Shown here one piece after another: positions 1-64,000 of a stretch of DNA of 64,000 nt (positions are counted from its first letter, which is position 1; the number at the start of each line of letters is the position of its first letter). Under the pieces are notes generated by a model, which worked only from the letters and a program-made list of their open reading frames with translations, searched no databases and was not told where the DNA came from. This DNA comes from Escherichia coli. Lineage in GTDB: Bacteria > Pseudomonadota > Gammaproteobacteria > Enterobacterales > Enterobacteriaceae. The position numbers and the translations under genes are program-made. The stretch lies in NCBI RefSeq assembly GCF_003018255.1, contig NZ_CP027440.1; one strand, 5' to 3'.

Positions 1-243
1 ATCTGCAACTTCCGTCTGGATTACGCTCCCATTGAGCAACAGTGGGATTTGCTCTTCGCTGATTACTTTGCCGAAGATCTCAAGCTGCTCGCCCCGTTAG
101 CAAAAGATGGGCTGGTGGATGTGGATGAGAAGGGAATACAGGTGACGGCGAAAGGTCGCTTGCTGATCCGCAACATTTGCATGTGCTTTGATACCTATCT
201 GCGCCAGAAAGCGCGGATGCAGCAGTTCTCTCGGGTGATTTAA
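1..243 (+). CDS. hemN: Oxygen-independent coproporphyrinogen III oxidase HemN, C-terminal fragment (5' end outside window)
   Basis: Frame 1 is open from base 1 to TAA at 241-243. The translation (ICNFRLDYAPIEQQWDLLFADYFAEDLKLL...QQFSRVI) matches my recollection of the HemN C-terminus, and the position next to glnLG is the same as in K-12. Confidence 0.85.
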   Translation: MCNFRLDYAPIEQQWDLLFADYFAEDLKLLAPLAKDGLVDVDEKGIQVTAKGRLLIRNICMCFDTYLRQKARMQQFSRVI

Positions 244-310
244 ATTGTGAATGGCGCTTCGTTTACAAAGTAGAAAACGAAAGCGCCATCAATGTGCTGA
301 GAACAAGATT

Positions 311-400
311 GCCTGATGCGCTACGCTTATCAGGCCTGCAAAATCTGTTGAAAATATTGCTTTTGTAGGCCGGATAAGGCGTTCACGCCGCATCCGGCAT
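311..400. repeat. REP/BIME element (two REP units in opposite orientation)
   Basis: GCCTGATGCG...CTTATCAGGCC and GTAGGCCGGATAAGGCG...CGCATCCGGCA palindromic units typical of enterobacterial REP sequences. Confidence 0.85.
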
Positions 401-432
401 GAACAAAGAGCACTTCATCAGCAATCTGAAAC

Positions 433-543
433 TCAACTAAACAGCCCAATCATCGCGGCACACAGCACGGCAGCAACAGCAGTTTGCGGTGTGTGGCTGT
501 CAACTGCGCCACTCGATACCAGATTAATTATTGATTCCAGCAT
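433..543 (-). CDS. yshB: Small membrane protein YshB (36 aa)
   Basis: Not in the ORF track (too short). The reverse strand reads GGAGAG-N5-ATG, then MLESIINLVSSGAVDSHTPQTAVAAVLCAAMIGLFS, then stop. This matches the K-12 small protein located between hemN and glnG. Confidence 0.6.
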   Translation of the reverse strand: MLESIINLVSSGAVDSHTPQTAVAAVLCAAMIGLFS

Positions 544-654
544 AATGACTCTCCCCGTTTTCCGGGCAAGATCATACTGAACTTATCGGAACAGTAAAGC
601 GCAAAACACCAGCAATTTGCGCTCAATAATCAATCTTTACACACAAGCCGTGAA

Positions 655-2064
655 TCACTCCATCCCCAGCTCTTTTAACTTCCGCGTCAGAGTGTTACGC
701 CCCCAGCCGAGTAGCCGCGCCGCTTCCTGTTTATGCCCTTGCGTATGTCGCAACGCGGTCGTCAGTAACGTCCGCTCCAGCTCAGGCTGCGCTTCGGAAA
801 GCAGATTTTGATGACCGGAACGCAGCGCTCTGTCTGCCCACTGCGCTAAAAGTGTCGCCCAACTGTCCGGTTGCATTTGAGAAGTACTCTCCGCAACCGT
901 TGATTCAAACAGTTCACCGGGCAAATCCTGAATCAACACTTCCTGCCCGGCGGCCATCACCGTTAGCCAGCGACAGGTGTTTTCCAGCTGGCGCACGTTC
1001 CCCGGCCACGCCAGGCGCGTCAGCGCGGCTTCGGTTTCCGGATGCAGCAACTTCGCTTCTACGCCCAGTTCGCGCGCGGCAACCTGTAAAAAATGGCGTG
1101 CCAGACGGGGAATATCTTCCCGACGCTCACGCAGTGGCGGCAGATGAACGCGGATGACGTTCAGGCGGTGGAACAGATCCTCACGGAACTTACCTTCCTG
1201 CACCCGCTGTTCAAGATTCTGGTGAGTGGCAGCGATAATCCGCACATCTACTTTCACCGGCGCATAGCCGCCAACGCGATAAAACTGACCATCTGCCAGT
1301 ACGCGCAGCAAACGCGTCTGCACATCCAGCGGCATATCGCCAATTTCATCGAGGAATAATGTGCCACCATCAGCCTGTTCAAAACGCCCCTGACGAATGG
1401 TATTCGCGCCGGTAAATGCGCCTTTCTCGTGACCAAACAGTTCGGATTCGATCAAATCCTTCGGGATAGCCGCCATATTGAGCGCGATAAACGGCGCTTT
1501 GGCTCGCGGACTGTGGCGATGCAGGGCATGAGCGACCAGTTCTTTACCGGTGCCGGACTCGCCGTTAATCAGCACGCTAATAGAAGAACGCGAAAGCCGA
1601 CCGATAATCCGGAACACGTCCTGCATGGCTGGCGCTTCACCGATGATATCGGTCGTTGGGCCGTTAAGCTGAACATTACGCGGCTGCTGCTGTTCCTGGT
1701 AATGACTGATGGCGCGCTCAACCAGCGCCACGGCTTCGTCGATATCAAACGGTTTGGGCAGATAATCAAATGCCCCTTGTTGATAGGCGCTGACGGCAGC
1801 ATCCAGATCGGAATGTGCGGTCATAATGATGACCGGAAGCATCGGATGGCGCTGTTTAATCTGCTTGAGCAGCGCCAGCCCGTCCATTCCCGGCATACGG
1901 ATATCTGAAAGCAGCACATCCGGCGTTTTGCTCGCCAGCGCCTCCAGTACCTCCGCGCCGTTCTCAAATGTTGTACAGGTTAAACCCGCTCCAGCGAGCG
2001 CACGTTCAAGCACCCAACGGATGGAACTATCGTCATCGACTACCCAGACTATCCCTCGTTGCAT
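655..2064 (-). CDS. glnG: Nitrogen regulation response regulator NtrC (sigma54 enhancer-binding protein)
   Basis: ORF 655-2124. I place the start at [12 protein letters not shown] (ATG at 2062-2064), giving the 469-aa K-12 length. Receiver domain, AAA+ GESGTGKE and GAFTGA motifs, and a C-terminal HTH are present. Confidence 0.97.
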
Positions 2065-2075
2065 AAACGTCACCT

Positions 2076-3125
2076 TTATTTCCTGATAGGCAGGTAAACC
2101 GAGAACTCGGTATGACCTGGCCAACTGGTAAATTCAATTTTGCCTGAATGCTGATCAATCAAATTACGGGCGATGGATAAGCCAAGCCCGGTGCCACCTT
2201 CGCGGCCGCTGACCATCGGGTAAAACAGCGTATCCTGCAAATGAGGCGGAATACCTGGCCCGTTATCTTCCACATCAATTCGCGCCGCCAGCCGATAGCG
2301 CTCGCCGTGTAAGGTCAGTTGAAACGCTGTGCGGGTACGCAGAATGATTTCACCACCCTCCGGCCCCAGCGCCTGTAGCGCATTGCGCACAATATTCAGC
2401 AAGACCTGTTCAATTTGATCCGGGTCGTGCGCCAGTTCCGGCAGGCTGGGGTCGTAATCCCGAATCAACCGCACGTTGTCCGGCAGTTCCATCGACACCA
2501 GCGTCACCACGCGTTCAGCTACTTTATGAATACTTTCGGTAACGCGCGTACCGGGCAGTTGCGGTCCCAACAGACGGTCGACCAGATTTCGCAGCCGGTC
2601 CGCCTGTTCGATAATCACTTTGGTATATTCGAGTAGTGACGGGTCAGGTAATGCTTTGCTGAGCAGCTGCGCCGCGCCACGTAAACCGCCAAGCGGATTT
2701 TTAATCTCATGTGCCAGGCCGCGCACTAAATCACGGGCAGCAACCTGCTGGGCGTGCTGTAGCTGTTCCTGACTTAAGCGGCGCTGGTTATCCATCGGTG
2801 CCATCTCCAGCAGGATCATGCCGTCCGGCATACGCTGGGCCGTCACAGAAAGGATATGCGAGCGCCCGTCGATGACCAGCGTCACTTCGTTATCAGTAAA
2901 ACCTTGCCCCGCCTCCAGACTTTCTTGCATCAGCTCGATATTTAATGAGAAGTAGCTCAACAGTTCCGGTAACGGTGTACCAAACAATTTGCGGGAGCTT
3001 TGGGCGAGCAGTTGTTGCGCGGCGGGGTTGGCGTAATGGATCGCCAGGTTGTCATCGATTAACAAAATACTGTTAATCAGCGAGTTGAGGATCTGCCCAG
3101 CATCGGGCTGCGTGCCTGTTGCCAT
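2076..3125 (-). CDS. glnL: Nitrogen regulation sensor histidine kinase NtrB
   Basis: 349-aa ORF with an H-box (HEIKNPLGG) and N/G boxes. It lies directly upstream of glnG, as in the glnALG operon. Confidence 0.97.
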
Positions 3126-3212
3126 AAAGCAGTCTCCTGAACAGGTTGCACCATTTTAGTGCATTATAGCTTTTTACGGATAAAAAGCGCGAAGCATCAG
3201 AGAATTGACGGA

Positions 3213-3238
3213 GAAAAAAGCCCATGCAGAGATGGGCT
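3213..3238 (-). terminator. Rho-independent terminator downstream of glnA
   Basis: On the minus strand, AGCCCAT-CTCTGC-ATGGGCT is followed by TTTTTT. A second hairpin, CCCGGCG-N6-CGCCGGG, lies at 3262-3281. Confidence 0.8.
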
Positions 3239-3298
3239 GAAAGTTTCCACGGCAACTAAATCCCGGCGTTGTTGCGCCGGGTAGTACAACTTCAACTA
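3213..3298 (-). ncRNA. glnZ: glnA 3'UTR; candidate GlnZ-type 3'UTR-derived sRNA
   Basis: An 86-nt 3'UTR with two hairpins ends at the glnA terminator. A 3'UTR-derived sRNA (GlnZ) has been described for enterobacterial glnA. The processing site cannot be read from the sequence. Confidence 0.4.
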
Positions 3299-4708
3299 TT
3301 AGACGCTGTAGTACAGCTCAAACTCTACCGGGTGCGGAGTCATACGCACGCGGTCATCTTCTTCGCGACGCAGAGCGATGTACGCATCGATCGCTTCATC
3401 AGTGAACACGCCACCGGCTTTCAGGAACTCACGGTCCAGATCCAGTTCGTTCAGTGCTTCTTCCAGAGAACCAGCAACCTGTGGGATCTCTTTCGCTTCT
3501 TCCGGCGGCAGGTCATACAGGTTTTTGTCCATCGCTTCGCCCGGATGGATCTTGTTCTTGATACCGTCAAGACCGGCCATCAGCAGGGCAGCAAAGCACA
3601 GGTACGGGTTAGCCGCCGGGTCCGGGAAACGTACTTCGATACGACGTGCTTTCGGAGAAGAAACCACTGGAATACGGATAGACGCAGAACGGTTACGCGC
3701 AGAGTAAGCCAGCATTACCGGTGCTTCGTAGCCCGGGACCAGACGCTTGTAAGAGTTGGTGGTCGGGTTTGCCAGGGCGTTAATCGCTTTCGCGTGTTTG
3801 ATGACGCCGCCAATGTAGTACAGCGCCTGTTCAGACAGACCTGCATATTTGTCGCCCGCGAACAGGTTAACGCCATTTTTAGCCAGCGACATATGGCAGT
3901 GCATACCGGAGCCGTTATCACCGAACATCGGTTTTGGCATAAAGGTCGCGGTTTTACCGAAGCGGTGCGCTACGTTGTGCACAACATATTTGTAGATCTG
4001 AATTTCGTCAGCTTTTTTGGTCATGGTATTGAAGCGGGTAGCCACTTCGTTCTGACCAGCAGTCGCTACTTCGTGGTGATGGGCTTCAACCACCAGACCC
4101 ATCTGTTCCATCACCAGACACATTTCAGAACGAATATCCTGAGCAGAGTCTACCGGCGGAACCGGGAAGTAACCGCCTTTCACTGCCGGACGGTGACCTT
4201 TGTTACCACCTTCGTATTGGGTGGAGGAGTTCCATGCGCCTTCGATATCGTCGATAGCAACGTGAGAACCGGAGATAGATGATCCGAAACGGATGTCATC
4301 GAACAGGAAGAATTCAGGTTCTGGCCCGAACAGTACGGTGTCGGCAATGCCAGTGGAACGCAGGTAATCTTCGGCGCGCTTCGCAATAGAGCGCGGGTCA
4401 CGGTCATAGCCTTGCAGGGTGCCAGGTTCAAGGATGTCGCAACGGATAATCAGGGTAGAATCGGCGAAGAACGGGTCAATCACTGCGGTGGATGCGTCTG
4501 GCATCAGCACCATGTCGGATTCGTTAATGCCTTTCCAGCCGCCAATCGAGGAGCCGTCAAACATTTTGCCTTCTTCGAAGAATTCAGCATTCACCTGATG
4601 AGCAGGGATAGTGACGTGCTGTTCTTTACCTTTGGTATCGGTGAAGCGCAAATCAACAAACTTCACTTCGTGCTCGTTCAGCATCGTCAGTACGTGTTCA
4701 GCGGACAT
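3299..4708 (-). CDS. glnA: Glutamine synthetase
   Basis: 469-aa ORF with a full-length match to GlnA ([24 protein letters not shown]...). The adenylylation-site region NLYDLP is present. Confidence 0.98.
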
Positions 4709-4791
4709 ACTTTAACTCTCCTGGATTGGTCATGGTCGTCGTGGTAACGAAATCTGCAATTATTTTGGCCGTGTCGCCGTAAAAAAGATAA

Positions 4792-4807
4792 AGCGAAAAC
4801 TGTGCCA
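4792..4807 (-). promoter_or_regulatory. sigma54 promoter glnAp2
   Basis: The minus strand reads TGGCACAGTTTTCGCT (GG-N10-GC), about 85 nt upstream of the glnA ATG. Confidence 0.75.
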
Positions 4808-4861
4808 ACTTTTAAATTGCCCCTAAAAGGCGTTATCATGCTTAACATCGTGCAAAAGGGC

Positions 4862-4929
4862 TGCACCATGATGTGAATGTTGCACCAATATAGTGCTTCA
4901 ATGGAAACATTAAGCACCATATTGGTGCA
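4862..4929. promoter_or_regulatory. NtrC enhancer sites upstream of glnAp2
   Basis: Repeated TGCACC/GGTGCA half-sites, including GCACCATATTGGTGCA at 4914-4929 and TGCACCAATATAGTGC at 4881-4896. Confidence 0.6.
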
Positions 4930-5080
4930 ATGACCTTTGGATAACCCTTTTTATGCTCCGTGAAAGCGATCACAAAGGGACTCTGCAATACTTGTTTGCG
5001 GAGGATGTTTGTGATCCTGTTTTGTAGTGCGATTAATCCGTGTACAATAACGCGCTATTTCTAATGCCTGAGGCAAAGTT

Positions 5081-6904
5081 GTGATCGAAAAATTGCGTAA
5101 TATCGCCATCATCGCGCACGTAGACCATGGTAAAACCACCCTGGTAGACAAGCTGCTCCAACAATCCGGTACGTTCGACTCTCGTGCCGAAACCCAAGAG
5201 CGCGTGATGGACTCCAACGATTTGGAGAAAGAGCGTGGGATTACCATCCTCGCGAAAAACACCGCTATCAAATGGAATGATTACCGTATCAACATCGTTG
5301 ATACCCCGGGGCACGCCGACTTCGGTGGTGAAGTTGAACGTGTAATGTCCATGGTAGACTCAGTGCTGCTGGTGGTTGACGCATTTGACGGCCCGATGCC
5401 GCAAACGCGCTTCGTAACCAAAAAAGCGTTTGCTTACGGCCTGAAGCCGATTGTTGTTATCAACAAAGTTGACCGCCCTGGCGCGCGTCCTGATTGGGTT
5501 GTGGATCAGGTATTCGATCTGTTCGTTAACCTCGACGCGACCGACGAGCAGCTGGACTTCCCGATCGTTTACGCTTCTGCGCTGAACGGTATCGCGGGTC
5601 TGGACCACGAAGATATGGCGGAAGACATGACCCCGCTGTATCAGGCGATTGTTGACCACGTTCCTGCGCCGGACGTTGACCTTGACGGTCCGTTCCAGAT
5701 GCAGATTTCTCAGCTCGATTACAACAGCTATGTTGGCGTTATCGGCATTGGCCGCATCAAGCGCGGTAAAGTGAAGCCGAACCAGCAGGTTACTATCATC
5801 GATAGCGAAGGCAAAACCCGCAACGCGAAAGTCGGTAAAGTGCTGGGCCACCTCGGTCTGGAACGTATCGAAACCGATCTGGCGGAAGCTGGCGATATCG
5901 TGGCGATCACGGGCCTGGGCGAACTGAACATTTCTGACACCGTTTGCGACACGCAAAACGTTGAAGCGCTGCCGGCACTCTCCGTTGATGAGCCGACCGT
6001 TTCTATGTTCTTCTGCGTTAACACCTCGCCGTTCTGCGGTAAAGAAGGTAAGTTCGTAACGTCTCGTCAGATCCTGGATCGTCTGAACAAAGAACTGGTA
6101 CACAACGTTGCGCTGCGCGTAGAAGAAACCGAAGACGCCGATGCGTTCCGCGTTTCTGGTCGTGGCGAACTGCACCTGTCTGTTCTTATCGAAAACATGC
6201 GTCGTGAAGGTTTCGAACTGGCGGTATCCCGTCCGAAAGTAATCTTCCGTGAAATCGACGGTCGTAAACAAGAGCCGTATGAAAACGTGACGCTGGACGT
6301 TGAAGAACAGCATCAGGGTTCTGTGATGCAGGCGCTGGGCGAACGTAAAGGCGACCTGAAAAACATGAATCCAGACGGTAAAGGCCGCGTACGTCTCGAC
6401 TACGTGATCCCAAGCCGTGGTCTGATTGGCTTCCGTTCTGAGTTCATGACCATGACTTCCGGTACTGGTCTGCTGTACTCCACCTTCAGCCACTACGACG
6501 ACGTACGTCCGGGCGAAGTGGGTCAGCGTCAGAACGGTGTACTGATCTCTAACGGTCAGGGTAAAGCGGTCGCGTTCGCGCTGTTCGGTCTGCAGGATCG
6601 CGGTAAGCTGTTCCTCGGTCACGGTGCAGAAGTTTACGAAGGTCAGATTATCGGTATTCATAGCCGCTCTAACGACCTGACTGTAAACTGCCTGACCGGT
6701 AAGAAACTGACCAACATGCGTGCTTCCGGTACTGACGAAGCCGTTGTTCTGGTTCCGCCTATCCGCATGACTCTGGAACAAGCTCTGGAGTTCATCGATG
6801 ATGACGAACTGGTAGAAGTGACTCCGACCTCTATCCGTATTCGTAAACGTCACCTGACGGAAAACGATCGTCGTCGCGCCAACCGCGCACCGAAAGACGA
6901 TTAA
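5081..6904 (+). CDS. typA: Ribosome-dependent translational GTPase BipA/TypA
   Basis: 607-aa ORF with a GTG start. It has the [10 protein letters not shown]1 motif and DTPGH, and is colinear with EF-G-family TypA. Confidence 0.97.
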
Positions 6905-6927
6905 TTTCGCTTTTCAGTCATAAAAAA

Positions 6928-6954
6928 CCTGCCATCGCTGGCAGGTTTTTTTTT
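6928..6954 (+). terminator. Rho-independent terminator of typA
   Basis: CCTGCCA-TCGC-TGGCAGG followed by T9. Confidence 0.85.
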
Positions 6955-7095
6955 ACCTGTCGTGAGCGCACACCAATGCGAGTATCTCCCTTATAAGTCT
7001 GTGATTACGTCAATAGAGAGCTTTGTCACAATTATCTGCAAAGTCATACGCCGTTAATTGCTTTCTTTTTTGGCGTAAGCGTAAGATGCCTCATC

Positions 7096-7107
7096 TGGTT
7101 TAAACCA
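7096..7107. promoter_or_regulatory. Candidate YihL (GntR/HutC-type) operator
   Basis: Perfect 12-bp palindrome TGGTTTAAACCA, 14 nt upstream of the yihL start. Its core GTTTAAAC fits the HutC-subfamily GTnTAnAC pattern. Confidence 0.35.
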
Positions 7108-7120
7108 AAAGGATTAAACA

Positions 7121-7831
7121 ATGGCGGAGAATCAATCCACCGTAGAAAATGCAAAAGAGAAACTGGATCGGTGGTTGAAAGATGGCATCACCACGCCGGG
7201 TGGAAAACTCCCTTCAGAAAGAGAGCTGGGAGAACTGCTGGGCATTAAACGTATGACGCTGCGCCAGGCGTTGTTGAACCTCGAGGCAGAATCCAAAATC
7301 TTCCGTAAGGATCGTAAAGGGTGGTTCGTGACCCAGCCGCGATTTAATTACAGTCCAGAGCTGTCGGCGAGCTTTCAGCGGGCTGCAATTGAGCAAGGGC
7401 GGGAGCCTTCCTGGGGGTTTACCGAGAAAAGCCGTACCAGAGATATTCCCGAGACGCTCGTGCCACTGATTACAGTGACACCATCAACTGAACTCTATCG
7501 CATCACCGGCTGGGGAGCGCTGGAAGGACATAAAGTTTTCTATCACGAAACATATATTAATCCTGAAGTTGCCCCGGGTTTTATTGAACAACTTGAAAAC
7601 CACTCATTTTCTGCAGTCTGGGAAAAGTGCTACCAAAAAGAGACGGTAGTAAAAAAATTGATTTTCAAACCCGTCAGAATGCCGGGCGATATCAGCAAGT
7701 ATCTTGGCGGTTCTGCGGGTATGCCAGCGATCTTAATTGAAAAGCATCGCGCCGACCAGCAAGGCAATATTGTCCAGATAGATATTGAATATTGGCGATT
7801 TGAGGCCGTAGACCTCATCATTAATCTGTAG
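7121..7831 (+). CDS. yihL: GntR-family (HutC/UTRA-type) transcriptional regulator YihL
   Basis: 236-aa ORF with an N-terminal winged HTH (LPSERELGELLGIKRMTLRQAL). Synteny with yihM and yihN. Confidence 0.9.
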   Translation: MAENQSTVENAKEKLDRWLKDGITTPGGKLPSERELGELLGIKRMTLRQALLNLEAESKIFRKDRKGWFVTQPRFNYSPELSASFQRAAIEQGREPSWGFTEKSRTRDIPETLVPLITVTPSTELYRITGWGALEGHKVFYHETYINPEVAPGFIEQLENHSFSAVWEKCYQKETVVKKLIFKPVRMPGDISKYLGGSAGMPAILIEKHRADQQGNIVQIDIEYWRFEAVDLIINL

Positions 7832-7838
7832 GTGTTTT

Positions 7839-8819
7839 ATGGTGACAATAAATAACGCAAGAAAGATTCTACAACGTGTCGACACTCTTCCTCTTTATTT
7901 ACATGCTTATGCCTTTCATTTAAATATGCGGCTGGAAAGAGTGTTGCCTGCTGATTTACTTGATATCGCAAGTGAAAATAATCTACGTGGCGTCAAAATC
8001 CATGTTCTGGATGGCGAGCGTTTTTCTCTTGGTAATATGGACGATAAAGAACTCTCTGCCTTTGGGGATAAAGCCCGCCGTCTGAACCTTGATATTCATA
8101 TTGAAACCAGCGCTTCAGATAAGGCATCTATTGACGAAGCCGTCGCCATTGCGTTGAAAACTGGGGCATCGTCCGTACGTTTTTATCCACGTTATGAAGG
8201 TAATTTGCGCGACGTATTATCGATCATCGCTAACGACATTGCCTATGTACGGGAAACGTATCAGGACAGCGGCCTGACTTTTACGATCGAACAGCATGAA
8301 GATTTAAAAAGCCATGAGCTGGTGTCGCTGGTCAAAGAAAGTGAGATGGAATCTCTTTCCTTACTGTTTGATTTTGCGAACATGATCAATGCAAATGAGC
8401 ATCCCATCGACGCTTTAAAAACGATGGCACCGCATATTACCCAGGTCCATATCAAAGATGCCTTGATCGTTAAAGAAGAGGGTGGCCTGGGTCATAAAGC
8501 CTGTATTTCAGGTCAGGGTGATATGCCGTTCAAAGCGTTATTAACGCACCTTATCTGCCTGGGTGATGATGAGCCGCAGGTGACGGCATATGGCCTGGAA
8601 GAAGAGGTTGATTACTATGCGCCGGCGTTCCGCTTTGAAGACGAAGATGATAATCCGTGGATCCCTTATCGCCAGATGAGTGAAACACCATTGCCAGAAA
8701 ATCATTTACTGGATGCGCGGTTACGTAAAGAAAAAGAAGATGCAATTAATCAGATAAATCATGTGCGTAATGTACTACAACAAATCAAACAAGAGGCAAA
8801 CCATCTTCTGAACAACTAA
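7839..8819 (+). CDS. yihM: Xylose-isomerase-like TIM-barrel protein (putative sugar-phosphate isomerase/epimerase) YihM
   Basis: 326-aa ORF starting 7 nt after the yihL stop. Length and position match K-12 YihM, whose function is unknown. Confidence 0.88.
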   Translation: MVTINNARKILQRVDTLPLYLHAYAFHLNMRLERVLPADLLDIASENNLRGVKIHVLDGERFSLGNMDDKELSAFGDKARRLNLDIHIETSASDKASIDEAVAIALKTGASSVRFYPRYEGNLRDVLSIIANDIAYVRETYQDSGLTFTIEQHEDLKSHELVSLVKESEMESLSLLFDFANMINANEHPIDALKTMAPHITQVHIKDALIVKEEGGLGHKACISGQGDMPFKALLTHLICLGDDEPQVTAYGLEEEVDYYAPAFRFEDEDDNPWIPYRQMSETPLPENHLLDARLRKEKEDAINQINHVRNVLQQIKQEANHLLNN

Positions 8820-8920
8820 TAAGTTTTAACTCATACGCTGTTAATAAAACCATTCCATATGAATGGTCGGTATCTTATTGCCTTTAAAACAGTGATTTTA
8901 AAAATCGCTTAGGGGATGTT

Positions 8921-10186
8921 ATGCTCACGAAAAAGAAATGGGCGTTATTTAGTCTATTAACATTGTGTGGCGGTACAATTTATAAATTACCGTCTCTGAA
9001 AGATGCGTTTTATATCCCGATGCAGGAATATTTCCATTTGACCAATGGTCAAATTGGTAATGCTATGTCGGTAAACTCATTTGTCACCACAGTGGGCTTT
9101 TTTCTGTCTATTTATTTTGCCGATAAACTACCGCGCAGATACACCATGTCATTCTCACTCATTGCGACAGGATTACTGGGTGTTTATTTGACGACAATGC
9201 CGGGGTATTGGGGCATCCTCTTTGTCTGGGCGCTATTTGGCGTTACTTGCGACATGATGAACTGGCCGGTCTTGCTCAAGTCGGTAAGTCGATTGGGCAA
9301 TAGCGAACAACAAGGTCGGTTGTTTGGCTTCTTCGAAACAGGGCGTGGCATTGTCGATACCGTGGTGGCATTTTCTGCGTTGGCAGTATTTACCTGGTTT
9401 GGCAGTGGCTTATTGGGTTTTAAAGCAGGCATCTGGTTCTATTCCCTTATTGTGATTGCCGTAGGCATTATCATTTTCTTTGTCCTGAATGACAAAGAAG
9501 AGGCACCGTCCGTTGAGGTGAAAAAAGAAGACGGAGCATCGCAAAACACCAGTATGACCTCGGTGCTGAGAGATAAAACCATCTGGCTTATCGCTTTCAA
9601 CGTCTTCTTCGTTTACGCGGTTTACTGTGGCCTAACATTCTTCATTCCATTCCTGAAAAACATCTATCTATTGCCCGTTGCTCTGGTGGGGGCTTACGGC
9701 ATCATTAACCAATACTGTCTGAAAATGATTGGAGGACCGATTGGTGGCATGATTTCAGATAAGATCCTGAAATCGCCGAGTAAATATCTATGCTACACCT
9801 TTATCATAAGTACCGCTGCGCTCGTACTGTTGATTATGCTGCCGCACGAAAGTATGCCGGTCTATTTAGGGATGGCATGTACGCTGGGCTTTGGCGCTAT
9901 AGTCTTCACACAGCGAGCCGTATTTTTTGCACCTATCGGCGAAGCAAAAATTGCTGAAAATAAAACAGGCGCGGCGATGGCGTTGGGTAGCTTTATTGGT
10001 TACGCCCCGGCGATGTTCTGCTTCAGTCTGTATGGCTACATTCTGGATTTAAATCCGGGGATTATTGGCTACAAAATCGTGTTTGGCATTATGGCCTGCT
10101 TCGCATTCTGTGGTGCGGTGGTTTCCGTAATGCTGGTTAAGCGTATTAGCCAACGTAAGAAAGAGATGCTGGCGGCTGAAGCTTAA
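8921..10186 (+). CDS. yihN: MFS transporter YihN
   Basis: 421-aa ORF, highly hydrophobic with a 12-TM pattern and a GGGG RBS. Matches K-12 YihN. Confidence 0.9.
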   Translation: MLTKKKWALFSLLTLCGGTIYKLPSLKDAFYIPMQEYFHLTNGQIGNAMSVNSFVTTVGFFLSIYFADKLPRRYTMSFSLIATGLLGVYLTTMPGYWGILFVWALFGVTCDMMNWPVLLKSVSRLGNSEQQGRLFGFFETGRGIVDTVVAFSALAVFTWFGSGLLGFKAGIWFYSLIVIAVGIIIFFVLNDKEEAPSVEVKKEDGASQNTSMTSVLRDKTIWLIAFNVFFVYAVYCGLTFFIPFLKNIYLLPVALVGAYGIINQYCLKMIGGPIGGMISDKILKSPSKYLCYTFIISTAALVLLIMLPHESMPVYLGMACTLGFGAIVFTQRAVFFAPIGEAKIAENKTGAAMALGSFIGYAPAMFCFSLYGYILDLNPGIIGYKIVFGIMACFAFCGAVVSVMLVKRISQRKKEMLAAEA

Positions 10187-10190
10187 TTAG

Positions 10191-10215
10191 TGGCCGGATG
10201 TGCTTAATCCGGCCA
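10191..10215. terminator. Stem-loop between convergent yihN and the DeoR-family regulator gene
   Basis: TGGCCGGAT-N7-ATCCGGCCA, a 9-bp stem. It has no clear T-tract, so it is probably a bidirectional terminator or REP-like hairpin. Confidence 0.5.
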
Positions 10216-10245
10216 ACGAAAACCGTATCAACCGAAGTTTCAATT

Positions 10246-11034
10246 TCAGGATACTTCTTGCTCGGCAACCACCAGTTCAACATTCTCTTCACTTAACAAC
10301 TGGCAGAAAGAATTGGGAGGCGGGGCATCAGTAAAAAAAGCCCTGACATTCCGTGCATTGCCAATTGAAACGGCAGCAGACGCGGTAAACTTCGTATGAT
10401 CGGCCACTAACAATGTATTCCGCGCATGTTTAATCATCGTTCTCGCGACTAACGCTTCATTGACATCAAATTCCAGTAGGGTGCCGTCATGTTCAATGGC
10501 ACCTATACTGGTGATTAAATAATCTGCGCGGAAGCCTTCAATAAAATCCACGGCTCCTGGGCCGATAATCCCACCGTTATGAGCGCGTAAAGTGCCTCCC
10601 GGCACCATCACTTCAATATCCTGATTCTTATAAAGAATCTGTGCCACACGCAGGCTATTAGTGATAATGCGTAAATCACGCCGGTTGAGTAATGCCCTGG
10701 CAACGGCTTCTACGGTTGTACCGATGGTGATAAAGACGGTACAGCGTTCGGGAAGGTAATCGGCGACTGCCTCAGCGATCGCCCGTTTCTCGGCGGTGAG
10801 CGAAAGTTCCCGTTGCTCAAAAGCGGTATTCATGACGCTGGAGACGCGCCCGGCCCCTCCATGATGACGGGTGATCAAGCCCTGCTCACTGAGTTTTCGG
10901 ATATCCCGGCGCACGGTTTGCGTTGAAACATCCAGCAGTTGTGCCAGTTCTTCAATATTCATATAACCGCGTTCTGCGATTAGATGAACGAGTTGGTCAT
11001 GGCGTGGATTACCTGTCACTTCGATGATACTCAT
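10246..11034 (-). CDS. DeoR-family transcriptional repressor, divergent homologue of CsqR/YihW
   Basis: 262-aa ORF with a GGGAG RBS. The N-terminal HTH (NIEELAQLLDVSTQTVRRDIRKLSEQGLITRHHGG) is nearly identical to K-12 YihW, while the C-terminal sugar-phosphate-binding domain is more divergent. Overall identity is roughly 70-75 percent from memory. Confidence 0.9.
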   Translation of the reverse strand: MSIIEVTGNPRHDQLVHLIAERGYMNIEELAQLLDVSTQTVRRDIRKLSEQGLITRHHGGAGRVSSVMNTAFEQRELSLTAEKRAIAEAVADYLPERCTVFITIGTTVEAVARALLNRRDLRIITNSLRVAQILYKNQDIEVMVPGGTLRAHNGGIIGPGAVDFIEGFRADYLITSIGAIEHDGTLLEFDVNEALVARTMIKHARNTLLVADHTKFTASAAVSIGNARNVRAFFTDAPPPNSFCQLLSEENVELVVAEQEVS

Positions 11035-11073
11035 GAATACTCCCTTGCCCCTCCTCGGTAGATGTTTACCATT

Positions 11074-11970
11074 TTACGCATAAAGTGACAAAAATGATTC
11101 GGTTTGCTCACGATTAGGAATGCCGGCCCGACCGCCAGGCTGGGTACATTTCATCGCGGCAACCGCACTGGCAAAACGAATAGCCTCTTTTGTTGGCATT
11201 TTTTCTGCCAACGCTACCGCGAGTGCGCCGTGAAAAACATCGCCTGCTCCAGTGGTATCAACCACATTGACAGAAAATGCCTCCTGTTGACACAAATGAC
11301 CATCTTCAATCCACAACGATCCTTCAGAACCCAGCGTAACATACACTTTACCTGCTGTTTGTGTCGTTGCCTGGAACAAACCTTCTTCAGGTGACTGCAG
11401 GCCAGTCATGCGTTTCAGCCCAGGTGTTGAGAACACGGCGTGATCGGCAAGCGCGACAAGTGGAGAAATATCCTGCGGTGTCATATCGGCGTCTAAAAGC
11501 GTTGTCACACCCGCAAGGCGCGCTAGCGAGAATGCTTTTTCAGTACCGCTATGCCAGCGAACATCGGCCAGAATCAGATCATAACGAGAGAAATCGATCG
11601 CTTCTAACCATTCGGCATCAGTACCGAGATCAGGACTTGGATAATTAACGATAATCCGTTCGCCATGCTGATCAACGAGGATCGCTGATTGCGACGAACG
11701 GGCGTTAGGATATCGGCGGCAAAATGCGGTATTGACGCCCCAACCCTCAAGTTCTGCAAGTAAGGTATTTCCACAACTGTCATCGCCGACGCGACCGATG
11801 AAATCAACCTCCACGCCAAGCTTTGCGATTGCAACAGCGGCTGTTGCTGCCGGGCCGCCACCAATCTCAAGATAATGATTTGCCTGATATTTCCCGCCGC
11901 CCTCCGGCAGAGTGGGCAAAGAATAAATCCTGTCCTGAACTGTGATACCCACGCATGCAATTCTGGTCAT
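11074..11970 (-). CDS. PfkB-family sugar kinase, divergent homologue of sulfofructose kinase YihV
   Basis: ORF 11074-12021. I place the start at MTRIACVGI (ATG at 11968-11970), giving 298 aa as in YihV. The motifs [17 protein letters not shown] and [12 protein letters not shown] are shared with K-12 YihV, at roughly 65 percent identity from memory. Confidence 0.88.
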
Positions 11971-12142
11971 ATTTGTCTTGTCCTGTTTAATTTTGTCGTC
12001 TTTGGTCAATTTAAATGACACAAATGATCAAATTAGTGATGCGTGTCGTGTTTTTGAACATAAATTACAAATATGCTCAAAAACAGACGAAAACGAATTT
12101 TCAATTGTCATTATTTTGTCAATGTCAGACAGGAGAGTATTC
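11971..12142. promoter_or_regulatory. AT-rich divergent control region between the kinase-regulator operon and the reductase-aldolase operon
   Basis: 172 bp with no ORF. Five same-orientation TTGTC pentamers are present (11973, 11978, 11993, 12105, 12116). No operator can be assigned from the sequence alone. Confidence 0.45.
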
Positions 12143-13021
12143 ATGGCAACCATTGCATTTCTCGGGCTGGGGCAGATGGGTAGCCCAATGGCTAACAATC
12201 TATTGCAAAAAGGGCATTCATTGCAGGTATTTGATGTCAATGCACAGGCCGTCGATGTGCTAGTTACGCAGGGGGCCACTGCGGCACAAACCCCAGCGGA
12301 AGCAGCAGCAGGCGCTGAATTTATCATCACTATGCTTCCCAATGGTGACATTGTTCGACAGGTTCTGTTGGGGGAAAAAGGCGTCTGTGAGGCTGTTTCA
12401 TCTGACGCGTTATTGATTGATATGTCGACTATTCATCCCTTACAGACCGATGCATTAATACGGGAGTTACAAGAAAAAGGCATCAGTATGATGGACGCTC
12501 CCGTGGGCAGAACGTCCGTGAATGCGATTGATGGCACATTGCTGATTTTAGCGGGTGGCACTGATGAGCAGATTGCACGTGCACGCCCGATTCTCATGTG
12601 CATGGGTAATGAACTGGTCGAGGCTGGCGGCCCAGGAATGGGGATCCGCGTGAAGCTAATTAACAACTATATGAGCATTGCGCTTAATGCGCTGTCCTCC
12701 GAGGCCGCTGTGTTATGTGAGTCACTGGGATTAAATCTTGATGTCGCAATTAAGGTGATGAGTGGTACGGCAGCAGGGAAAGGACATTTTACGACCACCT
12801 GGCCTGGCAAAGTGCTGAAAGGCGATCTTTCACCCGCCTTCATGGTGGATCTGGCGTTGAAAGATCTGCGTATTGCAGTTGACGTCGCTCGGGAGACGGG
12901 GGCACCGCTCAATATGGGGATTGCAGCAGAAAGTTATTACGCCGCAGCAAGTCAAGACGGCAAAGGGCGGCAGGATTGGAGTGCCCTGCTAAATCAGGTT
13001 CGCCAGCAGGCTGGTCTTTAA
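12143..13021 (+). CDS. NAD(P)-dependent beta-hydroxyacid dehydrogenase family, divergent homologue of sulfolactaldehyde reductase YihU
   Basis: ORF 11942-13021. I place the start at [17 protein letters not shown] (ATG at 12143, AGGAGA RBS at 12131). The segments PVGRTS and [19 protein letters not shown] are shared with K-12 YihU. Confidence 0.88.
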
Positions 13022-13045
13022 TTTTATCTATTAACAGGAGTTTCT

Positions 13046-13933
13046 ATGTCATCCCACTTCACCCCATTTACGCTGAAAGATATCTCCCGCCCAGGTGGTG
13101 GATTCGCCATGTTAGCTGTCGATCAGCGTGAGGCCATGCGCCTGATGTTTGCGGCAGCAGGGCAGCCAAAACCCATCGCCGACAGTGTACTCACCGATTT
13201 TAAAGTTGCCGCGACCCGAATCCTTTCTCCTTATGCTTCTGCCGTTCTGGCGGATAAACAATTTTGTCTTGAACAAATAGTCGAGCAGGGCGCTGTGGCT
13301 AATTCTTGCGGCCTGATTGTCGCTGCCGATCTTTTTATCCCAGGTAATGGCATCCCGGTTGATAGCGTTGAAATAGATATGTCCGTCGACCCGCATAAAG
13401 CCCGTGAAATGGGGGCTAAGGCAATGAAATTACTTGTACTCTGGCGTGAAGATGAACCCGCAGAGGAACGTCTGGCAATGGTTGATAAATTTGTTCGTCG
13501 CTGCCGTAGTGCCGGGCTGGTTAGCATTATTGAACCTGTGGTGCGTCCACCTCGTCGCGGTTGGGACTTTGATCGTGAAAGCGCCATTGTTGCCGCCGCC
13601 GCAGAGCTTGGTGGAACAGAGGCTGATCTTTACAAAGCCGAGATGCCATTAGGGGGCAAAGGCGATGAAAAAACCTTACTTGCCGCCTGTCAGCAACTTA
13701 ACGATCAGATGAAGATGCCGTGGGTAATTCTTTCTTCTGGCGTTGATGCCGATATTTTTGGCCGTGCAGTAAGTATTGCCATGAAAGGTGGTGCGTCGGG
13801 CTTCCTGGCTGGACGAGCGGTATGGGCGTCGGTTGTTGGTGCACAAGATCCACAAACCATGCTGCGCGATGTCTCCGTTCCACGCTTGCAACGGCTGGCT
13901 GAAATTGTCGATGAAGGTATCGCGCAACGCTAA
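13046..13933 (+). CDS. LacD-family class I aldolase, divergent homologue of sulfofructose-phosphate aldolase YihT
   Basis: 295-aa ORF with an AGGAG RBS. The segments [41 protein letters not shown] and [17 protein letters not shown] are shared with K-12 YihT. Confidence 0.88.
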
Positions 13934-13965
13934 TCCCCTATGGATATCGATTCTGGAGAATAACA

Positions 13966-14976
13966 ATGGATAAAATTACCCAGGTTTTATTTTCAGATAT
14001 TGGGAAAGTCACCACTCAATATGTTGAAGTACCACACCAGCAACTTAAACCGCACGAAGTACGGATTGCGCCCGTGTTCTACGGGATATGCGGTTCGGAT
14101 CTGCATGTTCTGAAAGGCGGTCATCCGTTTGCCAAGCCGCCTGTCGTCCCCGGTCATGAAATTGCAGCGCGCGTTACGGAAGTGGGCAGCGACGTTAAAA
14201 ATGTACAGCCGGGCGATCATGTTGTGGTCGATCCCATCATGGCTTGCATGGAATGCCGAGCCTGCAAAGCAGGACGTTTTAATCTTTGTGAACCACCGCA
14301 GGTTGCTGGTTTTCGCGCACCGGGCTTTGCTCGCTCACAACACATTGTTCCTGCGCGTAATTGCCATGTCGCACCAGCCTCTTTACCGCTAAAAGTGTTG
14401 GCCTTTGCCGAACCGGCGGCTTGTGCTCGTCACTGCGTTAACCGAATGCCGAAAGCTTCTCTGGAAAGCGTACTGGTGATTGGTGCCGGAACGATAGGCT
14501 TATCCATCGTGCAGGCACTGCGCATTATGGGGGCAGGTAAGATTACCGTGATTGAACCTGACGCTGCCAAACGCGCGCTGGCGTTAAAGCTGGGCGCAGC
14601 AGAAGTTTGGGCACCAGGTGAGCTGGCCGCAGATGTGAGATTTACGGGGGCGATTGATGTCGTTGCAGCGCAGGCCACGCTTAACGATGCATGTACCCGT
14701 GTATATGCCGGAGGCACCGTCGTGTGCATGGGCGTACCAAGTGGGCCGCGTGAAATACCATTACCGATGATGCAACGTTTCGAGCGTGACTTGCTCAACT
14801 CTGGCATGTACATCCCTGAAGATTTCGATGCTGTTATCGAATGGCTGGCGGATGGGCGGTTTGATACCAGTGAACTGGTTACCGATTTATTTGCCATTGA
14901 GGATGCAGCGGCGGCATTCGAACGCGCGCAGCAAAATGACTCCATAAAGGTCATGCTGCAATTTGCGCCGGAATGA
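13966..14976 (+). CDS. Zn-dependent medium-chain (polyol/threonine dehydrogenase-type) NAD-dependent dehydrogenase
   Basis: 336-aa ORF with a GGAG RBS. Catalytic Zn ligands are present (GICGSDLH, PGHE, AEP), along with the structural Zn motif CMECRACKAGRFNLC and the Rossmann motif GAGTIG followed by an acidic residue (VIEPD). K-12 has no counterpart at this locus. Confidence 0.88.
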   Translation: MDKITQVLFSDIGKVTTQYVEVPHQQLKPHEVRIAPVFYGICGSDLHVLKGGHPFAKPPVVPGHEIAARVTEVGSDVKNVQPGDHVVVDPIMACMECRACKAGRFNLCEPPQVAGFRAPGFARSQHIVPARNCHVAPASLPLKVLAFAEPAACARHCVNRMPKASLESVLVIGAGTIGLSIVQALRIMGAGKITVIEPDAAKRALALKLGAAEVWAPGELAADVRFTGAIDVVAAQATLNDACTRVYAGGTVVCMGVPSGPREIPLPMMQRFERDLLNSGMYIPEDFDAVIEWLADGRFDTSELVTDLFAIEDAAAAFERAQQNDSIKVMLQFAPE

Positions 14977-15045
14977 TTTTCTAAATCTCTGTCTGGCGCT
15001 GCGTCACGTCAGCGCCACCCTACAACAATTAAAAAGGACACTGCG

Positions 15046-16479
15046 ATGAGTCAAATCACCAGTCCTGCAACTTATTCAATTAGTCGGCCACAGGACGTAA
15101 TTGATATTGTTAATAAGAACTCTGCAATCAACACCAGTATCGGCGTTATTTTTATTGCTTTGGGCGGCATATTGATTGATGCCTACCAGGTGGCGATGGT
15201 GGGGTTTGGTAATAAATACATTGCCGCTCAATTCGGCATTTCTCCGGGTCTTGCTGCGACCGTCAATGCGTCAGTATTAATCGCCGCGTTAATTGGCGGT
15301 TTATTAGCGAACCGAGTAATAAACCGCTTTGGGCAAAAGCGGGCATTTATTATTGGCATGGGGCTGTGCACCATCGGTGCTGCAGCGGTAGCTATTGCTC
15401 CCAGTATCTGGTGGGTGCTGGTGTGCCGCGTCATCATGGGCTTTGGTTTAGGCATCGACTTCCCTTTGGCAACTAATGCCGTGGCAGAGCTTCGTGGTTC
15501 AACGTCGAAGAAAACCGGAACGTCGGTCAACCTCTGGCAAATGGCCTGGTATGTTTCGACAACCGTTGTTTATTTGGTGCTTTTGCCGCTGCTTCTGTCG
15601 GGTATCGCTGAAGAACAATTGTGGCGTTACGGAATATTCATCGGAGCTATTTTTGCAGTCATCTTCATGATTTTGCGTTACTTCTTTATTGGTGAATCCG
15701 CAATGTGGGCCGCACGCGTTGGGCGTTACCAGGAAGCGTGCGACATTCTGGGAAAACGTTATGGTGTTCAGGCTCGCGTTGCGGCATCGGGTACAACAGA
15801 AGCGAAATTCTCGGAAAAAGCAGAGAATAAATACAGTGGTGGATATGGCATCTTATTTAATGATCGTTACCGCAAACGCACCATTCTTGGCTGTGTCGTG
15901 GCAACCATGCAGGCGTGGCAATATAACGCCGTAGGTGTTTATCTTCCTCTTACGTTGGCGGGAATAATAAGTGGCGGGCTTACTGGCGCGTTGACCGGTT
16001 CTGCCGTCGTGAATGCCCTTTGTGGGGTGACAGGTGGGATGATCGGCTCGTTTATTCTCCAACGACTGGGTACTCGCCGACAGTCGATGTATGGATTTGC
16101 TGTTGTGACCTTAGCATTGCTGTCGTTAGGCGCACTGGCAACGACTAATCCTTGGCTGTCTTTAGGGTTATTGGGATCAATTATTTTCTTCCATTCAGCG
16201 GGTCCTGGTGGGCTGGGCATGACCATTGCCACACTCTCTTATCCTCCCGCTATTCGCCCTACTGGGGTCGGATTTGCCCGCGCTATTATGCGCACAGGGG
16301 CAATTGCAGGACTCATTTTCTGGCCGATGCTGTGGGGTGCGTTGAAAACTGAAGCGTTTTACTGGTTGGCAATCGTGCCATTCCTGGGATTCCTAACCTG
16401 TGTATTGATTAATTGGGAACCACTGGGTGCAAATGTTGATGCTGAGGACGCAGAGGTTCTGGCTGAATTGAAGAAATAA
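15046..16479 (+). CDS. MFS transporter, sugar-porter-like family
   Basis: 477-aa ORF with an AAGGA RBS. It has 12 predicted hydrophobic segments, the motif-A-like RFGQKR, and the sugar-porter-like ESAMWAARVGRYQEA. Confidence 0.85.
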   Translation: MSQITSPATYSISRPQDVIDIVNKNSAINTSIGVIFIALGGILIDAYQVAMVGFGNKYIAAQFGISPGLAATVNASVLIAALIGGLLANRVINRFGQKRAFIIGMGLCTIGAAAVAIAPSIWWVLVCRVIMGFGLGIDFPLATNAVAELRGSTSKKTGTSVNLWQMAWYVSTTVVYLVLLPLLLSGIAEEQLWRYGIFIGAIFAVIFMILRYFFIGESAMWAARVGRYQEACDILGKRYGVQARVAASGTTEAKFSEKAENKYSGGYGILFNDRYRKRTILGCVVATMQAWQYNAVGVYLPLTLAGIISGGLTGALTGSAVVNALCGVTGGMIGSFILQRLGTRRQSMYGFAVVTLALLSLGALATTNPWLSLGLLGSIIFFHSAGPGGLGMTIATLSYPPAIRPTGVGFARAIMRTGAIAGLIFWPMLWGALKTEAFYWLAIVPFLGFLTCVLINWEPLGANVDAEDAEVLAELKK

Positions 16480-16480
16480 T

Positions 16481-16514
16481 TTAATGCGCATCGGCTTAAG
16501 CCGATGCGCATTAA
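16481..16514 (+). terminator. Perfect 34-nt palindrome (15-bp stem, 4-nt loop) between the two MFS genes
   Basis: TTAATGCGCATCGGC-TTAA-GCCGATGCGCATTAA, starting 2 nt after the stop of the first MFS gene. There is no T-tract, so it could be an attenuator, an mRNA-stabilising hairpin, or a terminator. Confidence 0.5.
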
Positions 16515-16577
16515 TTCAAACTGCCCACGTTTAGTGGTTCGTATCCCAGATTTCTCGCCTACCAGGAGAGGAAAATT

Positions 16578-17927
16578 ATGTCTGAAAAGTTACCCGCACC
16601 GCGTGAAGGGCTTTCCGGTAAAGCCATGAGACGTGTCGTTATGGGCAGTTTCGCAGGCGCGTTAATGGAATGGTATGACTTCTTTATTTTTGGCACGGCA
16701 GCAGGACTGGTATTTGCACCGCTGTTTTATCCAGACAGCGATCCTTTTATAGGTCTTATAGCTTCCTTTGCGACCTTTGGTGTCGGTTTTCTGACTCGTC
16801 CTTTAGGGGGCATCGTCTTTGGTCATTTTGGCGATAAAATCGGGCGAAAAATAACACTTATCTGGACGCTGGCTATTGTCGGTTGCTCCACATTTTTGAT
16901 TGGTTTTATTCCGACGTATCAGGAAATTGGCATTTGGGCACCGCTTGTATTAATGGTGCTGCGTTTGATTCAGGGCTTTGGTCTTGGTGGCGAGTACGGT
17001 GGAGCGGCATTGATGACCATAGAATCAGCGCCCGAATCCCGACGCGGATTTTTAGGTTCACTCCCGCAAACGGCTGCGTCTGTGGGTATTATGCTGGCAA
17101 CCGGTATTTTTGCTCTCTGTAACCATTTTCTTACTTCGGAGCAGTTTCTCTCCTGGGGATGGCGCATTCCGTTTTGGCTTTCTGCGGTGATGTTGATCGT
17201 TGGGCTGTTTATCCGCCTACATACCGAAGAAACGCTGGATTTTCAAAAGCAAAAAACGACGAATAATAAAGAAAAGTCCGTTCCTCCGTTGATTGAATTA
17301 TTCAAAAAACATCCACGAAATATTTTATTGGCACTGGGTGCGAGGCTGGCGGAAAGTGTCTCCTCTAATATTATTAATGCCTTTGGTATTGTCTATATTT
17401 CCAGCCAATTAGCATTGTCGCGAGATATTCCCCTGACGGGTATGTTGATTGCCTCGGCGATCGGTATTTTCAGTTGTCCATTGGTTGGATGGTTATCAGA
17501 TCGTATAGGTCAAAAAAGTCTGTATTTGTCGGGAGCAGGATTTTGTGTCCTGTTCGCGTTTCCTTTCTTCTTATTATTGGATAGCAAAAGTACGCTCATC
17601 ATCTGGTGCAGTATGATCCTCGGCTACAACTTAGGTCCGACGATGATGTTTGCCGTGCAGCCAACACTTTTCACCCGCATGTTCGGTACCAAAGTACGAT
17701 ATACCGGCCTTTCTTTTGCTTATCAATTTTCCGCGATTCTTGGCGGACTAAGCCCCCTTATCGCCTCAAGTTTGCTGGCGCTAGGGGGAGGAAAACCGTG
17801 GTATGTCGCTCTGTTTTTATTTGCTGTCTCAGTTCTTTCCTTTGTTTGCGTCTGGCTGATTGAGCCGACCGATGAACAAGAAACCGCTTCTTACCGCTAC
17901 ATCAGGGAACAATCTCATGAAAACTGA
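16578..17927 (+). CDS. MFS transporter, metabolite:H+ symporter (MHS; ProP/KgtP/ShiA-like) family
   Basis: 449-aa ORF with an AGGAGAGGA RBS. The N-terminus RRVVMGSFAGALMEWYDFFIFG and the segment GHFGDKIGRK are typical of MHS-family organic-acid and metabolite symporters. Confidence 0.85.
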   Translation: MSEKLPAPREGLSGKAMRRVVMGSFAGALMEWYDFFIFGTAAGLVFAPLFYPDSDPFIGLIASFATFGVGFLTRPLGGIVFGHFGDKIGRKITLIWTLAIVGCSTFLIGFIPTYQEIGIWAPLVLMVLRLIQGFGLGGEYGGAALMTIESAPESRRGFLGSLPQTAASVGIMLATGIFALCNHFLTSEQFLSWGWRIPFWLSAVMLIVGLFIRLHTEETLDFQKQKTTNNKEKSVPPLIELFKKHPRNILLALGARLAESVSSNIINAFGIVYISSQLALSRDIPLTGMLIASAIGIFSCPLVGWLSDRIGQKSLYLSGAGFCVLFAFPFFLLLDSKSTLIIWCSMILGYNLGPTMMFAVQPTLFTRMFGTKVRYTGLSFAYQFSAILGGLSPLIASSLLALGGGKPWYVALFLFAVSVLSFVCVWLIEPTDEQETASYRYIREQSHEN

Positions 17928-18804
17928 ACGAAAAAACGAGCATTACCTGGCGCTACAACAGGCGTTTGACGCGCCATGGCCTGGGCCTGTAGGAGAGTTA
18001 GTGATGCTGGAAAAAGGCAATATTCACCTGCAGATTTATCCGCATGATGGTGCCAGGATAACCTCGTTAAAGGCATTTGGTTCTGAAGTATTACGCCAAT
18101 GGCAGCCGCAGCGCAGAGCTTTTCAGTATGGCTGTTTCCCAATGGTGCCGTGGGCAGGGCGACTGGGGAATGCGACGCTGAATGCTGGTGGGCAATGTTA
18201 TTCTTTACCCGCCAATAAACCACCACATGCGTTGCATGGTATGGCTTGTTACTCAACGTGGGAAATCATCGACAAAACAGCAGATTCCCTGACTTTACGT
18301 ATGCCCCTGGCTTCACCGTGGCCCTGGCAAGGGGAAGTGATTCAGACTTTTTTGCTGGAGAACGATGCGCTGGTTTTGCAACTGGAAGTCCATTCATATG
18401 CCGATACATTCCCGGCCTCCGCAGGCTGGCATCCGTGGTTTGCGAAAAAGCTGACTCCGCAAAATACAGAATCGTTGCAGGTGCTTTTTGATGCGGACTG
18501 GCAAGAAGAAGCGGGTAGTGATGAACTGCCAACTGGAAATCGTATCTCTCCTCAAGTCGGTCCCTGGGATGACTGTTTTGGTTTTTATGACGGGGTGAAG
18601 GTTAAGTTACTGTGGCCTGGTAAACTCGCGATGACCATGACCTCTTCTGCAAACAGTCTGGTGGTATTTGATAAACAGCCCGATGCCACCTGTATTAACC
18701 CGCTGACTCAGGCACCTAACGCAATAAATCTAACGCCGGAATTTGTGACACCAGATAAGCCGCTGGTCATCGAAACTCGTTGGCAATTTACACCTGAATC
18801 TTAA
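17917..18804 (+). CDS. Aldose 1-epimerase (mutarotase) family protein, distant from K-12 YihR
   Basis: ORF 17860-18804. I prefer the ATG at 17917, which overlaps the upstream MFS stop by 11 nt. GalM-type motifs are present (FPMVPWAGR, HALHG, AGWHPWF). The start is uncertain and 17860 is possible. Confidence 0.8.
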   Translation: MKTERKNEHYLALQQAFDAPWPGPVGELVMLEKGNIHLQIYPHDGARITSLKAFGSEVLRQWQPQRRAFQYGCFPMVPWAGRLGNATLNAGGQCYSLPANKPPHALHGMACYSTWEIIDKTADSLTLRMPLASPWPWQGEVIQTFLLENDALVLQLEVHSYADTFPASAGWHPWFAKKLTPQNTESLQVLFDADWQEEAGSDELPTGNRISPQVGPWDDCFGFYDGVKVKLLWPGKLAMTMTSSANSLVVFDKQPDATCINPLTQAPNAINLTPEFVTPDKPLVIETRWQFTPES

Positions 18805-18814
18805 CCATTCATCT

Positions 18815-18855
18815 ATTGCGAAAAAGACAGTGAAATTACTCTGCTTTTTCGCAAT
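18815..18855 (+). terminator. Stem-loop after the epimerase gene (12-bp perfect stem, 17-nt loop)
   Basis: ATTGCGAAAAAG-N17-CTTTTTCGCAAT. There is no T-tract. It sits at the right-hand border of the variant cluster. Confidence 0.45.
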
Positions 18856-18944
18856 CAGCATCACAAGATTACCCTTATTGCCACATAGCCAAACCCATCC
18901 TTTCCCGCTACAGTTAATTTCTTGTGGCGCGAAAGGAGGCAAAA

Positions 18945-19544
18945 ATGCTCTATATCTTTGATTTAGGTAATGTGATTGTCGATATCGACTTTAACCGTGT
19001 GCTGGGGGCCTGGAGCGATTTAACGCGTGTTCCACTGGCTACGCTTAAGAAGAGTTTCCACATGGGCGAGGCGTTTCATCAGCATGAGCGTGGGGAAATT
19101 AGCGACGAAGCGTTCGCAGAGGCGCTGTGTCATGAGATGGCCCTGCCGCTAAGCTACGAGCAGTTCTCTCACGGCTGGCAGGCGGTGTTTGTCGCGCTGC
19201 GCCCGGAAGTGATCGCCATCATGCATAAACTGCGTGAGCAGGGGCATCGCGTGGTGGTGCTTTCCAATACCAACCGCCTGCATACCACCTTCTGGCCGGA
19301 AGAATATCCGGAAATTCGTGATGCTGCTGACCATATCTATCTGTCGCAAGATCTGGGGATGCGCAAACCCGAAGCACGAATTTACCAGCATGTTTTGCAG
19401 GCGGAAGGTTTTTCACCAGACGATACGGTCTTTTTCGACGATAACGCCGATAATATAGAAGGAGCTAATCGGCTAGGCATTACTAGTATTCTGGTGAAAG
19501 ATAAAACCACCATCCCGGACTATTTCGCGAAGGTGTTATGCTAA
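18945..19544 (+). CDS. yihX: HAD-family alpha-D-glucose-1-phosphate phosphatase YihX
   Basis: ORF 18924-19544. I place the start at [10 protein letters not shown] (ATG at 18945, AAGGAGG RBS), giving the 199-aa K-12 length. The HAD motif DLGNV is present. Confidence 0.93.
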
Positions 19545-20410
19545 AAACCATTCAGGACAAAGCCAGGCATCGTACCCGTCCACTATGGGCCTGGCTAAAA
19601 CTACTCTGGCAACGCATTGATGAGGACAACATGACAACCCTGGCAGGTAACCTTGCCTATGTGTCGTTGCTCTCATTAGTGCCGCTGGTTGCCGTTGTTT
19701 TTGCGCTTTTCGCCGCTTTTCCCATGTTTTCCGACGTCAGCATTCAGTTGCGTCACTTTATTTTTGCCAACTTTCTGCCTGCTACTGGCGATGTTATTCA
19801 GCGGTATATCGAACAATTTGTTGCCAATTCCAACAAGATGACCGCCGTTGGGGCGTGTGGGCTGATCGTCACAGCATTATTGCTGATGTACTCCATCGAT
19901 AGCGCGTTGAATACCATCTGGCGCAGCAAACGAGCGCGACCAAAAATTTACTCGTTTGCCGTGTACTGGATGATTTTAACGCTGGGGCCGCTGCTGGCAG
20001 GGGCCAGTCTGGCGATCAGTTCCTATCTGCTCTCCCTGCGCTGGGCGAGCGATCTCAATACTGTCATCGACAACGTGCTGCGTATTTTTCCGCTGCTGTT
20101 GTCGTGGATCTCCTTCTGGTTGCTGTACAGCATTGTTCCTACCATCCGCGTACCTAACCGCGACGCGATTGTCGGCGCGTTTGTCGCCGCACTCCTGTTC
20201 GAAGCAGGAAAGAAAGGTTTCGCGCTTTATATCACCATGTTCCCGTCATATCAGCTCATTTACGGCGTGCTGGCGGTGATCCCCATTCTCTTTGTCTGGG
20301 TCTACTGGACATGGTGTATCGTCTTGCTTGGCGCGGAAATTACTGTCACTCTCGGGGAATACCGCAAATTAAAACAAGCTGCTGAACAAGAAGAAGACGA
20401 CGAACCATGA
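19538..20410 (+). CDS. yihY: Inner-membrane protein YihY (formerly rbn)
   Basis: 290-aa ORF overlapping the yihX stop by 7 nt. It is a multi-TM protein matching K-12 YihY. Confidence 0.92.
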
Positions 20411-20844
20411 TTGCATTAATTCAACGCGTAACCCGTGCCAGCGTCACCGTGGAGGGAGAAGTGACGGGCGAAATTGGCGCGGGACTTTTGGTGTTATTGG
20501 GTGTCGAAAAGGATGACGACGAACAGAAAGCAAACCGTCTGTGCGAGCGTGTGCTCGGCTACCGCATCTTTAGCGATGCCGAAGGCAAGATGAATCTCAA
20601 CGTGCAACAGGCGGGCGGCAGTGTACTGGTGGTTTCCCAGTTTACCCTTGCCGCAGATACCGAACGGGGGATGCGTCCAAGTTTCTCCAAAGGTGCATCA
20701 CCGGATCGCGCAGAGGCGTTATATGACTATTTCGTCGAACGCTGCCGTCAGCAAGAGATGAACACGCAAACAGGACGCTTCGCTGCGGATATGCAGGTAT
20801 CGCTGGTCAATGATGGCCCCGTGACATTCTGGTTGCAGGTATGA
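20407..20844 (+). CDS. dtd: D-aminoacyl-tRNA deacylase
   Basis: 145-aa ORF ([13 protein letters not shown]...SQFTL...NDGPVTF). ATGA overlap with yihY. Confidence 0.96.
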
Positions 20845-21830
20845 GCCAGCTTCCAGGGTTGTCACGGGAAACAAGAGAGAGTATCGCTATGTATCACCTT
20901 CGGGTTCCACAAACAGAAGAAGAATTAGAGCGTTACTATCAGTTTCGCTGGGAAATGTTGCGTAAGCCCCTGCATCAACCGAAAGGTTCGGAACGCGACG
21001 CGTGGGATGCGATGGCGCATCACCAGATGGTCGTCGACGAGCAGGGTAATCTGGTGGCGGTAGGCCGACTGTATATTAATGCCGACAATGAAGCGTCCAT
21101 TCGCTTTATGGCCGTTCATCCCGACGTGCAGGACAAAGGGTTAGGAACGCTGATGGCGATGACCCTCGAATCTGTGGCGCGTCAGGAAGGTGTTAAGCGC
21201 GTGACCTGTAGCGCCCGCGAAGACGCGGTGGAGTTTTTCGCCAAGCTGGGGTTTGTTAATCAGGGAGAAATCACCACGCCAACCACCACGCCGATTCGCC
21301 ATTTTTTGATGATTAAACCCGTTGCCACTCTGGATGATATTTTGCATCGCGGCGACTGGTGCGCGCAGCTGCAACAGGCGTGGTATGAACACATCCCGCT
21401 GAGTGAAAAAATGGGCGTGCGCATTCAGCAATATACCGGGCAAAAATTTATCACCACCATGCCGGAAACAGGCAATCAGAATCCGCATCACACGCTGTTT
21501 GCCGGGAGTTTATTCTCGCTGGCAACGCTCACCGGTTGGGGGCTTATCTGGCTGATGCTGCGCGAACGCCACCTCGGCGGAACGATTATTCTGGCGGATG
21601 CGCATATCCGCTACAGCAAGCCGATTAGCGGCAAACCTCATGCGGTAGCCGACCTTGGTGCCTTAAGCGGCGATCTCGACCGTCTGGCGCGCGGACGAAA
21701 AGCACGGGTGCAGATGCAAGTAGAAATCTTTGGCGACGAGACGCCGGGTGCAGTGTTTGAAGGCACGTATATCGTTCTGCCCGCGAAGCCATTTGGCCCG
21801 TATGAAGAGGGCGGGAACGAAGAAGAGTAG
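20841..21830 (+). CDS. yiiD: GNAT acetyltransferase / thioesterase fusion protein YiiD (FabY)
   Basis: 329-aa ORF with an ATGA overlap with dtd. It has an N-terminal GNAT domain and a C-terminal hot-dog-like domain, and matches K-12 YiiD. Confidence 0.92.
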
Positions 21831-21847
21831 GGGCGTTTTACTTGACT

Positions 21848-21876
21848 GAAAAGGTTTTCAATCTGAAAACCTTTTC
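21848..21876. terminator. Bidirectional terminator between convergent yiiD and the esterase gene
   Basis: Perfect 12-bp inverted repeat, GAAAAGGTTTTC-AATCT-GAAAACCTTTTC. Confidence 0.7.
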
Positions 21877-21893
21877 TGGGCCCTGGTCCGGAG

Positions 21894-22814
21894 TTACCTT
21901 CCCGCTCTCCAGGCAACATCCCGTAGCGCCGATCGCGCAGCCTCGCTGATACCACCTAACTGAAAAAATCCGTGGATAACGCCAAGGTAGCGTTGGCAGG
22001 TGCATTGCACTCCTTGCCCTGTCATGCGGTGATACAACGCTTCACCTTCATCGCAAAGTGGGTCGTATTCAGCGGTAATGATATGTACAGGTGGCAAGCC
22101 ATTGAAATCATCGCGCCAAAGAGGGCTGGCTTCAGGATGCCTGCGTTCAATGCCTGGCAGGTACATCTCAAAGCCGCTCAGTAAAGTGTCGCGTGTGATG
22201 ATGTAATCGTGACCATTGCGTATGTAGCTTTCGAAATGCGCAGTCGCATCAAGCATGGGATAAATTAAGATGAGTTGTGCTGGTTGCCACTCGCCAGCAC
22301 GCTTCAATCGCAAAGCAGTTACCAGCGCCAGATGCCCTCCCGCACTGTCACCGGCAAGAGTTATTCGTTGTTTATCAACGCCGAGTCGTTCGGCGTGTTG
22401 CCGGACTAATTCTGCACCTCGTTGTGCATCATCATGGGCGGCGGGGAAAGTATGTTCCGGTGCCAGCCGATACTGGACGGCAATAATCCGACATTGCCCG
22501 TAATAGGCTAACTGGCGCAGCTGGTTGTCGTGAGTTGCGAACCCGCCGCTAACAAAACAGCCACCGTAGTAATAAATTATCGTCGGGAGTAATGTCGGGG
22601 CATTCAGCGGTGACACTATTCGTAAGGTCATCCCTTCAAGTTCGATAGTCTGAATATCTACCCGCGTTTCTGTCTCACCCGCAAGGACAGCGCTGGCGAT
22701 ATAGCCCTCTCTGCGCTGCGTAATACTTTGTTGGCGCGATGAGGGGCGACCCGCAGCGATAAACTCTTCGACTAACTCTGCAATTCCTTTTTCCAGTGCC
22801 ATAGTAGAACTCAT
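21894..22814 (-). CDS. alpha/beta-hydrolase, hormone-sensitive-lipase (Aes-like) family esterase
   Basis: ORF 21894-22877 with a GTG start. More likely starts are the ATG at 22814 (MSSTMALEKG) or at 22802. It has the nucleophile elbow GDSAGG, DPLCDEG (Asp) and HGFF (His). The oxyanion motif reads YGGC instead of the usual HGGG. I do not remember this gene at this locus in K-12. Confidence 0.82.
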   Translation of the reverse strand: MSSTMALEKGIAELVEEFIAAGRPSSRQQSITQRREGYIASAVLAGETETRVDIQTIELEGMTLRIVSPLNAPTLLPTIIYYYGGCFVSGGFATHDNQLRQLAYYGQCRIIAVQYRLAPEHTFPAAHDDAQRGAELVRQHAERLGVDKQRITLAGDSAGGHLALVTALRLKRAGEWQPAQLILIYPMLDATAHFESYIRNGHDYIITRDTLLSGFEMYLPGIERRHPEASPLWRDDFNGLPPVHIITAEYDPLCDEGEALYHRMTGQGVQCTCQRYLGVIHGFFQLGGISEAARSALRDVAWRAGR

Positions 22815-22889
22815 TTTGCTGTATGAATGTACAGTTTTATACACCCGTTTTTGCTGGATGGATACAGGGAAATTCACGGGCGTGAAAAA

Positions 22890-22910
22890 TCTGGAAAGCG
22901 CCTCGCAAAT
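22890..22910 (+). repeat. Copy A of a 21-22 bp conserved motif (TCTGGAAAGCGCCTCGCAAAT)
   Basis: Matches copies at 24123-24143 and 24562-24583 at about 18 of 21 positions. Confidence 0.6.
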
Positions 22911-22976
22911 GTAAAGACAAACCCGGCAGAGACGTGGTTTTGCTGGAGCACTATCAGTAAGCTAGTGGTTTCAAGG

Positions 22977-22993
22977 GTACGTCAATGACGTAC
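22977..22993. promoter_or_regulatory. Candidate operator of the HigA2-like antitoxin
   Basis: Perfect 17-bp palindrome GTACGTCA-A-TGACGTAC, 38 nt upstream of the toxin start. Confidence 0.5.
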
Positions 22994-23030
22994 AAAAAGG
23001 ATTGTTACTCTAAGCCAATGGCGTATAATT

Positions 23031-23342
23031 ATGCTCTTCATCGAAACGGAAATTTTTACTGAAGATGTTCAAAAACTGCTGACCGACGATGAATTCAGTC
23101 GTTTTCAGTTTTTCCTGGCCTTGAATCCTGACTATGGTGAGGTAATACCTGAAACTGGTGGGTTAAGAAAGGTTCGATGGGTGTCAGGAGGAAAGGGGAA
23201 ACGTGCTGGTGTCAGGGTTATTTACTTTCATCAGGTTAAACATTATGAGATCAGATTACTGCTTATTTATCGTAAGGGTATTAAAGATGATCTGTCTCCC
23301 CAGGAAAAAGCAATGCTCCGGTTGTTAAATACGAGGTGGTAA
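23031..23342 (+). CDS. Type II toxin, RelE superfamily, HigB2-like
   Basis: 103-aa ORF. The pattern F.E..IF...L.D.E...FQ..L.LNP..G.VI..TGGLRKVR...GKGKR.G.RVIY...LL.IY.K aligns with my recollection of Vibrio cholerae HigB-2. It is followed immediately by an HTH gene. Confidence 0.8.
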   Translation: MLFIETEIFTEDVQKLLTDDEFSRFQFFLALNPDYGEVIPETGGLRKVRWVSGGKGKRAGVRVIYFHQVKHYEIRLLLIYRKGIKDDLSPQEKAMLRLLNTRW

Positions 23343-23633
23343 ATGGATAAGGCACTTTTTGAGCGGTTGACTCACAGCATGGCCCAGATGAATGAAATTA
23401 TTGAAGGAACGCGACAGCCTTCGCGGACTTTTGAAGTTGATGCTATGAAAATCAAAGAAATACGCCGCGCTTCAGGGTTGTCACAATCTAAATTTGCCGA
23501 TCTTATTTCTGTAAGCGTAGACACGTTGCGTAACTGGGAGCAGGGGCGACGTTCACCGACCGGGCCTGCAAAGGCTTTGCTGCGAGCGATTGCCAATGAT
23601 CCGCAACATGTGCTGCAAGCACTTAACCGTTAG
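23343..23633 (+). CDS. Type II antitoxin, XRE-family HTH, HigA2-like
   Basis: 96-aa ORF whose ATG abuts the toxin stop (TAAATG), with a GAGGTGG RBS inside the toxin 3' end. The HTH segment is IRRASGLSQSKFADLISVSVDTLRNWEQGRRSPTGPAKALL. Confidence 0.8.
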   Translation: MDKALFERLTHSMAQMNEIIEGTRQPSRTFEVDAMKIKEIRRASGLSQSKFADLISVSVDTLRNWEQGRRSPTGPAKALLRAIANDPQHVLQALNR

Positions 23634-24122
23634 AGGCATGGTTATGCCATACAGAAAGCACCAGCATTCAGAACTCCTGTGAAAGCGGCGTAGTGCCACC
23701 TGCTCAGGAGTTTTGCTATGACCCGTAATCGTGCTGACCGTTGCCACCCTATGATGCGATTAAAAAAACTCATCGTCGCGCCGATGATTGACGTCAATGC
23801 TATCGGATGATACCGGGGGTGTTCCGGAAGGAATTCCTTGTTTCCCGAACTGTTACCAACAAAATTATAACGATAAGCAAGTAAAGACCGGTTGGTGGCA
23901 GTACTGACCGGTCTGTGATGGATGATTAATTTCACCTTAAATCCTGGTGCTGTTAGGATGCTGACATTTTTCGGCTACACCATTCAGATTATGCAAATAA
24001 AGATCCAATCAAAAGATAAATATCCCTGAATATAATATATTTATAGCACCCATATCTCATCCTGGGCGATAACCCAACCATTTTTGATTAACAAATGAAA
24101 CAACTGCAACGTTCTTATTATT

Positions 24123-24143
24123 TCTGGAAAACGTCTCGCAAAA
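24123..24143 (+). repeat. Copy B of the conserved motif (TCTGGAAAACGTCTCGCAAAA), 95 nt upstream of yiiE
   Basis: Part of a roughly 60-bp duplicated block (24102-24143 versus 24541-24583) that also shares AACTGCAAC(T)GTT. Confidence 0.6.
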
Positions 24144-24237
24144 ACAAAACAGCATGCAAAAATCCGCTTTTTTTAAATGATTTTTCGGCGTAATTTTCGC
24201 ACATACATTAATGAGTAATATATGTAAGGTATTGGTA

Positions 24238-24456
24238 ATGGCGATGAATACGGTTTTTCTTCATTTATCAGAAGAGGCAATTAAACGGCTGAACAAGCTT
24301 AGGGGCTGGCGTAAGGTTTCACGATCTGCAATTTTACGCGAAGCGGTTGAGCAATATCTGGAGCGGCAGCAATTTCCGGTGCGTAAAGCAAAGGGTGGCA
24401 GGCAAAGGGGGGAGACAGTAGTTGTTGATGATCAGTGTAAGGAGCATAAGGAATGA
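24238..24456 (+). CDS. yiiE: CopG/ribbon-helix-helix family protein YiiE
   Basis: ORF 24211-24456. I place the start at MAMNTVFLHLSEEAIKRLNKL (ATG at 24238), giving the 72-aa K-12 length. Confidence 0.85.
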   Translation: MAMNTVFLHLSEEAIKRLNKLRGWRKVSRSAILREAVEQYLERQQFPVRKAKGGRQRGETVVVDDQCKEHKE

Positions 24457-24561
24457 CAAAAAATTTATTATTCTTGAATATAAAAACCAGATGCCCTTAT
24501 TCTGGTATTAATACAAAGCTGTTTTACTTGAACTTATAATAACTGCAACTGTTACATCATA

Positions 24562-24583
24562 TCTGGAAAACGCCTCGCGAAAT
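24562..24583 (+). repeat. Copy C of the conserved motif (TCTGGAAAACGCCTCGCGAAAT), with no gene downstream
   Basis: Same orientation as copies A and B. It lies where I expect the yiiF upstream region to be. Confidence 0.6.
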
Positions 24584-24670
24584 ACGAGAGATTTTGCGGG
24601 AATAGCAGGTGTCGTCATACCCTATGAACTGTAATCCGGGCGACCAGCGCCACCCGGAAAACGTCAGAGA

Positions 24671-25600
24671 TTACTCCCCTTCACCCGGAAACAGGAACGG
24701 GTTGATGGAACTACGGGCATAGCCTTCTTGCTCCATTCGCGCGTCCAGTACCAGAGAGGCGAGGTCATCTGCCACGGCTTCAACTTTCGGTTCTTTTTCC
24801 TGATAAAGAATCTTCAGGTAAGTGCCGCAGTCATCGCAGCTTTCGGCTTTAATCGCGGCCTGTTCGTCATCCAGCGACCAGTAATGCAGTTTGCCGCTTT
24901 GTTCACAGTTGCTGCATTTTACGCGTACTACGTGCCATTCAGTTTCACACAGGTTGCAGTGCAGGTAACGCAGCCCCTGAGTGGTGCCAATTTGCACCAT
25001 GCTGGACACCGGCATAGAACCACAAACCGGGCAATATTGACGTTGTTCGCCATATTCCGCACGCGCTTTGCCGGGGATCAGATTGGCCATCTGCGCCCAG
25101 TAGAGCGACAGTGCAGCCCAGATAAACGGCGCTTTATCGCTGCTGACGGACGAGAAATCAGAGGCAAACAGTGCGCTGGCCATATCTTCCAGCTCCTGAG
25201 TCGATGCCTTCTCCAGATTCTCAATCACTGCCAGCGCCGGGCCGCTCATTTCAGGTTTCAGCTCAGCAATCAGCGCCATCAGCAGCTTTTGCCAGTGCTT
25301 ATCACGCGGCAGAACGTGAATATCCAGCGGGGGCTTGCCCTGTGCGCTGGCTTCTTTAATGCGCGCGGTCAGATCCATCTCCAGCGGATGGTCGTACAGC
25401 ACCACTTCCTGGGCGTGGGCGATAAGCGCAGCAAAGCGCAGGTAATCACCCAGCGGATTATTTTCTGCCAGCTCGCGCAGACGCTCGGCGCGGCGGTTGT
25501 ATAAATTCTTGAGCCGAGGGAACAATAACGGCGGAATCATATCCGCCGTACGTTTCTCGCTCGAACCCAGCTCATCTTGCGGGATTATGCGAATACTCAT
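24671..25600 (-). CDS. fdhE: Formate dehydrogenase formation protein FdhE
   Basis: 309-aa ORF with four CxxC pairs ([27 protein letters not shown]). Confidence 0.96.
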
Positions 25601-26232
25601 TCAGCTTTCTTTTCCGTTGTCTTGCGGACCTCACGGTACCAGCGCGGGTGATGTTTCTTCGCCCAGGCGCTGGTCACCCATCCTTCCACCATGGCGGTAA
25701 TCGTGCCTTTCACCCAAAGGGCGGCGTAGATATGCACCATGATAACCACAATTAACGCCACTGCGGCAAATGAATGCAGCATTAACGCGAATCGGATCAC
25801 CGGGATTGAGAAAGCAGGCGCAAAATAAGGACGCCAGATAATCACGCCGCTCACCAGCAACAGGACCAGGAAAATAATCGCCGCCCAGAAAACGCATTTC
25901 TGACCGAAGTTATAACGCCCGGTGTCACCTACTTCCTCGTTGACGACGATCTTACGAATATTCTTCGCCCAAAAGATATCATCCCGATTGATTAGGTTGT
26001 GATGCCAGTAACGGAAAAACATGATGATGAACGAGGCAAACATAACCACGCCGACAAACGGGTGCAGAATTCGCGCCAGCTGCGGTGTGCCCATGATTTG
26101 CATCAACCAGTTGAAGGACGGGAACAAAAAGCCCAGCCCGCTCACCGCCGCCAGGATGAAGCAGAAGGCGGTGATCCAGTGGTTGATACGTTCCGGCGCG
26201 GTGTAGCGCACGATGGTGTCACGTCGTTTCAT
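25597..26232 (-). CDS. fdoI: Formate dehydrogenase-O cytochrome b556 subunit
   Basis: 211-aa, 4-TM ORF with a 4-nt overlap with fdhE. Confidence 0.95.
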
Positions 26233-27131
26233 TTGCGCTCCTCGTCTTTCTCTTCGTGCAGATTATTCTCTTCCTCATCCGCACGGTTCGGACCGACACC
26301 CACGTAGTGGAATATACTGGCTGCGAAGGTAGCCGCAAAGCCAACAGCTGCGAGCGGTTTCCAGATGCCTTTCCAGAATTTCACGGTTTCGCTGATTTCC
26401 GGGTTCTCCGGCAAGCCATGATACAGATTTGGCTTGTCAGCATGGTGCAGCACGTACATAACATGTGTACCACCGACGCCTGCCGGGTCGTACAAACCCG
26501 CATTGTCGTAACCACGGGTTTTCAGCTCCGCCACGCGCTCGCTCGCCAGCGTTTTCATCGACTCTTTCGTACCGAAGTGAATCGCGCCCGTTGGGCAGGT
26601 CTTCACGCAGGCCGGTTCTTGCCCAACCACCACGCGGTCAACGCACAACGTACATTTGTAGACGCGGTTGTCTTCCGGGTTGAGGCGCGGAATGTCGAAC
26701 GGACAGCCCGCAATGCAATAACCGCAGCCGATGCACTGCTCGGACTGGAAGTCGACGATACCGTTGGCATACTGAATAATTGCCCCTTCCGCCGGGCACG
26801 CTTTCAGGCAGCCTGGATCGGAACAGTGCATACAGCCGTCTTTGCGGATCAGCCATTCCAGTTTGTCGTTCTGCTCCACTTCCGAGAATCGCATCACCGT
26901 CCACGATTTGGCACTTAAATCATTGGGGTTGTCGTACACCCCAATGTTATTGCCGACGGTATCGCGAATGTCGTTCCACTCTGAACACGCCACCTGACAG
27001 GCTTTACAGCCGATACAGGTGGTAACGTCGATGAGTTTCGCCACTTCTTCCTGGAAGTCCCGCGCCTGAGGCGCGGGGGTCAGACCGTTAGTCGCGGAAC
27101 GACGAATGATATCTTGCGATTGATAAGCCAT
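26229..27131 (-). CDS. fdoH: Formate dehydrogenase-O iron-sulfur subunit
   Basis: 300-aa ORF with multiple CxxCxxCxxxCP ferredoxin motifs and a C-terminal TM anchor. Confidence 0.96.
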
Positions 27132-27143
27132 ATGTCGTCTCCG

Positions 27144-30100
27144 TTACACCTTTTCCACATTCACAAGGAAGGACTTAAACTCCGGCGTCTGCGTGTTCGC
27201 ATCACCGACGAATGGCGTCAACGTATTGGCAATAAAGCCTTTTTTCGCAACACCTTCATAGCCCCAGTGAATCGGAATACCGATGGTATCGATATCTTTG
27301 CCGTTTGCTTTCAGCGTGCGAATACGTTTGGTCACTACCGCTTTGGCTTTGATATAGCCACGGTTGGAGGAGACTTTCACAGTATCGCCCTGGGCAATGC
27401 CAAGTTTATTCGCCAGCGACTCCCCGATTTCCACAAACTGCTCTGGTTGCAAAATCGCATTCAACAGCGCGTGTTTGGTCCAGTAGTGGAAGTGCTCGGT
27501 CAGACGATAGGTGGTTCCGACATACGGGAACTTATCGGCTTTACCCAATGCTTCGGCGTCGTCTTTAAAGATACGCGCAGCCGGGTTCGAGATAACGTTT
27601 GGATGCAGCGGGTTAGTTCCCAGCGGCGTTTCAAACGGCTCGTAGTGTTCCGGGAACGGACCTTCCGCCATCTTATCGAGGGCAAACAGACGTCCCATGC
27701 CTTCCTGCTGCATGATAAACGGCCCTACGCCGCTGCCCGGAGGCGCTGCGCTGTAGTCCGGAATATCCCAGCCGGTCCACTTAGTGCCGTCCCATTTCAG
27801 CAACTGACGCTTCGGATCCCATGGGTTACCCTGCGGATCTGCGGAGGCGCGGTTATACAGAATGCGGCGGTTAAGCGGCCATGCCCATGCCCAGCCCAGC
27901 GTGTTACCGAGGCCAGACGGATCGGCGTTATCACGACGCGCCATCTGGTTACCTTCTGGCGTCCAGCTACCGGCGAAAATCCAGCAGCCACAGGAGGTCG
28001 TACCGTCATCGCGCAGTTGGGCGAACGAGCTAAGTTGTTGGCCTTTCTTGACGATAACCGCACCGGTTGCCGGATCGGTAATATCGGCCAGCGCCTTACC
28101 GTTGCTCTCCATCGCCACTTCTTCCGACTTCGGCTCATGCGGAATGGCGTAGTTCCAGGTCATATTCAGCACCTGGTCCGGGTTTGCGCCACCCTGTTCG
28201 GCATACATCTTGCGCAAGCGCAGGAAGATACCGGAGAGGATCTCGCCATCAGTCAGCGCAATCCCTGGGGCGTCCGCACCTTTCCAGTGCCACTGTAACC
28301 AGCGACCGGAGTTAACGATTGAACCGTTCTCTTCTGCGAAGCAAGTCGATGGCAGACGGAACACTTCGGTCTGGATCTTCGACGAGTCAACTTCGTTCAG
28401 CTCACCGTGGTTCTGCCAGAAGTTAGAGGTTTCAGTGTTCAGCGGGTCGATGGTGACGAGGAACTTCAGTTTCGACAGACAACCGATCACTTTGTTTTTG
28501 TTCGGGAATGAGGCAACAGGGTTAAAGCCCTGGCAGATATAGCCATTGACCTTGCCTTCTTTCATCATCTCGAAGTATTGCAGGACGTCGTAGCCTTTAT
28601 CCCACTTCGGCAACCAGTCAAAGCCCCAGCTATTTTCCGCCGTCGCTTTATCACCAAAGAATGCCTTCATCATTGAGACGAAGAATTTCGGGTAGTTGCC
28701 CCAGTAGTTGACCTGGCCTTCCAGCAGTGGTTTTGGCGTGTTGGCAGCGAGGTAAGTTTGCAGATCGGTCTGCTTCTCGCTTGGCAACGTCATGTAACCT
28801 GGCAGACTCTGCGACAGCAGCCCCAGGTCGGTCAGCCCCTGAATATTGGAGTGACCGCGCAGGGCGTTAACGCCGCCGCCAGCCATCCCCATATTGCCGA
28901 GCAGCAACTGGATCATCGCCATCGTACGAATGTTTTGCGCACCAATGGAGTGTTGCGTCCAGCCGAGCGCGTAAAGGAACGAGGCAGTTTTATCGTGAGC
29001 ACTGGTCTCAGCGATGTATTCGCAGACTTTCAGGAATGCGTCTTTTGGCGTACCACAGATGTTTTCAACCACATCTGGCGTGTAGCGGGAAACGTGCTGT
29101 TTCAGCAAGTTCCACACGCAACGTGGATGTTGCAGGGTAGTATCGCGTTTGGCGAAGCCGTTTTCGTCCAGTTCGTAAGTCCAGGAGGATTTATCGTACT
29201 TACGTTTTTCCGCGTCATAGCCGGTGAACAGGCCATCTTCAAAGCCGTAATCCTCACGCACGATCAGGCTGGCGTTGGTATAGGCTTCGGTGTATTCGCG
29301 GTTGAATTTTTCATTGTTCAGCAGGTACAGCAATACGCCTGACAGGAAAGCAATGTCAGTACCGGAACGAATAGGGGCATAGTAGTCAGCTACCGCCGCC
29401 GTACGCGTAAAGCGAGGATCGATCACAATCAGCTTCGCGCCATTGTGAATTTTGGCTTCCATCGCCCAGCGGAACCCGACCGGGTGAGCTTCAGCGGCGT
29501 TACCGCCCATCACCACGACGAGGTTGGCGTTCTTGATGTCGACCCAGTGGTTGGTCATCGCACCGCGACCAAATGTTGGAGCAAGACTTGCTACCGTTGG
29601 TCCGTGTCAGACACGCGCCTGGTTGTCGACCGCGAGCATACCCAGCGCGCGGGAGAATTTTTGCGTTAAATAGCCGGTTTCGTTACTCGACGCGGAAGCA
29701 CACAGCATCCCGGTGGAGAGCCAGCGGTTAACGGTCACGCCTTCGGCGTTTTGCGCAATGTAGTTAGCATCGCGGTCTTCTTTCATCAGTTTGGCGATGC
29801 GATCAAACGCCTCTTCCCAACTGATTTGCTGCCATTTATCAGAACCTGGCGCACGGTATTCCGGAAACTTCAGACGGCTTTCGGAGTGGATGAAATCCAC
29901 CAGGCCAGCGCCTTTCGGACAAAGTGCACCGCGGTTGACCGGGTGATCCGGGTCACCTTCGATATGGAAGATAGATGCTTTGGCGTTTTTTGCTCCGTCA
30001 CCGAGGCTGTACATCAACAGCCCACAGCCTACGGAACAATAGGTGCAGGTATTACGGGTTTCGCGGGTGCGCAGCAGTTTATACTGCCGGGTTTCCGCGA

Positions 30101-30194
30101 GTGCTACGCTGGGTGCAAAACCCAGTGCCGCTGCCGTGGTGCCTGCCATACCGCCAGCGCAGATCTTAAAGAACTGCCTTCTGCTGACCTGCAT
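27144..30194 (-). CDS. fdoG: Formate dehydrogenase-O catalytic subunit (selenocysteine-containing, Tat-exported)
   Basis: ORFs 29607-30194 and 27144-29558 are in the same frame, separated only by TGA at 29607-29609. The total is 1016 codons. The Tat signal SRRQFFK is present, and the context ARV-U-HGPT is typical of FDH selenocysteine sites. Confidence 0.95.
29565..29606 (-). other. SECIS stem-loop directing selenocysteine insertion at the fdoG UGA
   Basis: The mRNA immediately 3' of UGA reads CACGGACCAACGGUAGCAAGUCUUGCUCCAACAUUUGGU. ACCAA pairs with UUGGU, and the apical GCAAG-U-CUUGC resembles the fdhF SECIS apex. Confidence 0.7.
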
Positions 30195-30387
30195 GGATTG
30201 CTCCTTGTTTCGACATTGTCACGTCCCATTTACATTCGCTTGCTGCGTGTGCAGGGAGTGGGAGTTATTTTTCTTTGCGGAAGGGGCCGCAAAGGTCCAG
30301 AATTGGCTCAATTTCCCTCCATCCAGGAAGGGTTTGTAACAGAATACCATAATGTTGGTGTGTGTGTTCTTATCTGGTTAAGAGAAA

Positions 30388-31221
30388 GTGAAAAAAACAC
30401 AGCAAAAAGAAATCGAAAATGTGACAAATATCACAGGTGTTCGTCAAATTGAGTTATGGCGGCATGATGATTTACAACACCCACGGTTAGATGAGGTGGC
30501 GGAAGAAGTTCCCGTTGCGCTGGTCTACAACGGTATTTCGCATGTGGTGATGATGGCGTCGCCCAAAGACCTTGAGTACTTTGCGCTCGGTTTTTCGCTT
30601 TCCGAGGGGATAATCGAAAGTCCGCGCGATATCTTCGGCATGGATGTCGTTCCTTCCTGTAATGGTCTTGAAGTTCAAATTGAGCTTTCCAGCCGCCGCT
30701 TTATGGGGTTGAAGGAGCGTCGCCGGGCACTGGCGGGACGTACGGGATGTGGCGTGTGCGGCGTGGAGCAACTTAATGACATCGGAAAACCGGTGCAGCC
30801 GCTACCGTTCACCCAGACGTTTGATCTCAACAAACTGGATGATGCATTACGTCATCTCAATGATTTTCAGCCAGTGGGGCAACTGACCGGTTGTACTCAC
30901 GCCGCCGCCTGGATGTTGCCATCTGGCGAACTGGTCGGCGGGCATGAAGACGTGGGTCGCCATGTGGCGCTGGACAAACTGTTAGGCCGCCGGTCACAAG
31001 AAGGGGAAAGCTGGCAGCAAGGTGCGGTACTGGTTTCCAGCCGTGCCAGTTATGAAATGGTGCAAAAGTCGGCGATGTGCGGCGTAGAGATTTTGTTTGC
31101 GGTGTCTGCCGCGACCACACTTGCTGTAGAAGTGGCTGAACGCTGTAATTTGACGCTGGTGGGCTTTTGTAAACCGGGTCGGGCAACGGTTTATACCCAT
31201 CCGCAGCGTTTGAGCAATTAA
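30388..31221 (+). CDS. fdhD: Sulfurtransferase FdhD (formate dehydrogenase accessory protein)
   Basis: 277-aa ORF with a GTG start and the conserved GRTGCGVCG cysteine loop. Confidence 0.95.
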
Positions 31222-31225
31222 TTAA

Positions 31226-31264
31226 AATAAGTCCTGCGATATATATTAAATTGCAGGACTTATT
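31226..31264 (+). terminator. Stem-loop after fdhD
   Basis: AATAAGTCCTGC-N15-GCAGGACTTATT, a 12-bp stem followed by a T-rich CATTTC. Confidence 0.5.
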
Positions 31265-31270
31265 CATTTC

Positions 31271-32000
31271 GTGAATTTTATTATTTTATTTATAAACAAA
31301 ACGCGTGTAGTGGCGTTAACGCCTGCGTTGCAACCTATTGATGGCGTGGCGGTGAGTTATATTGATGCTGCCGTAGCGTTGGGTAATACCATTAACGAAA
31401 TGGATAAATATTACATCCAGGAAAATTATAAAGACGATGCGTTTGCGAAAGGGAAAACGCTGCACCAGACATTCTTAAAAAATCTGGAAGCCTTTGAACC
31501 TGTAGCAGAATCTTATCATGCGGCGATTCAGGAAATTAATGACAAGCGCCAGCTTACGGAATTGAAAAATATTGAAGAAAGAGAAGGGAAAACATTCCAC
31601 TACTACTCTCTGGCAGTCATGATTTCAGCGAAACAAATTAATAACCTGATATCGCAAGATAAGTTTGATGCAGAAGCGGCAATGAAGAAAGTGTCTGAAC
31701 TGGAAACGCTGGTGGCGCAGGTCAAAGAAGCGGATAAAAGCGGCATGAATTTCTCGTTTATTAATTCGGCAGGCCAGTATCAACTCGAGGCTAAAAAATA
31801 CGTTCGCCGCATCAGAGATAAAGTCCCGTACTCTGACTGGGATAAAGAGCAACTTCAGGACGCAAACTCAAGCTGGATGGCCGAAGACTCATTTCCCGAG
31901 AGCATTATGCGAGTACAACGAAATGGTCGATGAAATATTTCAGTCAATTGTAATCGCGGAGCGGGTTTGTGATGAGCGCGGATATGTCACGAAGTCGTGA
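31271..32000 (+). pseudogene. yiiG: yiiG remnant: N-terminally truncated and probably frameshifted near the 3' end
   Basis: The 220-aa ORF starts at a GTG with no RBS in AT-rich DNA and has no signal peptide. Similarity to K-12 YiiG (351-aa lipoprotein, from memory) begins only at about VALTPALQPIDGVAVSYIDAA. After SSWMAEDSFP the +1 frame continues as PRALCEYNEMVDEIFQ... to a stop at 31998-32000. Confidence 0.5.
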
Positions 32001-32353
32001 CAATATAAAGCAGAGTGAAGGATAAATTTTGTGAATAAAGTATCATTATTTAATGATTTTGTGAATGTTTAAATGTCTCAGATAATTTGTTTAAGCGTTA
32101 TTTATATTTGTGGCTTATGAGTCAGCGTGAATCATATCTAATATTTTTTACGATTTTTAGTTAAAAACGGCACTATTGTTATATTCCTCACGTTCCAGGA
32201 AATCAGCGGATTTACTCATATTATGCAGCGGGATACTATCCATCGGCCTGCTGAAGTTGGATTAAAAATTCGAAAGTGCACACCTTATATTTCTCTATAT
32301 ACGTATTCCTTTTGGAAAGCGTAGGGTCTCTTTTATTTCAGGGAACGTAAATA

Positions 32354-33748
32354 ATGAAAAAATCGACATTATCTTTAGCCATCGGTTTATTATTGGCATG
32401 TAGTACCGGAATGGCAAAAACACAGCATTTAACGCTGGAACAACGCATGGCATTGCTGGAAGAACGCCTGGAAGCGGCAGAAATGCGGGCAGCAAAAGCA
32501 GAGAGCCAGGTTAAACAGCTGCAGACACAACAAGCCGCTGAGATCCGCGAAATTAAGGCTGCCCAGGGCAATACGCCGGTAAATGGACAGGCAACGGCGG
32601 AATCTGCAAAGAAAAATTCCACCTCACCTAATCTTTTGCTCTCAGGTTATGGCGATTTAAAAATCTACGGCGACGTAGAATTTAATATGGATGCGGAAAG
32701 TAATCATGGCCTTCTGGCAATGACCAACGCTGATGTGAATAGCGATCCCACTAATGAACAGTGGAATCTCAATGGTCGTATTCTGTTAGGTTTTGATGGT
32801 ATGCGAAAACTGGATAATGGTTATTTCGCCGGGTTCTCCGCACAACCGCTGGGGGACATGCACGGTTCAGTAAATATCGATGATGCGGTATTCTTCTTTG
32901 GCAAAGAAAACGACTGGAAGGTCAAAGTAGGTCGTTTTGAAGCCTACGATATGTTCCCGCTGAATCAGGATACCTTTGTTGAACATTCCGGTAATACTGC
33001 GAACGATCTTTATGACGATGGCAGCGGTTATATCTATATGATGAAAGAGGGCCGCGGGCGCTCTAACGCTGGCGGTAATTTCCTCGTCAGCAAACAACTT
33101 GATAACTGGTATTTTGAATTAAACACGTTACTTGAAGACGGAACATCTTTATATAATGACGGTAATTATCATGGACGCGATATGGAGCAGCAGAAAAATG
33201 TTGCTTATCTGCGTCCAGTAATTGCCTGGTCGCCGACGGAAGAATTCACCGTTTCCGCAGCGATGGAAGCGAACGTAGTAAATAATGCTTATGGTTATAC
33301 CGATAGCAAGGGTAATTTTGTCGATCAGTCCGATCGTACCGGCTATGGTATGAGCATGACCTGGAATGGCCTGAAAACGGATCCGGAAAATGGTGTCGTG
33401 GTTAATCTTAATACCGCCTATTTAGATGCTAATAATGAGAAAGATTTCACTGCCGGGATTAACGCGCTGTGGAAACGTTTCGAGCTCGGTTATATCTACG
33501 CGCACAATAAGATTGATGAATTCAGCGGTGTAGTTTGTGATAACGACTGCTGGATTGATGATGAAGGGACGTACACCATTCACACCATTCATGCGTCTTA
33601 TCAGTTCGCTAATGTGATGGATATGGAGAACTTTAATATTTACCTCGGGACGTATTACTCCATTCTGGATAGCGACGGTGATAAAAAACACGGTGATGAT
33701 ACTGATGACCGTTACGGGGCACGCGTTCGCTTTAAATACTTCTTCTGA
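32354..33748 (+). CDS. Outer-membrane glycoporin-like beta-barrel with N-terminal coiled-coil extension (ScrY/RafY-like)
   Basis: 464-aa ORF. A signal peptide (MKKSTLSLAIGLLLACSTGMA) is followed by about 50 aa of heptad-like helix (LEQRMALLEERLEAAEMRAAKAESQVKQLQTQQ). The rest has an alternating aromatic/polar beta-strand pattern and ends in the terminal RFKYFF motif. It occupies the place of the K-12 frv operon. Confidence 0.7.
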   Translation: MKKSTLSLAIGLLLACSTGMAKTQHLTLEQRMALLEERLEAAEMRAAKAESQVKQLQTQQAAEIREIKAAQGNTPVNGQATAESAKKNSTSPNLLLSGYGDLKIYGDVEFNMDAESNHGLLAMTNADVNSDPTNEQWNLNGRILLGFDGMRKLDNGYFAGFSAQPLGDMHGSVNIDDAVFFFGKENDWKVKVGRFEAYDMFPLNQDTFVEHSGNTANDLYDDGSGYIYMMKEGRGRSNAGGNFLVSKQLDNWYFELNTLLEDGTSLYNDGNYHGRDMEQQKNVAYLRPVIAWSPTEEFTVSAAMEANVVNNAYGYTDSKGNFVDQSDRTGYGMSMTWNGLKTDPENGVVVNLNTAYLDANNEKDFTAGINALWKRFELGYIYAHNKIDEFSGVVCDNDCWIDDEGTYTIHTIHASYQFANVMDMENFNIYLGTYYSILDSDGDKKHGDDTDDRYGARVRFKYFF

Positions 33749-33788
33749 TGAAGTCGCGGTGCTGGATATTTTCCGGCACCGCAACTCA

Positions 33789-34103
33789 TTAAGGCAGGTA
33801 AAACACTTCTTGCAGCTCGCTACTGACTGGGCTGTTATCCGGGTTAGTTGGCATAACGTCGGTCATATATTTCCACCAACGTTGGCAAACATCAGTACTG
33901 GCTACCGCATTCCACCGTTCTTCAGATTCAATCTCTACCGTGGCAAACAGCAGATTACGCGCTTTGTCGAGGTAAATGGCGTAGTTATGCGCACCGTGAG
34001 ATTTCAACACTGCTTCCAGTTCCGGCCAGATTGGATTATGACGACGCTGATACTCTTCGTGGGCGTCGGGGTTAACCTGCATGACAAAGGCTTTGCGGAT
34101 CAT
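33789..34103 (-). CDS. rhaM: L-rhamnose mutarotase
   Basis: 104-aa ORF ([30 protein letters not shown]...). Confidence 0.95.
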
Positions 34104-34112
34104 GTTTGCTCC

Positions 34113-34937
34113 TTACAGCGCCAGCGCACTGGCGAGTGGTGTAACGCCGAAACGCTGGCCGAGCGCTATCAGCTCTTCACGACTGATGGTCTGTTTCATG
34201 CCGCCCATCGAATAAACCTTCACTAATACTTGTGCTGATTTTTCTGCGGTGTCGATTAAACCGAATGTTTCATCCAGTGTCGGACCGCTGCCGAAGACGC
34301 CGTGGAAGGGCCACAACACCAGCGAATGTTTTTGCATTTCCTGTGCGGTCGCCTGGCCGATTTCGTCGGTGCCGGGCACCATCCACGGCAAAATGCCGAC
34401 GCCATCCGGGAACACTACCAGACATTCGGTGCTGCCTTCCCACAGTTGGCGAGTGAAGACCGCGGTGTCGTTTTCCAGTACGTAGGTAAGGGCGATCAGG
34501 TTGGTGGCATGGCAGTGCATGATCACCCGATCTTTACCGTTGGTGGCTTTAATGCGCTCGCAGTGGGAGAGAAAGTGAGCCGGAAGTTCGGAAGTGGGGA
34601 CGGCTTTGTTGGTTAACCCCCAAAGAATGTGGTAGCCCGCGCCGTCGCTGTCGACTTTTACGATGCCTAAGTTAGCCGCAGGATCAAGCTGGACGTTACG
34701 GAAGAATTTGCCTGAGCCGGTGACAATAAACGGTGTATTTGCCAGTAAAGGCATGGGCTGGCTGAGCGGGATATAGCGCGGTTGTTGGTGAAAATTGTCG
34801 TGATATGGTGCGATATCGGCGTCATCCAGGCGCAGCGTCAGGTTGCCGCCGTTGCGCTCGTCCCAGCCTTTCAGCCAGGCGTCGGTGGTGGCTTTAATCA
34901 TTCCCTGGACAAACCAGGACTGAGTAATGTTTTGCAT
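34113..34937 (-). CDS. rhaD: Rhamnulose-1-phosphate aldolase
   Basis: ORF 34113-35030. I place the start at [13 protein letters not shown] (ATG at 34935-34937), giving the 274-aa K-12 length. Confidence 0.95.
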
Positions 34938-34990
34938 GTTCGGTGTTCCTGTTAATTGGACGTCCGTGCCTGTTGCCGGATATACGATCT

Positions 34991-35117
34991 GTAGGCCGGA
35001 TAAGGCACTCGTGCCGCATCCGGCAATCAATGCCTGATGCGACGCTGTCGCGTCTTATCAGGCCTACAACTATTGCCGACCCGTAGGCCGGATAAGGCAC
35101 TTGTGCCGCATCCGGCA
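34991..35117. repeat. BIME cluster (three REP units) between rhaD and rhaA
   Basis: GTAGGCCGGATAAGGCAC..GCATCCGGCA occurs twice, flanking TGCCTGATGCGACGC..CTTATCAGGCCTAC. Confidence 0.85.
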
Positions 35118-35121
35118 GTGT

Positions 35122-37880
<2,759 letters not shown>

Positions 37881-37955
37881 CTAAAAAGCGCCTGAATTCG
37901 CGACCTTCTCGTTACTGACAGGAAAATGGGTCATTGGCAACCAGGGAAAGATGAA

Positions 37956-37971
37956 CGTGATGATGTTCACA
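37956..37971. promoter_or_regulatory. CRP site in the rhaBAD/rhaSR divergent control region (37848-38134)
   Basis: CGTGA-TGATGT-TCACA matches TGTGA-N6-TCACA at 9 of 10 positions. Confidence 0.55.
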
Positions 37972-38134
37972 ATTCGCTGAATTGTGGTGGTGTGATGCTC
38001 ACCGCATTTCCTGAAAATTCACGCTGTATCTTGAAAAATCGACGTTTTTTACGTGGTTTTCCGTCGAAAATTTAAGGTAAGAACCTGACCTCGTGATTAC
38101 TATTTCGCCGTGTTGACGACATCAGGAGGCCAGT

Positions 38135-38971
38135 ATGACCGTATTACATAGTGTGGATTTTTTTCCGTCTGGTAACGCGTCCGTGGCGATAGAACCCCGG
38201 CTCCCGCAGGCGGATTTTCCTGAACATCATCATGATTTTCATGAAATTGTGATTGTCGAACATGGCACGGGTATTCATGTGTTTAATGGGCAGCCCTATA
38301 CCATCACCGGTGGCACGGTCTGTTTCGTACGCGATCATGATCGGCATCTGTATGAACATACCGATAATCTGTGTCTGACCAATGTGCTGTATCGCTCGCC
38401 GGATCGATTTCAGTTTCTCGCCGGGCTGAATCAGTTGCTGCCACAAGAGCAGGATGGGCAGTATCCGTCTCACTGGCGCGTTAACCACAGCGTGTTGCAG
38501 CAGGTGCGACAGCTGGTTGCACAGATGGAACAGCAGGAAGAGGAAAATGATTTACCCTCGACCGCCAGTCGCGAGATCTTATTTATGCAATTACTGCTCT
38601 TGCTGCGTAAAAGCAGTTTGCAGGAGAACCTGGAAAACAGCGCGTCACGTCTCAACTTGCTTCTGGCCTGGCTGGAGGACCATTTTGCCGATGAGGTGAA
38701 TTGGGATGCCGTGGCGGATCTATTTTCTCTTTCGCTGCGTACGCTACATCGGCAGCTTAAGCAGCAAACGGGACTGACGCCTCAGCGTTACCTGAACCGC
38801 CTGCGACTGATGAAAGCCCGACATCTGCTACGCCACAGCGAGGCCAGCGTTACTGACATCGCCTATCGCTGCGGATTCAGCGACAGTAACCACTTTTCGA
38901 CGCTTTTTCGCCGAGAGTTTAACTGGTCACCGCGTGATATTCGCCAGGGACGGGATGGCTTTCTGCAATAA
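38135..38971 (+). CDS. rhaS: AraC-family activator RhaS
   Basis: 278-aa ORF with a GGAGG RBS and a C-terminal double HTH. Confidence 0.96.
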
Positions 38972-39044
38972 CGCGAATCTACTCAACGTATTTGTACGCC
39001 ATATTGCGAATAATCAACTTCGTTCTCTGGCCGAGGTAGCCACG

Positions 39045-39893
39045 GTGGCGCATCAGTTAAAACTTCTCAAAGATGATTTTTTTGCCAGCGACCAGCAGGC
39101 AGTCGCTGTGGCTGACCGTTATCCGCAAGATGTCTTTGCTGAACATACACATGATTTTTGTGAGCTGGTAATTGTCTGGCGCGGTAATGGTCTGCATGTA
39201 CTCAACGATCGCCCTTATCGCATTACCCGTGGCGATCTCTTTTACATTCATGCTGACGATAAACACTCCTACGCTTCCGTTAACGATCTGGTTTTGCAGA
39301 ATATTATTTATTGCCCGGAGCGGCTGAAGCTGAATCTTGACTGGCAGGGGGCGATTCCGGGATTTAGTGCCAGCGCAGGGCAACCACACTGGCGCTTAGG
39401 TAGCGTGGGGATGGCGCAGGCGCGGCAGATTATCGGTCAGCTTGAGCATGAAAGTAGTCAGCATGTGCCGTTTGCTAACGAAATGGCAGAGTTGCTGTTC
39501 GGGCAGTTGGTGATGTTGCTGAATCGCCATCGTTACACCAGTGATTCGTTGCCGCCAACATCCAGCGAAACGTTGCTGGATAAGCTGATTACCCGGCTGG
39601 CGGCCAGCCTGAAAAGTCCCTTTGCGCTGGATAAATTTTGTGATGAGGCATCGTGCAGTGAGCGCGTTTTGCGTCAGCAATTTCGCCAGCAGACTGGAAT
39701 GACCATCAATCAATATCTGCGGCAGGTCAGAGTGTGTCATGCGCAATATCTTCTCCAGCATAGCCGCCTGTTAATCAGTGATATTTCAACCGAATGTGGC
39801 TTTGAAGATAGTAACTATTTTTCGGTAGTGTTTACCCGGGAAACCGGGATGACGCCCAGCCAGTGGCGTCATCTCAATTCGCAGAAAGATTAA
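39045..39893 (+). CDS. rhaR: AraC-family activator RhaR
   Basis: ORF 38934-39893. I use the GTG at 39045 ([13 protein letters not shown]), giving the current 282-aa K-12 model. The start is uncertain. Confidence 0.88.
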
Positions 39894-40924
39894 TTCGCCA
39901 TGCCCATGCCGACGATGTTGGCGGCGACAATAATCACCACACAACCGAGGCTCAACACCGTTACCGGACGGCGACCTGCATTGTTCCACTCTTTCAGCAC
40001 CAACCCGACGATACCGCCGCACAATACATAGAAGCTCATATGCAGCATCCAACTGATGTAGTCATACTGCGCCGGAATACGCGCGTGGCCCCAGGCATAG
40101 AAAAAGAATTGCAGATACCACATCAACCCGCCCAGTGCTGAGAGTAACACATTGTGAATGATCAGCGGTTTTGCCAGCGAGAAGTCGGCTTTTAGCGACA
40201 AATCCTTCACTTTTGCCAGACGAATGAAGCAGAAACCGAGGTTAATGATCGCGCCGCCGCCCATGATGACAACATAGCTTGGCAGAGCGACATACAGTGG
40301 ATCGACGCCCAGTGCAGCAGCGGCTTCATGCATCGGTTTTGCGGCGTTCATCGCAAAGGACATCCCGGCAGAGAAAATGCCGCACATCACCGCCAGCACC
40401 AGCCCTTTTTTCAGGTTGAACTCTTCGGCTTTAATGCCCATCTTGCGCTCTTTCAACTGCCCGGCGCGAGTTACAATCCCTACGCCAATCAGCGCCACCA
40501 GAACGCCGAGCAACGTCATGCGTCCGCCTTCGGTATTAATCAGCACATCGAAATTGCCGTTGATAATTGGCGTCATCAGCGTACCGACAATCAACGTAAT
40601 GCCAATGGCGATGCCAATTCCCATCGACATGCCGAGATAACGCATGGTCAGGCCGTAGTTGATATTACCGATCCCCCACATAGCGCCGAACAGAAAAACA
40701 GGCAGCAGCGTAGAGAGACTAAACGAGCTGTAATACGCCCAGAAATTCGGTAGTAACAGGGCGCTGATGGCCCACGGCAGGATAATCCACGAAACAATCC
40801 CACCGACTGACCACATGGTTTCCCATGACCATTTTTTTACTTTTTTGAACGGAGCGTAAAAACAGGCTGCACTGGCCGCGCCGATCAAATGCCAAAATAT
40901 CCCCATCGTAATCGCGTTACTCAT
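39890..40924 (-). CDS. rhaT: L-rhamnose-proton symporter
   Basis: 344-aa 10-TM ORF whose stop overlaps the rhaR stop region. Confidence 0.95.
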
Positions 40925-41115
40925 CTTCTTATCCTCATCATTTTTCGTCGCGTCACATCTCCGACGAGATGAGTGTAAAAATCGTGCTGTCGATTAACCT
41001 TTCGCCTATTGCCGCCGCTGCCGATTTACTGGCAATCACGGCATTAAGTGGGTGATTTGCTTCACATCTTGGGCATTTTCCTGCAAAACCATACCCTTAC
41101 GAAAAGTACGGCATT

Positions 41116-41134
41116 GATAATCATTTTCAATATC
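41116..41134. promoter_or_regulatory. Fur box overlapping the sodA promoter
   Basis: GATAATCATTTTCAATATC resembles the Fur consensus GATAATGATAATCATTATC. A TATAAT -10 hexamer lies at 41146-41151. Confidence 0.65.
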
Positions 41135-41208
41135 ATTTAATTAACTATAATGAACCAACTGCTTACGCGGCATTAACAATCGGCCGCCCGACAATACTGG
41201 AGATGAAT

Positions 41209-41829
41209 ATGAGCTATACCCTGCCATCCCTGCCGTATGCTTACGATGCCCTGGAACCGCACTTCGATAAGCAGACCATGGAAATCCACCACACCAAACA
41301 CCATCAGACCTATGTCAACAACGCCAACGCGGCGCTGGAAAGCCTGCCAGAATTTGCCAACCTGCCGGTTGAAGAGCTGATCACCAAACTGGACCAGCTG
41401 CCAGCAGACAAGAAAACCGTACTGCGCAACAACGCTGGCGGTCACGCTAACCACAGCCTGTTCTGGAAAGGTCTGAAAAAAGGCACCACCTTACAGGGTG
41501 ACCTGAAAGCGGCTATCGAACGTGACTTCGGCTCCGTTGATAACTTCAAAGCAGAATTTGAGAAAGCGGCAGCTTCCCGCTTTGGTTCCGGCTGGGCATG
41601 GCTGGTGCAAAAAGGCGATAAACTGGCGGTGGTTTCTACTGCTAACCAGGATTCCCCGCTGATGGGTGAAGCTATTTCTGGCGCTTCCGGCTTCCCGATT
41701 CTGGGCCTGGATGTGTGGGAACATGCTTACTACCTGAAATTCCAGAACCGCCGTCCGGACTACATCAAAGAGTTCTGGAACGTGGTGAACTGGGACGAAG
41801 CAGCGGCACGTTTCGCGGCGAAAAAATAA
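41209..41829 (+). CDS. sodA: Manganese superoxide dismutase
   Basis: ORF 41203-41829. I place the start at [18 protein letters not shown] (ATG at 41209, CTGGAG RBS). 206 aa. Confidence 0.97.
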
Positions 41830-41884
41830 TCATTTGCCGCCTGCTGCAATGAGGCGTTTACGCCGCATATCAGCTTAAAAAATG

Positions 41885-41912
41885 AACCATCGCCAACGGC
41901 GGTGGTTTTTTT
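41885..41912 (+). terminator. sodA Rho-independent terminator
   Basis: AACCATCGCC-AAC-GGCGGTGGTT followed by T7. Confidence 0.8.
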
Positions 41913-41948
41913 GTGATCAATTTCAAAATAAAAACAATGATCCGATAA

Positions 41949-41969
41949 AAATAAAACGATGTTTCAATT
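41949..41969. promoter_or_regulatory. Candidate KdgR operator upstream of kdgT
   Basis: AAATAAAACGATGTTTCAATT resembles the KdgR box pattern AAT.AAA....TTT.ATT. Confidence 0.4.
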
Positions 41970-42088
41970 GATGTGGTTTTGATCACTTTTATTGATTAAA
42001 TGAATGTCTATCTTCGTTTCCATCAACACTGATGCTCCATTGAGGAATTACGCATCAGCCCTTAAAAATATGCCGACAGGTGATGGAA

Positions 42089-43072
42089 ATGCAGATAAAA
42101 CGCTCGATTGAGAAAATCCCGGGGGGGATGATGCTCGTCCCGCTATTCCTTGGCGCACTGTGCCACACCTTCTCGCCGGAGGCGGGGAAATATTTTGGAT
42201 CATTCACCAACGGGATGATTACCGGTACGGTGCCCATTCTGGCGGTGTGGTTTTTTTGCATGGGGGCGTCAATAAAATTAAGCGCGACGGGAACGGTATT
42301 GCGTAAATCCGGTACGCTGGTGGTAACAAAAATTGCCGTCGCGTGGGTGGTTGCGGCAATTGCCTCGCGCATTATTCCGGAACATGGTGTTGAAGTTGGA
42401 TTCTTTGCCGGACTTTCAACGCTGGCGCTGGTGGCGGCGATGGATATGACCAACGGCGGACTTTACGCTTCCATCATGCAGCAGTACGGCACAAAAGAAG
42501 AAGCTGGGGCATTTGTGTTGATGTCATTGGAGTCCGGGCCGCTCATGACGATGATTATTCTGGGCACTGCCGGGATTGCCTCGTTTGAACCGCATGTTTT
42601 CGTCGGCGCAGTATTACCGTTCCTGGTGGGCTTTGCCCTTGGGAACCTTGACCCTGAATTACGAGAATTTTTCAGCAAAGCGGTGCAGACGCTGATTCCA
42701 TTCTTTGCCTTCGCACTGGGTAATACCATTGATTTGACTGTAATTGCCCAGACAGGTTTGCTGGGGATCCTGTTGGGTGTGGCAGTAATTATCGTGACCG
42801 GTATTCCGTTGATTATCGCTGATAAATTGATTGGCGGTGGCGATGGCACTGCCGGAATTGCCGCTTCCAGTTCCGCAGGGGCCGCGGTAGCGACACCTGT
42901 GCTGATTGCAGAAATGGTGCCTGCGTTTAAACCGATGGCTCCGGCAGCAACTTCGCTGGTCGCGACGGCGGTCATTGTGACTTCGATTCTGGTGCCAATT
43001 CTTACCTCTATCTGGTCACGTAAAGTCAAAGCCAGAGTGGCGAAAATCGAAATTTTAGGTACGGTGAAATAA
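42089..43072 (+). CDS. kdgT: 2-keto-3-deoxygluconate permease
   Basis: ORF 42080-43072. I place the start at [13 protein letters not shown] (ATG at 42089). 327 aa. Confidence 0.94.
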
Positions 43073-43220
43073 ACCAACTTCCTTAATCCCCACAGCCGGA
43101 TGAACTAACGTTCGTCCGGTTTTCAATTGCGTTTCTGCCTGGATACTTACCGCGAAAACAGCACGCCTGACATAAAATAAATATGGTCTAATGGGGAAAT
43201 TTCTCGTGGAGAGGGAACAG

Positions 43221-43895
43221 ATGCGATATCCGGTTGATGTATACACAGGCAAGATTCAGGCTTATCCCGAAGGCAAACCCAGCGCAATTGCCAAAATCCA
43301 GGTTGATGGTGAGTTGATGCTGACGGACCTGGGGCTGGAAGGTGACGAACAGGCGGAGAAAAAGATCCACGGCGGGCCAGACAGAGCGCTGTGTCATTAT
43401 CCTCGTGAGCATTATCTCTACTGGGCGCGGGAATTTCCGGAACAGGCGGAGCTGTTTGTTGCGCCTGCGTTTGGCGAAAATCTCTCAACCGACGGTCTGA
43501 CGGAAAGTAATGTTTATATTGGTGATATTTTCCGCTGGGGAGAGGCATTAATTCAGGTCAGCCAGCCACGCTCACCTTGCTATAAACTCAATTACCATTT
43601 TGATATCAGCGATATAGCGCAGTTGATGCAAAACACGGGTAAAGTGGGGTGGTTGTATAGCGTAATTGCACCAGGGTTGGTATCTGCTGATGCGCCGCTG
43701 GAGTTGGTTTCCCGTGTCAGCGATGTGACCGTGCAGGAGGCTGCCGCCATCGCATGGCATATGCCGTTTGATGACGATCAGTATCACCGTTTACTCTCCG
43801 CCGCAGGGTTATCGAAAAGCTGGACGCGAACGATGCAAAAGCGCCGACTGAGCGGCAAGCTCGAAGATTTTTCCCGCCGTTTGTGGGGAAAATAA
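43221..43895 (+). CDS. yiiM: MOSC-domain protein YiiM (N-hydroxylated base analogue detoxification)
   Basis: ORF 43191-43895. I place the start at MRYPVDVYTGKIQ (ATG at 43221, GAGG RBS). 224 aa. Confidence 0.92.
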   Translation: MRYPVDVYTGKIQAYPEGKPSAIAKIQVDGELMLTDLGLEGDEQAEKKIHGGPDRALCHYPREHYLYWAREFPEQAELFVAPAFGENLSTDGLTESNVYIGDIFRWGEALIQVSQPRSPCYKLNYHFDISDIAQLMQNTGKVGWLYSVIAPGLVSADAPLELVSRVSDVTVQEAAAIAWHMPFDDDQYHRLLSAAGLSKSWTRTMQKRRLSGKLEDFSRRLWGK

Positions 43896-43904
43896 CCCCG
43901 GAGT

Positions 43905-44043
43905 GTAGGCCTGATAAGACGCTATCAGCGTCGCATCAGGCATCCTGCTCAAATGCCGGATGCGGCGTAAACGCCTTATCCTGCCTACAAAACCCATAAA
44001 TTCAACAGGTTTTGTAGGCCTGATAAGCGTAGTGCATCAGGCA
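43905..44043. repeat. BIME cluster (three REP units) between yiiM and cpxA
   Basis: GTAGGCCTGATAAGACGC..CATCAGGCA, TGCCGGATGCGGCG..CTTATCCTGCCTAC and GTAGGCCTGATAAGCG..CATCAGGCA. Confidence 0.85.
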
Positions 44044-44066
44044 TTTTTTTTACCTGAATGTTGACG

Positions 44067-45440
44067 TTATGACCGCTTATACAGCGGCAACCAAATCACC
44101 AGCCGTAAACCGCCCAGCGGGCTGTCTTCTGCCTTCACCCAGCCACGATGCTGCTGAATGGCGGTTTCTACAATCGCCAGCCCCAAACCTGTACCGCCAG
44201 ATTCACGATCGCGTGCTTCATCGGTCCGATAGAATGGACGGAAAATCTGTTCGCGATCTTCCGGGCTAACGCCAGGACCATCGTCGTCCACCGTAATGGT
44301 GATACCGTCTTTATCTACCGCAAAGCCCACTTCAATCTTCGTATGGGAATAACGCAGAGCATTACGAACAATGTTTTCCAGCGCACTTTCCAGGGCGTTC
44401 GGGTTGCCGTACAGCGGCCACGGCCCAGGTGGGAAGTTAACCGTCAACGACTTGCCCATTTGCTCGGCTTCGAACGCCGCGTTATCCAGCACTTCACTCC
44501 ACAACTGGTTGGCTTTGATGGTCTCGCTAACCAGCGCATTTTTCTGCTGATTACGTGACATCACCAACAGATCGTTGATCATGCTGTCCAGACGTTGCGC
44601 TTCGGTTTCAATACGCTCCAGTTCCTTGCTTTCACCGCTACGACGGCGCAGTAACGCCGTACCCAGTTGCAGACGCGTCAGCGGGGTGCGCAGTTCGTGA
44701 GAGATATCAGAAAGTAGACGCTGCTGAGAGGTCATCATGCGCTCCAGCGCGGTGACCATCTGGTTAAAACTGGCACCGGCGGCAAGGAATTCCTGTGGCC
44801 CCGCTTCCAGTTCCGGGTGCTGGCGTAAGTTTCCCTGGGCAACTTCATCGGCAGCGTTTTTCAGCTTACGCGCCGGTTTTGCCAGACTCCAGGCCAACCA
44901 CAACAGCAGCGGCGTACTGACCAGCATGGTGACAATCAGCAGTAATAGCGGGCGGTCAAACAGTAAGTTTATGAAATCGGATTGAGAACTGCTGGCCGGA
45001 CGAATCAGATAAAGTTGGTAATTATCTTCGCCATCACGCACGGAGAACGGACCGACCAGTTCCACGCGGCCATACTTTTTCTTCTGCGGATGATCGGCGT
45101 TATCGGCCTGACCAATAAAGTTACGAATGATCTGCATTTCGCTGCGTTCAGCGCCGATCACGCGGCCTTCGGTGGTCACCAATAACAAACGCTGTCCTGG
45201 CGGTGCCCACTTATCAATCGCCCGGAACAGACGCCGCCACCACATTAAATCGTTGGGCGGATCGTTCGCCAGCTCCGCTTCAACATGCTGCTCAATCATC
45301 AGACCCTGACGCTGTTCGCTATCCAGAAGCTCGGTCATCTGGCGTGAATCGAGCTTGGGTAACATCAAAACCAACATCAACACCAGCGCCAGCGTCAGCC
45401 AGAAGATGGCGAAGATGCGCGCGGTTAAGCTGCCTATCAT
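44067..45440 (-). CDS. cpxA: Envelope-stress sensor histidine kinase CpxA
   Basis: 457-aa ORF with HAMP and H-box (SHELRTPLT) elements and an ATPase domain. Confidence 0.97.
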   Translation of the reverse strand: MIGSLTARIFAIFWLTLALVLMLVLMLPKLDSRQMTELLDSEQRQGLMIEQHVEAELANDPPNDLMWWRRLFRAIDKWAPPGQRLLLVTTEGRVIGAERSEMQIIRNFIGQADNADHPQKKKYGRVELVGPFSVRDGEDNYQLYLIRPASSSQSDFINLLFDRPLLLLIVTMLVSTPLLLWLAWSLAKPARKLKNAADEVAQGNLRQHPELEAGPQEFLAAGASFNQMVTALERMMTSQQRLLSDISHELRTPLTRLQLGTALLRRRSGESKELERIETEAQRLDSMINDLLVMSRNQQKNALVSETIKANQLWSEVLDNAAFEAEQMGKSLTVNFPPGPWPLYGNPNALESALENIVRNALRYSHTKIEVGFAVDKDGITITVDDDGPGVSPEDREQIFRPFYRTDEARDRESGGTGLGLAIVETAIQQHRGWVKAEDSPLGGLRLVIWLPLYKRS

Positions 45441-46135
45441 GAAGCAGAAACCATCAGATAGCCACGACCACGCAGGGTTTTAAACCACGGGTGACCATCC
45501 TTACGATCCGGCAGTTTACGACGCAGGTTGGAAATATGCATATCGATAGCGCGGTCGAAAGGCGTCAGGCGCTTGCCCAGCACTTCCTGGCTTAAATGCT
45601 CACGGGAAACCACCTGACCCAGATGCTGTGCCAGCAAATAGAGCAGGGTAAACTCAGTACCGGTTAACTCCAGTGTTTGCCCGTCGAAGGTGGCTTCCTG
45701 GCGACCAGGATTGAGACTTAAGGCATCAACTTCCAGTGTCGGTGAACCGTTGTCGTTGTTTTGCTGTTGTTCGCTCCAGTGCGAACGGCGCAGGATCGCG
45801 CGAATACGTGCCACCAGCTCACGATCATTAAACGGTTTCGGGAGATAGTCATCTGCGCCCAGCTCAAGGCCGAGAACGCGATCAAGTTCACTGCCGCGCG
45901 CCGTCAACATAATGACAGGCGTCTGGTGTGTCTGGCGAAGTGCTTTTAATGTGTCGATACCATTTTTCTTCGGCATCATTACATCAAGCAAAAGTAAATC
46001 AATGCTGTCGTCCAGAAGATCAAGCGCCTGTTCCCCATCGTGGGCAACAATCACGTTGAAGCCTTCCATCTCGAGCAGCTCCTTTAATAGGGAAGTCAGC
46101 TCTCGGTCATCATCAACTAACAGGATTTTATTCAT
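45437..46135 (-). CDS. cpxR: Envelope-stress response regulator CpxR (OmpR family)
   Basis: 232-aa ORF with a 4-nt overlap with cpxA. Confidence 0.97.
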   Translation of the reverse strand: MNKILLVDDDRELTSLLKELLEMEGFNVIVAHDGEQALDLLDDSIDLLLLDVMMPKKNGIDTLKALRQTHQTPVIMLTARGSELDRVLGLELGADDYLPKPFNDRELVARIRAILRRSHWSEQQQNNDNGSPTLEVDALSLNPGRQEATFDGQTLELTGTEFTLLYLLAQHLGQVVSREHLSQEVLGKRLTPFDRAIDMHISNLRRKLPDRKDGHPWFKTLRGRGYLMVSAS

Positions 46136-46190
46136 TGTTTAAATACCTCCGAGGCAGAAATTACGTCATCAGACGTCGCTAATCCATGAC

Positions 46191-46205
46191 TTTACGTTGT
46201 TTTAC
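46191..46205 (-). promoter_or_regulatory. CpxR box in the cpxRA/cpxP divergent region
   Basis: The minus strand reads GTAAA-ACAAC-GTAAA, an exact match to the GTAAA-N5-GTAAA consensus. Confidence 0.7.
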
Positions 46206-46284
46206 ACCCCCTGACGCATGTTTGCAGCCTGAATCGTAAACTCTCTATCGTTGAATCGCGACAGAAAGATTTTGGGAGCAAATG

Positions 46285-46785
46285 ATGCGCATAGTTACCG
46301 CTGCCGTCATGGCCTCAACGCTGGCAGTCAGTTCATTAAGCCACGCTGCTGAAGTCGGTTCAGGCGATAACTGGCATCCGGGTGAAGAACTTACGCAGCG
46401 CAGTACGCAGAGCCATATGTTCGACGGCATAAGTTTAACCGAACATCAGCGTCAGCAGATGCGAGATCTTATGCAACAGGCCCGGCACGAACAGCCTCCT
46501 GTTAATGTTAGCGAACTGGAGACAATGCATCGCCTTGTCACCGCAGAAAATTTTGATGAAAACGCTGTGCGCGCACAGGCAGAAAAAATGGCGAATGAGC
46601 AAATTGCTCGTCAGGTTGAGATGGCAAAAGTCCGCAACCAAATGTATCGCCTGTTAACGCCGGAGCAGCAAGCGGTTTTAAATGAGAAACATCAACAACG
46701 AATGGAGCAGTTGCGTGACGTGACGCAATGGCAAAAAAGTTCATCGTTGAAGCTATTGAGTAGTAGCAACTCACGTTCCCAGTAG
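46285..46785 (+). CDS. cpxP: Periplasmic Cpx pathway inhibitor/adaptor CpxP
   Basis: ORF 46282-46785. I use the second ATG ([12 protein letters not shown]...), giving the 166-aa K-12 model. Two LTxxQ motifs are present. Confidence 0.95.
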
Positions 46786-46792
46786 TAAACCC

Positions 46793-46852
46793 TGTTTTCC
46801 TTGCCATAGACACCATCCCTGTCTTCCCCCACATGATGTGGGGGTTTTTTTT
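46793..46852 (+). ncRNA. cpxQ: cpxP 3'UTR; candidate CpxQ sRNA including its terminator (46826-46852)
   Basis: The 3'UTR ends in CCCCCACAT-G-ATGTGGGGG followed by T8. CpxQ is a described RNase E-processed sRNA derived from the cpxP 3'UTR. The 5' end given here is approximate. Confidence 0.5.
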
Positions 46853-46933
46853 ATCCTCAATTTGCCTGCTGCTTAATGCATTGCAGATGATTTGCTTCCG
46901 TTATACTAGCGTCAGTTGATAGCGGGAGTATTT

Positions 46934-47836
46934 ATGAATCAATCTTATGGACGGCTGGTCAGTCGGGCGGCGATTGCTGCAACGGCGATGGCTTCACTGC
47001 TATTGCTGATTAAAATTTTTGCATGGTGGTATACCGGGTCGGTGAGTATTCTCGCCGCGCTGGTGGATTCGCTGGTGGATATCGGCGCGTCGTTGACGAA
47101 TTTACTGGTGGTGCGATATTCCCTGCAACCTGCCGACGATAATCACTCGTTTGGTCACGGTAAAGCTGAGTCCCTCGCGGCGCTGGCGCAAAGTATGTTT
47201 ATCTCCGGTTCAGCACTATTCCTGTTTTTGACGGGTATTCAACATCTGATATCTCCAACACCGATGACAGATCCAGGCGTCGGGGTTATCGTGACAATTG
47301 TGGCGCTAATTTGTACGATTATCCTTGTCTCGTTTCAGCGTTGGGTGGTGCGCCGGACGCAAAGCCAGGCGGTGCGGGCTGATATGCTACATTACCAGTC
47401 TGATGTTATGATGAACGGTGCAATTCTGCTGGCGCTGGGGTTGTCCTGGTACGGCTGGCATCGCGCCGATGCTCTGTTTGCATTGGGAATCGGCATCTAT
47501 ATTTTATATAGCGCGTTACGCATGGGATATGAGGCGGTACAGTCATTACTGGATCGCGCATTGCCTGATGAAGAACGGCAAGAAATTATTGATATCGTGA
47601 CTTCCTGGCCGGGTGTTAGCGGCGCTCACGATCTTCGCACGCGGCAGTCAGGGCCGACCCGCTTTATTCAGATTCATTTGGAAATGGAAGACTCTCTGCC
47701 TTTGGTTCAGGCACATATGGTGGCGGATCAGGTAGAGCAGGCTATTTTACGGCGTTTTCCGGGATCGGATGTGATTATCCATCAGGACCCCTGTTCCGTC
47801 GTACCCAGGGAGGGTAAACGGTCTATGCTTTCATAA
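46934..47836 (+). CDS. fieF: Cation diffusion facilitator (Zn/Fe efflux) FieF/YiiP
   Basis: ORF 46916-47836. I place the start at [13 protein letters not shown] (ATG at 46934). 300 aa. Confidence 0.95.
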
Positions 47837-48016
47837 TCAGTATAAAAGAGAGCCAGACCCGCATTTTGTGTATAAAATACCGCCATTTGGCCTGACCTGA
47901 ATCAATTCAGCAGGAAGTGATTGTTATACTATTTGCACATTCGTTGGATCACTTCGATGTGCAAGAAGACTTCCGGCAACAGATTTCATTTTGCATTCCA
48001 AAGTTCAGAGGTAGTC

Positions 48017-48979
48017 ATGATTAAGAAAATCGGTGTGTTGACAAGCGGCGGTGATGCGCCAGGCATGAACGCCGCAATTCGCGGGGTTGTTCGTTCTGCG
48101 CTGACAGAAGGTCTGGAAGTAATGGGCATTTATGACGGCTATCTGGGTCTGTATGAAGACCGTATGGTACAGCTAGACCGTTACAGCGTTTCTGACATGA
48201 TCAACCGTGGTGGTACGTTCCTCGGTTCTGCGCGTTTCCCGGAATTCCGCGACGAGAACATCCGCGCCGTGGCTATCGAAAACCTGAAAAAACGTGGTAT
48301 CGACGCGCTGGTGGTTATCGGCGGTGACGGTTCCTACATGGGTGCAATGCGTCTGACCGAAATGGGCTTCCCGTGCATCGGTCTGCCGGGCACTATCGAC
48401 AACGACATCAAAGGCACTGACTACACTATCGGTTTCTTCACTGCGCTGAGCACCGTTGTAGAAGCGATCGACCGTCTGCGTGACACCTCTTCTTCTCACC
48501 AGCGTATTTCCGTGGTGGAAGTGATGGGCCGTTATTGTGGCGATCTGACTTTGGCTGCGGCTATTGCCGGTGGCTGTGAATTCGTTGTGGTTCCGGAAGT
48601 TGAATTCAGCCGTGAAGACCTGGTAAACGAAATCAAAGCGGGTATCGCGAAAGGTAAAAAACACGCGATAGTGGCGATTACCGAACATATGTGTGATGTT
48701 GACGAACTGGCGCATTTCATCGAGAAAGAAACCGGTCGTGAAACCCGCGCAACTGTGCTGGGCCACATCCAGCGCGGTGGTTCTCCGGTGCCTTACGACC
48801 GTATTCTGGCTTCCCGTATGGGCGCTTACGCTATCGAGCTGCTGCTGGCAGGTTACGGTGGTCGTTGCGTAGGTATCCAGAACGAACAGCTGGTTCACCA
48901 CGACATCATCGACGCTATCGAAAACATGAAGCGTCCGTTCAAAGGCGACTGGCTGGACTGCGCGAAAAAACTGTATTAA
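48017..48979 (+). CDS. pfkA: ATP-dependent 6-phosphofructokinase I
   Basis: ORF 47921-48979. I place the start at [20 protein letters not shown] (ATG at 48017). 320 aa. Confidence 0.97.
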
Positions 48980-49034
48980 TGATTTCGGAAAAAGGCAGAT
49001 TCCTTTAGCCTGAAACCGATGACAGAAGCAAAAA

Positions 49035-49134
49035 TGCCTGATGCGCTTCGCTTATCAGGCCTACATGAATTCTGCAATTTATTGAATTTGCGAACTTTTG
49101 TAGGCCGGATAAGGCGTTCGCGCCGCATCCGGCA
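49035..49134. repeat. BIME (two REP units) downstream of pfkA
   Basis: TGCCTGATGCGCTTCGCTTATCAGGCCTAC and GTAGGCCGGATAAGGCGTTCGCGCCGCATCCGGCA. Confidence 0.85.
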
Positions 49135-49163
49135 TGGACAAAGCGCACTTTGTCAGCAATATG

Positions 49164-49187
49164 AGGCGGATTTCTTCCGCCTTTTTA
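49164..49187 (+). terminator. Rho-independent terminator downstream of pfkA
   Basis: AGGCGGA-TTTCT-TCCGCCT followed by TTTTT. Confidence 0.65.
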
Positions 49188-49298
49188 ATCCCCCTACATA
49201 TACCCGCAAGTTATAGCCAATCTTTTTTTATTCTTTAATGTTTGGTTAACCTTCTGGCACGCTTTGCTCATCACAACACAACATAAGAGAGTCGGGCG

Positions 49299-50288
49299 AT
49301 GAACAAGTGGGGCGTAGGGTTAACATTTTTGCTGGCGGCAACCAGCGTTATGGCAAAGGATATTCAGCTTCTTAACGTTTCATATGATCCAACGCGCGAA
49401 TTGTACGAACAGTACAACAAGGTATTCAGCGCCCACTGGAAACAGCAAACTGGCGATAACGTGGTGATCCGTCAGTCCCACGGTGGTTCAGGCAAACAAG
49501 CGACGTCGGTAATCAACGGTATTGAAGCTGATGTTGTCACGCTGGCTCTGGCCTATGACGTGGACGCGATTGCGGAACGCGGGCGGATTGATAAAGAGTG
49601 GATCAAACGTCTGCCGGATAACTCCGCACCGTACACTTCCACCATTGTTTTCCTGGTGCGTAAGGGCAATCCGAAGCAGATCCATGACTGGAACGATCTG
49701 ATTAAACCGGGTGTTTCGGTGATCACGCCTAATCCGAAAAGCTCTGGTGGCGCGCGCTGGAACTACCTGGCAGCCTGGGGCTACGCGCTGCATCACAACA
49801 ACAACGATCAGGCAAAAGCACAGGATTTTGTTCGGGCACTGTATAAAAACGTCGAAGTTCTGGATTCTGGCGCGCGCGGCTCCACTAATACCTTTGTCGA
49901 GCGCGGGATTGGCGATGTACTGATTGCCTGGGAAAACGAAGCTCTGCTGGCAGCGAATGAACTGGGGAAAGATAAATTCGAAATTGTCACGCCGAGTGAG
50001 TCTATCCTCGCAGAGCCAACCGTGTCGGTGGTCGATAAAGTGGTCGAGAAAAAAGGCACCAAAGAGGTGGCGGAAGCCTACCTGAAATATCTCTACTCGC
50101 CAGAAGGTCAGGAAATTGCCGCGAAAAACTACTACCGTCCGCGCGATGCTGAGGTGGCGAAAAAGTACGAAAATGCGTTTCCAAAGCTGAAGTTATTCAC
50201 CATTGATGAAGAGTTCGGCGGCTGGACGAAAGCGCAAAAAGAGCATTTTGCTAACGGCGGTACGTTCGATCAGATTAGCAAACGCTGA
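49299..50288 (+). CDS. sbp: Periplasmic sulfate-binding protein
   Basis: 329-aa ORF with a signal peptide ([19 protein letters not shown]). Confidence 0.96.
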
Positions 50289-50307
50289 TTTCTCCAGGAT
50301 AATTATC

Positions 50308-50339
50308 AAACCCGGTGGTTTCTCGCGACTGGGTTTTTT
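50308..50339 (+). terminator. sbp terminator
   Basis: AAACCCGGT-N11-ACTGGGTTT (one G-T pair) followed by T-rich sequence. Confidence 0.6.
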
Positions 50340-50393
50340 ATTTGTCACGATTTTGCGTTACCCTTGCATCTCTTTGAGGTACAGGGAAAAAAG

Positions 50394-51149
50394 ATGAAAA
50401 AAGCGGGTCTTCTTTTTTTGGTGATGATAGTTATCGCCGTTGTGGCTGCCGGTATTGGTTACTGGAAATTAACCGGTGAAGAGTCGGATACATTACGTAA
50501 GATTGTCCTTGAGGAATGTTTGCCCAATCAGCAGCAAAATCAAAATCCTTCGCCATGTGCGGAAGTCAAACCCAATGCCGGATACGTGGTTTTAAAAGAT
50601 CTTAATGGCCCACTGCAATATCTGTTGATGCCAACGTATCGTATTAACGGTACTGAAAGTCCTTTGTTGACCGATCCTTCAACGCCGAACTTCTTTTGGT
50701 TGGCCTGGCAGGCGCGTGATTTTATGAGCAAAAAATACGGCCAGCCGGTTCCCGATCGCGCGGTTTCTTTGGCGATCAACTCTCGCACCGGGCGTACGCA
50801 AAACCATTTTCATATTCATATCTCTTGTATTCGTCCTGATGTGCGCGAACAGCTGGATAACAATCTGGCGAACATCAGCAGCCGCTGGTTGCCACTGCCA
50901 GGTGGTTTGCGCGGGCATGAATACCTGGCGCGTCGGGTAACGGAAAGCGAACTGGTACAACGCAGCCCATTTATGATGCTTGCAGAAGAAGTGCCTGAGG
51001 CGCGGGAACATATGGGAAGCTACGGGCTGGCGATGGTGCGGCAGAGTGATAACTCATTTGTATTGCTGGCGACACAACGAAATCTACTGACGCTTAACCG
51101 TGCTTCAGCCGAGGAAATCCAGGATCATCAGTGTGAGATTTTGCGTTAA
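50394..51149 (+). CDS. cdh: CDP-diacylglycerol pyrophosphatase
   Basis: ORF 50364-51149. I place the start at [13 protein letters not shown] (ATG at 50394). 251 aa. Confidence 0.94.
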
Positions 51150-51171
51150 GGCGAGGAGTTAAGGAAAGTAA

Positions 51172-51194
51172 GTGCCGGATATGAAATCCGGCAC
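51172..51194. terminator. Bidirectional stem-loop between convergent cdh and tpiA
   Basis: GTGCCGGAT-ATGAA-ATCCGGCAC. Confidence 0.65.
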
Positions 51195-51203
51195 CTGTCA
51201 GAC

Positions 51204-51971
51204 TTAAGCCTGTTTAGCCGCTTCTGCAGCTTTAACGATCACTGCGAAAGCGTCAGCTTTCAGAGAAGCACCGCCAACCAGCGCGCCGTCGATGTCTGGT
51301 TGAGCAAACAGTTCTGCAGCGTTAGACGCGTTTACAGAGCCGCCGTACTGAATGATCACTTGTTCAGCGATGTTAGCGTCAACTTTAGCGATGTGGTCAC
51401 GGATGAATTTGTGAACAGCCTGTGCCTGAGCCGGAGTTGCAGATTTGCCAGTACCGATTGCCCATACGGGTTCGTAAGCGATAACCGCACCTTCGAATGC
51501 CGCAGCACCCTGAGTTTTCAGTACCGCGTCGATCTGACGTGCACAAACTTCTTCAGTTTTGCCCGCTTCGTTTTCAGCTTCGGTTTCACCGATGCACAGA
51601 ACCGGAGTCAGACCCTGCTCTTTCAGCACCGCGAATTTTTTCGCGATCAGTTCGTCAGACTCTTTGTGGTAAGTACGACGTTCAGAGTGGCCGATGATGA
51701 TGTACTGTGCGCCGATGTCTTTCAGCATAGCAGCAGAGGTTTCACCGGTGAATGCGCCGGACAGGTTCAGGTCCACGTTTTGCGCACCCAGCATGATGTG
51801 GCTGCCTTCAGCTTCACGCTTCGCCATATCGATGTACATTTCCGGTGGTGCGATTGCAACCGCACAGCCAGCAACACCTGCCAGCTCTTTACGCAGGTTA
51901 GATACCAGCTCGTGAACCATGTGGCGGCTGCCGTTCAGTTTCCAGTTACCCATCACTAAAGGATGTCGCAT
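51204..51971 (-). CDS. tpiA: Triose-phosphate isomerase
   Basis: 255-aa ORF ([14 protein letters not shown]...). Confidence 0.98.
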
Positions 51972-52078
51972 TTTAATTCTCCACGCTTATAAGCGAATAA
52001 AGGAAGATGGCCGCCCCGCAGGGCAGCAGGTCTGTGAAACAGTATAGAGATTCATCGGCACAAAGGCTTTGCTTTTTG

Positions 52079-52678
52079 TCATTTATTCAAACCTTCAAGC
52101 GATTCAGATAGCGCCAGCTTAATCGGTTCAACAGCGAAGGTCAGCCCCTTTTCGCCGTTGTCCGCGACAACATAACGCAGTGCACCTTCTGTCTCGGTGT
52201 AATAACGTTTGTTTTTCCCCGCCGTTAGTAGCGCCTGCAGTTTTTTCTGGCTTTGAGTTTTGGTCATTAATGGGGTGAGTGTGCGGATCACCGCTGCCAT
52301 GTATGCCTGAGCTTTCGCTTTCGCGGCTTTTTGCTCTGGCCCCTGGATGGGTAGCCAGGTCATTTGAATGCTTTTGATTTTTAAGGTACCGCGCTCCAGC
52401 GCAGTAGAAGCATACAAGTTCTCGTTAATTTTACTTGCTGCACGAGTGAGATTGGCTTTGTCGGGACTGCTGTCGATGGCACGAAATTCGTTCAGTGGCA
52501 GGCTGGGATTCTGGCTGTTAAAGTCTTCTCGAAACTGGCTGATGGAGAGATCGAAAGTAGGGGCTCCAGCCAGCAGATAAGGCGCGGTCGTTGCCGTATC
52601 TGGTGTTTGTGCATGCGCCGTTGTTGTAACGGTTAATGCAGAACATAAGAGAAAAAACAGCGTACACCCTGGCTTCAT
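52079..52678 (-). CDS. yiiQ: Periplasmic DUF1454-type protein YiiQ
   Basis: 199-aa ORF with a signal peptide. Matches K-12 YiiQ by length and position. Confidence 0.88.
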   Translation of the reverse strand: MKPGCTLFFLLCSALTVTTTAHAQTPDTATTAPYLLAGAPTFDLSISQFREDFNSQNPSLPLNEFRAIDSSPDKANLTRAASKINENLYASTALERGTLKIKSIQMTWLPIQGPEQKAAKAKAQAYMAAVIRTLTPLMTKTQSQKKLQALLTAGKNKRYYTETEGALRYVVADNGEKGLTFAVEPIKLALSESLEGLNK

Positions 52679-52778
52679 TGACAGTACCTTTTGTTATGAC
52701 TGGCTCCGATTAAAACGATATCTGTCGCCCTTGTCAAAAGGGTAGAATCCTGGAAAAGACAACCATCAAGGAACTTAC

Positions 52779-53219
52779 ATGACCATACAGCAATGGTTAT
52801 TCTCATTTAAAGGGCGTATTGGACGCCGTGATTTCTGGATTTGGATAGGCCTGTGGTTTGCAGGCATGCTGGTGCTTTTCTCACTGGCGGGTAAAAATTT
52901 ACTCGATATTCAGACCGCGGCGTTTTGCCTTGTGTGCTTGCTTTGGCCAACAGCGGCAGTAACCGTTAAGCGCTTGCATGATCGCGGGCGTTCCGGCGCA
53001 TGGGCATTTCTGATGATTGTGGCGTGGATGCTGCTGGCGGGTAACTGGGCAATTTTACCGGGTGTCTGGCAATGGGCGGTGGGGCGTTTTGTCCCGACAT
53101 TGATTCTGGTGATGATGCTTATCGATCTTGGTGCGTTTGTTGGCACACAAGGCGAAAATAAATATGGTAAAGATACCCAGGATGTGAAGTATAAAGCCGA
53201 CAATAAATCAAGTAATTAA
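52779..53219 (+). CDS. yiiR: DUF805 inner-membrane protein YiiR
   Basis: 146-aa ORF with the GRIGRRDFW motif typical of DUF805. Confidence 0.88.
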   Translation: MTIQQWLFSFKGRIGRRDFWIWIGLWFAGMLVLFSLAGKNLLDIQTAAFCLVCLLWPTAAVTVKRLHDRGRSGAWAFLMIVAWMLLAGNWAILPGVWQWAVGRFVPTLILVMMLIDLGAFVGTQGENKYGKDTQDVKYKADNKSSN

Positions 53220-53430
53220 CCTTTAATATATCTCTTATCGCTATTTTTTTCCGGGATTGTTATTTCCACGATGCAAGTGACAATGCCCGGAAAATCCTTC
53301 TGAACTCTTCACCTTAAGCAATATCAAAAAAAATGGTAATCCATAAGATCATTACTTGTTTGTTCTTCCTTTAACGGCGCATTATTCTTAAGTCGTAATC
53401 GACAGAGAGGCGAATATACAGAGGTGCCCT

Positions 53431-53730
53431 ATGAAAGATGTCGTAGATAAATGCAGTACTAAAGGATGTGCGATTGATATCGGTACGGTGATTGATAACG
53501 ACAACTGTACCAGTAAGTTTTCGCGCTTTTTTGCCACCCGCGAAGAAGCAGAGTCCTTTATGACCAAACTGAAAGAGCTTGCCGCCGCTGCATCCTCTGC
53601 AGATGAAGGGGCCAGCGTGGCCTATAAGATTAAGGATCTGGAAGGGCAAGTTGAGCTTGATGCGGCCTTCACCTTCTCATGCCAGGCCGAGATGATTATT
53701 TTTGAGTTATCACTGCGTTCGTTAGCTTGA
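53431..53730 (+). CDS. yiiS: UPF0381 protein YiiS
   Basis: 99-aa ORF with a GAGG RBS. Position upstream of uspD is as in K-12. Confidence 0.85.
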
Positions 53731-53756
53731 TGGAGTTGCTTTAGAAGGAGTTAAAT

Positions 53757-54185
53757 ATGGCTTATAAACACATTGGCGTGGCAATTTCCGGGAATGAAGA
53801 AGATGCCTTACTGGTGAATAAAGCCCTGGAGCTCGCCAGACATAATGACGCTCACCTGACGTTAATTCATATTGATGATGGCTTAAGCGAGTTGTATCCG
53901 GGTATCTACTTCCCTGCAACAGAAGATATTCTTCAATTGTTGAAGAATAAGTCGGATAACAAGCTGTATAAACTGACGAAAAATATTCAATGGCCGAAGA
54001 CAAAACTGCGTATTGAACGCGGAGAAATGCCGGAAACACTGCTGGAAATTATGCAAAAAGAGCAGTGCGACCTCCTTGTCTGTGGTCATCACCACTCATT
54101 TATCAACCGTTTGATGCCGGCATATCGCGGGATGATCAATAAGTTGAGTGCGGATTTGCTCATCGTGCCGTTTATCGATAAGTAA
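53757..54185 (+). CDS. uspD: Universal stress protein D
   Basis: 142-aa Usp-family ORF with a GGAG RBS. Confidence 0.93.
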
Positions 54186-54189
54186 CCGC

Positions 54190-54936
54190 TTACCAGTAAT
54201 GCTCCGCTGTCATATGGCCCGGTCGGCGACGTAAATGTTTCGTCATCTGCCGGGTCTCTTTCAGTAACTGTTGCGTATCGCGCACCATCTGTGGATTGCC
54301 GCACAGCATCACATGGCTGGTTTCTTTATTCATCGGCAGGCCAACCGCGCTTTCCAGTTCACCACTTTCAATTAATGCCGGTATCCGTCCGGTGAGCGAC
54401 CCCGCTGTCGTTTCCCGACTGACCACCGTCTGAATGCGCAGTTTGCCTTCGTAGCGTTTTTCCAGTTCTTGCATCAGTGGCAAATAGCTTAAGTCGGCGG
54501 CATAACGTGCGGCGTGAACCAGGACCAGATTTTTGAAGCGCTCTAAATCTTTGCCCAGTTGCAGAATCGATAAATAAGGGCCAATCGCTGTACCGGTTGC
54601 CAGCATCCATAGCGTTTCGCAATCTGGTACTTCATCCAGCACAAAGAAGCCAGCTGCTTCGCTAACCACCTGCACTTCATCGCCCGGTTTCAGTGCCGCC
54701 AGTCGTGGGCTTAATTTGCCATCGGGGACGGTGACCAGGTAAAACTCCAGATCGGGATTATCGGGCGAGTTAACATAGGAGTAGGCGCGCTGGACGCGTT
54801 CGCCGTCGATTTCAAGGCCAAGCTTGGTGAATTGCCCGGCGGTAAACGGAAGCACGGGGGCGTGAACGGTGAGACTAAACAGGGCGTCGGTCCAGTTCTG
54901 CACTTTAGTGACTTTGCCTGTTACCCAATCAGCCAT
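54190..54936 (-). CDS. fpr: Ferredoxin/flavodoxin-NADP+ reductase
   Basis: 248-aa ORF (MADWVTGKVTKVQNWTDALFSL...EHYW). Confidence 0.96.
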   Translation of the reverse strand: MADWVTGKVTKVQNWTDALFSLTVHAPVLPFTAGQFTKLGLEIDGERVQRAYSYVNSPDNPDLEFYLVTVPDGKLSPRLAALKPGDEVQVVSEAAGFFVLDEVPDCETLWMLATGTAIGPYLSILQLGKDLERFKNLVLVHAARYAADLSYLPLMQELEKRYEGKLRIQTVVSRETTAGSLTGRIPALIESGELESAVGLPMNKETSHVMLCGNPQMVRDTQQLLKETRQMTKHLRRRPGHMTAEHYW

Positions 54937-54983
54937 GTTTTTCTCCTGTTTTGATTGACTTGCCTTATCTTCGTTCTCCGAAC

Positions 54984-55012
54984 AAAAAAATTCCAGTCCC
55001 GAAGGACTGGAA
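54984..55012 (-). terminator. glpX (glpFKX operon) terminator
   Basis: The minus strand reads TTCCAGTCC-TTCG-GGACTGGAA followed by T7. Confidence 0.8.
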
Positions 55013-55032
55013 GGCTCAATCGATCAAATCAA

Positions 55033-56043
55033 TCAGAGGATGTGCACCTGCATTTCTGGGTCTTTGCGATCCAGATAGTGGATAGACTGAATGCGGCGAA
55101 TGGTGCGTGACTTGCCGCGGATCAGCAGCGTTTCGGTAGTCGCGATATTGCCTTTGCGGCTAATACCTTCCAGCAGATCACCTTTGGTGATGCCGGTGGC
55201 AGAAAAGATGACGTTGTCGCTGCGCGCCATATCGCCCAAACGCAATACTTTACCGGCTTCGATGCCCATCGCTTTGCAGCGTGCCAGCTCCTGCTCGCCA
55301 ATGCGACGATTCTCTTCGTTGTCGCCTTTGACGTCATGACGCGCCAGCAGACGACCGTTCATGTCACCATCTAATGCGCGGATCACCGCCGCAGAAACCA
55401 CGCCTTCCGGCGCGCCACCAATACCGTACAGCACGTCAACTTCGCTGTCTGGCATACAGGTGAGAATTGAGGCTGCAACGTCGCCGTCCGGAATAGCAAA
55501 TACGCGCACGCCGAGTTGCTGCATTTCTGCGATAACGGCATCGTGGCGCGGTTTTGCCAGAATCGTTACCGTCAGTTCGCTCAACGGTTTGCCGAGCGCC
55601 GCCGCAACATTGCGCAGGTTATCCGCCAGCGGCAGGTTCAGATCAATGGTGCCTTTGGCTCCCGGTCCGACGATCAGCTTCTCCATATACATATCTGGCG
55701 CGTTGAGGAAGCAGCCTTTATCGCCTACTGCCAGCACCGCCAGCGCGTTAGCCTGGCCCATCGCCGTCATGCGCGTGCCTTCAATCGGATCAACAGCAAT
55801 ATCTACCGCGTCGCCGCGACCAGTACCGACTTTTTCACCAATGTAGAGCATCGGTGCTTCGTCGATTTCACCTTCACCAATAACGATGGTGCCGTCAATG
55901 TTGACCTGGTTGAGCATAATACGCATGGCGTTTACCGCCGCGCCGTCCGCGGTGTTTTTATCGCCGCGTCCTAACCATTTGTAGCCAGCCAGCGCCGCTG
56001 ATTCGGTGACGCGGGAAAATTCGATGGCAAGTTCTCGTCTCAT
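55033..56043 (-). CDS. glpX: Class II fructose-1,6-bisphosphatase
   Basis: ORF 55033-56172. I place the start at MRRELAIEFSRVTE (ATG at 56041-56043). 336 aa. Confidence 0.96.
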   Translation of the reverse strand: MRRELAIEFSRVTESAALAGYKWLGRGDKNTADGAAVNAMRIMLNQVNIDGTIVIGEGEIDEAPMLYIGEKVGTGRGDAVDIAVDPIEGTRMTAMGQANALAVLAVGDKGCFLNAPDMYMEKLIVGPGAKGTIDLNLPLADNLRNVAAALGKPLSELTVTILAKPRHDAVIAEMQQLGVRVFAIPDGDVAASILTCMPDSEVDVLYGIGGAPEGVVSAAVIRALDGDMNGRLLARHDVKGDNEENRRIGEQELARCKAMGIEAGKVLRLGDMARSDNVIFSATGITKGDLLEGISRKGNIATTETLLIRGKSRTIRRIQSIHYLDRKDPEMQVHIL

Positions 56044-56140
56044 AGTAAACTCTAAGCAGTAAGGAATGGCGCGAAGTGTAGCACAGGGGAAGGGCGGGAT
56101 TATTGATGTGTGCGGGGTTGCCCCCGCACGATTCAGGACT

Positions 56141-56171
56141 ACCGGATGCGGCATAAACGCTTCATCCGGCA
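56141..56171. repeat. REP unit between glpK and glpX
   Basis: ACCGGATGCGGCATAAACGCTTCATCCGGCA. An adjacent hairpin, TGCGGGG-TTG-CCCCGCA, lies at 56111-56127. Confidence 0.75.
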
Positions 56172-56177
56172 TTTACA

Positions 56178-58554
<2,377 letters not shown>

Positions 58555-58916
58555 AATCGGATCCTGAAGAGTTAATGTTTGTTGTATGCGTGAAAGTCAC
58601 GGACCTCCACGATGCTTGTAGGCATGCTGTAAACTTATCGTTAACGAGCAAAAACGAGAAATATCGAACTTAAAATGTGTGTGCTTCGTCATAAAATGAG
58701 CGTTATCGCGCCATTTATTCCATCTGATTGTACATGATGCATGTTTGTTAGATCATTCGCGCAACAAATTTATTAACATTTTCGATTGGTGTGGATTATG
58801 TCTCCAGGAGAAGGATGAAAAGTGTGGCAAACCGTAATCTGCAAGGCGTGCCGCTGGACAGCGATGGCGCGGCTTCATACAATCGGAGCTAACTAAAGTG
58901 CGCTCGTATTTATTAA

Positions 58917-59225
<309 letters not shown>

Positions 59226-59280
59226 TTACGCTTCATCTTTCGCGTAATTTCTTTACTGTGTAGGCCAACAGGTAACGCAG

Positions 59281-59308
59281 AAAAAAGGCACCTTGCGGTG
59301 CCTTTTTT
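59281..59308. terminator. Bidirectional terminator between convergent zapB and rraA
   Basis: AAAAAAGGCACC-TTGC-GGTGCCTTTTTT, with an A-tract and a T-tract flanking the stem. Confidence 0.85.
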
Positions 59309-59309
59309 A

Positions 59310-59795
59310 TCATTCAATATCCAGCGGATCTTCTGAAAGAATAATCCCGGTATTGTCGGCGTAAAGATGGTCGCCGGAGAAGAAGGTTACACCGCCAAAA
59401 TTGACGCGGACATCGCTTTCGCCAATGCCTTCGCCAGCGGCACCAACCGGAATTGCGGCCATTGCCTGGATGCCGATATCCAGCTCTTCCAGGTCATCTA
59501 CCTGACGCACCGCGCCGTAAATGACCAGACCTTCCCATTCATTTTGTACTGCCAGACGCGCCAGTTCAGCATCGACCAGTGCGCGACGAACAGAACCACC
59601 GCCATCGACGACAAGAACACGACCACGGCCATTCTGTTCGAGCAGATCGTACAGCAACCCGTTGTCCTCGAAACATTTTACCGTGATTATTTGTCCGCCA
59701 AACGACGCCCGTCCGCCAAAGTTGGAGAACAGCGGTTCCACGACGTTAACATCTTCTTGATAGATGTCACAAAGCTCGGAAGTATCGTATTTCAT
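59310..59795 (-). CDS. rraA: RNase E inhibitor RraA
   Basis: 161-aa ORF ([23 protein letters not shown]...). Confidence 0.96.
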
Positions 59796-59887
59796 AGGCT
59801 TAACATTCAGTTGCTGCGAGAATTTTCAGTATATCGCGCTATGTAGGCTGTTGGCAAAATCATCAATTGTTAATTGATATTTGTCAG

Positions 59888-60814
59888 TTATGCTGCCCAC
59901 TGGCTTAGGAATATCCCTAAAACAAACAGCAGGTTAGTCAGTAACGCTCCCTTGACAGTGCGTTCCAGCATCGGTCGCATCGCCACCGGGTCCATTTCCC
60001 GCATCACATAACGGGCTTGCTTCACCAGTAATGGTGCCGCCAGCAGGAACAGCCAGCCCCACAGGCTATGCAGCGAAAAGAGATTAAACAGCGCCAGGCA
60101 CACCAGAGAGCCCATCAGCAGGCAGGCATGATAACGACGCGCGTTCACTTCACCTAAGCGCACCACCAGCGTGTTTTTGCCATTTTCGCGGTCGCTATTG
60201 ATATCACGCAGGTTATTAATGTTCAGTACTGCCGTTGCCAGCAGGCCGCATGCGGTCGCCGGAAGGATCAGCGCCGGAATCAATGTATGAGCCTGTAAAT
60301 ACCAGCTGCCCATGACGCTCAACCAGCCAAAGAAAACCAGTACGGAAATATCACCCAGACCGATATAACCATAAGGACGATTGCCCACGGTGTAGGTGAT
60401 AGCGGCAATGATCGACAACCCGCCAAGAATCAGGAAACCGACAAAATCGGCCAGTGTATGGCACGCCACTGCAACCAGTGCCAGCCCGGAGAGACAGATG
60501 AGCACGACGGTAATAATGAGCGCCCGTTTCATCTCTTGCTGGGTAATGACCCCTTTTTGCATGCCGCGTAGCGGTCCGATACGGTCAGGTTTATCGCTGC
60601 CTTTTACCGCATCGCCGTAATCATTGGCGAGGTTAGAAAGGATCTGTAATAGCCCGGCGGTAATCAGTGCCAGCAGGGCGACCAGCGGATCGAAGTGACC
60701 TTGCCACCATGCCAGCGCCGTCCCGACGATAATTGCAGCAAAGGCGAGGGGGAGGGTTTTAGGTCGTAAACTTTCCAGCCACGCCTGAGTTCGGCTAATT
60801 TGTTGTTCAGTCAT
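59888..60814 (-). CDS. menA: 1,4-dihydroxy-2-naphthoate octaprenyltransferase
   Basis: ORF 59888-60826. I place the start at MTEQQISRTQAWLESLRPKT (ATG at 60812-60814). 308 aa, UbiA family. Confidence 0.95.
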   Translation of the reverse strand: MTEQQISRTQAWLESLRPKTLPLAFAAIIVGTALAWWQGHFDPLVALLALITAGLLQILSNLANDYGDAVKGSDKPDRIGPLRGMQKGVITQQEMKRALIITVVLICLSGLALVAVACHTLADFVGFLILGGLSIIAAITYTVGNRPYGYIGLGDISVLVFFGWLSVMGSWYLQAHTLIPALILPATACGLLATAVLNINNLRDINSDRENGKNTLVVRLGEVNARRYHACLLMGSLVCLALFNLFSLHSLWGWLFLLAAPLLVKQARYVMREMDPVAMRPMLERTVKGALLTNLLFVLGIFLSQWAA

Positions 60815-60826
60815 AATACGCGCCAA

Positions 60827-60851
60827 TAAAAATGGGGCCTTTCAGCCCCAT
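60827..60851 (-). terminator. hslU terminator
   Basis: The minus strand reads ATGGGGC-TGAAAG-GCCCCAT followed by TTTTTATT. Confidence 0.75.
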
Positions 60852-60880
60852 CAAACAATGATGAAAATGATTGAACGCGA

Positions 60881-62212
60881 TTATAGGATAAAACGGCTCA
60901 GATCTTCATCTGCCACCAACGCATCCAGATGTTTGCTCACATAATCTGCGTCAATAGTGATGGTTTGACCGCTTAAATCGCTGGCGTCGTAGGAAATCTC
61001 TTCCATTAAACGCTCCAGAACGGTATGTAAACGACGAGCACCGATGTTTTCGGTAGATTCGTTCACCTGCCATGCCGCTTCCGCGATGCGCTTAATACCG
61101 GAGTCGGTAAACTCGATATTTACGCCTTCAGTCGCCATCAGTGCTTTGTACTGCACGGTAATAGAGGCATTCGGCTCGGTCAGAATACGCTCGAAGTCGC
61201 TGGTGGTCAGTGCCTGCAGCTCAACGCGGATTGGCAGACGACCTTGCAGTTCCGGGATCAGGTCAGACGGTTTCGCAATCTGGAACGCGCCAGAAGCGAT
61301 AAACAGAATGTGGTCAGTTTTGACCATCCCGTGTTTGGTGGAAACGGTGCAACCTTCTACCAGCGGCAGCAGGTCACGCTGAACACCTTCACGAGAAACA
61401 TCCGGACCGGAAGACTCGCCGCGCTTACAGATTTTGTCGATTTCGTCGATAAACACGATCCCGTGCTGCTCAACAGCGTCGATAGCGTCTTGCTTCAGCT
61501 CTTCCGGATTCACCAGTTTCGCCGCTTCTTCTTCAATCAGCAGCTTCATGGCGTCTTTGATTTTCAGCTTACGCGCTTTTTGCTTCTGACCGCCCAGGTT
61601 CTGGAACATGGACTGCAGCTGGCTGGTCATCTCTTCCATGCCCGGAGGAGCCATAATTTCAACGCCCATCGGTGCTGCGGCAAGATCGATCTCGATTTCT
61701 TTGTCATCAAGCTGGCCTTCACGCAGTTTTTTGCGGAATGCCTGACGAGCAGCGGACGGTTCCTGCTGCTGTTCGGTCTGTCCCCAGTTGTTTTTAGCCG
61801 GTGGGATCAGTACGTCGAGAATACGTTCTTCTGCCAGTTCTTCAGCGCGATAACGGTTTTTCTCGATAGCCTGGACACGTACCATTTTCACGGCGGCATC
61901 GGTCAGATCGCGAATAATAGAATCCACTTCCTTACCGACATAGCCCACTTCGGTGAATTTGGTCGCTTCAACTTTGATGAACGGCGCATTCGCCAGCTTA
62001 GCCAGACGACGGGCGATTTCAGTTTTACCGACACCGGTCGGGCCGATCATCAGGATATTTTTCGGGGTCACTTCATGGCGCAGCTCTTCGTTGAGCTGCA
62101 TGCGACGCCAGCGGTTACGCAGAGCAATCGCCACGGAACGCTTGGCGTTGTCCTGGCCGATGATGTGCTTATCCAGTTCGCTGACGATTTCGCGTGGGGT
62201 CATTTCAGACAT
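60881..62212 (-). CDS. hslU: AAA+ ATPase subunit of the HslUV protease
   Basis: 443-aa ORF with Walker A GPTGVGKT. Confidence 0.98.
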
Positions 62213-62221
62213 GGGAGATCC

Positions 62222-62752
62222 TTACGCTTTGTAGCTTAATTCTTCGATGGTGTGGAAATGGTTGGTATAGATGCAAATGTCGCCTGCAATATCCAACGCC
62301 TTTTCAGCAATTTCACGGGCGCTAAGTTCAGTGTTTTCTAACAGCGCGCGCGCCGCAGCCTGGGCGTAAGGGCCGCCGGAGCCGATAGCAATAAGATCGT
62401 TTTCTGGCTGCACCACGTCACCGTTACCGGTGATGATAAGCGAAGCGGTTTCATCCGCGACTGCCAGCAGTGCTTCAAGTTTGCGCAGCATGCGATCGGT
62501 ACGCCAGTCTTTTGCCAGCTCAACGGCGGCTTTGACCAGATGGCCCTGATGCATTTCCAGTTTACGTTCAAACAGTTCGAACAGCGTAAAAGCATCCGCA
62601 GTACCGCCCGCAAAGCCCGCGATGACTTTGTCGTTGTACAGACGGCGGACCTTTTTCACGTTGCCTTTCATTACGGTATTGCCCAACGTGGCCTGACCAT
62701 CACCAGCGATGACCACATGGCCGTTACGGCGTACGCTTACTATAGTTGTCAC
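62222..62752 (-). CDS. hslV: Peptidase subunit of the HslUV protease
   Basis: 176-aa ORF with the N-terminal MTTIVSV (Thr nucleophile). Confidence 0.98.
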
Positions 62753-62821
62753 GAGCTGACCCCTTGGTTACGAATACAGAGTACAAACCCCGTACAAAAG
62801 TACGGGGCATAATGCAATTAT

Positions 62822-62849
62822 AGATGGGGGGGATTTTGAGGGTTTCAAC
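62822..62849 (-). promoter_or_regulatory. sigma32 heat-shock promoter of hslVU
   Basis: The minus strand reads TTGAAA-N14-CCCCATCTA, matching CTTGAAA / CCCCATnT. The -35 element overlaps the ftsN stop codon. Confidence 0.75.
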
Positions 62850-63804
62850 CCCCGGCGGCGAGCCGAATGCAGTTTGTATGACCCGCCATCTTCAAGCGAT
62901 TGAGGGTGCTGTCTGCGTTCTCTTTGCCTTTCACCGGGCCAATGACCACACGATTCCAGCCATTGTTGGTGGTGATTTTCGAGTCAAAGCCTTCAAACGC
63001 CAGCTGAGCACGTACCGTCTCTGCCTGTTCCGCGCCTCTGAACGAACCGCACTGCACCATCCAGCGGCGTTCGTCTTTTTTCTCCGCCGTCGGTTTTGGC
63101 GCGTCAGCGGCACGAGCAACCGGCGCAGCTTGCTGCGGCTTCGACTGCGCGGTCGTGTGCGCAGGGGTTTGCAGCAGATCCTGGTACGGCTGCTGAGTAG
63201 AAGCCGGTTTAGACTGGCGCGGTTGCGCCTGTACCGGCGCGGCTTGCGACGTACGCGTCTGCTGCTGCCAGCTTTGTTCAGTCGTACGCGACTGCTGAGC
63301 CAGGCGTTGCTGCTCCGCTAATTGCTGCGCCTGACGCTGGCGCTGTAGCGTTTGCTGACGCTGTTCCGGCGTCTGTTCATTCCACGGAACTTCAACCAGC
63401 TGCGTTGGCTGCTGGCGCATATCAGCCTGCATTTGCTCAAGAAGCTGGCGTTGTTCTGGTGTCAGTTGCTCCGGCGTTTTCACTTCACCACCGGCAGAAG
63501 GTTCTGTAGGCGCACGCACACCCGGCTGGCGACTTTCCAGCTCTTTGATGTAGCGCCAGCGTTCTTCTGGTTTTGGTGGTAGTCCGTTTCCGGTCACTTT
63601 CTGGCTTTGCAGTGTCTCGGACTCTTCTTTCTTGTGATGCGTAATGAAGTACAGACCACCGATAAAGGTCACAAGAACGGCGGCAGCAATAGCGACCATA
63701 GCGGGAGAAACCGCAGGCAGATTTCGTTGCTTTTTCCGTGAGGTGCTCTTTTTTCGCCGCGAAGGTGCCGGTTGGCTGCGGCGTACATAATCTCGTTGTG
63801 CCAC
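62845..63804 (-). CDS. ftsN: Essential cell division protein FtsN
   Basis: 319-aa ORF with an N-terminal TM segment, a Q/P-rich linker and a C-terminal SPOR domain. Confidence 0.96.
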   Translation of the reverse strand: MAQRDYVRRSQPAPSRRKKSTSRKKQRNLPAVSPAMVAIAAAVLVTFIGGLYFITHHKKEESETLQSQKVTGNGLPPKPEERWRYIKELESRQPGVRAPTEPSAGGEVKTPEQLTPEQRQLLEQMQADMRQQPTQLVEVPWNEQTPEQRQQTLQRQRQAQQLAEQQRLAQQSRTTEQSWQQQTRTSQAAPVQAQPRQSKPASTQQPYQDLLQTPAHTTAQSKPQQAAPVARAADAPKPTAEKKDERRWMVQCGSFRGAEQAETVRAQLAFEGFDSKITTNNGWNRVVIGPVKGKENADSTLNRLKMAGHTNCIRLAAGG

Positions 63805-63895
63805 TATCGTTTCGCTGTATTTATTCGTTCGTCAGCCCGCCATGTTACTTAAGCGGCGGGCCTTTGACCAGTCACGGCAGTCTTAAAGGTTTACT

Positions 63896-64000
63896 TTAAG
63901 GTAACGCGCGTGTTGATCCCCGGATGATAAGTTCGCAGTCCATTAAACGAGAGCCACTGCCAACGTGTTGCCCCTGCATTTGATCAAGCAATAACAGCAT
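63896..64000 (-). CDS. cytR: LacI-family repressor CytR, C-terminal 34 codons (5' end outside window)
   Basis: The minus strand translates to ...LLDQMQGQHVGSGSRLMDCELIIRGSTRALP followed by TAA at 63896-63898. Position next to ftsN is as in K-12. Confidence 0.8.
   Translation of the reverse strand: MLLLLDQMQGQHVGSGSRLMDCELIIRGSTRALP

Follow-up and report, generated by a model that had tools for sequence, protein, structure and literature searches.

A predicted dehydrogenase-entry sulfoglycolytic module in place of the sulfoquinovose operon in about a quarter of Escherichia coli strains

Introduction

In Escherichia coli K-12, the sulfoquinovose operon has ompL-yihOPQRSTU on one strand and yihV-csqR on the other, and csqR adjoins yihX. 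The sulfonate-pocket and catalytic residues of its kinase, aldolase and reductase have been defined (Sharma et al. 2021), and for a class II aldolase of Yersinia aldovae, YaSqiA (PDB 8Q57/8Q59), SFP cleavage has been proven biochemically. A polymorphism of the E. coli locus is already published as a four-gene cassette: Kaznadzey et al. 2025 (PMC12608037) describe a ‘short yihTUVW cassette’, silent on sulfoquinovose, in strain Nissle 1917, and do not mention a dehydrogenase, two MFS transporters and an epimerase-like gene.

Organization of the yihN–yihX interval

The window analyzed here is a 64-kb stretch of E. coli contig NZ_CP027440.1. Its yihN–yihX interval contains eight intact genes, and the open reading frame listing and the RefSeq annotation of the identical ATCC 25922 cluster bear out the families and strands given in the earlier note. 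Families were assigned from Pfam and NCBIfam models. The minus strand carries a DeoR-family repressor homologous to CsqR/YihW (10246..11034; 71.5% identity to K-12 CsqR) and a PfkB-family kinase of the YihV type, predicted to be a sulfofructose 1-kinase (11074..11970; 67.3% identity to YihV). The kinase starts at the ATG at 11970, where both the RefSeq annotation and alignment to YihV place it; a longer reading frame from a GTG at 12021 is not needed. Beyond a divergent control region in the kinase/reductase gap (11971..12142), the plus strand encodes a HIBADH-type enzyme of the beta-hydroxyacid-dehydrogenase family, predicted to be a YihU-type sulfolactaldehyde reductase (12143..13021; 72.6% identity to YihU), and a DeoC/LacD-fold class I aldolase, predicted to be a YihT-type sulfofructose-1-phosphate aldolase (13046..13933; 66.7% identity to YihT). 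These BLASTP identities fall within the 65–75% given in the earlier note. There follow, also on the plus strand, a zinc-dependent NAD-type MDR dehydrogenase of the polyol-dehydrogenase kind (13966..14976; Pfam ADH_N and ADH_zinc_N), transporter MFS-A with a Sugar_tr fold (15046..16479; Pfam Sugar_tr/MFS_1), the ShiA-like metabolite:H+ symporter-family transporter MFS-B (16578..17927) and an aldose-1-epimerase-fold protein (17917..18804; PF01263, 76.6 bits), whose start is overlapped by the 3′ end of the MFS-B gene. A perfect palindrome with a 15-bp stem (16481..16514) lies between the two MFS genes; it is the top terminator-like match of the scan and might act in termination, attenuation or RNA stabilization.

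The boundary genes yihN (8921..10186, plus strand; 99.3% identical to K-12 YihN) and yihX (18945..19544, plus strand; 98% identical to K-12 YihX) belong to the conserved core genome and lie outside the module. As had been expected of the flanks, YihL, YihM, YihN, YihX, YihY, Dtd and FabY are 98–100% identical to their K-12 counterparts by BLASTP. The K-12 gene order is as the earlier note gave it, and K-12 lacks the arrangement seen in the window. Because the regulator adjoins yihN here and csqR adjoins yihX in K-12, the unit is inverted, as claimed. Searches of the whole 64-kb window with all K-12 yih proteins (tblastn) found no homologue of OmpL, YihO, YihP, YihQ or YihS. The claim that the entire upper pathway was swapped holds for these proteins but not for the epimerase-like protein, a distant homologue of the sulfoquinovose mutarotase YihR (27% over 164 residues, E 1e-10, BLASTP against K-12).

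Distribution and selection in E. coli

Among 5426 complete E. coli genomes, 1325 have the module form of the locus and 3880 the K-12 form. The locus is thus dimorphic, and in about a quarter of strains the module stands in place of the known sulfoquinovose operon. K-12-type genomes align to the interval over only ∼50 bases at either edge, and the eight genes travel together in other genera (see below), which upholds the proposal of a xenologous replacement. Lesions occur in some genomes, as frameshifts (e.g. in MFS-A of strain 2002-3211) or deletions, and there are also fusion reading frames such as P0098.

Such lesions, together with the silence of the Nissle 1917 genes on glucose and on sulfoquinovose and weak repressor binding at 37°C, would fit the suggestion in PMC12608037 of a truncated cassette without catabolic function, a leftover of the sulfoquinovose operon that is either in decay or kept for regulation. 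We consider this very improbable. All eight reading frames are intact in the window, in ATCC 25922 and in EC361, and the module is under purifying selection, with pN/pS of 0.06–0.07 among E. coli copies. Nor is it a truncation of the K-12 cassette: four of its genes (dehydrogenase, both MFS transporters and epimerase-like gene) are absent from K-12, the aldolase is closer to that of Rhodopseudomonas (74% identity) than to YihT (67%), and the eight genes are conserved from E. coli to Alphaproteobacteria, Betaproteobacteria and Actinobacteria at 50–93% protein identity.

The lower pathway enzymes

Every pocket and catalytic residue defined by Sharma et al. 2021 is conserved in the window kinase, aldolase and reductase, in line with the earlier proposal of a related pathway that keeps these three steps. 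In the kinase these are the sulfonate triad K27–N109–R138 together with D13, S95, D162 and D244, and the protein scores 434 bits against the solved sulfofructose kinase 7AG6 (runner-up, 181). The reductase retains R123, N174 and S178, scores 453 bits against 6SM7 and matches the NCBIfam equivalog NF012005 (sulfolactaldehyde 3-reductase) at 580 bits, well above the cut-off of 348. The Schiff-base lysine, S226, S227, R253 and A26 of the aldolase are conserved, also in eight other module aldolases. Since the kinase and aldolase keep all contacts to sulfofructose and SFP, also at the C3 and C4 hydroxyls, the pathway intermediate is very probably sulfofructose.

Could these enzymes instead act on a neutral or carboxylated sugar or polyol, such as tagatose, galactitol, a uronate or a ydj-like substrate, and merely resemble sulfoglycolytic ones? 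The only NCBIfam matches of the aldolase are tagatose-1,6-diphosphate aldolase models, all under cut-off, and the gat, lac and ydj clusters have a similar gene logic of DeoR regulator, PfkB kinase, aldolase, zinc dehydrogenase and MFS transporter. The likeness to the ydj cluster that had been pointed out earlier holds for this pathway logic but does not extend to orthology. The aldolase, however, scores 416 bits against the SFP aldolase 7AG1 and ∼49 bits against tagatose-bisphosphate aldolases, the sulfonate triad of the kinase stands where tagatose-6-phosphate kinases have a phosphate-binding motif, and the reductase exceeds its equivalog cut-off. All three enzymes score far nearer to solved sulfoglycolytic structures than to ribokinase, tagatose-bisphosphate aldolase or tartronate-semialdehyde reductase, and do not side with tagatose or other neutral-sugar enzymes. 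The pocket residues, the equivalog match and the wide margins to the closest solved structures support a sulfonate-specific lower pathway, and a misannotated neutral or carboxylated sugar pathway appears highly unlikely.

The module in other bacteria

At least 14 loci of Alpha-, Beta- and Gammaproteobacteria and Actinobacteria contain the same module. Its genes recur amid unrelated genomic neighbors in Rhodopseudomonas, Roseospira, Rhodovastum, Pleomorphomonas, Streptomyces, Propionicimonas, Vibrio, Erwinia, Citrobacter, Budvicia, gut Sutterella and metagenome contigs; in Citrobacter murliniae it is found at the same yihN–yihX site. Recurrence in unrelated surroundings supports reading the eight genes as one predicted functional unit. 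No sulfoquinovosidase, isomerase, GPH transporter or porin was found in the 14 related loci examined, which agrees with the earlier view that the pathway probably does not start from a sulfoquinovosyl glycoside.

Budvicia, Citrobacter NCU1, Vibrio and locus L093 encode a class II aldolase instead of the class I enzyme. The Budvicia protein is 78% identical to YaSqiA (E 4e-151), and the replacement scores 505 bits against this proven SFP aldolase versus 177 bits against YdjI. This displacement supports sulfofructose-phosphate cleavage as the predicted aldolase step, and again argues against a neutral or carboxylated substrate. The Budvicia regulator, kinase and reductase resemble their counterparts in canonical sulfoquinovose clusters (K-12, Y. 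aldovae) more closely than they resemble the E. coli module proteins. The kinase and reductase of the alphaproteobacterial and actinobacterial modules have only ∼30% identity to YihV and YihU and lack the K–N–R triad; the lower pathway is therefore less certain there, and we count this against the scheme proposed below.

The regulator matches DeoR/GlpR families, all under equivalog cut-offs, and is 83–93% identical to the Erwinia and Citrobacter module regulators. Several blocks of the control region, among them AAATTACAAATA..ATCAAAAACAGAC and AGTGAYG..TGTC, are common to the K-12 yihU/yihV intergenic region, Y. aldovae, Erwinia and Budvicia, and in EMSA experiments the K-12 and Nissle regulators each bind both control regions (PMC12608037). 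The conserved control region and the Budvicia affinities support an interchangeable lower cassette.

Dehydrogenase, transporters and epimerase-fold protein

The dehydrogenase passes the cut-off of no NCBIfam model, and its nearest solved structure is RspB (132 bits). A comparison of 17 orthologues shows no variation in the catalytic zinc ligands (C42, H64, E65 and E149), the four structural-zinc cysteines or the GxGxxG motif, and the enzyme has the full catalytic equipment of a polyol dehydrogenase. Orthologues from four bacterial classes are 55–93% identical. Among the related loci examined, the dehydrogenase never occurs together with a YihS/SqvD isomerase or a sulfoquinovosidase, and in the minimal variants L014 and L015 it is kept with the importer, kinase and aldolase. 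It is the signature gene of the module and, we predict, encodes its entry enzyme.

MFS-A has no similarity to YihO or YihP (BLASTP, tblastn). It co-varies with the reductase, both being missing in a Pseudomonas UBA5706 variant that has a TauE exporter and an aldehyde dehydrogenase instead, and it may be the dihydroxypropanesulfonate exporter. MFS-B scores 407–410 bits against metabolite:H+ symporter and shikimate transporter models, both under cut-off, is present in all variants, minimal ones included, and would import the anionic substrate.

The epimerase-like protein conserves the equivalents of GalM H104, H175 and D243, while the position of the catalytic Glu309 is Asn. Across the subfamily (n = 110) this position is Asn in 74, Glu in 35 and Ala in 1. 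All 12 proteobacterial modules retain the gene in translational coupling with the importer, and the actinobacterial modules lack it, which parallels the absence of YihR from sulfoquinovose-using Arthrobacter clusters.

A model for the pathway

We infer the enzymatic steps, both transport directions and the identity of the substrate as follows. The module probably encodes a sulfo-EMP-type route for a non-glycosidic sulfonate, in which a Zn/NAD polyol-type dehydrogenase would replace the sulfoquinovosidase and sulfoquinovose isomerase. MFS-B would import a free, polyhydroxylated C6 sulfonate, which the dehydrogenase would oxidize with NAD+ to 6-deoxy-6-sulfofructose. Our favored candidate, at somewhat less than even likelihood, is a 6-deoxy-6-sulfohexitol (e.g. 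reduced sulfoquinovose) oxidized at the carbon adjoining its free CH2OH end; L-gulonate 5-dehydrogenase and galactitol-1-phosphate 5-dehydrogenase likewise yield a ketose with a distal anionic group. The YihV-type kinase would then place a phosphate on C1, the YihT-type aldolase would release dihydroxyacetone phosphate and sulfolactaldehyde, and the YihU-type reductase, using NADH from the dehydrogenase step, would form dihydroxypropanesulfonate for exit through MFS-A. The CsqR-like repressor would control the divergent promoters.

Expression data count for a substrate other than free sulfoquinovose: the Nissle aldolase and reductase genes have 0–5 RNA-seq reads on glucose and on sulfoquinovose, versus 150–350 reads for the K-12 genes on sulfoquinovose. 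Three points count against sulfohexitol entry: (i) a search of 8 million papers for sulfohexitol names gave no match, (ii) an alditol leaves unexplained why an epimerase-fold gene is conserved in overlap with the importer gene and (iii) the Nissle regulator releases DNA in vitro with sulfoquinovose, albeit weakly (PMC12608037).

These points bear on a different, rather unlikely substrate, a free sulfo-aldose, which may be sulforhamnose or another epimer, or sulfoquinovose that other organisms set free. MFS-B would import it, the epimerase-fold protein would open or anomerize the ring, and the dehydrogenase would act as a redox-neutral isomerase in place of YihS, either with NAD moving a C2 hydride to C1 or by reduction to the alditol and re-oxidation, before sulfo-EMP. 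Unaided mutarotation takes 26 s for sulfofructose and 299 min for sulfoquinovose, which, with a mutarotase-family gene coupled to the importer, points to an aldose, and the absence of this gene from actinobacterial modules, as of YihR from Arthrobacter, fits as well. The regulator is 72–78% identical to CsqR and sulfoquinovose-responsive in vitro, and Nissle growth on sulfoquinovose is reported to equal that of K-12 (PMC12608037). Yet the Nissle transcriptome on sulfoquinovose is starvation-like, with fad, glyoxylate-shunt and gluconeogenesis genes up (PMC12608037), and the operon is silent. Two thirds of the subfamily, E. coli included, have Asn where mutarotases have their catalytic Glu. Sulfoquinovose is very abundant, and we know of no sulfohexitol as a natural product; sulfoquinovose is, however, mostly glycosidic, and the module never includes a sulfoquinovosidase. 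Net aldose–ketose isomerization is, to our knowledge, without precedent among medium-chain zinc dehydrogenases.

The sulfohexitol and sulfo-aldose models each leave some of the eight genes unexplained. Given also the unusual active site of the epimerase-fold subfamily and a dehydrogenase that has no characterized close relative and a best solved homologue at only 132 bits, the substrate might be another sulfonated or sulfated C6 compound, e.g. a keto-sulfosugar reduced to sulfofructose or a sugar 6-sulfate ester, with a dehydrogenase role outside both models. The kinase and aldolase keep every crystal-structure contact to sulfofructose and SFP, and the sulfonate that their pockets accommodate is shorter by one atom than a sulfate ester; we regard such a substrate as improbable.

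Conclusions

Gene content and families, pocket residues, cross-phyla conservation, the class I to class II aldolase displacement and purifying selection are computed here. To the published polymorphism this adds pocket-residue conservation, the occurrence of the module in at least 14 loci, the class II aldolase swap and purifying selection. In about a quarter of E. coli strains, the known sulfoquinovose operon is replaced by a self-contained eight-gene module that keeps a sulfonate-specific kinase, aldolase and reductase but would start at a zinc dehydrogenase, so the module probably serves to break down a related sulfonated compound.

An inverted eight-gene module lies between yihN and yihX

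The ORF listing of the window places eight ORFs between yihN (8921–10186) and yihX (18945–19544), with gene models that equal the RefSeq models of the identical cluster in E. coli ATCC 25922. By Pfam and NCBIfam family assignment, the minus strand carries a DeoR regulator (10246–11034) and a PfkB kinase (11074–11970). The plus strand carries a beta-hydroxyacid-dehydrogenase-type reductase (12143–13021), a DeoC/LacD class I aldolase (13046–13933), a Zn medium-chain dehydrogenase (13966–14976), a Sugar_tr-type MFS transporter (MFS-A, 15046–16479), a metabolite:H+ symporter-type MFS transporter (MFS-B, 16578–17927) and a PF01263 aldose-1-epimerase-fold protein (17917–18804). In BLASTP comparisons with K-12, the regulator is 71.5% identical to CsqR, the kinase 67.3% to YihV, the reductase 72.6% to YihU and the aldolase 66.7% to YihT; seven flanking proteins are 98–100% identical. 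The regulator adjoins yihN in the window and yihX in K-12, and the unit is thus inverted. No homolog of OmpL, YihO, YihP, YihQ or YihS was found within the 64-kb window.

An earlier note, made from the sequence alone, had described this interval as a replacement of the K-12 sulfoquinovose (SQ) locus in which the entire upper pathway is exchanged, and had given the K-12 layout for comparison. The K-12 interval bears out that layout. The observation itself is confirmed in every respect but one, in that the mutarotase family is retained as a distant YihR relative (27% identity over 164 residues by BLASTP), and its interpretation as a related but distinct pathway is supported.

Several features of the region are recorded here. 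A perfect palindrome with a 15-bp stem (TTAATGCGCATCGGC TTAA GCCGATGCGCATTAA; 16481–16514) lies directly 3′ of the MFS-A stop codon, ∼60 bp upstream of MFS-B, and is the top terminator-like match of the region. Possible roles are to divide the operon into two separately transcribed parts or to stabilize the mRNA upstream. The GC content is 0.45–0.48 at 16500–18000, covering MFS-B and the start of the epimerase-like gene, versus 0.49–0.54 elsewhere in the cluster. Just downstream of the locus, a gene for a 327-aa alpha/beta-hydrolase (21894–22877, minus strand) follows fabY and is annotated in the same way in ATCC 25922; the K-12 interval has yiiE and yiiF after fabY, a further strain-specific difference.

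The predicted lower pathway resembles sulfo-EMP from sulfofructose onward

All pocket residues described by Sharma et al. (2021) are kept in the window proteins: (i) the K27–N109–R138 sulfonate triad, D13, S95, D162 and the catalytic Asp244 of the kinase; (ii) the Schiff-base Lys193, Ser226, Ser227, Arg253 and Ala26 of the aldolase (5/5) and (iii) R123, N174 and S178 of the reductase. Comparisons with solved structures agree. The kinase scores 434 bits against sulfofructose kinase 7AG6 and 181 bits against the second-best structure, and the reductase 453 bits against sulfolactaldehyde (SLA) reductase 6SM7 and 162 bits against the second-best; the latter also passes the NCBI equivalog NF012005 (580 bits, cut-off 348). 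The aldolase scores 416 bits against sulfofructose-1-phosphate (SFP) aldolase 7AG1 versus ∼49 bits against tagatose-bisphosphate aldolases, and stays below the cut-off of the tagatose-aldolase NCBIfam models. The earlier note would have been undermined had these enzymes grouped with neutral-sugar enzymes and lost their sulfonate residues; instead, the residues are kept and the best matches are sulfoglycolytic. The predicted lower pathway is sulfonate-specific. A tagatose or galactitol pathway (LacC–LacD, GatD) was rejected on the aldolase scores and on a kinase that has the sulfonate triad and not the phosphate-binding motif. More generally, a pathway for a non-sulfonated sugar or polyol, to which the tagatose-aldolase models as sole NCBIfam matches of the aldolase and a gene logic like that of the gat, lac and ydj clusters might point, is very improbable.

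Of the enzymes by which sulfo-EMP clusters are recognized, the kinase, aldolase and reductase are present and the isomerase and sulfoquinovosidase are missing, the latter (GH31 YihQ or NAD-dependent type) being a usual but not universal component. No homolog of the YihS (PF07221) or SqvD (PF02952) isomerases was detected in the window or in 14 related loci, no YihQ homolog in the window or the surveyed related loci, and the Pfam tables for those loci list neither a GH31 nor a Gfo/Idh/MocA gene. The cluster would work like sulfo-EMP from sulfofructose onward and falls outside the described sulfo-EMP1, EMP2 and hybrid types.

The module recurs across phyla

Context look-ups and our own ORF and BLAST survey located the gene set in unrelated genomic surroundings at the 14 related loci. 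These include Gammaproteobacteria (Vibrio rhodolitus, Erwinia typographi, Citrobacter murliniae, Citrobacter sp. NCU1 and Budvicia), Alphaproteobacteria (Rhodopseudomonas palustris BisB18, Roseospira, Rhodovastum and Pleomorphomonas), a betaproteobacterial gut Sutterella MAG with the gene order of E. coli, Actinobacteria (Streptomyces and Propionicimonas) and one metagenome contig. None of the 14 loci has a sulfoquinovosidase, SQ isomerase, GPH transporter or porin, and a search of these contexts and a scan of the genome collection for a glycosidase, aldo-keto reductase or isomerase beside the module brought up nothing beyond the same eight genes. The Rhodopseudomonas aldolase, dehydrogenase, MFS-A, MFS-B and epimerase share 52–73% identity with their E. 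coli counterparts; for the regulator, kinase and reductase the figure is only ∼30%, and the K–N–R triad is lacking. The eight genes form a conserved and, to judge from these settings, mobile unit. The neighboring yihL–yihM–yihN genes were considered as further members and rejected, as they are missing from some cluster-bearing E. coli and from all non-enterobacterial modules.

In Citrobacter murliniae (CP163158.1; locus L008, 6267–14865), the eight-gene module also lies between yihN and yihX, its proteins being 72–93% identical to those of E. coli, and it is thus an alternative cassette common to both genera at the same site. Three ORFs of this genome, those of the aldolase and the two MFS transporters, seem to be shortened, perhaps through frameshifts or errors of sequencing. 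Compared with the Erwinia and Citrobacter orthologs, MFS-B and the epimerase-like protein of E. coli are 64–86% identical and the other six proteins 72–93%. Of three further contexts of epimerase homologs, Sutterella has the full module and Streptomyces niveus a stand-alone copy, and many other epimerase-fold matches belong to taxa where the module was already found; a link of the importer or epimerase to canonical SQ clusters was not obtained by this route.

One lower cassette pairs with two upper cassettes

A class II enzyme stands in for the class I aldolase in the modules of Budvicia, Citrobacter NCU1, Vibrio and contig L093. The Budvicia protein matches PDB 8Q57/8Q59 (E = 4e-151) and is 78% identical to YaSqiA of Yersinia aldovae, which cleaves SFP (Sharma et al. 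2023, PMC10665668). The hybrid sulfo-EMP1/2 clusters of Y. aldovae and Hafnia paralvei, with class II SqiA (PMC10665668), have a left half built as in the module, with regulator and kinase diverging from reductase and aldolase. Downstream of the aldolase, however, Y. aldovae has an epimerase, an SqvD-type isomerase, a GH31 sulfoquinovosidase, two GPH transporters and a KdgM porin, where the Zn module has the dehydrogenase and two MFS transporters. The YaSqiA/HpSqiA clusters were considered as Zn-type and rejected, since that of Y. aldovae is a canonical SQ cluster whose sole link is the 78% identical Budvicia aldolase. In identity matrices, the Budvicia regulator, kinase and reductase resemble their K-12 and Y. 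aldovae counterparts more closely than they do the E. coli Zn-module proteins, and the divergent control region is conserved across SQ clusters and Zn modules. One lower cassette, with its control region, thus pairs with two alternative upper cassettes, which argues that both would deliver the same intermediate, sulfofructose.

The regulator, kinase, aldolase and reductase of the K-12 cluster ompL-yihOPQRSTUVW (Denger et al. 2014; Sharma et al. 2021) are homologous to those of the module (67–73%), the sulfonate pockets are identical, the divergent promoter region is conserved and the chromosomal site is the same. The module has the opposite orientation and lacks the sulfoquinovosidase, YihS isomerase, GPH transporter and porin; in their stead are the Zn/NAD dehydrogenase, two unrelated MFS transporters and the epimerase-fold protein.

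The E. coli ydj cluster comprises a DeoR regulator, a PfkB kinase (YdjH), a class II aldolase (YdjI), two Zn dehydrogenases (YdjJ and YdjL), an aldo-keto reductase (YdjG) and an MFS transporter. The resemblance to it seen in the earlier note holds for the pathway logic, in which redox steps turn an anionic sugar into a 2-ketose on which a 1-kinase and then an aldolase act, but not for orthology. Module aldolases belong either to class I, as in the window, or to the SqiA type (505 bits against SqiA and 177 bits against YdjI for the class II enzymes of sister modules), and the module has a single dehydrogenase and lacks an aldo-keto reductase.

Distribution in E. coli and the published short cassette

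By megablast, 1325 of the 5426 complete E. coli genomes, ATCC 25922 and ST131 among them, carry the whole interval and 3880 the K-12 cassette, so that the locus is dimorphic; in K-12-type genomes, the match is confined to ∼50 bases at each interval edge. In some cluster-bearing E. coli, including an ST131 genome, the match begins at query base 46. In E. coli 2002-3211 (NZ_CP101305.1, 1–1003), the regulator gene lies ∼100 bp from typA/bipA, which means that yihL–yihM–yihN are gone, and MFS-A is annotated as frameshifted.

The polymorphism is already published: Kaznadzey et al. 2025 (PMC12608037) described a 'long' and a 'short' cassette, the short one consisting of yihTUVW, inverted at the same chromosomal site, present in Nissle 1917, enriched in pathogens and scattered over the E. 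coli tree, with a regulator 72% identical to CsqR. They regarded it as a four-gene truncation that is probably no longer catabolic or SQ-degrading, and found no induction by SQ in Nissle. Locus, flanks and inversion are those of the module, but four genes are described there and eight here; the Zn dehydrogenase, the two MFS transporters and the epimerase-like gene are mentioned in neither the text nor the supplement of that study. We found no earlier publication of the full span of eight genes, its conservation across phyla, the exchange of the aldolase class, the purifying selection or the idea of entry through a dehydrogenase, and papers on UPEC and ExPEC gave no information on the cluster.

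The raw counts of PMC12608037 show a silent operon in Nissle: the read counts of the aldolase gene are 0 and 2 (glucose) and 4 and 1 (SQ), those of the reductase gene 1 and 2 (glucose) and 1 and 5 (SQ), whereas the same genes reach 150–350 reads in K-12 on SQ. Constitutive expression, which would square the reported growth of Nissle on SQ with the lack of induction, is ruled out by these counts.

Could the module be a decaying or regulatory remnant? The published truncation and the silence on SQ might suggest so, but the unit has eight genes, is conserved across phyla and has a pN/pS of only 0.06–0.07 among E. coli copies, indicating that its genes are maintained by selection; we regard a remnant as most improbable. 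Individual copies do vary. The epimerase-like gene of strain EC361 has five nonsynonymous and no synonymous differences from the window. Four chimeric ORFs in metagenome or run assemblies join a 97–100% identical dehydrogenase part to other domains: in P0098, ADH_N is fused to Aldose_epim, which would mean deletion of both MFS genes, and in P0086, P0100 and P0102 the partners are AraC, PTS or UbiA domains. They suggest occasional rearranged or decayed module copies.

The entry step and its alternatives

In our view, the eight genes likely constitute a working unit for the sulfoglycolysis of a C6 sulfonate that is not a glycoside. Two variant loci bear on how the upper genes might be divided among import, entry and export. 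Only the regulator, kinase, aldolase, dehydrogenase and MFS-B are left in the Prauserella variant, which would place the dehydrogenase in the entry step. In the variant of the Pseudomonas sp. UBA5706 MAG (locus L014, 6484–13833), the regulator, kinase, aldolase, MFS-B and a 44% identical dehydrogenase are retained, and MFS-A and the reductase give way to a TauE/SafE-family exporter and an aldehyde dehydrogenase; this implies a putative form of the pathway that produces sulfolactate. The co-variation of MFS-A with the reductase suggests that MFS-A may be a dihydroxypropanesulfonate exporter and MFS-B the substrate importer.

The dehydrogenase matches Pfam ADH_N and ADH_zinc_N and has orthologs, 55–93% identical, in Enterobacterales, Vibrio, Alphaproteobacteria and Actinobacteria. 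In 17 orthologs, the catalytic Zn ligands C42, H64, E65 and E149, the structural-Zn cysteines C94, C97, C100 and C108 and the Rossmann glycines G173, G175 and G178 (GxGxxG) are invariant, and E197, which fits a preference for NAD, is nearly so. Arg117 is also invariant; it lies in a loop that corresponds, in the alignment, to one lining the substrate site in sorbitol dehydrogenases, whose 'FRY'-motif Arg is absent from the module enzyme. Arg117 is a weak lead to a possible family-specific anion-binding residue. The nearest solved relative is RspB (132 bits, ∼30% identity), which is not orthologous and is an L-gulonate 5-dehydrogenase forming fructuronate; GatD is a galactitol-1-phosphate 5-dehydrogenase. 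In these routes, a Zn dehydrogenase yields a ketose with a distal anionic group. The module enzyme shares their superfamily and catalytic residues, although the match to RspB is only 132 bits, and the proposed chemistry would be the sulfonate analog.

We tentatively favor entry by a sulfohexitol. For one NAD+-dependent oxidation to give sulfofructose, the substrate must be a 6-deoxy-6-sulfohexitol, and the NADH formed would be consumed by the SLA reductase, making the module redox-neutral. The broader proposal, a new sulfoglycolytic entry ('sulfo-EMP3') in which the Zn/NAD dehydrogenase acts first, on a sulfonated hexitol or similar reduced sulfosugar, is put forward as a conjecture with some chance of being right. 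Reviews up to January 2026 hold no dehydrogenase-initiated sulfoglycolytic route, the seven pathways of the January 2026 review being sulfo-EMP, EMP2, ED, TAL, TK, ASMO and ASDO, and a literature search for SQ or sulfofructose reductases and for Zn-dehydrogenase sulfoglycolysis found none.

Sulfohexitol entry does not fit well with the epimerase-fold gene, which every proteobacterial module retains and which shares bases with the 3′ end of the MFS-B gene. Sulfofructose mutarotates in 26 s and SQ in 299 min, so that a mutarotase makes sense only for an aldose, and a role as a sulfofructose mutarotase is unlikely. The main alternative is therefore entry of a free sulfo-aldose through a redox-neutral, NAD-mediated isomerization. 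It would account for this gene and for its absence from actinobacterial modules, which parallels that of YihR in SQ-using Arthrobacter; moreover, no sulfohexitol is recorded in the searchable literature. We nevertheless think it rather unlikely, because we know of no precedent for NAD-mediated aldose–ketose isomerization in the Zn medium-chain dehydrogenase family and because the operon is silent on SQ in Nissle. The mutarotase role is itself questionable. At the position of GalM Glu309, the canonical catalytic Glu, the E. coli protein has Asn261, and the 110 subfamily members have Asn (74), Glu (35) or Ala (1); an Arg, two His and an Asp (R82, H107, H172 and D218) are invariant among them. 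The active site is not that of a standard mutarotase, and this subfamily either uses another catalytic base or may not be a classical mutarotase. We judge some other sulfonated or sulfated C6 compound improbable as the entry substrate.

Implications for sulfonate metabolism

Among the routes of the biological sulfur cycle, sulfoglycolysis is a major one, and in the gut it feeds hydrogen sulfide production via dihydroxypropanesulfonate. In about one-quarter of complete E. coli genomes, some of them from medically important or probiotic lineages, the module takes the place of the textbook operon, and genome-scale metabolic models and 'sulfoquinovose degradation' annotations for these strains are therefore probably wrong. 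The view of a truncated or inactive cassette (PMC12608037) likely overlooks a working pathway. If the dehydrogenase prediction is true, a natural sulfonate not described before and a further gut source of dihydroxypropanesulfonate could come to light. If sulfo-EMP3 exists, its substrate would be a compound never described as a natural product, an unrecognized and widely available organosulfonate in soil, water and gut, used by E. coli B2 lineages (ST131, Nissle 1917 and ATCC 25922), gut Sutterella and free-living Proteobacteria and Actinobacteria.

Follow-up and report, generated by a model that had tools for sequence, protein, structure and literature searches.

A zinc-dependent dehydrogenase in the position of the sulfoquinovose isomerase gene in an alternative yih allele of Escherichia coli

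How is the ketose made in a sulfoglycolysis-like gene cluster that has kept the kinase, aldolase, and reductase of the Escherichia coli K-12 sulfo-EMP pathway (ompL-yihOPQRSTUVW) and has no gene for the isomerase YihS? This question is raised by the 64,000-nucleotide stretch of E. coli contig NZ_CP027440.1 analyzed here (the window), whose module occupies the same chromosomal locus as the K-12 genes. In K-12, yihT is followed by yihS. In the window, the 3' side of the YihT-like aldolase gene instead adjoins an intact open reading frame for a 336-residue zinc-dependent MDR dehydrogenase, as the initial annotation had recognized. The frame begins with an ATG 32 nt past the end of the aldolase gene, has a Shine-Dalgarno sequence (GGAGA) 7 nt 5' of this start, and is annotated in E. 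coli genomes as an intact "zinc-dependent alcohol dehydrogenase" (WP_000357981.1).

The block of genes in the window is the E. coli "short yih cassette" allele, a distinct eight-gene module and not a truncated K-12 cassette. This alternative allele of the yih locus had already been published in 2025 as the "short cassette", a fact missed by the initial annotation. The published cassette lies at the same locus in the reverse orientation of the long form, carries a regulator 72% identical to CsqR, and occurs in about a quarter of strains, all of which the window matches (PMC12608037). Among 5426 complete E. coli genomes, yihS was found in 4018 and the dehydrogenase gene in 1327 (∼24%), UTI89 among the latter, and at least 80% of the gene was covered in 1326 of these 1327. 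Both cassettes share their junctions, which are at window positions 10237 and 18878. The yihWVUT-like part has 65-67% DNA identity to K-12 and is therefore an old alternative allele as opposed to the product of a recent deletion. While the published description covers four genes and takes their function to be lost, the allele in the window contains eight genes that are conserved across phyla; the dehydrogenase, two MFS genes, and epimerase-like gene are not mentioned there (PMC12608037). In the same work, the regulator orthologue of Nissle 1917 bound yihU/V intergenic DNA and was released weakly by sulfoquinovose, sulfoquinovose did not induce yihTUVW, the part of its short cassette whose expression was measured, and the transcriptome resembled that of starvation (PMC12608037). 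The absence of yihTUVW induction argues against sulfoquinovose as the inducer. Growth of Nissle 1917 on sulfoquinovose was comparable to that of K-12, and short-cassette strains were reported to have no yihS anywhere in the genome (PMC12608037).

Table 1. Genes of the eight-gene module in the window, with the basis of each assignment
Gene product	Window position	Strand	Evidence
DeoR-family regulator, YihW/CsqR homologue	10246..11034	-	72% identity to K-12 CsqR; NCBIfam DeoR/GlpR 256 bits
PfkB-family kinase, YihV-like putative sulfofructose kinase	11074..11970	-	67% identity to K-12 YihV, gapless
HIBADH-family reductase, YihU-like putative sulfolactaldehyde 3-reductase	12143..13021	+	73% identity to K-12 YihU
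Class I LacD/YihT-type aldolase, putative sulfofructose-1-phosphate aldolase	13046..13933	+	67% identity to K-12 YihT
Zn-dependent MDR dehydrogenase	13966..14976	+	Proposed entry enzyme instead of sulfoquinovose isomerase
MFS transporter 1, sugar-porter / aromatic-acid:H+ symporter-like	15046..16479	+	Pfam Sugar_tr, MFS_1
MFS transporter 2, metabolite:H+ symporter family, shikimate-transporter-like	16578..17927	+	TIGR00883 407 bits, PRK09952 410 bits (both below cut-off)
Aldose-1-epimerase (mutarotase)-like protein	17917..18804	+	Pfam Aldose_epim 76 bits; only 27% identity to K-12 YihR

The partner genes retain the sulfonate- and sugar-binding residues whose roles have been described for YihV, YihT, and YihU (PMC8006165). 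The kinase conserves YihV residues D13, K27, S95, N109, R138, and D244, of which the K27-N109-R138 sulfonate triad is kept in the window and in every E. coli-type module. R123, K171, N174, and S178 are conserved in the reductase, which scores 580 bits against NF012005, the curated NCBIfam model of the sulfolactaldehyde (SLA) reductase (cut-off 348). Residues A26, K193 (the Schiff base lysine), S226, S227, and R253 are present in the window aldolase and throughout the 35 class I orthologues compared, and with its site residues complete the protein is predicted to be a sulfofructose-1-phosphate (SFP) aldolase. The two MFS transporters and the mutarotase-like gene are further members of the module that the initial annotation had not included. 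Transporter 1 lies directly 3' of the dehydrogenase gene in nearly all orthologous loci (61-92% identity) and transporter 2 is conserved among the modules at 59-88% identity. The mutarotase-like gene, which overlaps the end of transporter 2 by 11 nt, is found in most orthologous modules. Its presumed catalytic Glu, a position that we assign by assumed homology to characterized mutarotases, is an Asn in E. coli and a Glu in other lineages.

Like the K-12 cluster, the module combines these four homologues, in which all sulfonate-pocket residues are kept, with two transporters and a mutarotase-family gene. Unlike that cluster, it is inverted in orientation, lacks YihS, the sulfoquinovosidase YihQ, and the porin, uses transporters from MFS families other than those of the GPH-type YihO and YihP, and has a zinc MDR dehydrogenase in the position of the isomerase.

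The dehydrogenase belongs to the MDR zinc superfamily, with a GroES-like catalytic domain and a Rossmann zinc-ADH domain. Matches to Pfam ADH_N (PF08240, 92 bits) and ADH_zinc_N (PF00107, 64 bits) both exceed the gathering scores and are accompanied by a weak match to Glu_dehyd_C, and the top Foldseek matches of an AF2 model (pLDDT 93.9) are all MDR enzymes (TM 0.83-0.91). The motifs ascribed to the protein in the initial annotation are all in place. Its Cys/His/Glu catalytic zinc ligands C42, H64, and E65 (together with E149) correspond to C44, H69, E70, and E155 of human sorbitol dehydrogenase, the four-Cys structural zinc loop is exactly ACMECRACKAGRFNLC (C94, C97, C100, and C108), and GAGTIG at residues 173-178 is followed by an acidic residue, E197, aligned to the NAD-determining D203 of sorbitol dehydrogenase. 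The register of the human sequence in this alignment agrees with 14 published residue numbers against which it was checked. The Cys-His-Glu zinc site and the NAD-favoring acidic residue are shared with the sorbitol / L-iditol 2-dehydrogenase group, and the best reading of the sequence is that of an NAD+-preferring, sorbitol-dehydrogenase-type zinc enzyme. The human enzyme superimposes on the model with a TM of 0.91 at only 26-28% identity, and the four-Cys site is absent from its sequence as aligned here.

The likely substrate site differs from that of sorbitol dehydrogenase, where F118, T121, F297, R298, and Y299 are replaced by G115, A118, G280, M281, and Y282, with the Tyr alone kept. Three basic residues, R/K117, R/K123, and R271, are specific to the dehydrogenase family, and the outgroup has Q, A, and D at these positions. 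R117 falls between the equivalents of substrate-site residues F118 and T121, and the basic residues are predicted from sequence homology to lie at the pocket, in a loop whose sorbitol dehydrogenase counterpart borders the substrate site. Outside the family, the sequences closest to it score 181-185 bits against sorbitol dehydrogenase and ketose reductase and so appear sorbitol-dehydrogenase-like. Assignment to a known function was not obtained with NCBIfam models of YdjJ (NF007489, 165 bits, cut-off 376), which is still the best match, of L-threonine 3-dehydrogenase (NF003808, 139 bits, cut-off 380; TIGR00692, 120 bits, cut-off 458), of L-idonate 5-dehydrogenase (NF007375, 125 bits, cut-off 469), or of galactitol-1-phosphate 5-dehydrogenase (GatD; NF007642, 113 bits, cut-off 550), the last of which matches only part of the protein. 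The second-best match is to the scyllo-inosose 3-dehydrogenase IolM (149 bits). The initial annotation had allowed that the closest characterized homologue might be an unrelated enzyme such as threonine dehydrogenase. This was not the case, because these scores are far below the NCBIfam cut-offs and no close characterized homologue was found.

Across bacteria, the dehydrogenase is a fixed part of the module. The same gene set was found in Rhodopseudomonas palustris, Streptomyces marincola, and Vibrio rhodolitus, and also in 45 loci from ∼30 genera of Proteobacteria and Actinobacteria, with hosts that include Klebsiella, Citrobacter, Sutterella, gut Succinivibrionaceae, Vibrio, Rhodopseudomonas, and Streptomyces. 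No YihS (PF07221) or YihQ homologue was present within 10 kb in any of the 48 module loci, the isomerases searched by sequence being those of the PF07221 as opposed to the PF02952 type. Aldo-keto reductase, glycosidase, isomerase, and desulfonation genes were not recurrent as further conserved neighbors around the module, and the extra neighbors that do recur are local synteny genes (typA, yihX, yihY, and fabY) confined to enterobacteria. Since no further gene is common to the distant taxa, the module is self-contained. The dehydrogenase is consistently clustered with the kinase and aldolase, even for distant homologues: those with 43-45% identity are still within PfkB-aldolase-ADH-MFS clusters, one of which further encodes a sulfonate exporter of the TauE type together with an aldehyde dehydrogenase.

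The other components vary more. Class I aldolases from all types of module share 63-74% identity with that of the window, whereas in Vibrio, Leminorella, Budvicia, and some Citrobacter a class II aldolase stands in for the class I enzyme; against the validated SFP aldolase HpSqiA (8Q58), the Vibrio class II enzyme scores 365 bits. Modules from alpha-proteobacteria and actinobacteria have a kinase and a reductase with ∼31% identity to YihV and YihU, in which the KNR triad of the kinase and N174/S178 of the reductase are missing. The SLA-processing enzyme also differs between modules, being YihU-like, a divergent HIBADH, an aldehyde dehydrogenase, or absent. In 17 dehydrogenase orthologues (56-78% identity to the query), by comparison, the zinc ligands, GAGTIG, and E197 are all invariant. 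Compared with the Citrobacter and Phytobacter orthologues, the gene has a dN/dS of ∼0.02 and a dN of 0.03. No other gene of the module has so low a dN or is as constrained, and the purifying selection acting on it is strong.

Two further known systems can be compared with the dehydrogenase and its module. RspB is the best PDB sequence match of the dehydrogenase (132 bits, ∼27% identity) and is among its top structural matches (TM 0.89). We take RspB to be L-gulonate 5-dehydrogenase and IdnD to be L-idonate 5-dehydrogenase, enzymes that presumably act on anionic, hexitol-like compounds and oxidize the secondary alcohol that adjoins the terminal CH2OH. By analogy, the RspB reaction would be the carboxylate counterpart of a sulfo-hexitol oxidation, although the genomic contexts of RspB and IdnD differ from that of the module. 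The E. coli ydj cluster (dehydrogenases YdjJ and YdjL, kinase YdjH, and aldolase YdjI) presumably follows the same MDR/PfkB/aldolase/MFS/DeoR logic and was reportedly proposed to act on an anionic higher sugar, but its aldolase is a different one and it has no sulfonate signatures.

Taken together, these data are consistent with a pathway in which an anionic sulfosugar-derived compound would be imported by one of the MFS transporters and converted by the dehydrogenase to 6-deoxy-6-sulfofructose or a close stereoisomer. The reaction would be the oxidation of the secondary alcohol beside the terminal CH2OH of a 6-deoxy-6-sulfo-hexitol, either taken up directly or formed from sulfoquinovose in a reduce-then-oxidize route. 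The YihV-like kinase would then phosphorylate C1, the YihT-like aldolase would yield DHAP and sulfolactaldehyde, and the YihU-like reductase would form DHPS for export by what may be the role of the second MFS transporter. With a hexitol as substrate, the NADH formed at entry would balance the NADH spent on sulfolactaldehyde reduction. We give about an even chance to the core of this proposal, namely that the dehydrogenase supplies sulfofructose through redox chemistry and not by isomerization; its reaction, its place before the kinase, and its substrate are all inferred, and a sulfo-hexitol, or sulfoquinovose by way of a redox route, is a plausible candidate. The initial annotation had proposed that the ketose comes from oxidation of a hexitol-type compound. 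What stands of this is that the enzyme belongs invariably to a conserved, sulfoglycolysis-like set of genes without YihS, that its E. coli partners keep the sulfonate-recognition residues of the sulfofructose kinase, SFP aldolase, and SLA reductase, and that it has a sorbitol-dehydrogenase-like outgroup and family-specific basic residues near the predicted substrate site; the substrate and the position ahead of the kinase are the conjectural part. No natural 6-deoxy-6-sulfo-hexitols were found in full-text literature searches. The mutarotase-like gene suggests a cyclic reducing sugar over an acyclic polyol, although the Asn at its presumed catalytic Glu in E. coli is a counterpoint. An oxidative route via sulfogluconate and a sulfo-pentulose was set aside, because the E. 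coli kinase keeps all the residues that bind sulfofructose in its furanose form and the reductase falls into the YihU equivalog family.

A different place in the pathway is suggested by HpsP of Dinoroseobacter shibae (8WWD), also a sorbitol-dehydrogenase-type MDR zinc enzyme that acts on a sulfonated polyol, converting S-DHPS to sulfolactaldehyde (PMC11131964). Because HpsP interconverts these two compounds, the dehydrogenase could act after the aldolase as an HpsP-like sulfolactaldehyde/DHPS oxidoreductase, being either a second SLA reductase or one that differs in stereochemistry or cofactor use. HpsP is among its structural matches (TM 0.84-0.85), and the variable SLA-processing enzyme of the modules fits this idea, which implies that sulfofructose is imported or that the ketose comes from the mutarotase-like protein. 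We nevertheless regard it as unlikely. A dozen other MDR enzymes are at least as similar to the dehydrogenase as 8WWD (108 bits, 26-27% identity), and more than 45 modules would be left without a ketose-making enzyme. The dehydrogenase would also be redundant in E. coli-type modules, because a YihU-type reductase is already there, and yet it is the gene under the tightest constraint. HpsP oxidizes the primary alcohol of a C3 sulfonate and is encoded with hpsO, hpsN, and DHPS transporters (PMC11131964), unlike the kinase/aldolase/MFS context found here; by sequence similarity and gene context, the dehydrogenase does not appear to be an HpsP-type S-DHPS dehydrogenase. Still less probable is that the module is not specific for sulfonates, its likeness to yihTUV reflecting common descent only, and that a neutral or carboxylated polyol or sugar acid is oxidized, for which the ydj cluster and the L-gulonate route would presumably be parallels. 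The lost kinase triad and reductase N174/S178 in alpha-proteobacteria and actinobacteria, the carboxylate substrates for which the family of transporter 2 is best known, and the RspB match all favor this reading. Against it are the cross-module identity of the class I aldolase with every SFP-site residue kept, the substitution in some species of a close homologue of the validated class II SFP aldolase, the passing of the curated SLA-reductase model by the E. coli reductase, and the TauE sulfonate exporter of the distant module.

The dehydrogenase might instead oxidize a cyclic sulfosugar (sulfoquinovose, sulforhamnose, or sulfofucose) at C1, C2, C3, or C4 to a keto intermediate that leads to the kinase substrate, one form of which would be a net aldose-to-ketose conversion with cofactor recycling. 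MDR enzymes that act on cyclic sugars or cyclitols include archaeal glucose dehydrogenase, YcjQ, and IolM. The presence of the mutarotase-like gene in most lineages suggests an anomer-specific hemiacetal step, the IolM and Glu_dehyd_C matches point the same way, and a gene-for-gene pairing with K-12 would set the epimerase-like gene against YihR and the dehydrogenase against YihS; moreover, Nissle 1917 is reported to grow on sulfoquinovose without another candidate pathway (PMC12608037). This ring oxidation is rather unlikely, however, in that the module has no second enzyme to finish the conversion, the IolM-type matches are far below the family cut-offs, the dehydrogenase is compact at 336 residues, the mutarotase-like protein of E. 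coli lacks its presumed catalytic Glu, and sulfoquinovose does not induce the short cassette of Nissle 1917 (PMC12608037). That the gene is an unrelated passenger, or is decaying within a yih cassette that has been truncated and no longer functions, is extremely improbable. Such a reading would agree with the published account of the allele as truncated, a "short" cassette whose transcription stays silent with sulfoquinovose (PMC12608037). Eight intact genes occur in an order conserved across phyla, the dehydrogenase is nearly always covered in matching E. coli genomes, and the yihWVUT-like part has the divergence of an old allele; because of the cross-phylum conservation and the low dN/dS, the "truncated remnant" reading of the short cassette is rejected and is effectively refuted by the conservation data.

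An entry reaction of this kind had been put forward in the initial annotation as new to sulfoglycolysis, and no description of it was found in the literature searched. Searches for enzymes that reduce or dehydrogenate sulfoquinovose or sulfofructose returned nothing, those combining sulfoquinovose with medium-chain or sorbitol dehydrogenases returned irrelevant matches or the HpsP work, and CFT073-style locus tags c4819-c4824 gave unrelated matches only. Such a dehydrogenase in a sulfoglycolysis cluster is likewise undescribed in the yih papers (2018, 2024, 2025), the class II aldolase paper (2023), a 2026 review, and a 2026 rumen paper. One survey of sulfoglycolysis genes kept aldolases in recognized sulfo-EMP groupings only and another tracked the sulfoquinovosidase gene; surveys of this kind would miss this module.

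The retention of the sulfosugar kinase, aldolase, and reductase with a dehydrogenase in exchange for the isomerase points to an undescribed entry into sulfosugar breakdown, and the "short" cassette, viewed in the literature as a functionless truncated remnant, consists here of eight genes that are intact and conserved. Should sulfofructose indeed come from the dehydrogenase, then either a new natural sulfonated polyol nutrient or a new enzymatic conversion of an aldose to a ketose would be implied. The latter could amount to a sixth sulfoglycolysis entry, in which a single zinc MDR dehydrogenase, possibly with the mutarotase-like protein, converts sulfoquinovose to sulfofructose as a redox "isomerase" with cofactor recycling, the hydride being shuttled via a sulfo-hexitol or a 2-keto intermediate; we judge the chance of this to be small. 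Breakdown of sulfoquinovose in the gut feeds DHPS to H2S-producing bacteria. Were the redox "isomerase" to prove true, a quarter of E. coli strains, including uropathogens and Nissle 1917, along with many soil, gut, and marine bacteria, would be unrecognized consumers of free sulfoquinovose.

An intact reading frame of 336 codons encodes the dehydrogenase; it begins with ATG, 7 nt after a GGAGA ribosome-binding site, and Pfam places both domains of the zinc-dependent medium-chain dehydrogenase (MDR) superfamily in its product. The catalytic zinc ligands are C42, H64 and E65, plus E149, and the structural zinc loop, ACMECRACKAGRFNLC, holds C94, C97, C100 and C108. The cofactor motif GAGTIG spans residues 173-178, and the acidic E197 that ends the second Rossmann strand points toward a preference for NAD. 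In an alignment with a human sorbitol dehydrogenase sequence whose register was correct at 14 of 14 published residue numbers, C44/H69/E70/E155/D203 pair with C42/H64/E65/E149/E197. Because every named motif is present and the alignment pairs the key residues, the initial annotation's account of zinc ligands, a four-Cys loop, GAGTIG and a following acidic residue is confirmed.

No curated family claims the enzyme, which falls below the cut-offs of the NCBIfam models for YdjJ (165 bits, cut-off 376), IolM (149, cut-off 450), threonine dehydrogenase (139, cut-off 380), L-idonate 5-dehydrogenase (125, cut-off 469) and GatD (113, cut-off 550). Its top PDB sequence match is RspB (132 bits). A confident AF2 model (pLDDT 93.9) superposes at 22-29% identity on many MDR enzymes, including human sorbitol dehydrogenase (1PL6, TM-score 0.91), the putative zinc-binding dehydrogenase 4EJ6 (0.90), RspB (4ILK, 0.89), L-idonate 5-dehydrogenase (6DKH, 0.89) and HpsP (8WWD, 0.84-0.85). 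The nearest sequences outside the dehydrogenase family are 37-40% identical, and the one outgroup representative searched against the PDB, P0112, is sorbitol-dehydrogenase-like (181-185 bits to sorbitol dehydrogenase and ketose reductase). Family members carry R or K at positions 117 and 123 and R at 271, whereas the outgroup has Q, A and D, respectively. By alignment, R117 sits between the residues that correspond to F118 and T121 in the substrate site of sorbitol dehydrogenase, and R298 of that enzyme is replaced by M281. Judged from sequence, this pattern of basic residues fits an anionic, polyol-like substrate.

Features of the cassette and its flanks, with protein identity to the K-12 counterpart
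Feature	Window position	Strand	Placement	Identity to K-12 protein
yihL, yihM, yihN			upstream flank	
DeoR regulator		-	first cassette gene, after yihN	72% (CsqR)
PfkB kinase		-	after regulator	67% (YihV)
HIBADH-type reductase	starts 12143 (ATG)	+	after kinase	73% (YihU)
LacD-type aldolase		+	after reductase	67% (YihT)
Zn-dependent dehydrogenase (Zn-ADH)	13966-14976	+	after aldolase	
MFS1	ends 16479	+	after Zn-ADH	
Palindrome	16481-16514		directly past MFS1 stop codon	
MFS2	starts 16578	+	after MFS1	
Aldose-1-epimerase-like gene	17917-18804	+	last cassette gene	27% (YihR)
yihX, yihY, dtd, fabY			downstream flank	
Alpha/beta-hydrolase gene	21894-22877	-	after fabY	

Between these same flanks, K-12 carries ompL-yihOPQRSTUVW. 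The window is 99.9% identical to complete E. coli genomes. Its DNA matches K-12 at 98% identity as far as position 10237 and again from 18878 onward, with sharp junctions ∼50 nt past yihN and ∼45 nt ahead of yihX. Between the junctions, alignment is confined to the yihW, V, U and T homologues (10358-13915); these are inverted and share just 65-67% nucleotide identity, which argues that the two cassettes are old alternative alleles as opposed to the product of a recent deletion. Of 5426 complete E. coli genomes, 1327 (UTI89 among them) carry the dehydrogenase gene and 4018 carry yihS, counts that fit two nearly exclusive alleles at one locus. Two of the 1327 copies are plasmid-borne rather than chromosomal. 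An earlier paper named the window allele the "short yih cassette (yihTUVW)", carried by Nissle 1917 and by many pathogenic strains, and viewed it as truncated, with its part in sulfoquinovose catabolism probably lost (PMC12608037); that work makes no mention of the dehydrogenase, either MFS gene or the epimerase-like gene. For the yihU-like gene, a 359-aa GTG-start reading frame (11942-13021, +) overlaps the divergent kinase gene, and the true start is the ATG (292 aa), in agreement with the alignment to K-12 YihU and with RefSeq. The perfect 34-nt palindrome inside the operon, TTAATGCGCATCGGCTTAAGCCGATGCGCATTAA, has a 15-bp stem and could be an attenuator, an RNA-stabilizing hairpin or a REP-like element. 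Beyond fabY, the hydrolase gene stands where K-12 has yiiE and yiiF.

Many taxa encode a homologue 55-79% identical to the dehydrogenase, and in the gene tables of Rhodopseudomonas palustris BisB18, Streptomyces marincola and Vibrio rhodolitus the same gene set surrounds it. With one genome sampled per species, a scan yielded 45 loci at ≥52% dehydrogenase identity in ∼30 genera, spanning many Enterobacterales, Vibrio, Sutterella, Succinivibrionaceae, Propionivibrio, Microvirga, Roseospira, Pleomorphomonas, Telmatospirillum, Propionibacteriaceae and Schaalia. When window and K-12 proteins were mapped onto these loci, nearly all complete loci had MFS1 directly 3′ of the dehydrogenase, MFS2 and the epimerase-like gene were almost always present, and the PfkB kinase, aldolase, HIBADH-type reductase and DeoR regulator accompanied them. 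The module is self-contained, since no further gene family recurs near the mapped loci beyond close relatives. No module protein is better conserved within Enterobacterales than the dehydrogenase (92-95% identity, dN ∼0.03, dN/dS ∼0.02), and the conservation data exclude a decaying remnant. Homologues at 43-45% identity still lie in PfkB-aldolase-ADH-MFS clusters. In one of these, from Streptomyces rapamycinicus (locus L083, 1658-10486; dehydrogenase 43% identical), an exporter of the TauE family of sulfite/sulfonate exporters is encoded between aldolase and dehydrogenase, and the module is adjoined by an aldehyde dehydrogenase gene in divergent orientation and by a member of the enolase superfamily (MR_MLE). 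This arrangement suggests a variant forming sulfolactate, possibly with a link to sulfo-sugar-acid metabolism.

At least three module types could be distinguished (loci L003/L028, L004, L024, L031-L033, L042, L044 and L045 versus L007-L022). The E. coli type has a YihV-like kinase and a YihU-like reductase. The alpha-proteobacterial/actinobacterial type, ordered kinase-aldolase-ADH-MFS1-reductase-MFS2-epimerase, has an unrelated PfkB kinase and HIBADH reductase, and the third (Citrobacter sp. NCU1, Tenebrionibacter, Pantoea BAV 3049) combines a kinase 45% identical to YihV with a divergent class II aldolase. The published sulfonate/sugar contacts of YihV (K27, N109, R138, with D13, S95, D244), YihT (K193, R253, S226, S227, A26) and YihU (N174, S178, R123) (PMC8006165) are all kept, both in the proteins of the window and throughout the E. 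coli-type modules. The window reductase also exceeds the cut-off of the NCBI curated sulfolactaldehyde-reductase model (580 versus 348 bits). Five contact residues are kept in 35 of 35 class I aldolase orthologues, and a class II aldolase replaces class I in Vibrio, Leminorella, Budvicia and some Citrobacter; the Vibrio enzyme matches HpSqiA (8Q58), a class II sulfofructose-1-phosphate aldolase validated by experiment, at 365 bits. This displacement argues that the cleaved intermediate is sulfofructose-1-phosphate or a very close analogue. Since the alpha-proteobacterial/actinobacterial kinase and reductase are only ∼31% identical to YihV/YihU and show R/T/gap and S/G where the signature residues would be, the cassette of E. 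coli seems to be a hybrid of the widespread module, contributing dehydrogenase, aldolase, both MFS genes and the epimerase-like gene, and a sulfo-EMP cluster, contributing the YihV-, YihU- and CsqR-like kinase, reductase and regulator.

By gene content and the predicted activities of the partner enzymes, the module holds all that the conversion of sulfofructose to DHAP and DHPS requires, with no isomerase. Neither a YihS nor a YihQ homologue was found within 10 kb at any mapped locus. We infer that the dehydrogenase would supply the ketose, sulfofructose, for the kinase. Its relatives typically oxidize a secondary alcohol beside a terminal CH2OH, and it may accordingly oxidize 6-deoxy-6-sulfo-D-glucitol or -mannitol to sulfofructose. 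RspB converts L-gulonate to D-fructuronate, which would be the carboxylate analogue of this proposed step. A hexitol substrate would leave the pathway redox-balanced, and the hexitol could be an external nutrient or be formed from sulfoquinovose.

The dehydrogenase might instead act after the aldolase, as does HpsP, a sorbitol-dehydrogenase-like MDR enzyme converting S-DHPS to sulfolactaldehyde (PMC11131964), but nothing sets HpsP apart among the MDR enzymes it resembles, a YihU-type reductase is already present in E. coli-type modules, and the source of the ketose would be missing; we consider this role improbable. A non-sulfonate substrate is unlikely because of the aldolase evidence. It is possible that the substrate is a cyclic sugar, sulfoquinovose included, with the enzyme oxidizing the sugar ring or taking part in a net redox isomerization of sulfoquinovose. 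In favor of a cyclic sugar, the module includes a mutarotase-like gene and matches the K-12 cassette gene for gene, and Nissle 1917 was reported to grow on sulfoquinovose, yet yihTUVW was not induced by sulfoquinovose in that strain, which showed a starvation-like transcriptome (PMC12608037). Also against sulfoquinovose, the conserved neighbors at the mapped loci include no aldose reductase, and the epimerase-like protein has Asn at the presumed catalytic Glu position in E. coli, Klebsiella, Vibrio and Sutterella. This position is that of the Glu in the YihR VEP motif, the catalytic base of characterized mutarotases, and the epimerase-like protein may not be a conventional mutarotase. Among the window protein and its orthologues in L003, L005, L009 and L021-L046, the Asn (CINP) extends to Propionivibrio and Succinivibrionaceae, Glu (CVEP) is found in Rhodopseudomonas, Leminorella, Edaphovirga, Microvirga, Pleomorphomonas and Schaalia, and no change occurs in the His and Asp motifs (HALHG, WHPWF, PWDDCFGF).

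The full-text literature searched holds no description of a step of this kind, whether as sulfo-hexitols, sulfoquinovose/sulfofructose reductases or dehydrogenases, or an MDR or sorbitol dehydrogenase with sulfoquinovose, and a 2026 review lists known sulfoglycolysis pathways only. While the cassette was already known in its "short" form, its real composition, its cross-phylum distribution and the putative role of the dehydrogenase had not been described. Were the dehydrogenase to convert sulfoquinovose itself, the finding would be considerably more unusual.

Follow-up and report, generated by a model that had tools for sequence, protein, structure and literature searches.

The porin gene beside rhaM in this Escherichia coli genome very probably encodes a chromosomal member of the RafY family that is transcribed as a unit of its own, at a locus from which the frv genes and the porin were lost separately in different lineages. 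The main use of the analysis is as a correction, in that K-12 is the derived state at the porin locus. Otherwise it brings little discovery. The gene is already known: it is annotated, and the literature mentions both rafY2 and the occurrence of rafY without rafABD.

The window is the whole 64-kb stretch of DNA that was analysed. Within it, the gene is an open reading frame of 464 amino acids with an ATG start (32354–33748, + strand), and it contains exactly the sequence motifs quoted in a preliminary description of this DNA. Signal peptide, heptad-like helix, beta-barrel and C-terminal phenylalanine are all present in this outer-membrane protein, as had been described, and the gene is flanked by a yiiG remnant and by rhaM, with which it is convergent; no transporter or hydrolase gene adjoins it in this genome (Table 1). 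The reading frame is not fortuitous. It matches Pfam PF16966 (Porin_8) with 513.9 bits against a cut-off of 25 (E = 3.1e-154), and profile positions 1–372 of 372 align with amino acids 104–464. It is also 77–79% identical, over 97–100% of its length, to the porin that closes the rafR-rafA-rafB-rafD operons of IncF plasmids; the plasmid copies used here lie 3′ of genes for a LacI regulator, an alpha-galactosidase, an MFS permease and a GH32 protein. By sequence, the porin is a chromosomal member of the RafY family (Pfam Porin_8, TCDB 1.B.15). The earlier remark that RafY is of similar size pointed to a true relative and understated the relationship, as the full-length profile match and the level of identity are those of a family member.

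Table 1. Features of the fdhD–rhaM interval and of the porin, with positions in the window.
Feature	Amino acids	Positions	Strand	Basis or comment
fdhD, left anchor of the fdhD...rhaM slot		30388..31221	+	ORF list; annotation of a 99.9% identical genome
Junction of the 471-bp deletion (L003 657-1127), yiiG 5′ end		31310..31317	.	overlapping blast segments, junction sequences
yiiG remnant (pseudogene) lacking promoter, 5′ end and last 19 bp		31310..31933	+	blastn against O157 locus L003, yiiG 1128-1750
Junction of the 4.79-kb deletion (L003 1751-6541)		31933..31934	.	junction mapping against the O157 locus
Upstream control region, retained part of the frvA–porin divergent intergenic region		31934..32353	+	alignment with O157, Citrobacter, Kluyvera
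CRP-like box TGTTATATTCCTCACG		32177..32192	+	8/10 half-site bases of TGTGA-N6-TCACA
Putative core promoter: -35 TTTACT 32211-32216, 17-bp spacer, -10 TACTAT 32234-32239		32211..32239	+	inferred hexamers
Imperfect palindrome CGTATTCCTTTTGGAAAGCG in predicted 5′ UTR		32302..32321	+	conserved in Escherichia and Citrobacter
Signal peptide	1-21	32354..32416	+	predicted signal peptidase I cut GMA↓KT
Periplasmic N-terminal coiled-coil helix	~27-69	32432..32560	+	AF2 helix 28-69, heptad register, invariant residues
Variable linker	~70-97	32561..32644	+	low model confidence; poorly conserved columns
RafY-type (Porin_8) beta-barrel and stop codon	~98-464	32645..33748	+	C-terminal beta-signal ...RFKYFF
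GC-rich hairpin between convergent porin and rhaM stop codons		33756..33782	.	RNA fold
rhaM (L-rhamnose mutarotase), convergent neighbour		33789..34103	-	ORF list and annotation

Plasmid RafY (pRSD2 type) shares the length of 464 amino acids and the whole layout of signal peptide, coiled coil, linker and Porin_8 barrel ending in RFKYFF, and it is sister to the Escherichia chromosomal clade in an NJ tree. Unlike it, the chromosomal gene occupies the slot between fdhD and rhaM and, in E. coli, lacks neighbouring rafRABD genes; nor does the plasmid rafD–rafY spacer significantly match the chromosomal upstream region that carries the CRP-like box. GlyP of Klebsiella pneumoniae likewise belongs to the RafY family, but is encoded in a regulator-permease-hydrolase-porin operon repressed by the LacI-type regulator GlyR. 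Names vary: UniProt calls the O157 protein ‘Glycoporin RafY’, RefSeq has ‘carbohydrate porin’, and one paper calls the chromosomal gene rafY2 (PMC4809568). No NCBIfam family model matched the porin, and a PDB sequence search returned only chance matches (E about 0.8, a dehydroquinase) and no homologue of solved structure.

The porin had been described as replacing frvABXR, but the two coexist in many strains. In O157:H7 the order is fdhD-yiiG-frvR-frvX-frvB-frvA(-), 477 bp, porin(+), rhaM(-), and the arrangement yiiG-frvRXBA-porin-rhaM is found in 1379 of 5426 complete E. coli genomes, O157:H7 included. Because one E. coli genome in four, and an outgroup lineage of Escherichia as well, has frv and the porin together, the states of K-12 and of the window are independent deletions, and the false impression of replacement arose because the comparison rested on K-12 alone. 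Mapping of the junctions against the O157 locus resolved two losses in the window. One spans 471 bp, and in the intact locus the 8-bp direct repeat GTGGCGTT lies on both sides of it; the other, of 4.79 kb, removed the last 19 bp of yiiG, together with frvR, frvX, frvB and frvA through its start codon. RefSeq labels the surviving part of yiiG ‘YiiG family protein, frameshifted; incomplete’. This type, with the porin and without frv, accounts for 1166 genomes, and the matches listed for it (H97–H101) have a common start at query position 443. K-12 carries a separate 1.72-kb deletion that contains the porin. Judged from these comparisons, the ancestral Escherichia order is yiiG-frvRXBA-porin-rhaM; frv was then lost by deletion on the way to this strain, and the porin on the way to K-12. 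The porin is found in about 47% of the complete E. coli genomes, among them lineages such as O157:H7, 536, ST131 and Nissle, while K-12-like lineages have lost it.

Beyond E. coli, the gene is a fixture of the same place. About 50 loci with at least 66% identity, from about 12 genera, all have it in the fdhD...rhaM slot, with fdhD upstream in most and rhaM downstream in nearly all, a synteny by which the porin is an old resident of this slot of Enterobacteriaceae. In Klebsiella, Raoultella, Superficieibacter and Enterobacter it adjoins rafRAB, and in the first two it is the last gene after rafR-rafA-rafB. The suspicion that the gene might be part of a known operon split across the locus is thus partly justified, by rafR-rafA-rafB-porin of Klebsiella and Raoultella, although no raf genes are present here. 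Those clusters, and the order frv-porin-rafRAB of some Enterobacter, resemble the E. coli locus in having an orthologue of 74–76% identity in that slot, convergent with rhaM or at least next to it, and the type of Klebsiella sp. B345/R390 and R. lignicola has a TGTTA-N6-TCACG box upstream, as in E. coli. However, beside the porin these genomes have genes for a LacI-type regulator, a GH36 alpha-galactosidase and a LacY-type permease, whereas none of the three adjoins it in E. coli, Citrobacter or Kluyvera. In tblastn searches with RafR, RafA, RafB and RafD, no credible raf gene or remnant was detected in the 64-kb window or in the loci of O157, Citrobacter and Kluyvera. Association with raf genes is a matter of context and does not define the RafY family. 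The rafRAB genes may have occupied the slot from the start and been lost later, or may have been inserted beside the porin in some genera. An unusually rapid divergence of the porin was considered as well and rejected, the dS of rhaM and rhaD being equal or higher.

Such a history might have left the porin gene without present function, as a relic that is silent or decaying after the loss of a chromosomal raf operon. Its neighbours have been eroded by deletions, half of E. coli (K-12 included) lack it, and its promoter region is AT-rich, as is typical of H-NS targets. Sera from infected mice also barely recognised RafY of K. pneumoniae (PMC13410258). Against this, the reading frame is intact in at least 2556 genomes, promoter elements are conserved across genera and the tblastn searches recovered no raf pseudogene fragments. 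Moreover, dN/dS within Escherichia is 0.025–0.05 in frv+ and frv- backgrounds alike, as low as for rhaM and rhaD. Since dN/dS is 0.03–0.05, the gene is maintained by selection, and we consider its being a relic quite unlikely.

We next turn to the protein itself. The strongly helical, heptad-like stretch described after the signal peptide was recovered in the AF2 model, in which residues ~27–69 form one long helix (pLDDT is below 50 over residues 59–97). In one of the seven heptad registers, hydrophobic residues occupy 9 of the 11 a/d positions, compared with 2–5 in the other six, and E29, Q30, R31, E36, R38, L39, E43 and E50 are invariant in the orthologue alignment. For this porin, the match to Pfam Sugarporin_N (PF11471) is below the cut-off (15.3 bits against 25.7, E = 0.024); 37 of the 42 aligned family members match that profile at E ≤ 0.01, the best at 3.9e-7. 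On this profile evidence the coiled coil is probably a family-wide extension of the Sugarporin_N type, and the analysis supports, as first described, a carbohydrate-type porin of the outer membrane whose N-terminal part forms a coiled coil in the periplasm.

For the barrel, the AF2 model has about 16 strands between amino acids 101 and 463, at moderate confidence (mean pLDDT 62). The most conserved block, the pore-lining amino acids 203–236, is poorly modelled (pLDDT below 50), and for both reasons the number of strands and the shape of the pore should be taken as provisional. The terminal Phe464 is invariant among orthologues. The top Foldseek matches were OprB, VhChiP, PorB and OmpU, and 16-stranded porins (OprP, VhChiP and OprB) ranked above the 18-stranded ScrY and LamB. 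Neither a non-porin family nor an incomplete barrel, both envisaged beforehand, was found: the PF16966 match is full length and the modelled strands number about 16.

The preliminary description had called the N-terminal extension the ‘hallmark of ScrY’, implying a sugar-specific glycoporin of the ScrY/LamB type (TCDB 1.B.3), with 18 strands, a greasy slide and a binding site. ScrY and LamB are indeed outer-membrane carbohydrate channels, and ScrY has a periplasmic coiled coil of the Sugarporin_N type. The Pfam LamB family gave no match even at E ≤ 1, the PDB sequence search found neither LamB nor ScrY at E ≤ 1, and structural similarity to them is lower than to general porins. Of the profiles proposed for comparison, that of the RafY family was matched, whereas those of LamB and OprB were not, and structure prediction gave about 16 strands, not 18, at moderate model confidence. 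The TCDB family summary predicts 16 strands for the RafY family and cites a report of RafY as a general diffusion pore (PMC4827864), described there as general and not substrate-specific, unlike ScrY; the title of Andersen et al. also counts against a ScrY/LamB-type channel, which is, on balance, quite unlikely. In the model, the RafY-type barrel resembles 16-stranded porins more closely than 18-stranded LamB/ScrY. Identity to the 16-stranded trimeric porins (OprB, VhChiP, OprP, OmpF/OmpC and DcaP) is only 8–15%, with no relationship at the level of sequence profiles; among them, DcaP has an N-terminal coiled coil.

The upstream region retained from the frvA–porin interval is AT-rich (34% GC) and contains a conserved CRP-like box. 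Its half-sites are invariant, and its spacer variable, in 39 of 50 orthologous loci of many genera; the box is at least 90% conserved, compared with 30–60% for its flanks, and it recurs in the Klebsiella rafB–porin spacer. TTTAC is 80–90% conserved at a constant distance of +34 from the first base of the box. These elements would place the transcription start near 32246, with the box centred at -61.5. Class I CRP-dependent promoters have their CRP site centred near -61.5, and a conserved box at about this distance suggests that the porin has its own catabolite-controlled promoter. The left half-site, TGTTA, has a T where an important G is expected, and another regulator could bind the box. A consensus promoter scan found sites no more numerous than in shuffled sequence, and the proposed promoter (8/12) is below the 9/12 cut-off of that scan. 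With an upstream region this rich in AT, the gene may hardly be expressed in culture. An Rfam scan of 31000–34300 at E ≤ 1 gave no match.

This upstream region also bears on whether the porin serves the frv PTS in the outer membrane, as a gene divergent from frvA, and was left over here after the frv deletion. In O157-type genomes, frvA and the porin have the 477-bp divergent intergenic region in common, and the frv–porin arrangement occurs in Trabulsiella as well as in the 1379 E. coli genomes. However, in Kluyvera, Citrobacter amalonaticus, Scandinavium and Pseudescherichia, azlCD and a gene for an HTH-cupin protein stand between frv and the porin, many genera carry the porin without frv, the conserved promoter block of the porin is present with or without frv, and lineages without frv show a dN/dS just as low. 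PTS substrates are small sugars, for which a dedicated large porin is not normally required. A partnership with frv is therefore very unlikely. Our literature searches on frv with a porin, and on a glycoporin with rhaM, returned nothing relevant.

We give equally little credence to a tie with rhamnose catabolism, for example the uptake of rhamnose-containing oligosaccharides under the control of RhaS/RhaR. The convergent adjacency of porin and rhaM persists in about 50 loci of about 12 genera while the upstream side varies, and a rearrangement in E. ruysiae, with its breakpoint immediately upstream of the porin, left porin and rhaM together. Adjacency among related genera is, however, expected from vertical inheritance, and insertions or rafRAB split the porin from rhaM in several loci (L030, L035–L037, L044, L047, L048, L053, L056 and L059). 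The two genes are convergent and a strong hairpin lies between them, so co-transcription is impossible. This hairpin folds at -29 kcal/mol (z = -6.9), with none of 200 shuffles folding as well; no T-run follows it on either strand, and it is a candidate bidirectional terminator. Comparison of the porin upstream region with the rhaBAD/rhaSR and rhaT control regions yielded only chance matches of up to 10 nt. The link to rhamnose raised earlier thus has synteny in its favour, whereas the porin has its own conserved promoter region without similarity to rha promoters.

The preliminary description had also left the type of signal peptide ambiguous. The N-terminus has the layout typical of a signal peptide (MKK, a hydrophobic core and then GMA↓KT), and Ala21, at -1 of an AxA-like site, is at least 90% conserved in the orthologue alignment, where the majority sequence reads LLVANTGxA↓KT. 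Cleavage by signal peptidase I after Ala21 is the more likely on this pattern. The LLAC letters are present and, with Lys residues near the N-terminus, fit a permissive lipobox pattern, but acylation at Cys16 is extremely unlikely and we reject a lipoprotein identity because conservation falls on Ala21 and not on Cys16, which occurs only in Escherichia-type and some plasmid sequences and is replaced by Asn or Ala in most orthologues. Lipidation is not normal for integral beta-barrel porins of the RafY-like class.

Taken with a RafY-family porin in its own transcription unit, these features point to the following mechanism. The Sec pathway would export the precursor, from which signal peptidase I would remove the first 21 residues, up to Ala21. 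Amino acids ~98–464 would insert as a barrel of about 16 strands with an OmpF/OprB/ChiP-like architecture, and amino acids ~27–69 would form a ScrY-like periplasmic coiled coil, probably bundling the three subunits of a trimer. Plasmid RafY is reportedly a wide, general-diffusion, non-saturable channel that passes oligosaccharides. By analogy with this 78% identical homologue, the barrel would be a wide, non-saturable diffusion channel, admitting di- to oligosaccharides such as raffinose, sucrose and maltodextrins at low external concentration. Expression, from a separate transcription unit, would probably be switched on under catabolite de-repression and not through a neighbouring operon.

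A broader proposal is tentative, and we hold it to be possible but doubtful: that the porin is a self-contained, catabolite-controlled ‘scavenger’ channel kept by selection beside rhaM across Enterobacteriaceae, independently of raf, frv and rha, that its presence or absence would measurably alter how E. coli forages for oligosaccharides in the gut and how readily large antibiotics enter, and that an Escherichia-like chromosomal copy was the source of plasmid rafY. The practical interest is modest and lies in a predicted large-channel porin that is kept by many pathogenic lineages and absent from K-12. It may influence how plant oligosaccharides such as raffinose and stachyose are taken up and, possibly, how permeable the cell is to antibiotics, an effect recently shown for a related Klebsiella porin. 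In K. pneumoniae, a RafY-family porin alone, GlyP, alters fitness in a community (bioRxiv 10.64898/2026.03.29.715108).

The preliminary description of a 464-amino-acid gene convergent with rhaM agrees with the ORF coordinates and translation, and the gene is flanked by rhaM and a yiiG remnant. Amino acids 104–464 match the whole of Pfam profile PF16966 (Porin_8, 'Porin-like glycoporin RafY') with E = 3.1e-154, which excludes a chance ORF, and the same gene is annotated 'carbohydrate porin' in a genome 99.9% identical over 3 kb. The O157:H7 protein, a member of the same 90%-identity cluster, is 'Glycoporin RafY' in UniProt. The window protein is also 77–79% identical to the porin encoded last in the rafR/alpha-galactosidase/permease/invertase operon of IncF plasmids and of a chromosomal raf island at tRNA-Phe. 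Sequence search of the PDB found no relative, and no NCBIfam model matched. O157:H7 strains without rafRABD have been reported to carry 'a rafY homolog annotated as rafY2' (PMC4809568), and a 2026 study found a complete rafABD operon in only 23 of 45 rafY-positive E. coli isolates (PMC12987596); the orphan rafY state is thus already on record. The observation is real and, as an annotated RafY-family porin previously mentioned in the literature, the protein is already known. The present analysis adds deep conservation of the porin–rhaM slot, which in some genera adjoins raf genes, a predicted, conserved CRP-like promoter, a three-state deletion history and a modelled fold that is 16-stranded and general-porin-like. 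Most likely, the porin acts in the outer membrane as a wide, RafY-type channel through which oligosaccharides diffuse; it is probably a trimer carrying a periplasmic coiled coil and would be expressed from its own promoter, probably in a CRP-dependent manner.

Features of the porin locus (window positions)
Feature	Position	Strand	Basis or remark
yiiG remnant (pseudogene)	31310–31933		
471-bp deletion junction	31310–31317		
CRP-like box TGTTA-N6-TCACG	32177–32192		Footprinting across loci
Imperfect palindrome CGTATTCCTTTTGGAAAGCG	32302–32321		Predicted 5′ UTR
Porin ORF, 464 aa, ATG start	32354–33748	+	Carries the motifs quoted in the preliminary description
Most conserved family stretch, aa 203–236	32960–33061		
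Cys-x3-Cys pair (C-DNDC), aa 395–399	33536–33550		Predicted external loop

Eighty loci (one genome per species) were typed with a marker panel. All loci at about 66% identity or more, about 50 in number, have the order fdhD ... porin (+), rhaM (−); they come from Escherichia, Citrobacter, Kluyvera, Klebsiella, Raoultella, Pseudocitrobacter, Enterobacter, Scandinavium, Superficieibacter, Trabulsiella and Pseudescherichia. Upstream of the porin lie frvRXBA–azlCD–HTH/cupin, azlCD–HTH/cupin alone, azlCD–HTH/cupin–rafR–rafA–rafB (Klebsiella and Raoultella) or frvRXBA alone. Some Enterobacter (loci L030, L048 and L059) instead carry rafR–rafA–rafB on the downstream side, separating the porin from rhaM in the loci where rhaM can be seen; these opposite placements indicate that the raf genes came to adjoin the porin, or were reshuffled about it, by more than one route. 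No raf remnants were detectable in Escherichia, Citrobacter or Kluyvera. The loci at 65% identity or less are paralogues sited outside the slot; one in Buttiauxella, for instance, closes an ABC/GH13/GH130 operon. Slot orthologues broadly track genus relationships in an NJ tree. In an Escherichia ruysiae assembly (L022 3083–10000), selA–selB and genes for an Fe-alcohol dehydrogenase and an aldehyde dehydrogenase lie directly upstream of the porin, replacing fdhD/yiiG/frv; this content points to a large rearrangement breakpoint there, with the porin staying beside rhaM.

Adjacency to rhaM is the only support for a porin linked to rhamnose, a possibility raised earlier from position; sequence comparison found no operator-like sequence common to the porin upstream region and the rha promoters. 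Between the convergent porin and rhaM genes stands a stable predicted hairpin of −29 kcal/mol, with z = −6.9. The 420-bp region upstream of the porin is AT-rich (34% GC) and contains a CRP-like box with invariant half-sites and a variable spacer in 39 of 50 loci, conserved at 90% or more against 30–60% in its flanks. A TTTAC hexamer keeps a constant offset of +34 from where the box starts, and a TAnTnT hexamer follows after 17 bp; if these are the −35 and −10 elements, the box would be centred at −61.5, a putative class I CRP geometry. In the Klebsiella rafB–porin spacer the same box occurs 3′ of a terminator-like hairpin, so the porin appears to form its own transcription unit even beside raf genes. 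Escherichia and Citrobacter share the palindrome of the predicted 5′ UTR, which could serve as an operator or fold into an RNA hairpin; Rfam has no match to it or in the porin region.

The N-terminal coiled coil found support on closer analysis. Hydrophobic residues fill 9 of 11 a/d positions in one heptad register (2–5 in the others), and Pfam Sugarporin_N, the ScrY-type extension, matches 37 of 42 aligned RafY-family members (best E = 3.9e-7; sub-threshold for the window porin, E = 0.024), so by profile the coiled coil appears to be a trait of the whole family, akin to the extension on ScrY. A ScrY/LamB-type specific porin is contradicted both by the profile assignment to the RafY family and by an AlphaFold model of moderate quality (mean pLDDT 62, pTM 0.61, most strands at 70–90) with a helix at 28–69 and about 16 strands. 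Throughout the 42-member alignment, an invariant LEQR..LE.RL.AAE.RA..AE block precedes a variable linker and a strongly conserved barrel with an invariant terminal Phe. The lipobox-like LLAC, which had left the cleavage type ambiguous, is present, but the only sequences with its Cys are of the Escherichia type or from some plasmids. LLVANTGxA↓KT stands in most orthologues, and Ala21 is at least 90% conserved. This conservation contradicts a lipoprotein and makes predicted signal peptidase I cleavage after Ala21 more likely than lipidation. The Cys-x3-Cys pair is kept in most family members (Cys395 in at least 90%) and probably forms a loop disulfide, in a poorly modelled region. Within the barrel, model confidence is lowest (pLDDT below 50) in the family's most conserved stretch, PLNQDTF...GNTANDLY.DG.GYIYMMKEGRGR, which may be an in-barrel constriction loop.

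The impression that the porin replaces frv arose from comparison with K-12 alone and was not sustained. O157:H7 has both, in the order fdhD–yiiG–frvR–frvX–frvB–frvA (−), 477 bp, porin (+), rhaM (−), and 1379 of 5426 complete E. coli genomes keep the frvA–porin junction. Pairwise blastn against the O157:H7 arrangement revealed different deletions in the window and K-12. The window is without 471 bp comprising the yiiG promoter and 5′ end, deleted between 8-bp GTGGCGTT direct repeats, and without 4.79 kb that begin with the final 19 bp of yiiG and run through the frvA start codon. The loss in K-12 is a different one, of 1.72 kb, which took the whole porin together with 289 bp before it and 39 bp after it, and at this site MG1655 (L006 7013–7123) has 111 bp unrelated to the O157 locus. 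Strain HS30-1 retains only the porin's last 77 bp, so E. coli has at least two different porin deletions. Among the same 5426 genomes, 1166 have the window arrangement, as does strain 536, and the porin reaches 80% coverage or more in 2556, the remainder being K-12-like; Nissle has the porin. ST131 (JJ1886) has a frv deletion junction identical to the window's; the annotation of the matched feature there reads DUF3829 protein, with no pseudogene mark, so the two yiiG-affecting deletions may be separable. Since frvRXBA–porin–rhaM also occurs in Trabulsiella and in an outgroup Escherichia lineage (L013), frv and porin together are ancestral for Escherichia and K-12 is derived. A porin that serves as partner of the frv PTS is contradicted by synteny. 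In K. pneumoniae, a RafY-family porin, once de-repressed, is alone enough for a fitness gain in a gut community (bioRxiv 10.64898/2026.03.29.715108); by analogy, a physiological role for the presence/absence polymorphism in E. coli gains some plausibility.

A decaying relic is contradicted by the conserved promoter and by dN/dS, which among Escherichia alleles is 0.025–0.05 for the porin in frv+ and frv− backgrounds alike. This level is matched by rhaM and rhaD, which have an equal or higher dS, and shows purifying selection on the porin. Among E. coli lineages (window 33789–35030 against O157:H7, L003, and a further locus, L004), dS is 0.15–0.30 for rhaM/rhaD and 0.09–0.17 for the porin; high dS over the whole locus suggests old allelic lineages or recombination of the rha region. 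The NJ tree places plasmid RafY as the sister group of the Escherichia clade, and rafY of IncF plasmid p1002-4 (L002 7950–9344) has dS of about 0.96 from the window porin (dN 0.13, dN/dS 0.14), whereas its dS is saturated against Citrobacter, Kluyvera and Klebsiella. Its tree position and dS suggest that plasmid rafY may derive from an Escherichia-like chromosome, and its higher dN that it may have evolved faster since. Some E. coli genomes have up to three porin-gene matches. The E. coli ET210 chromosome (L005 395–9318) carries a complete rafR–rafA–rafB–rafD–rafY in an integrase-bearing island at tRNA-Phe, with rafY annotated as frameshifted.
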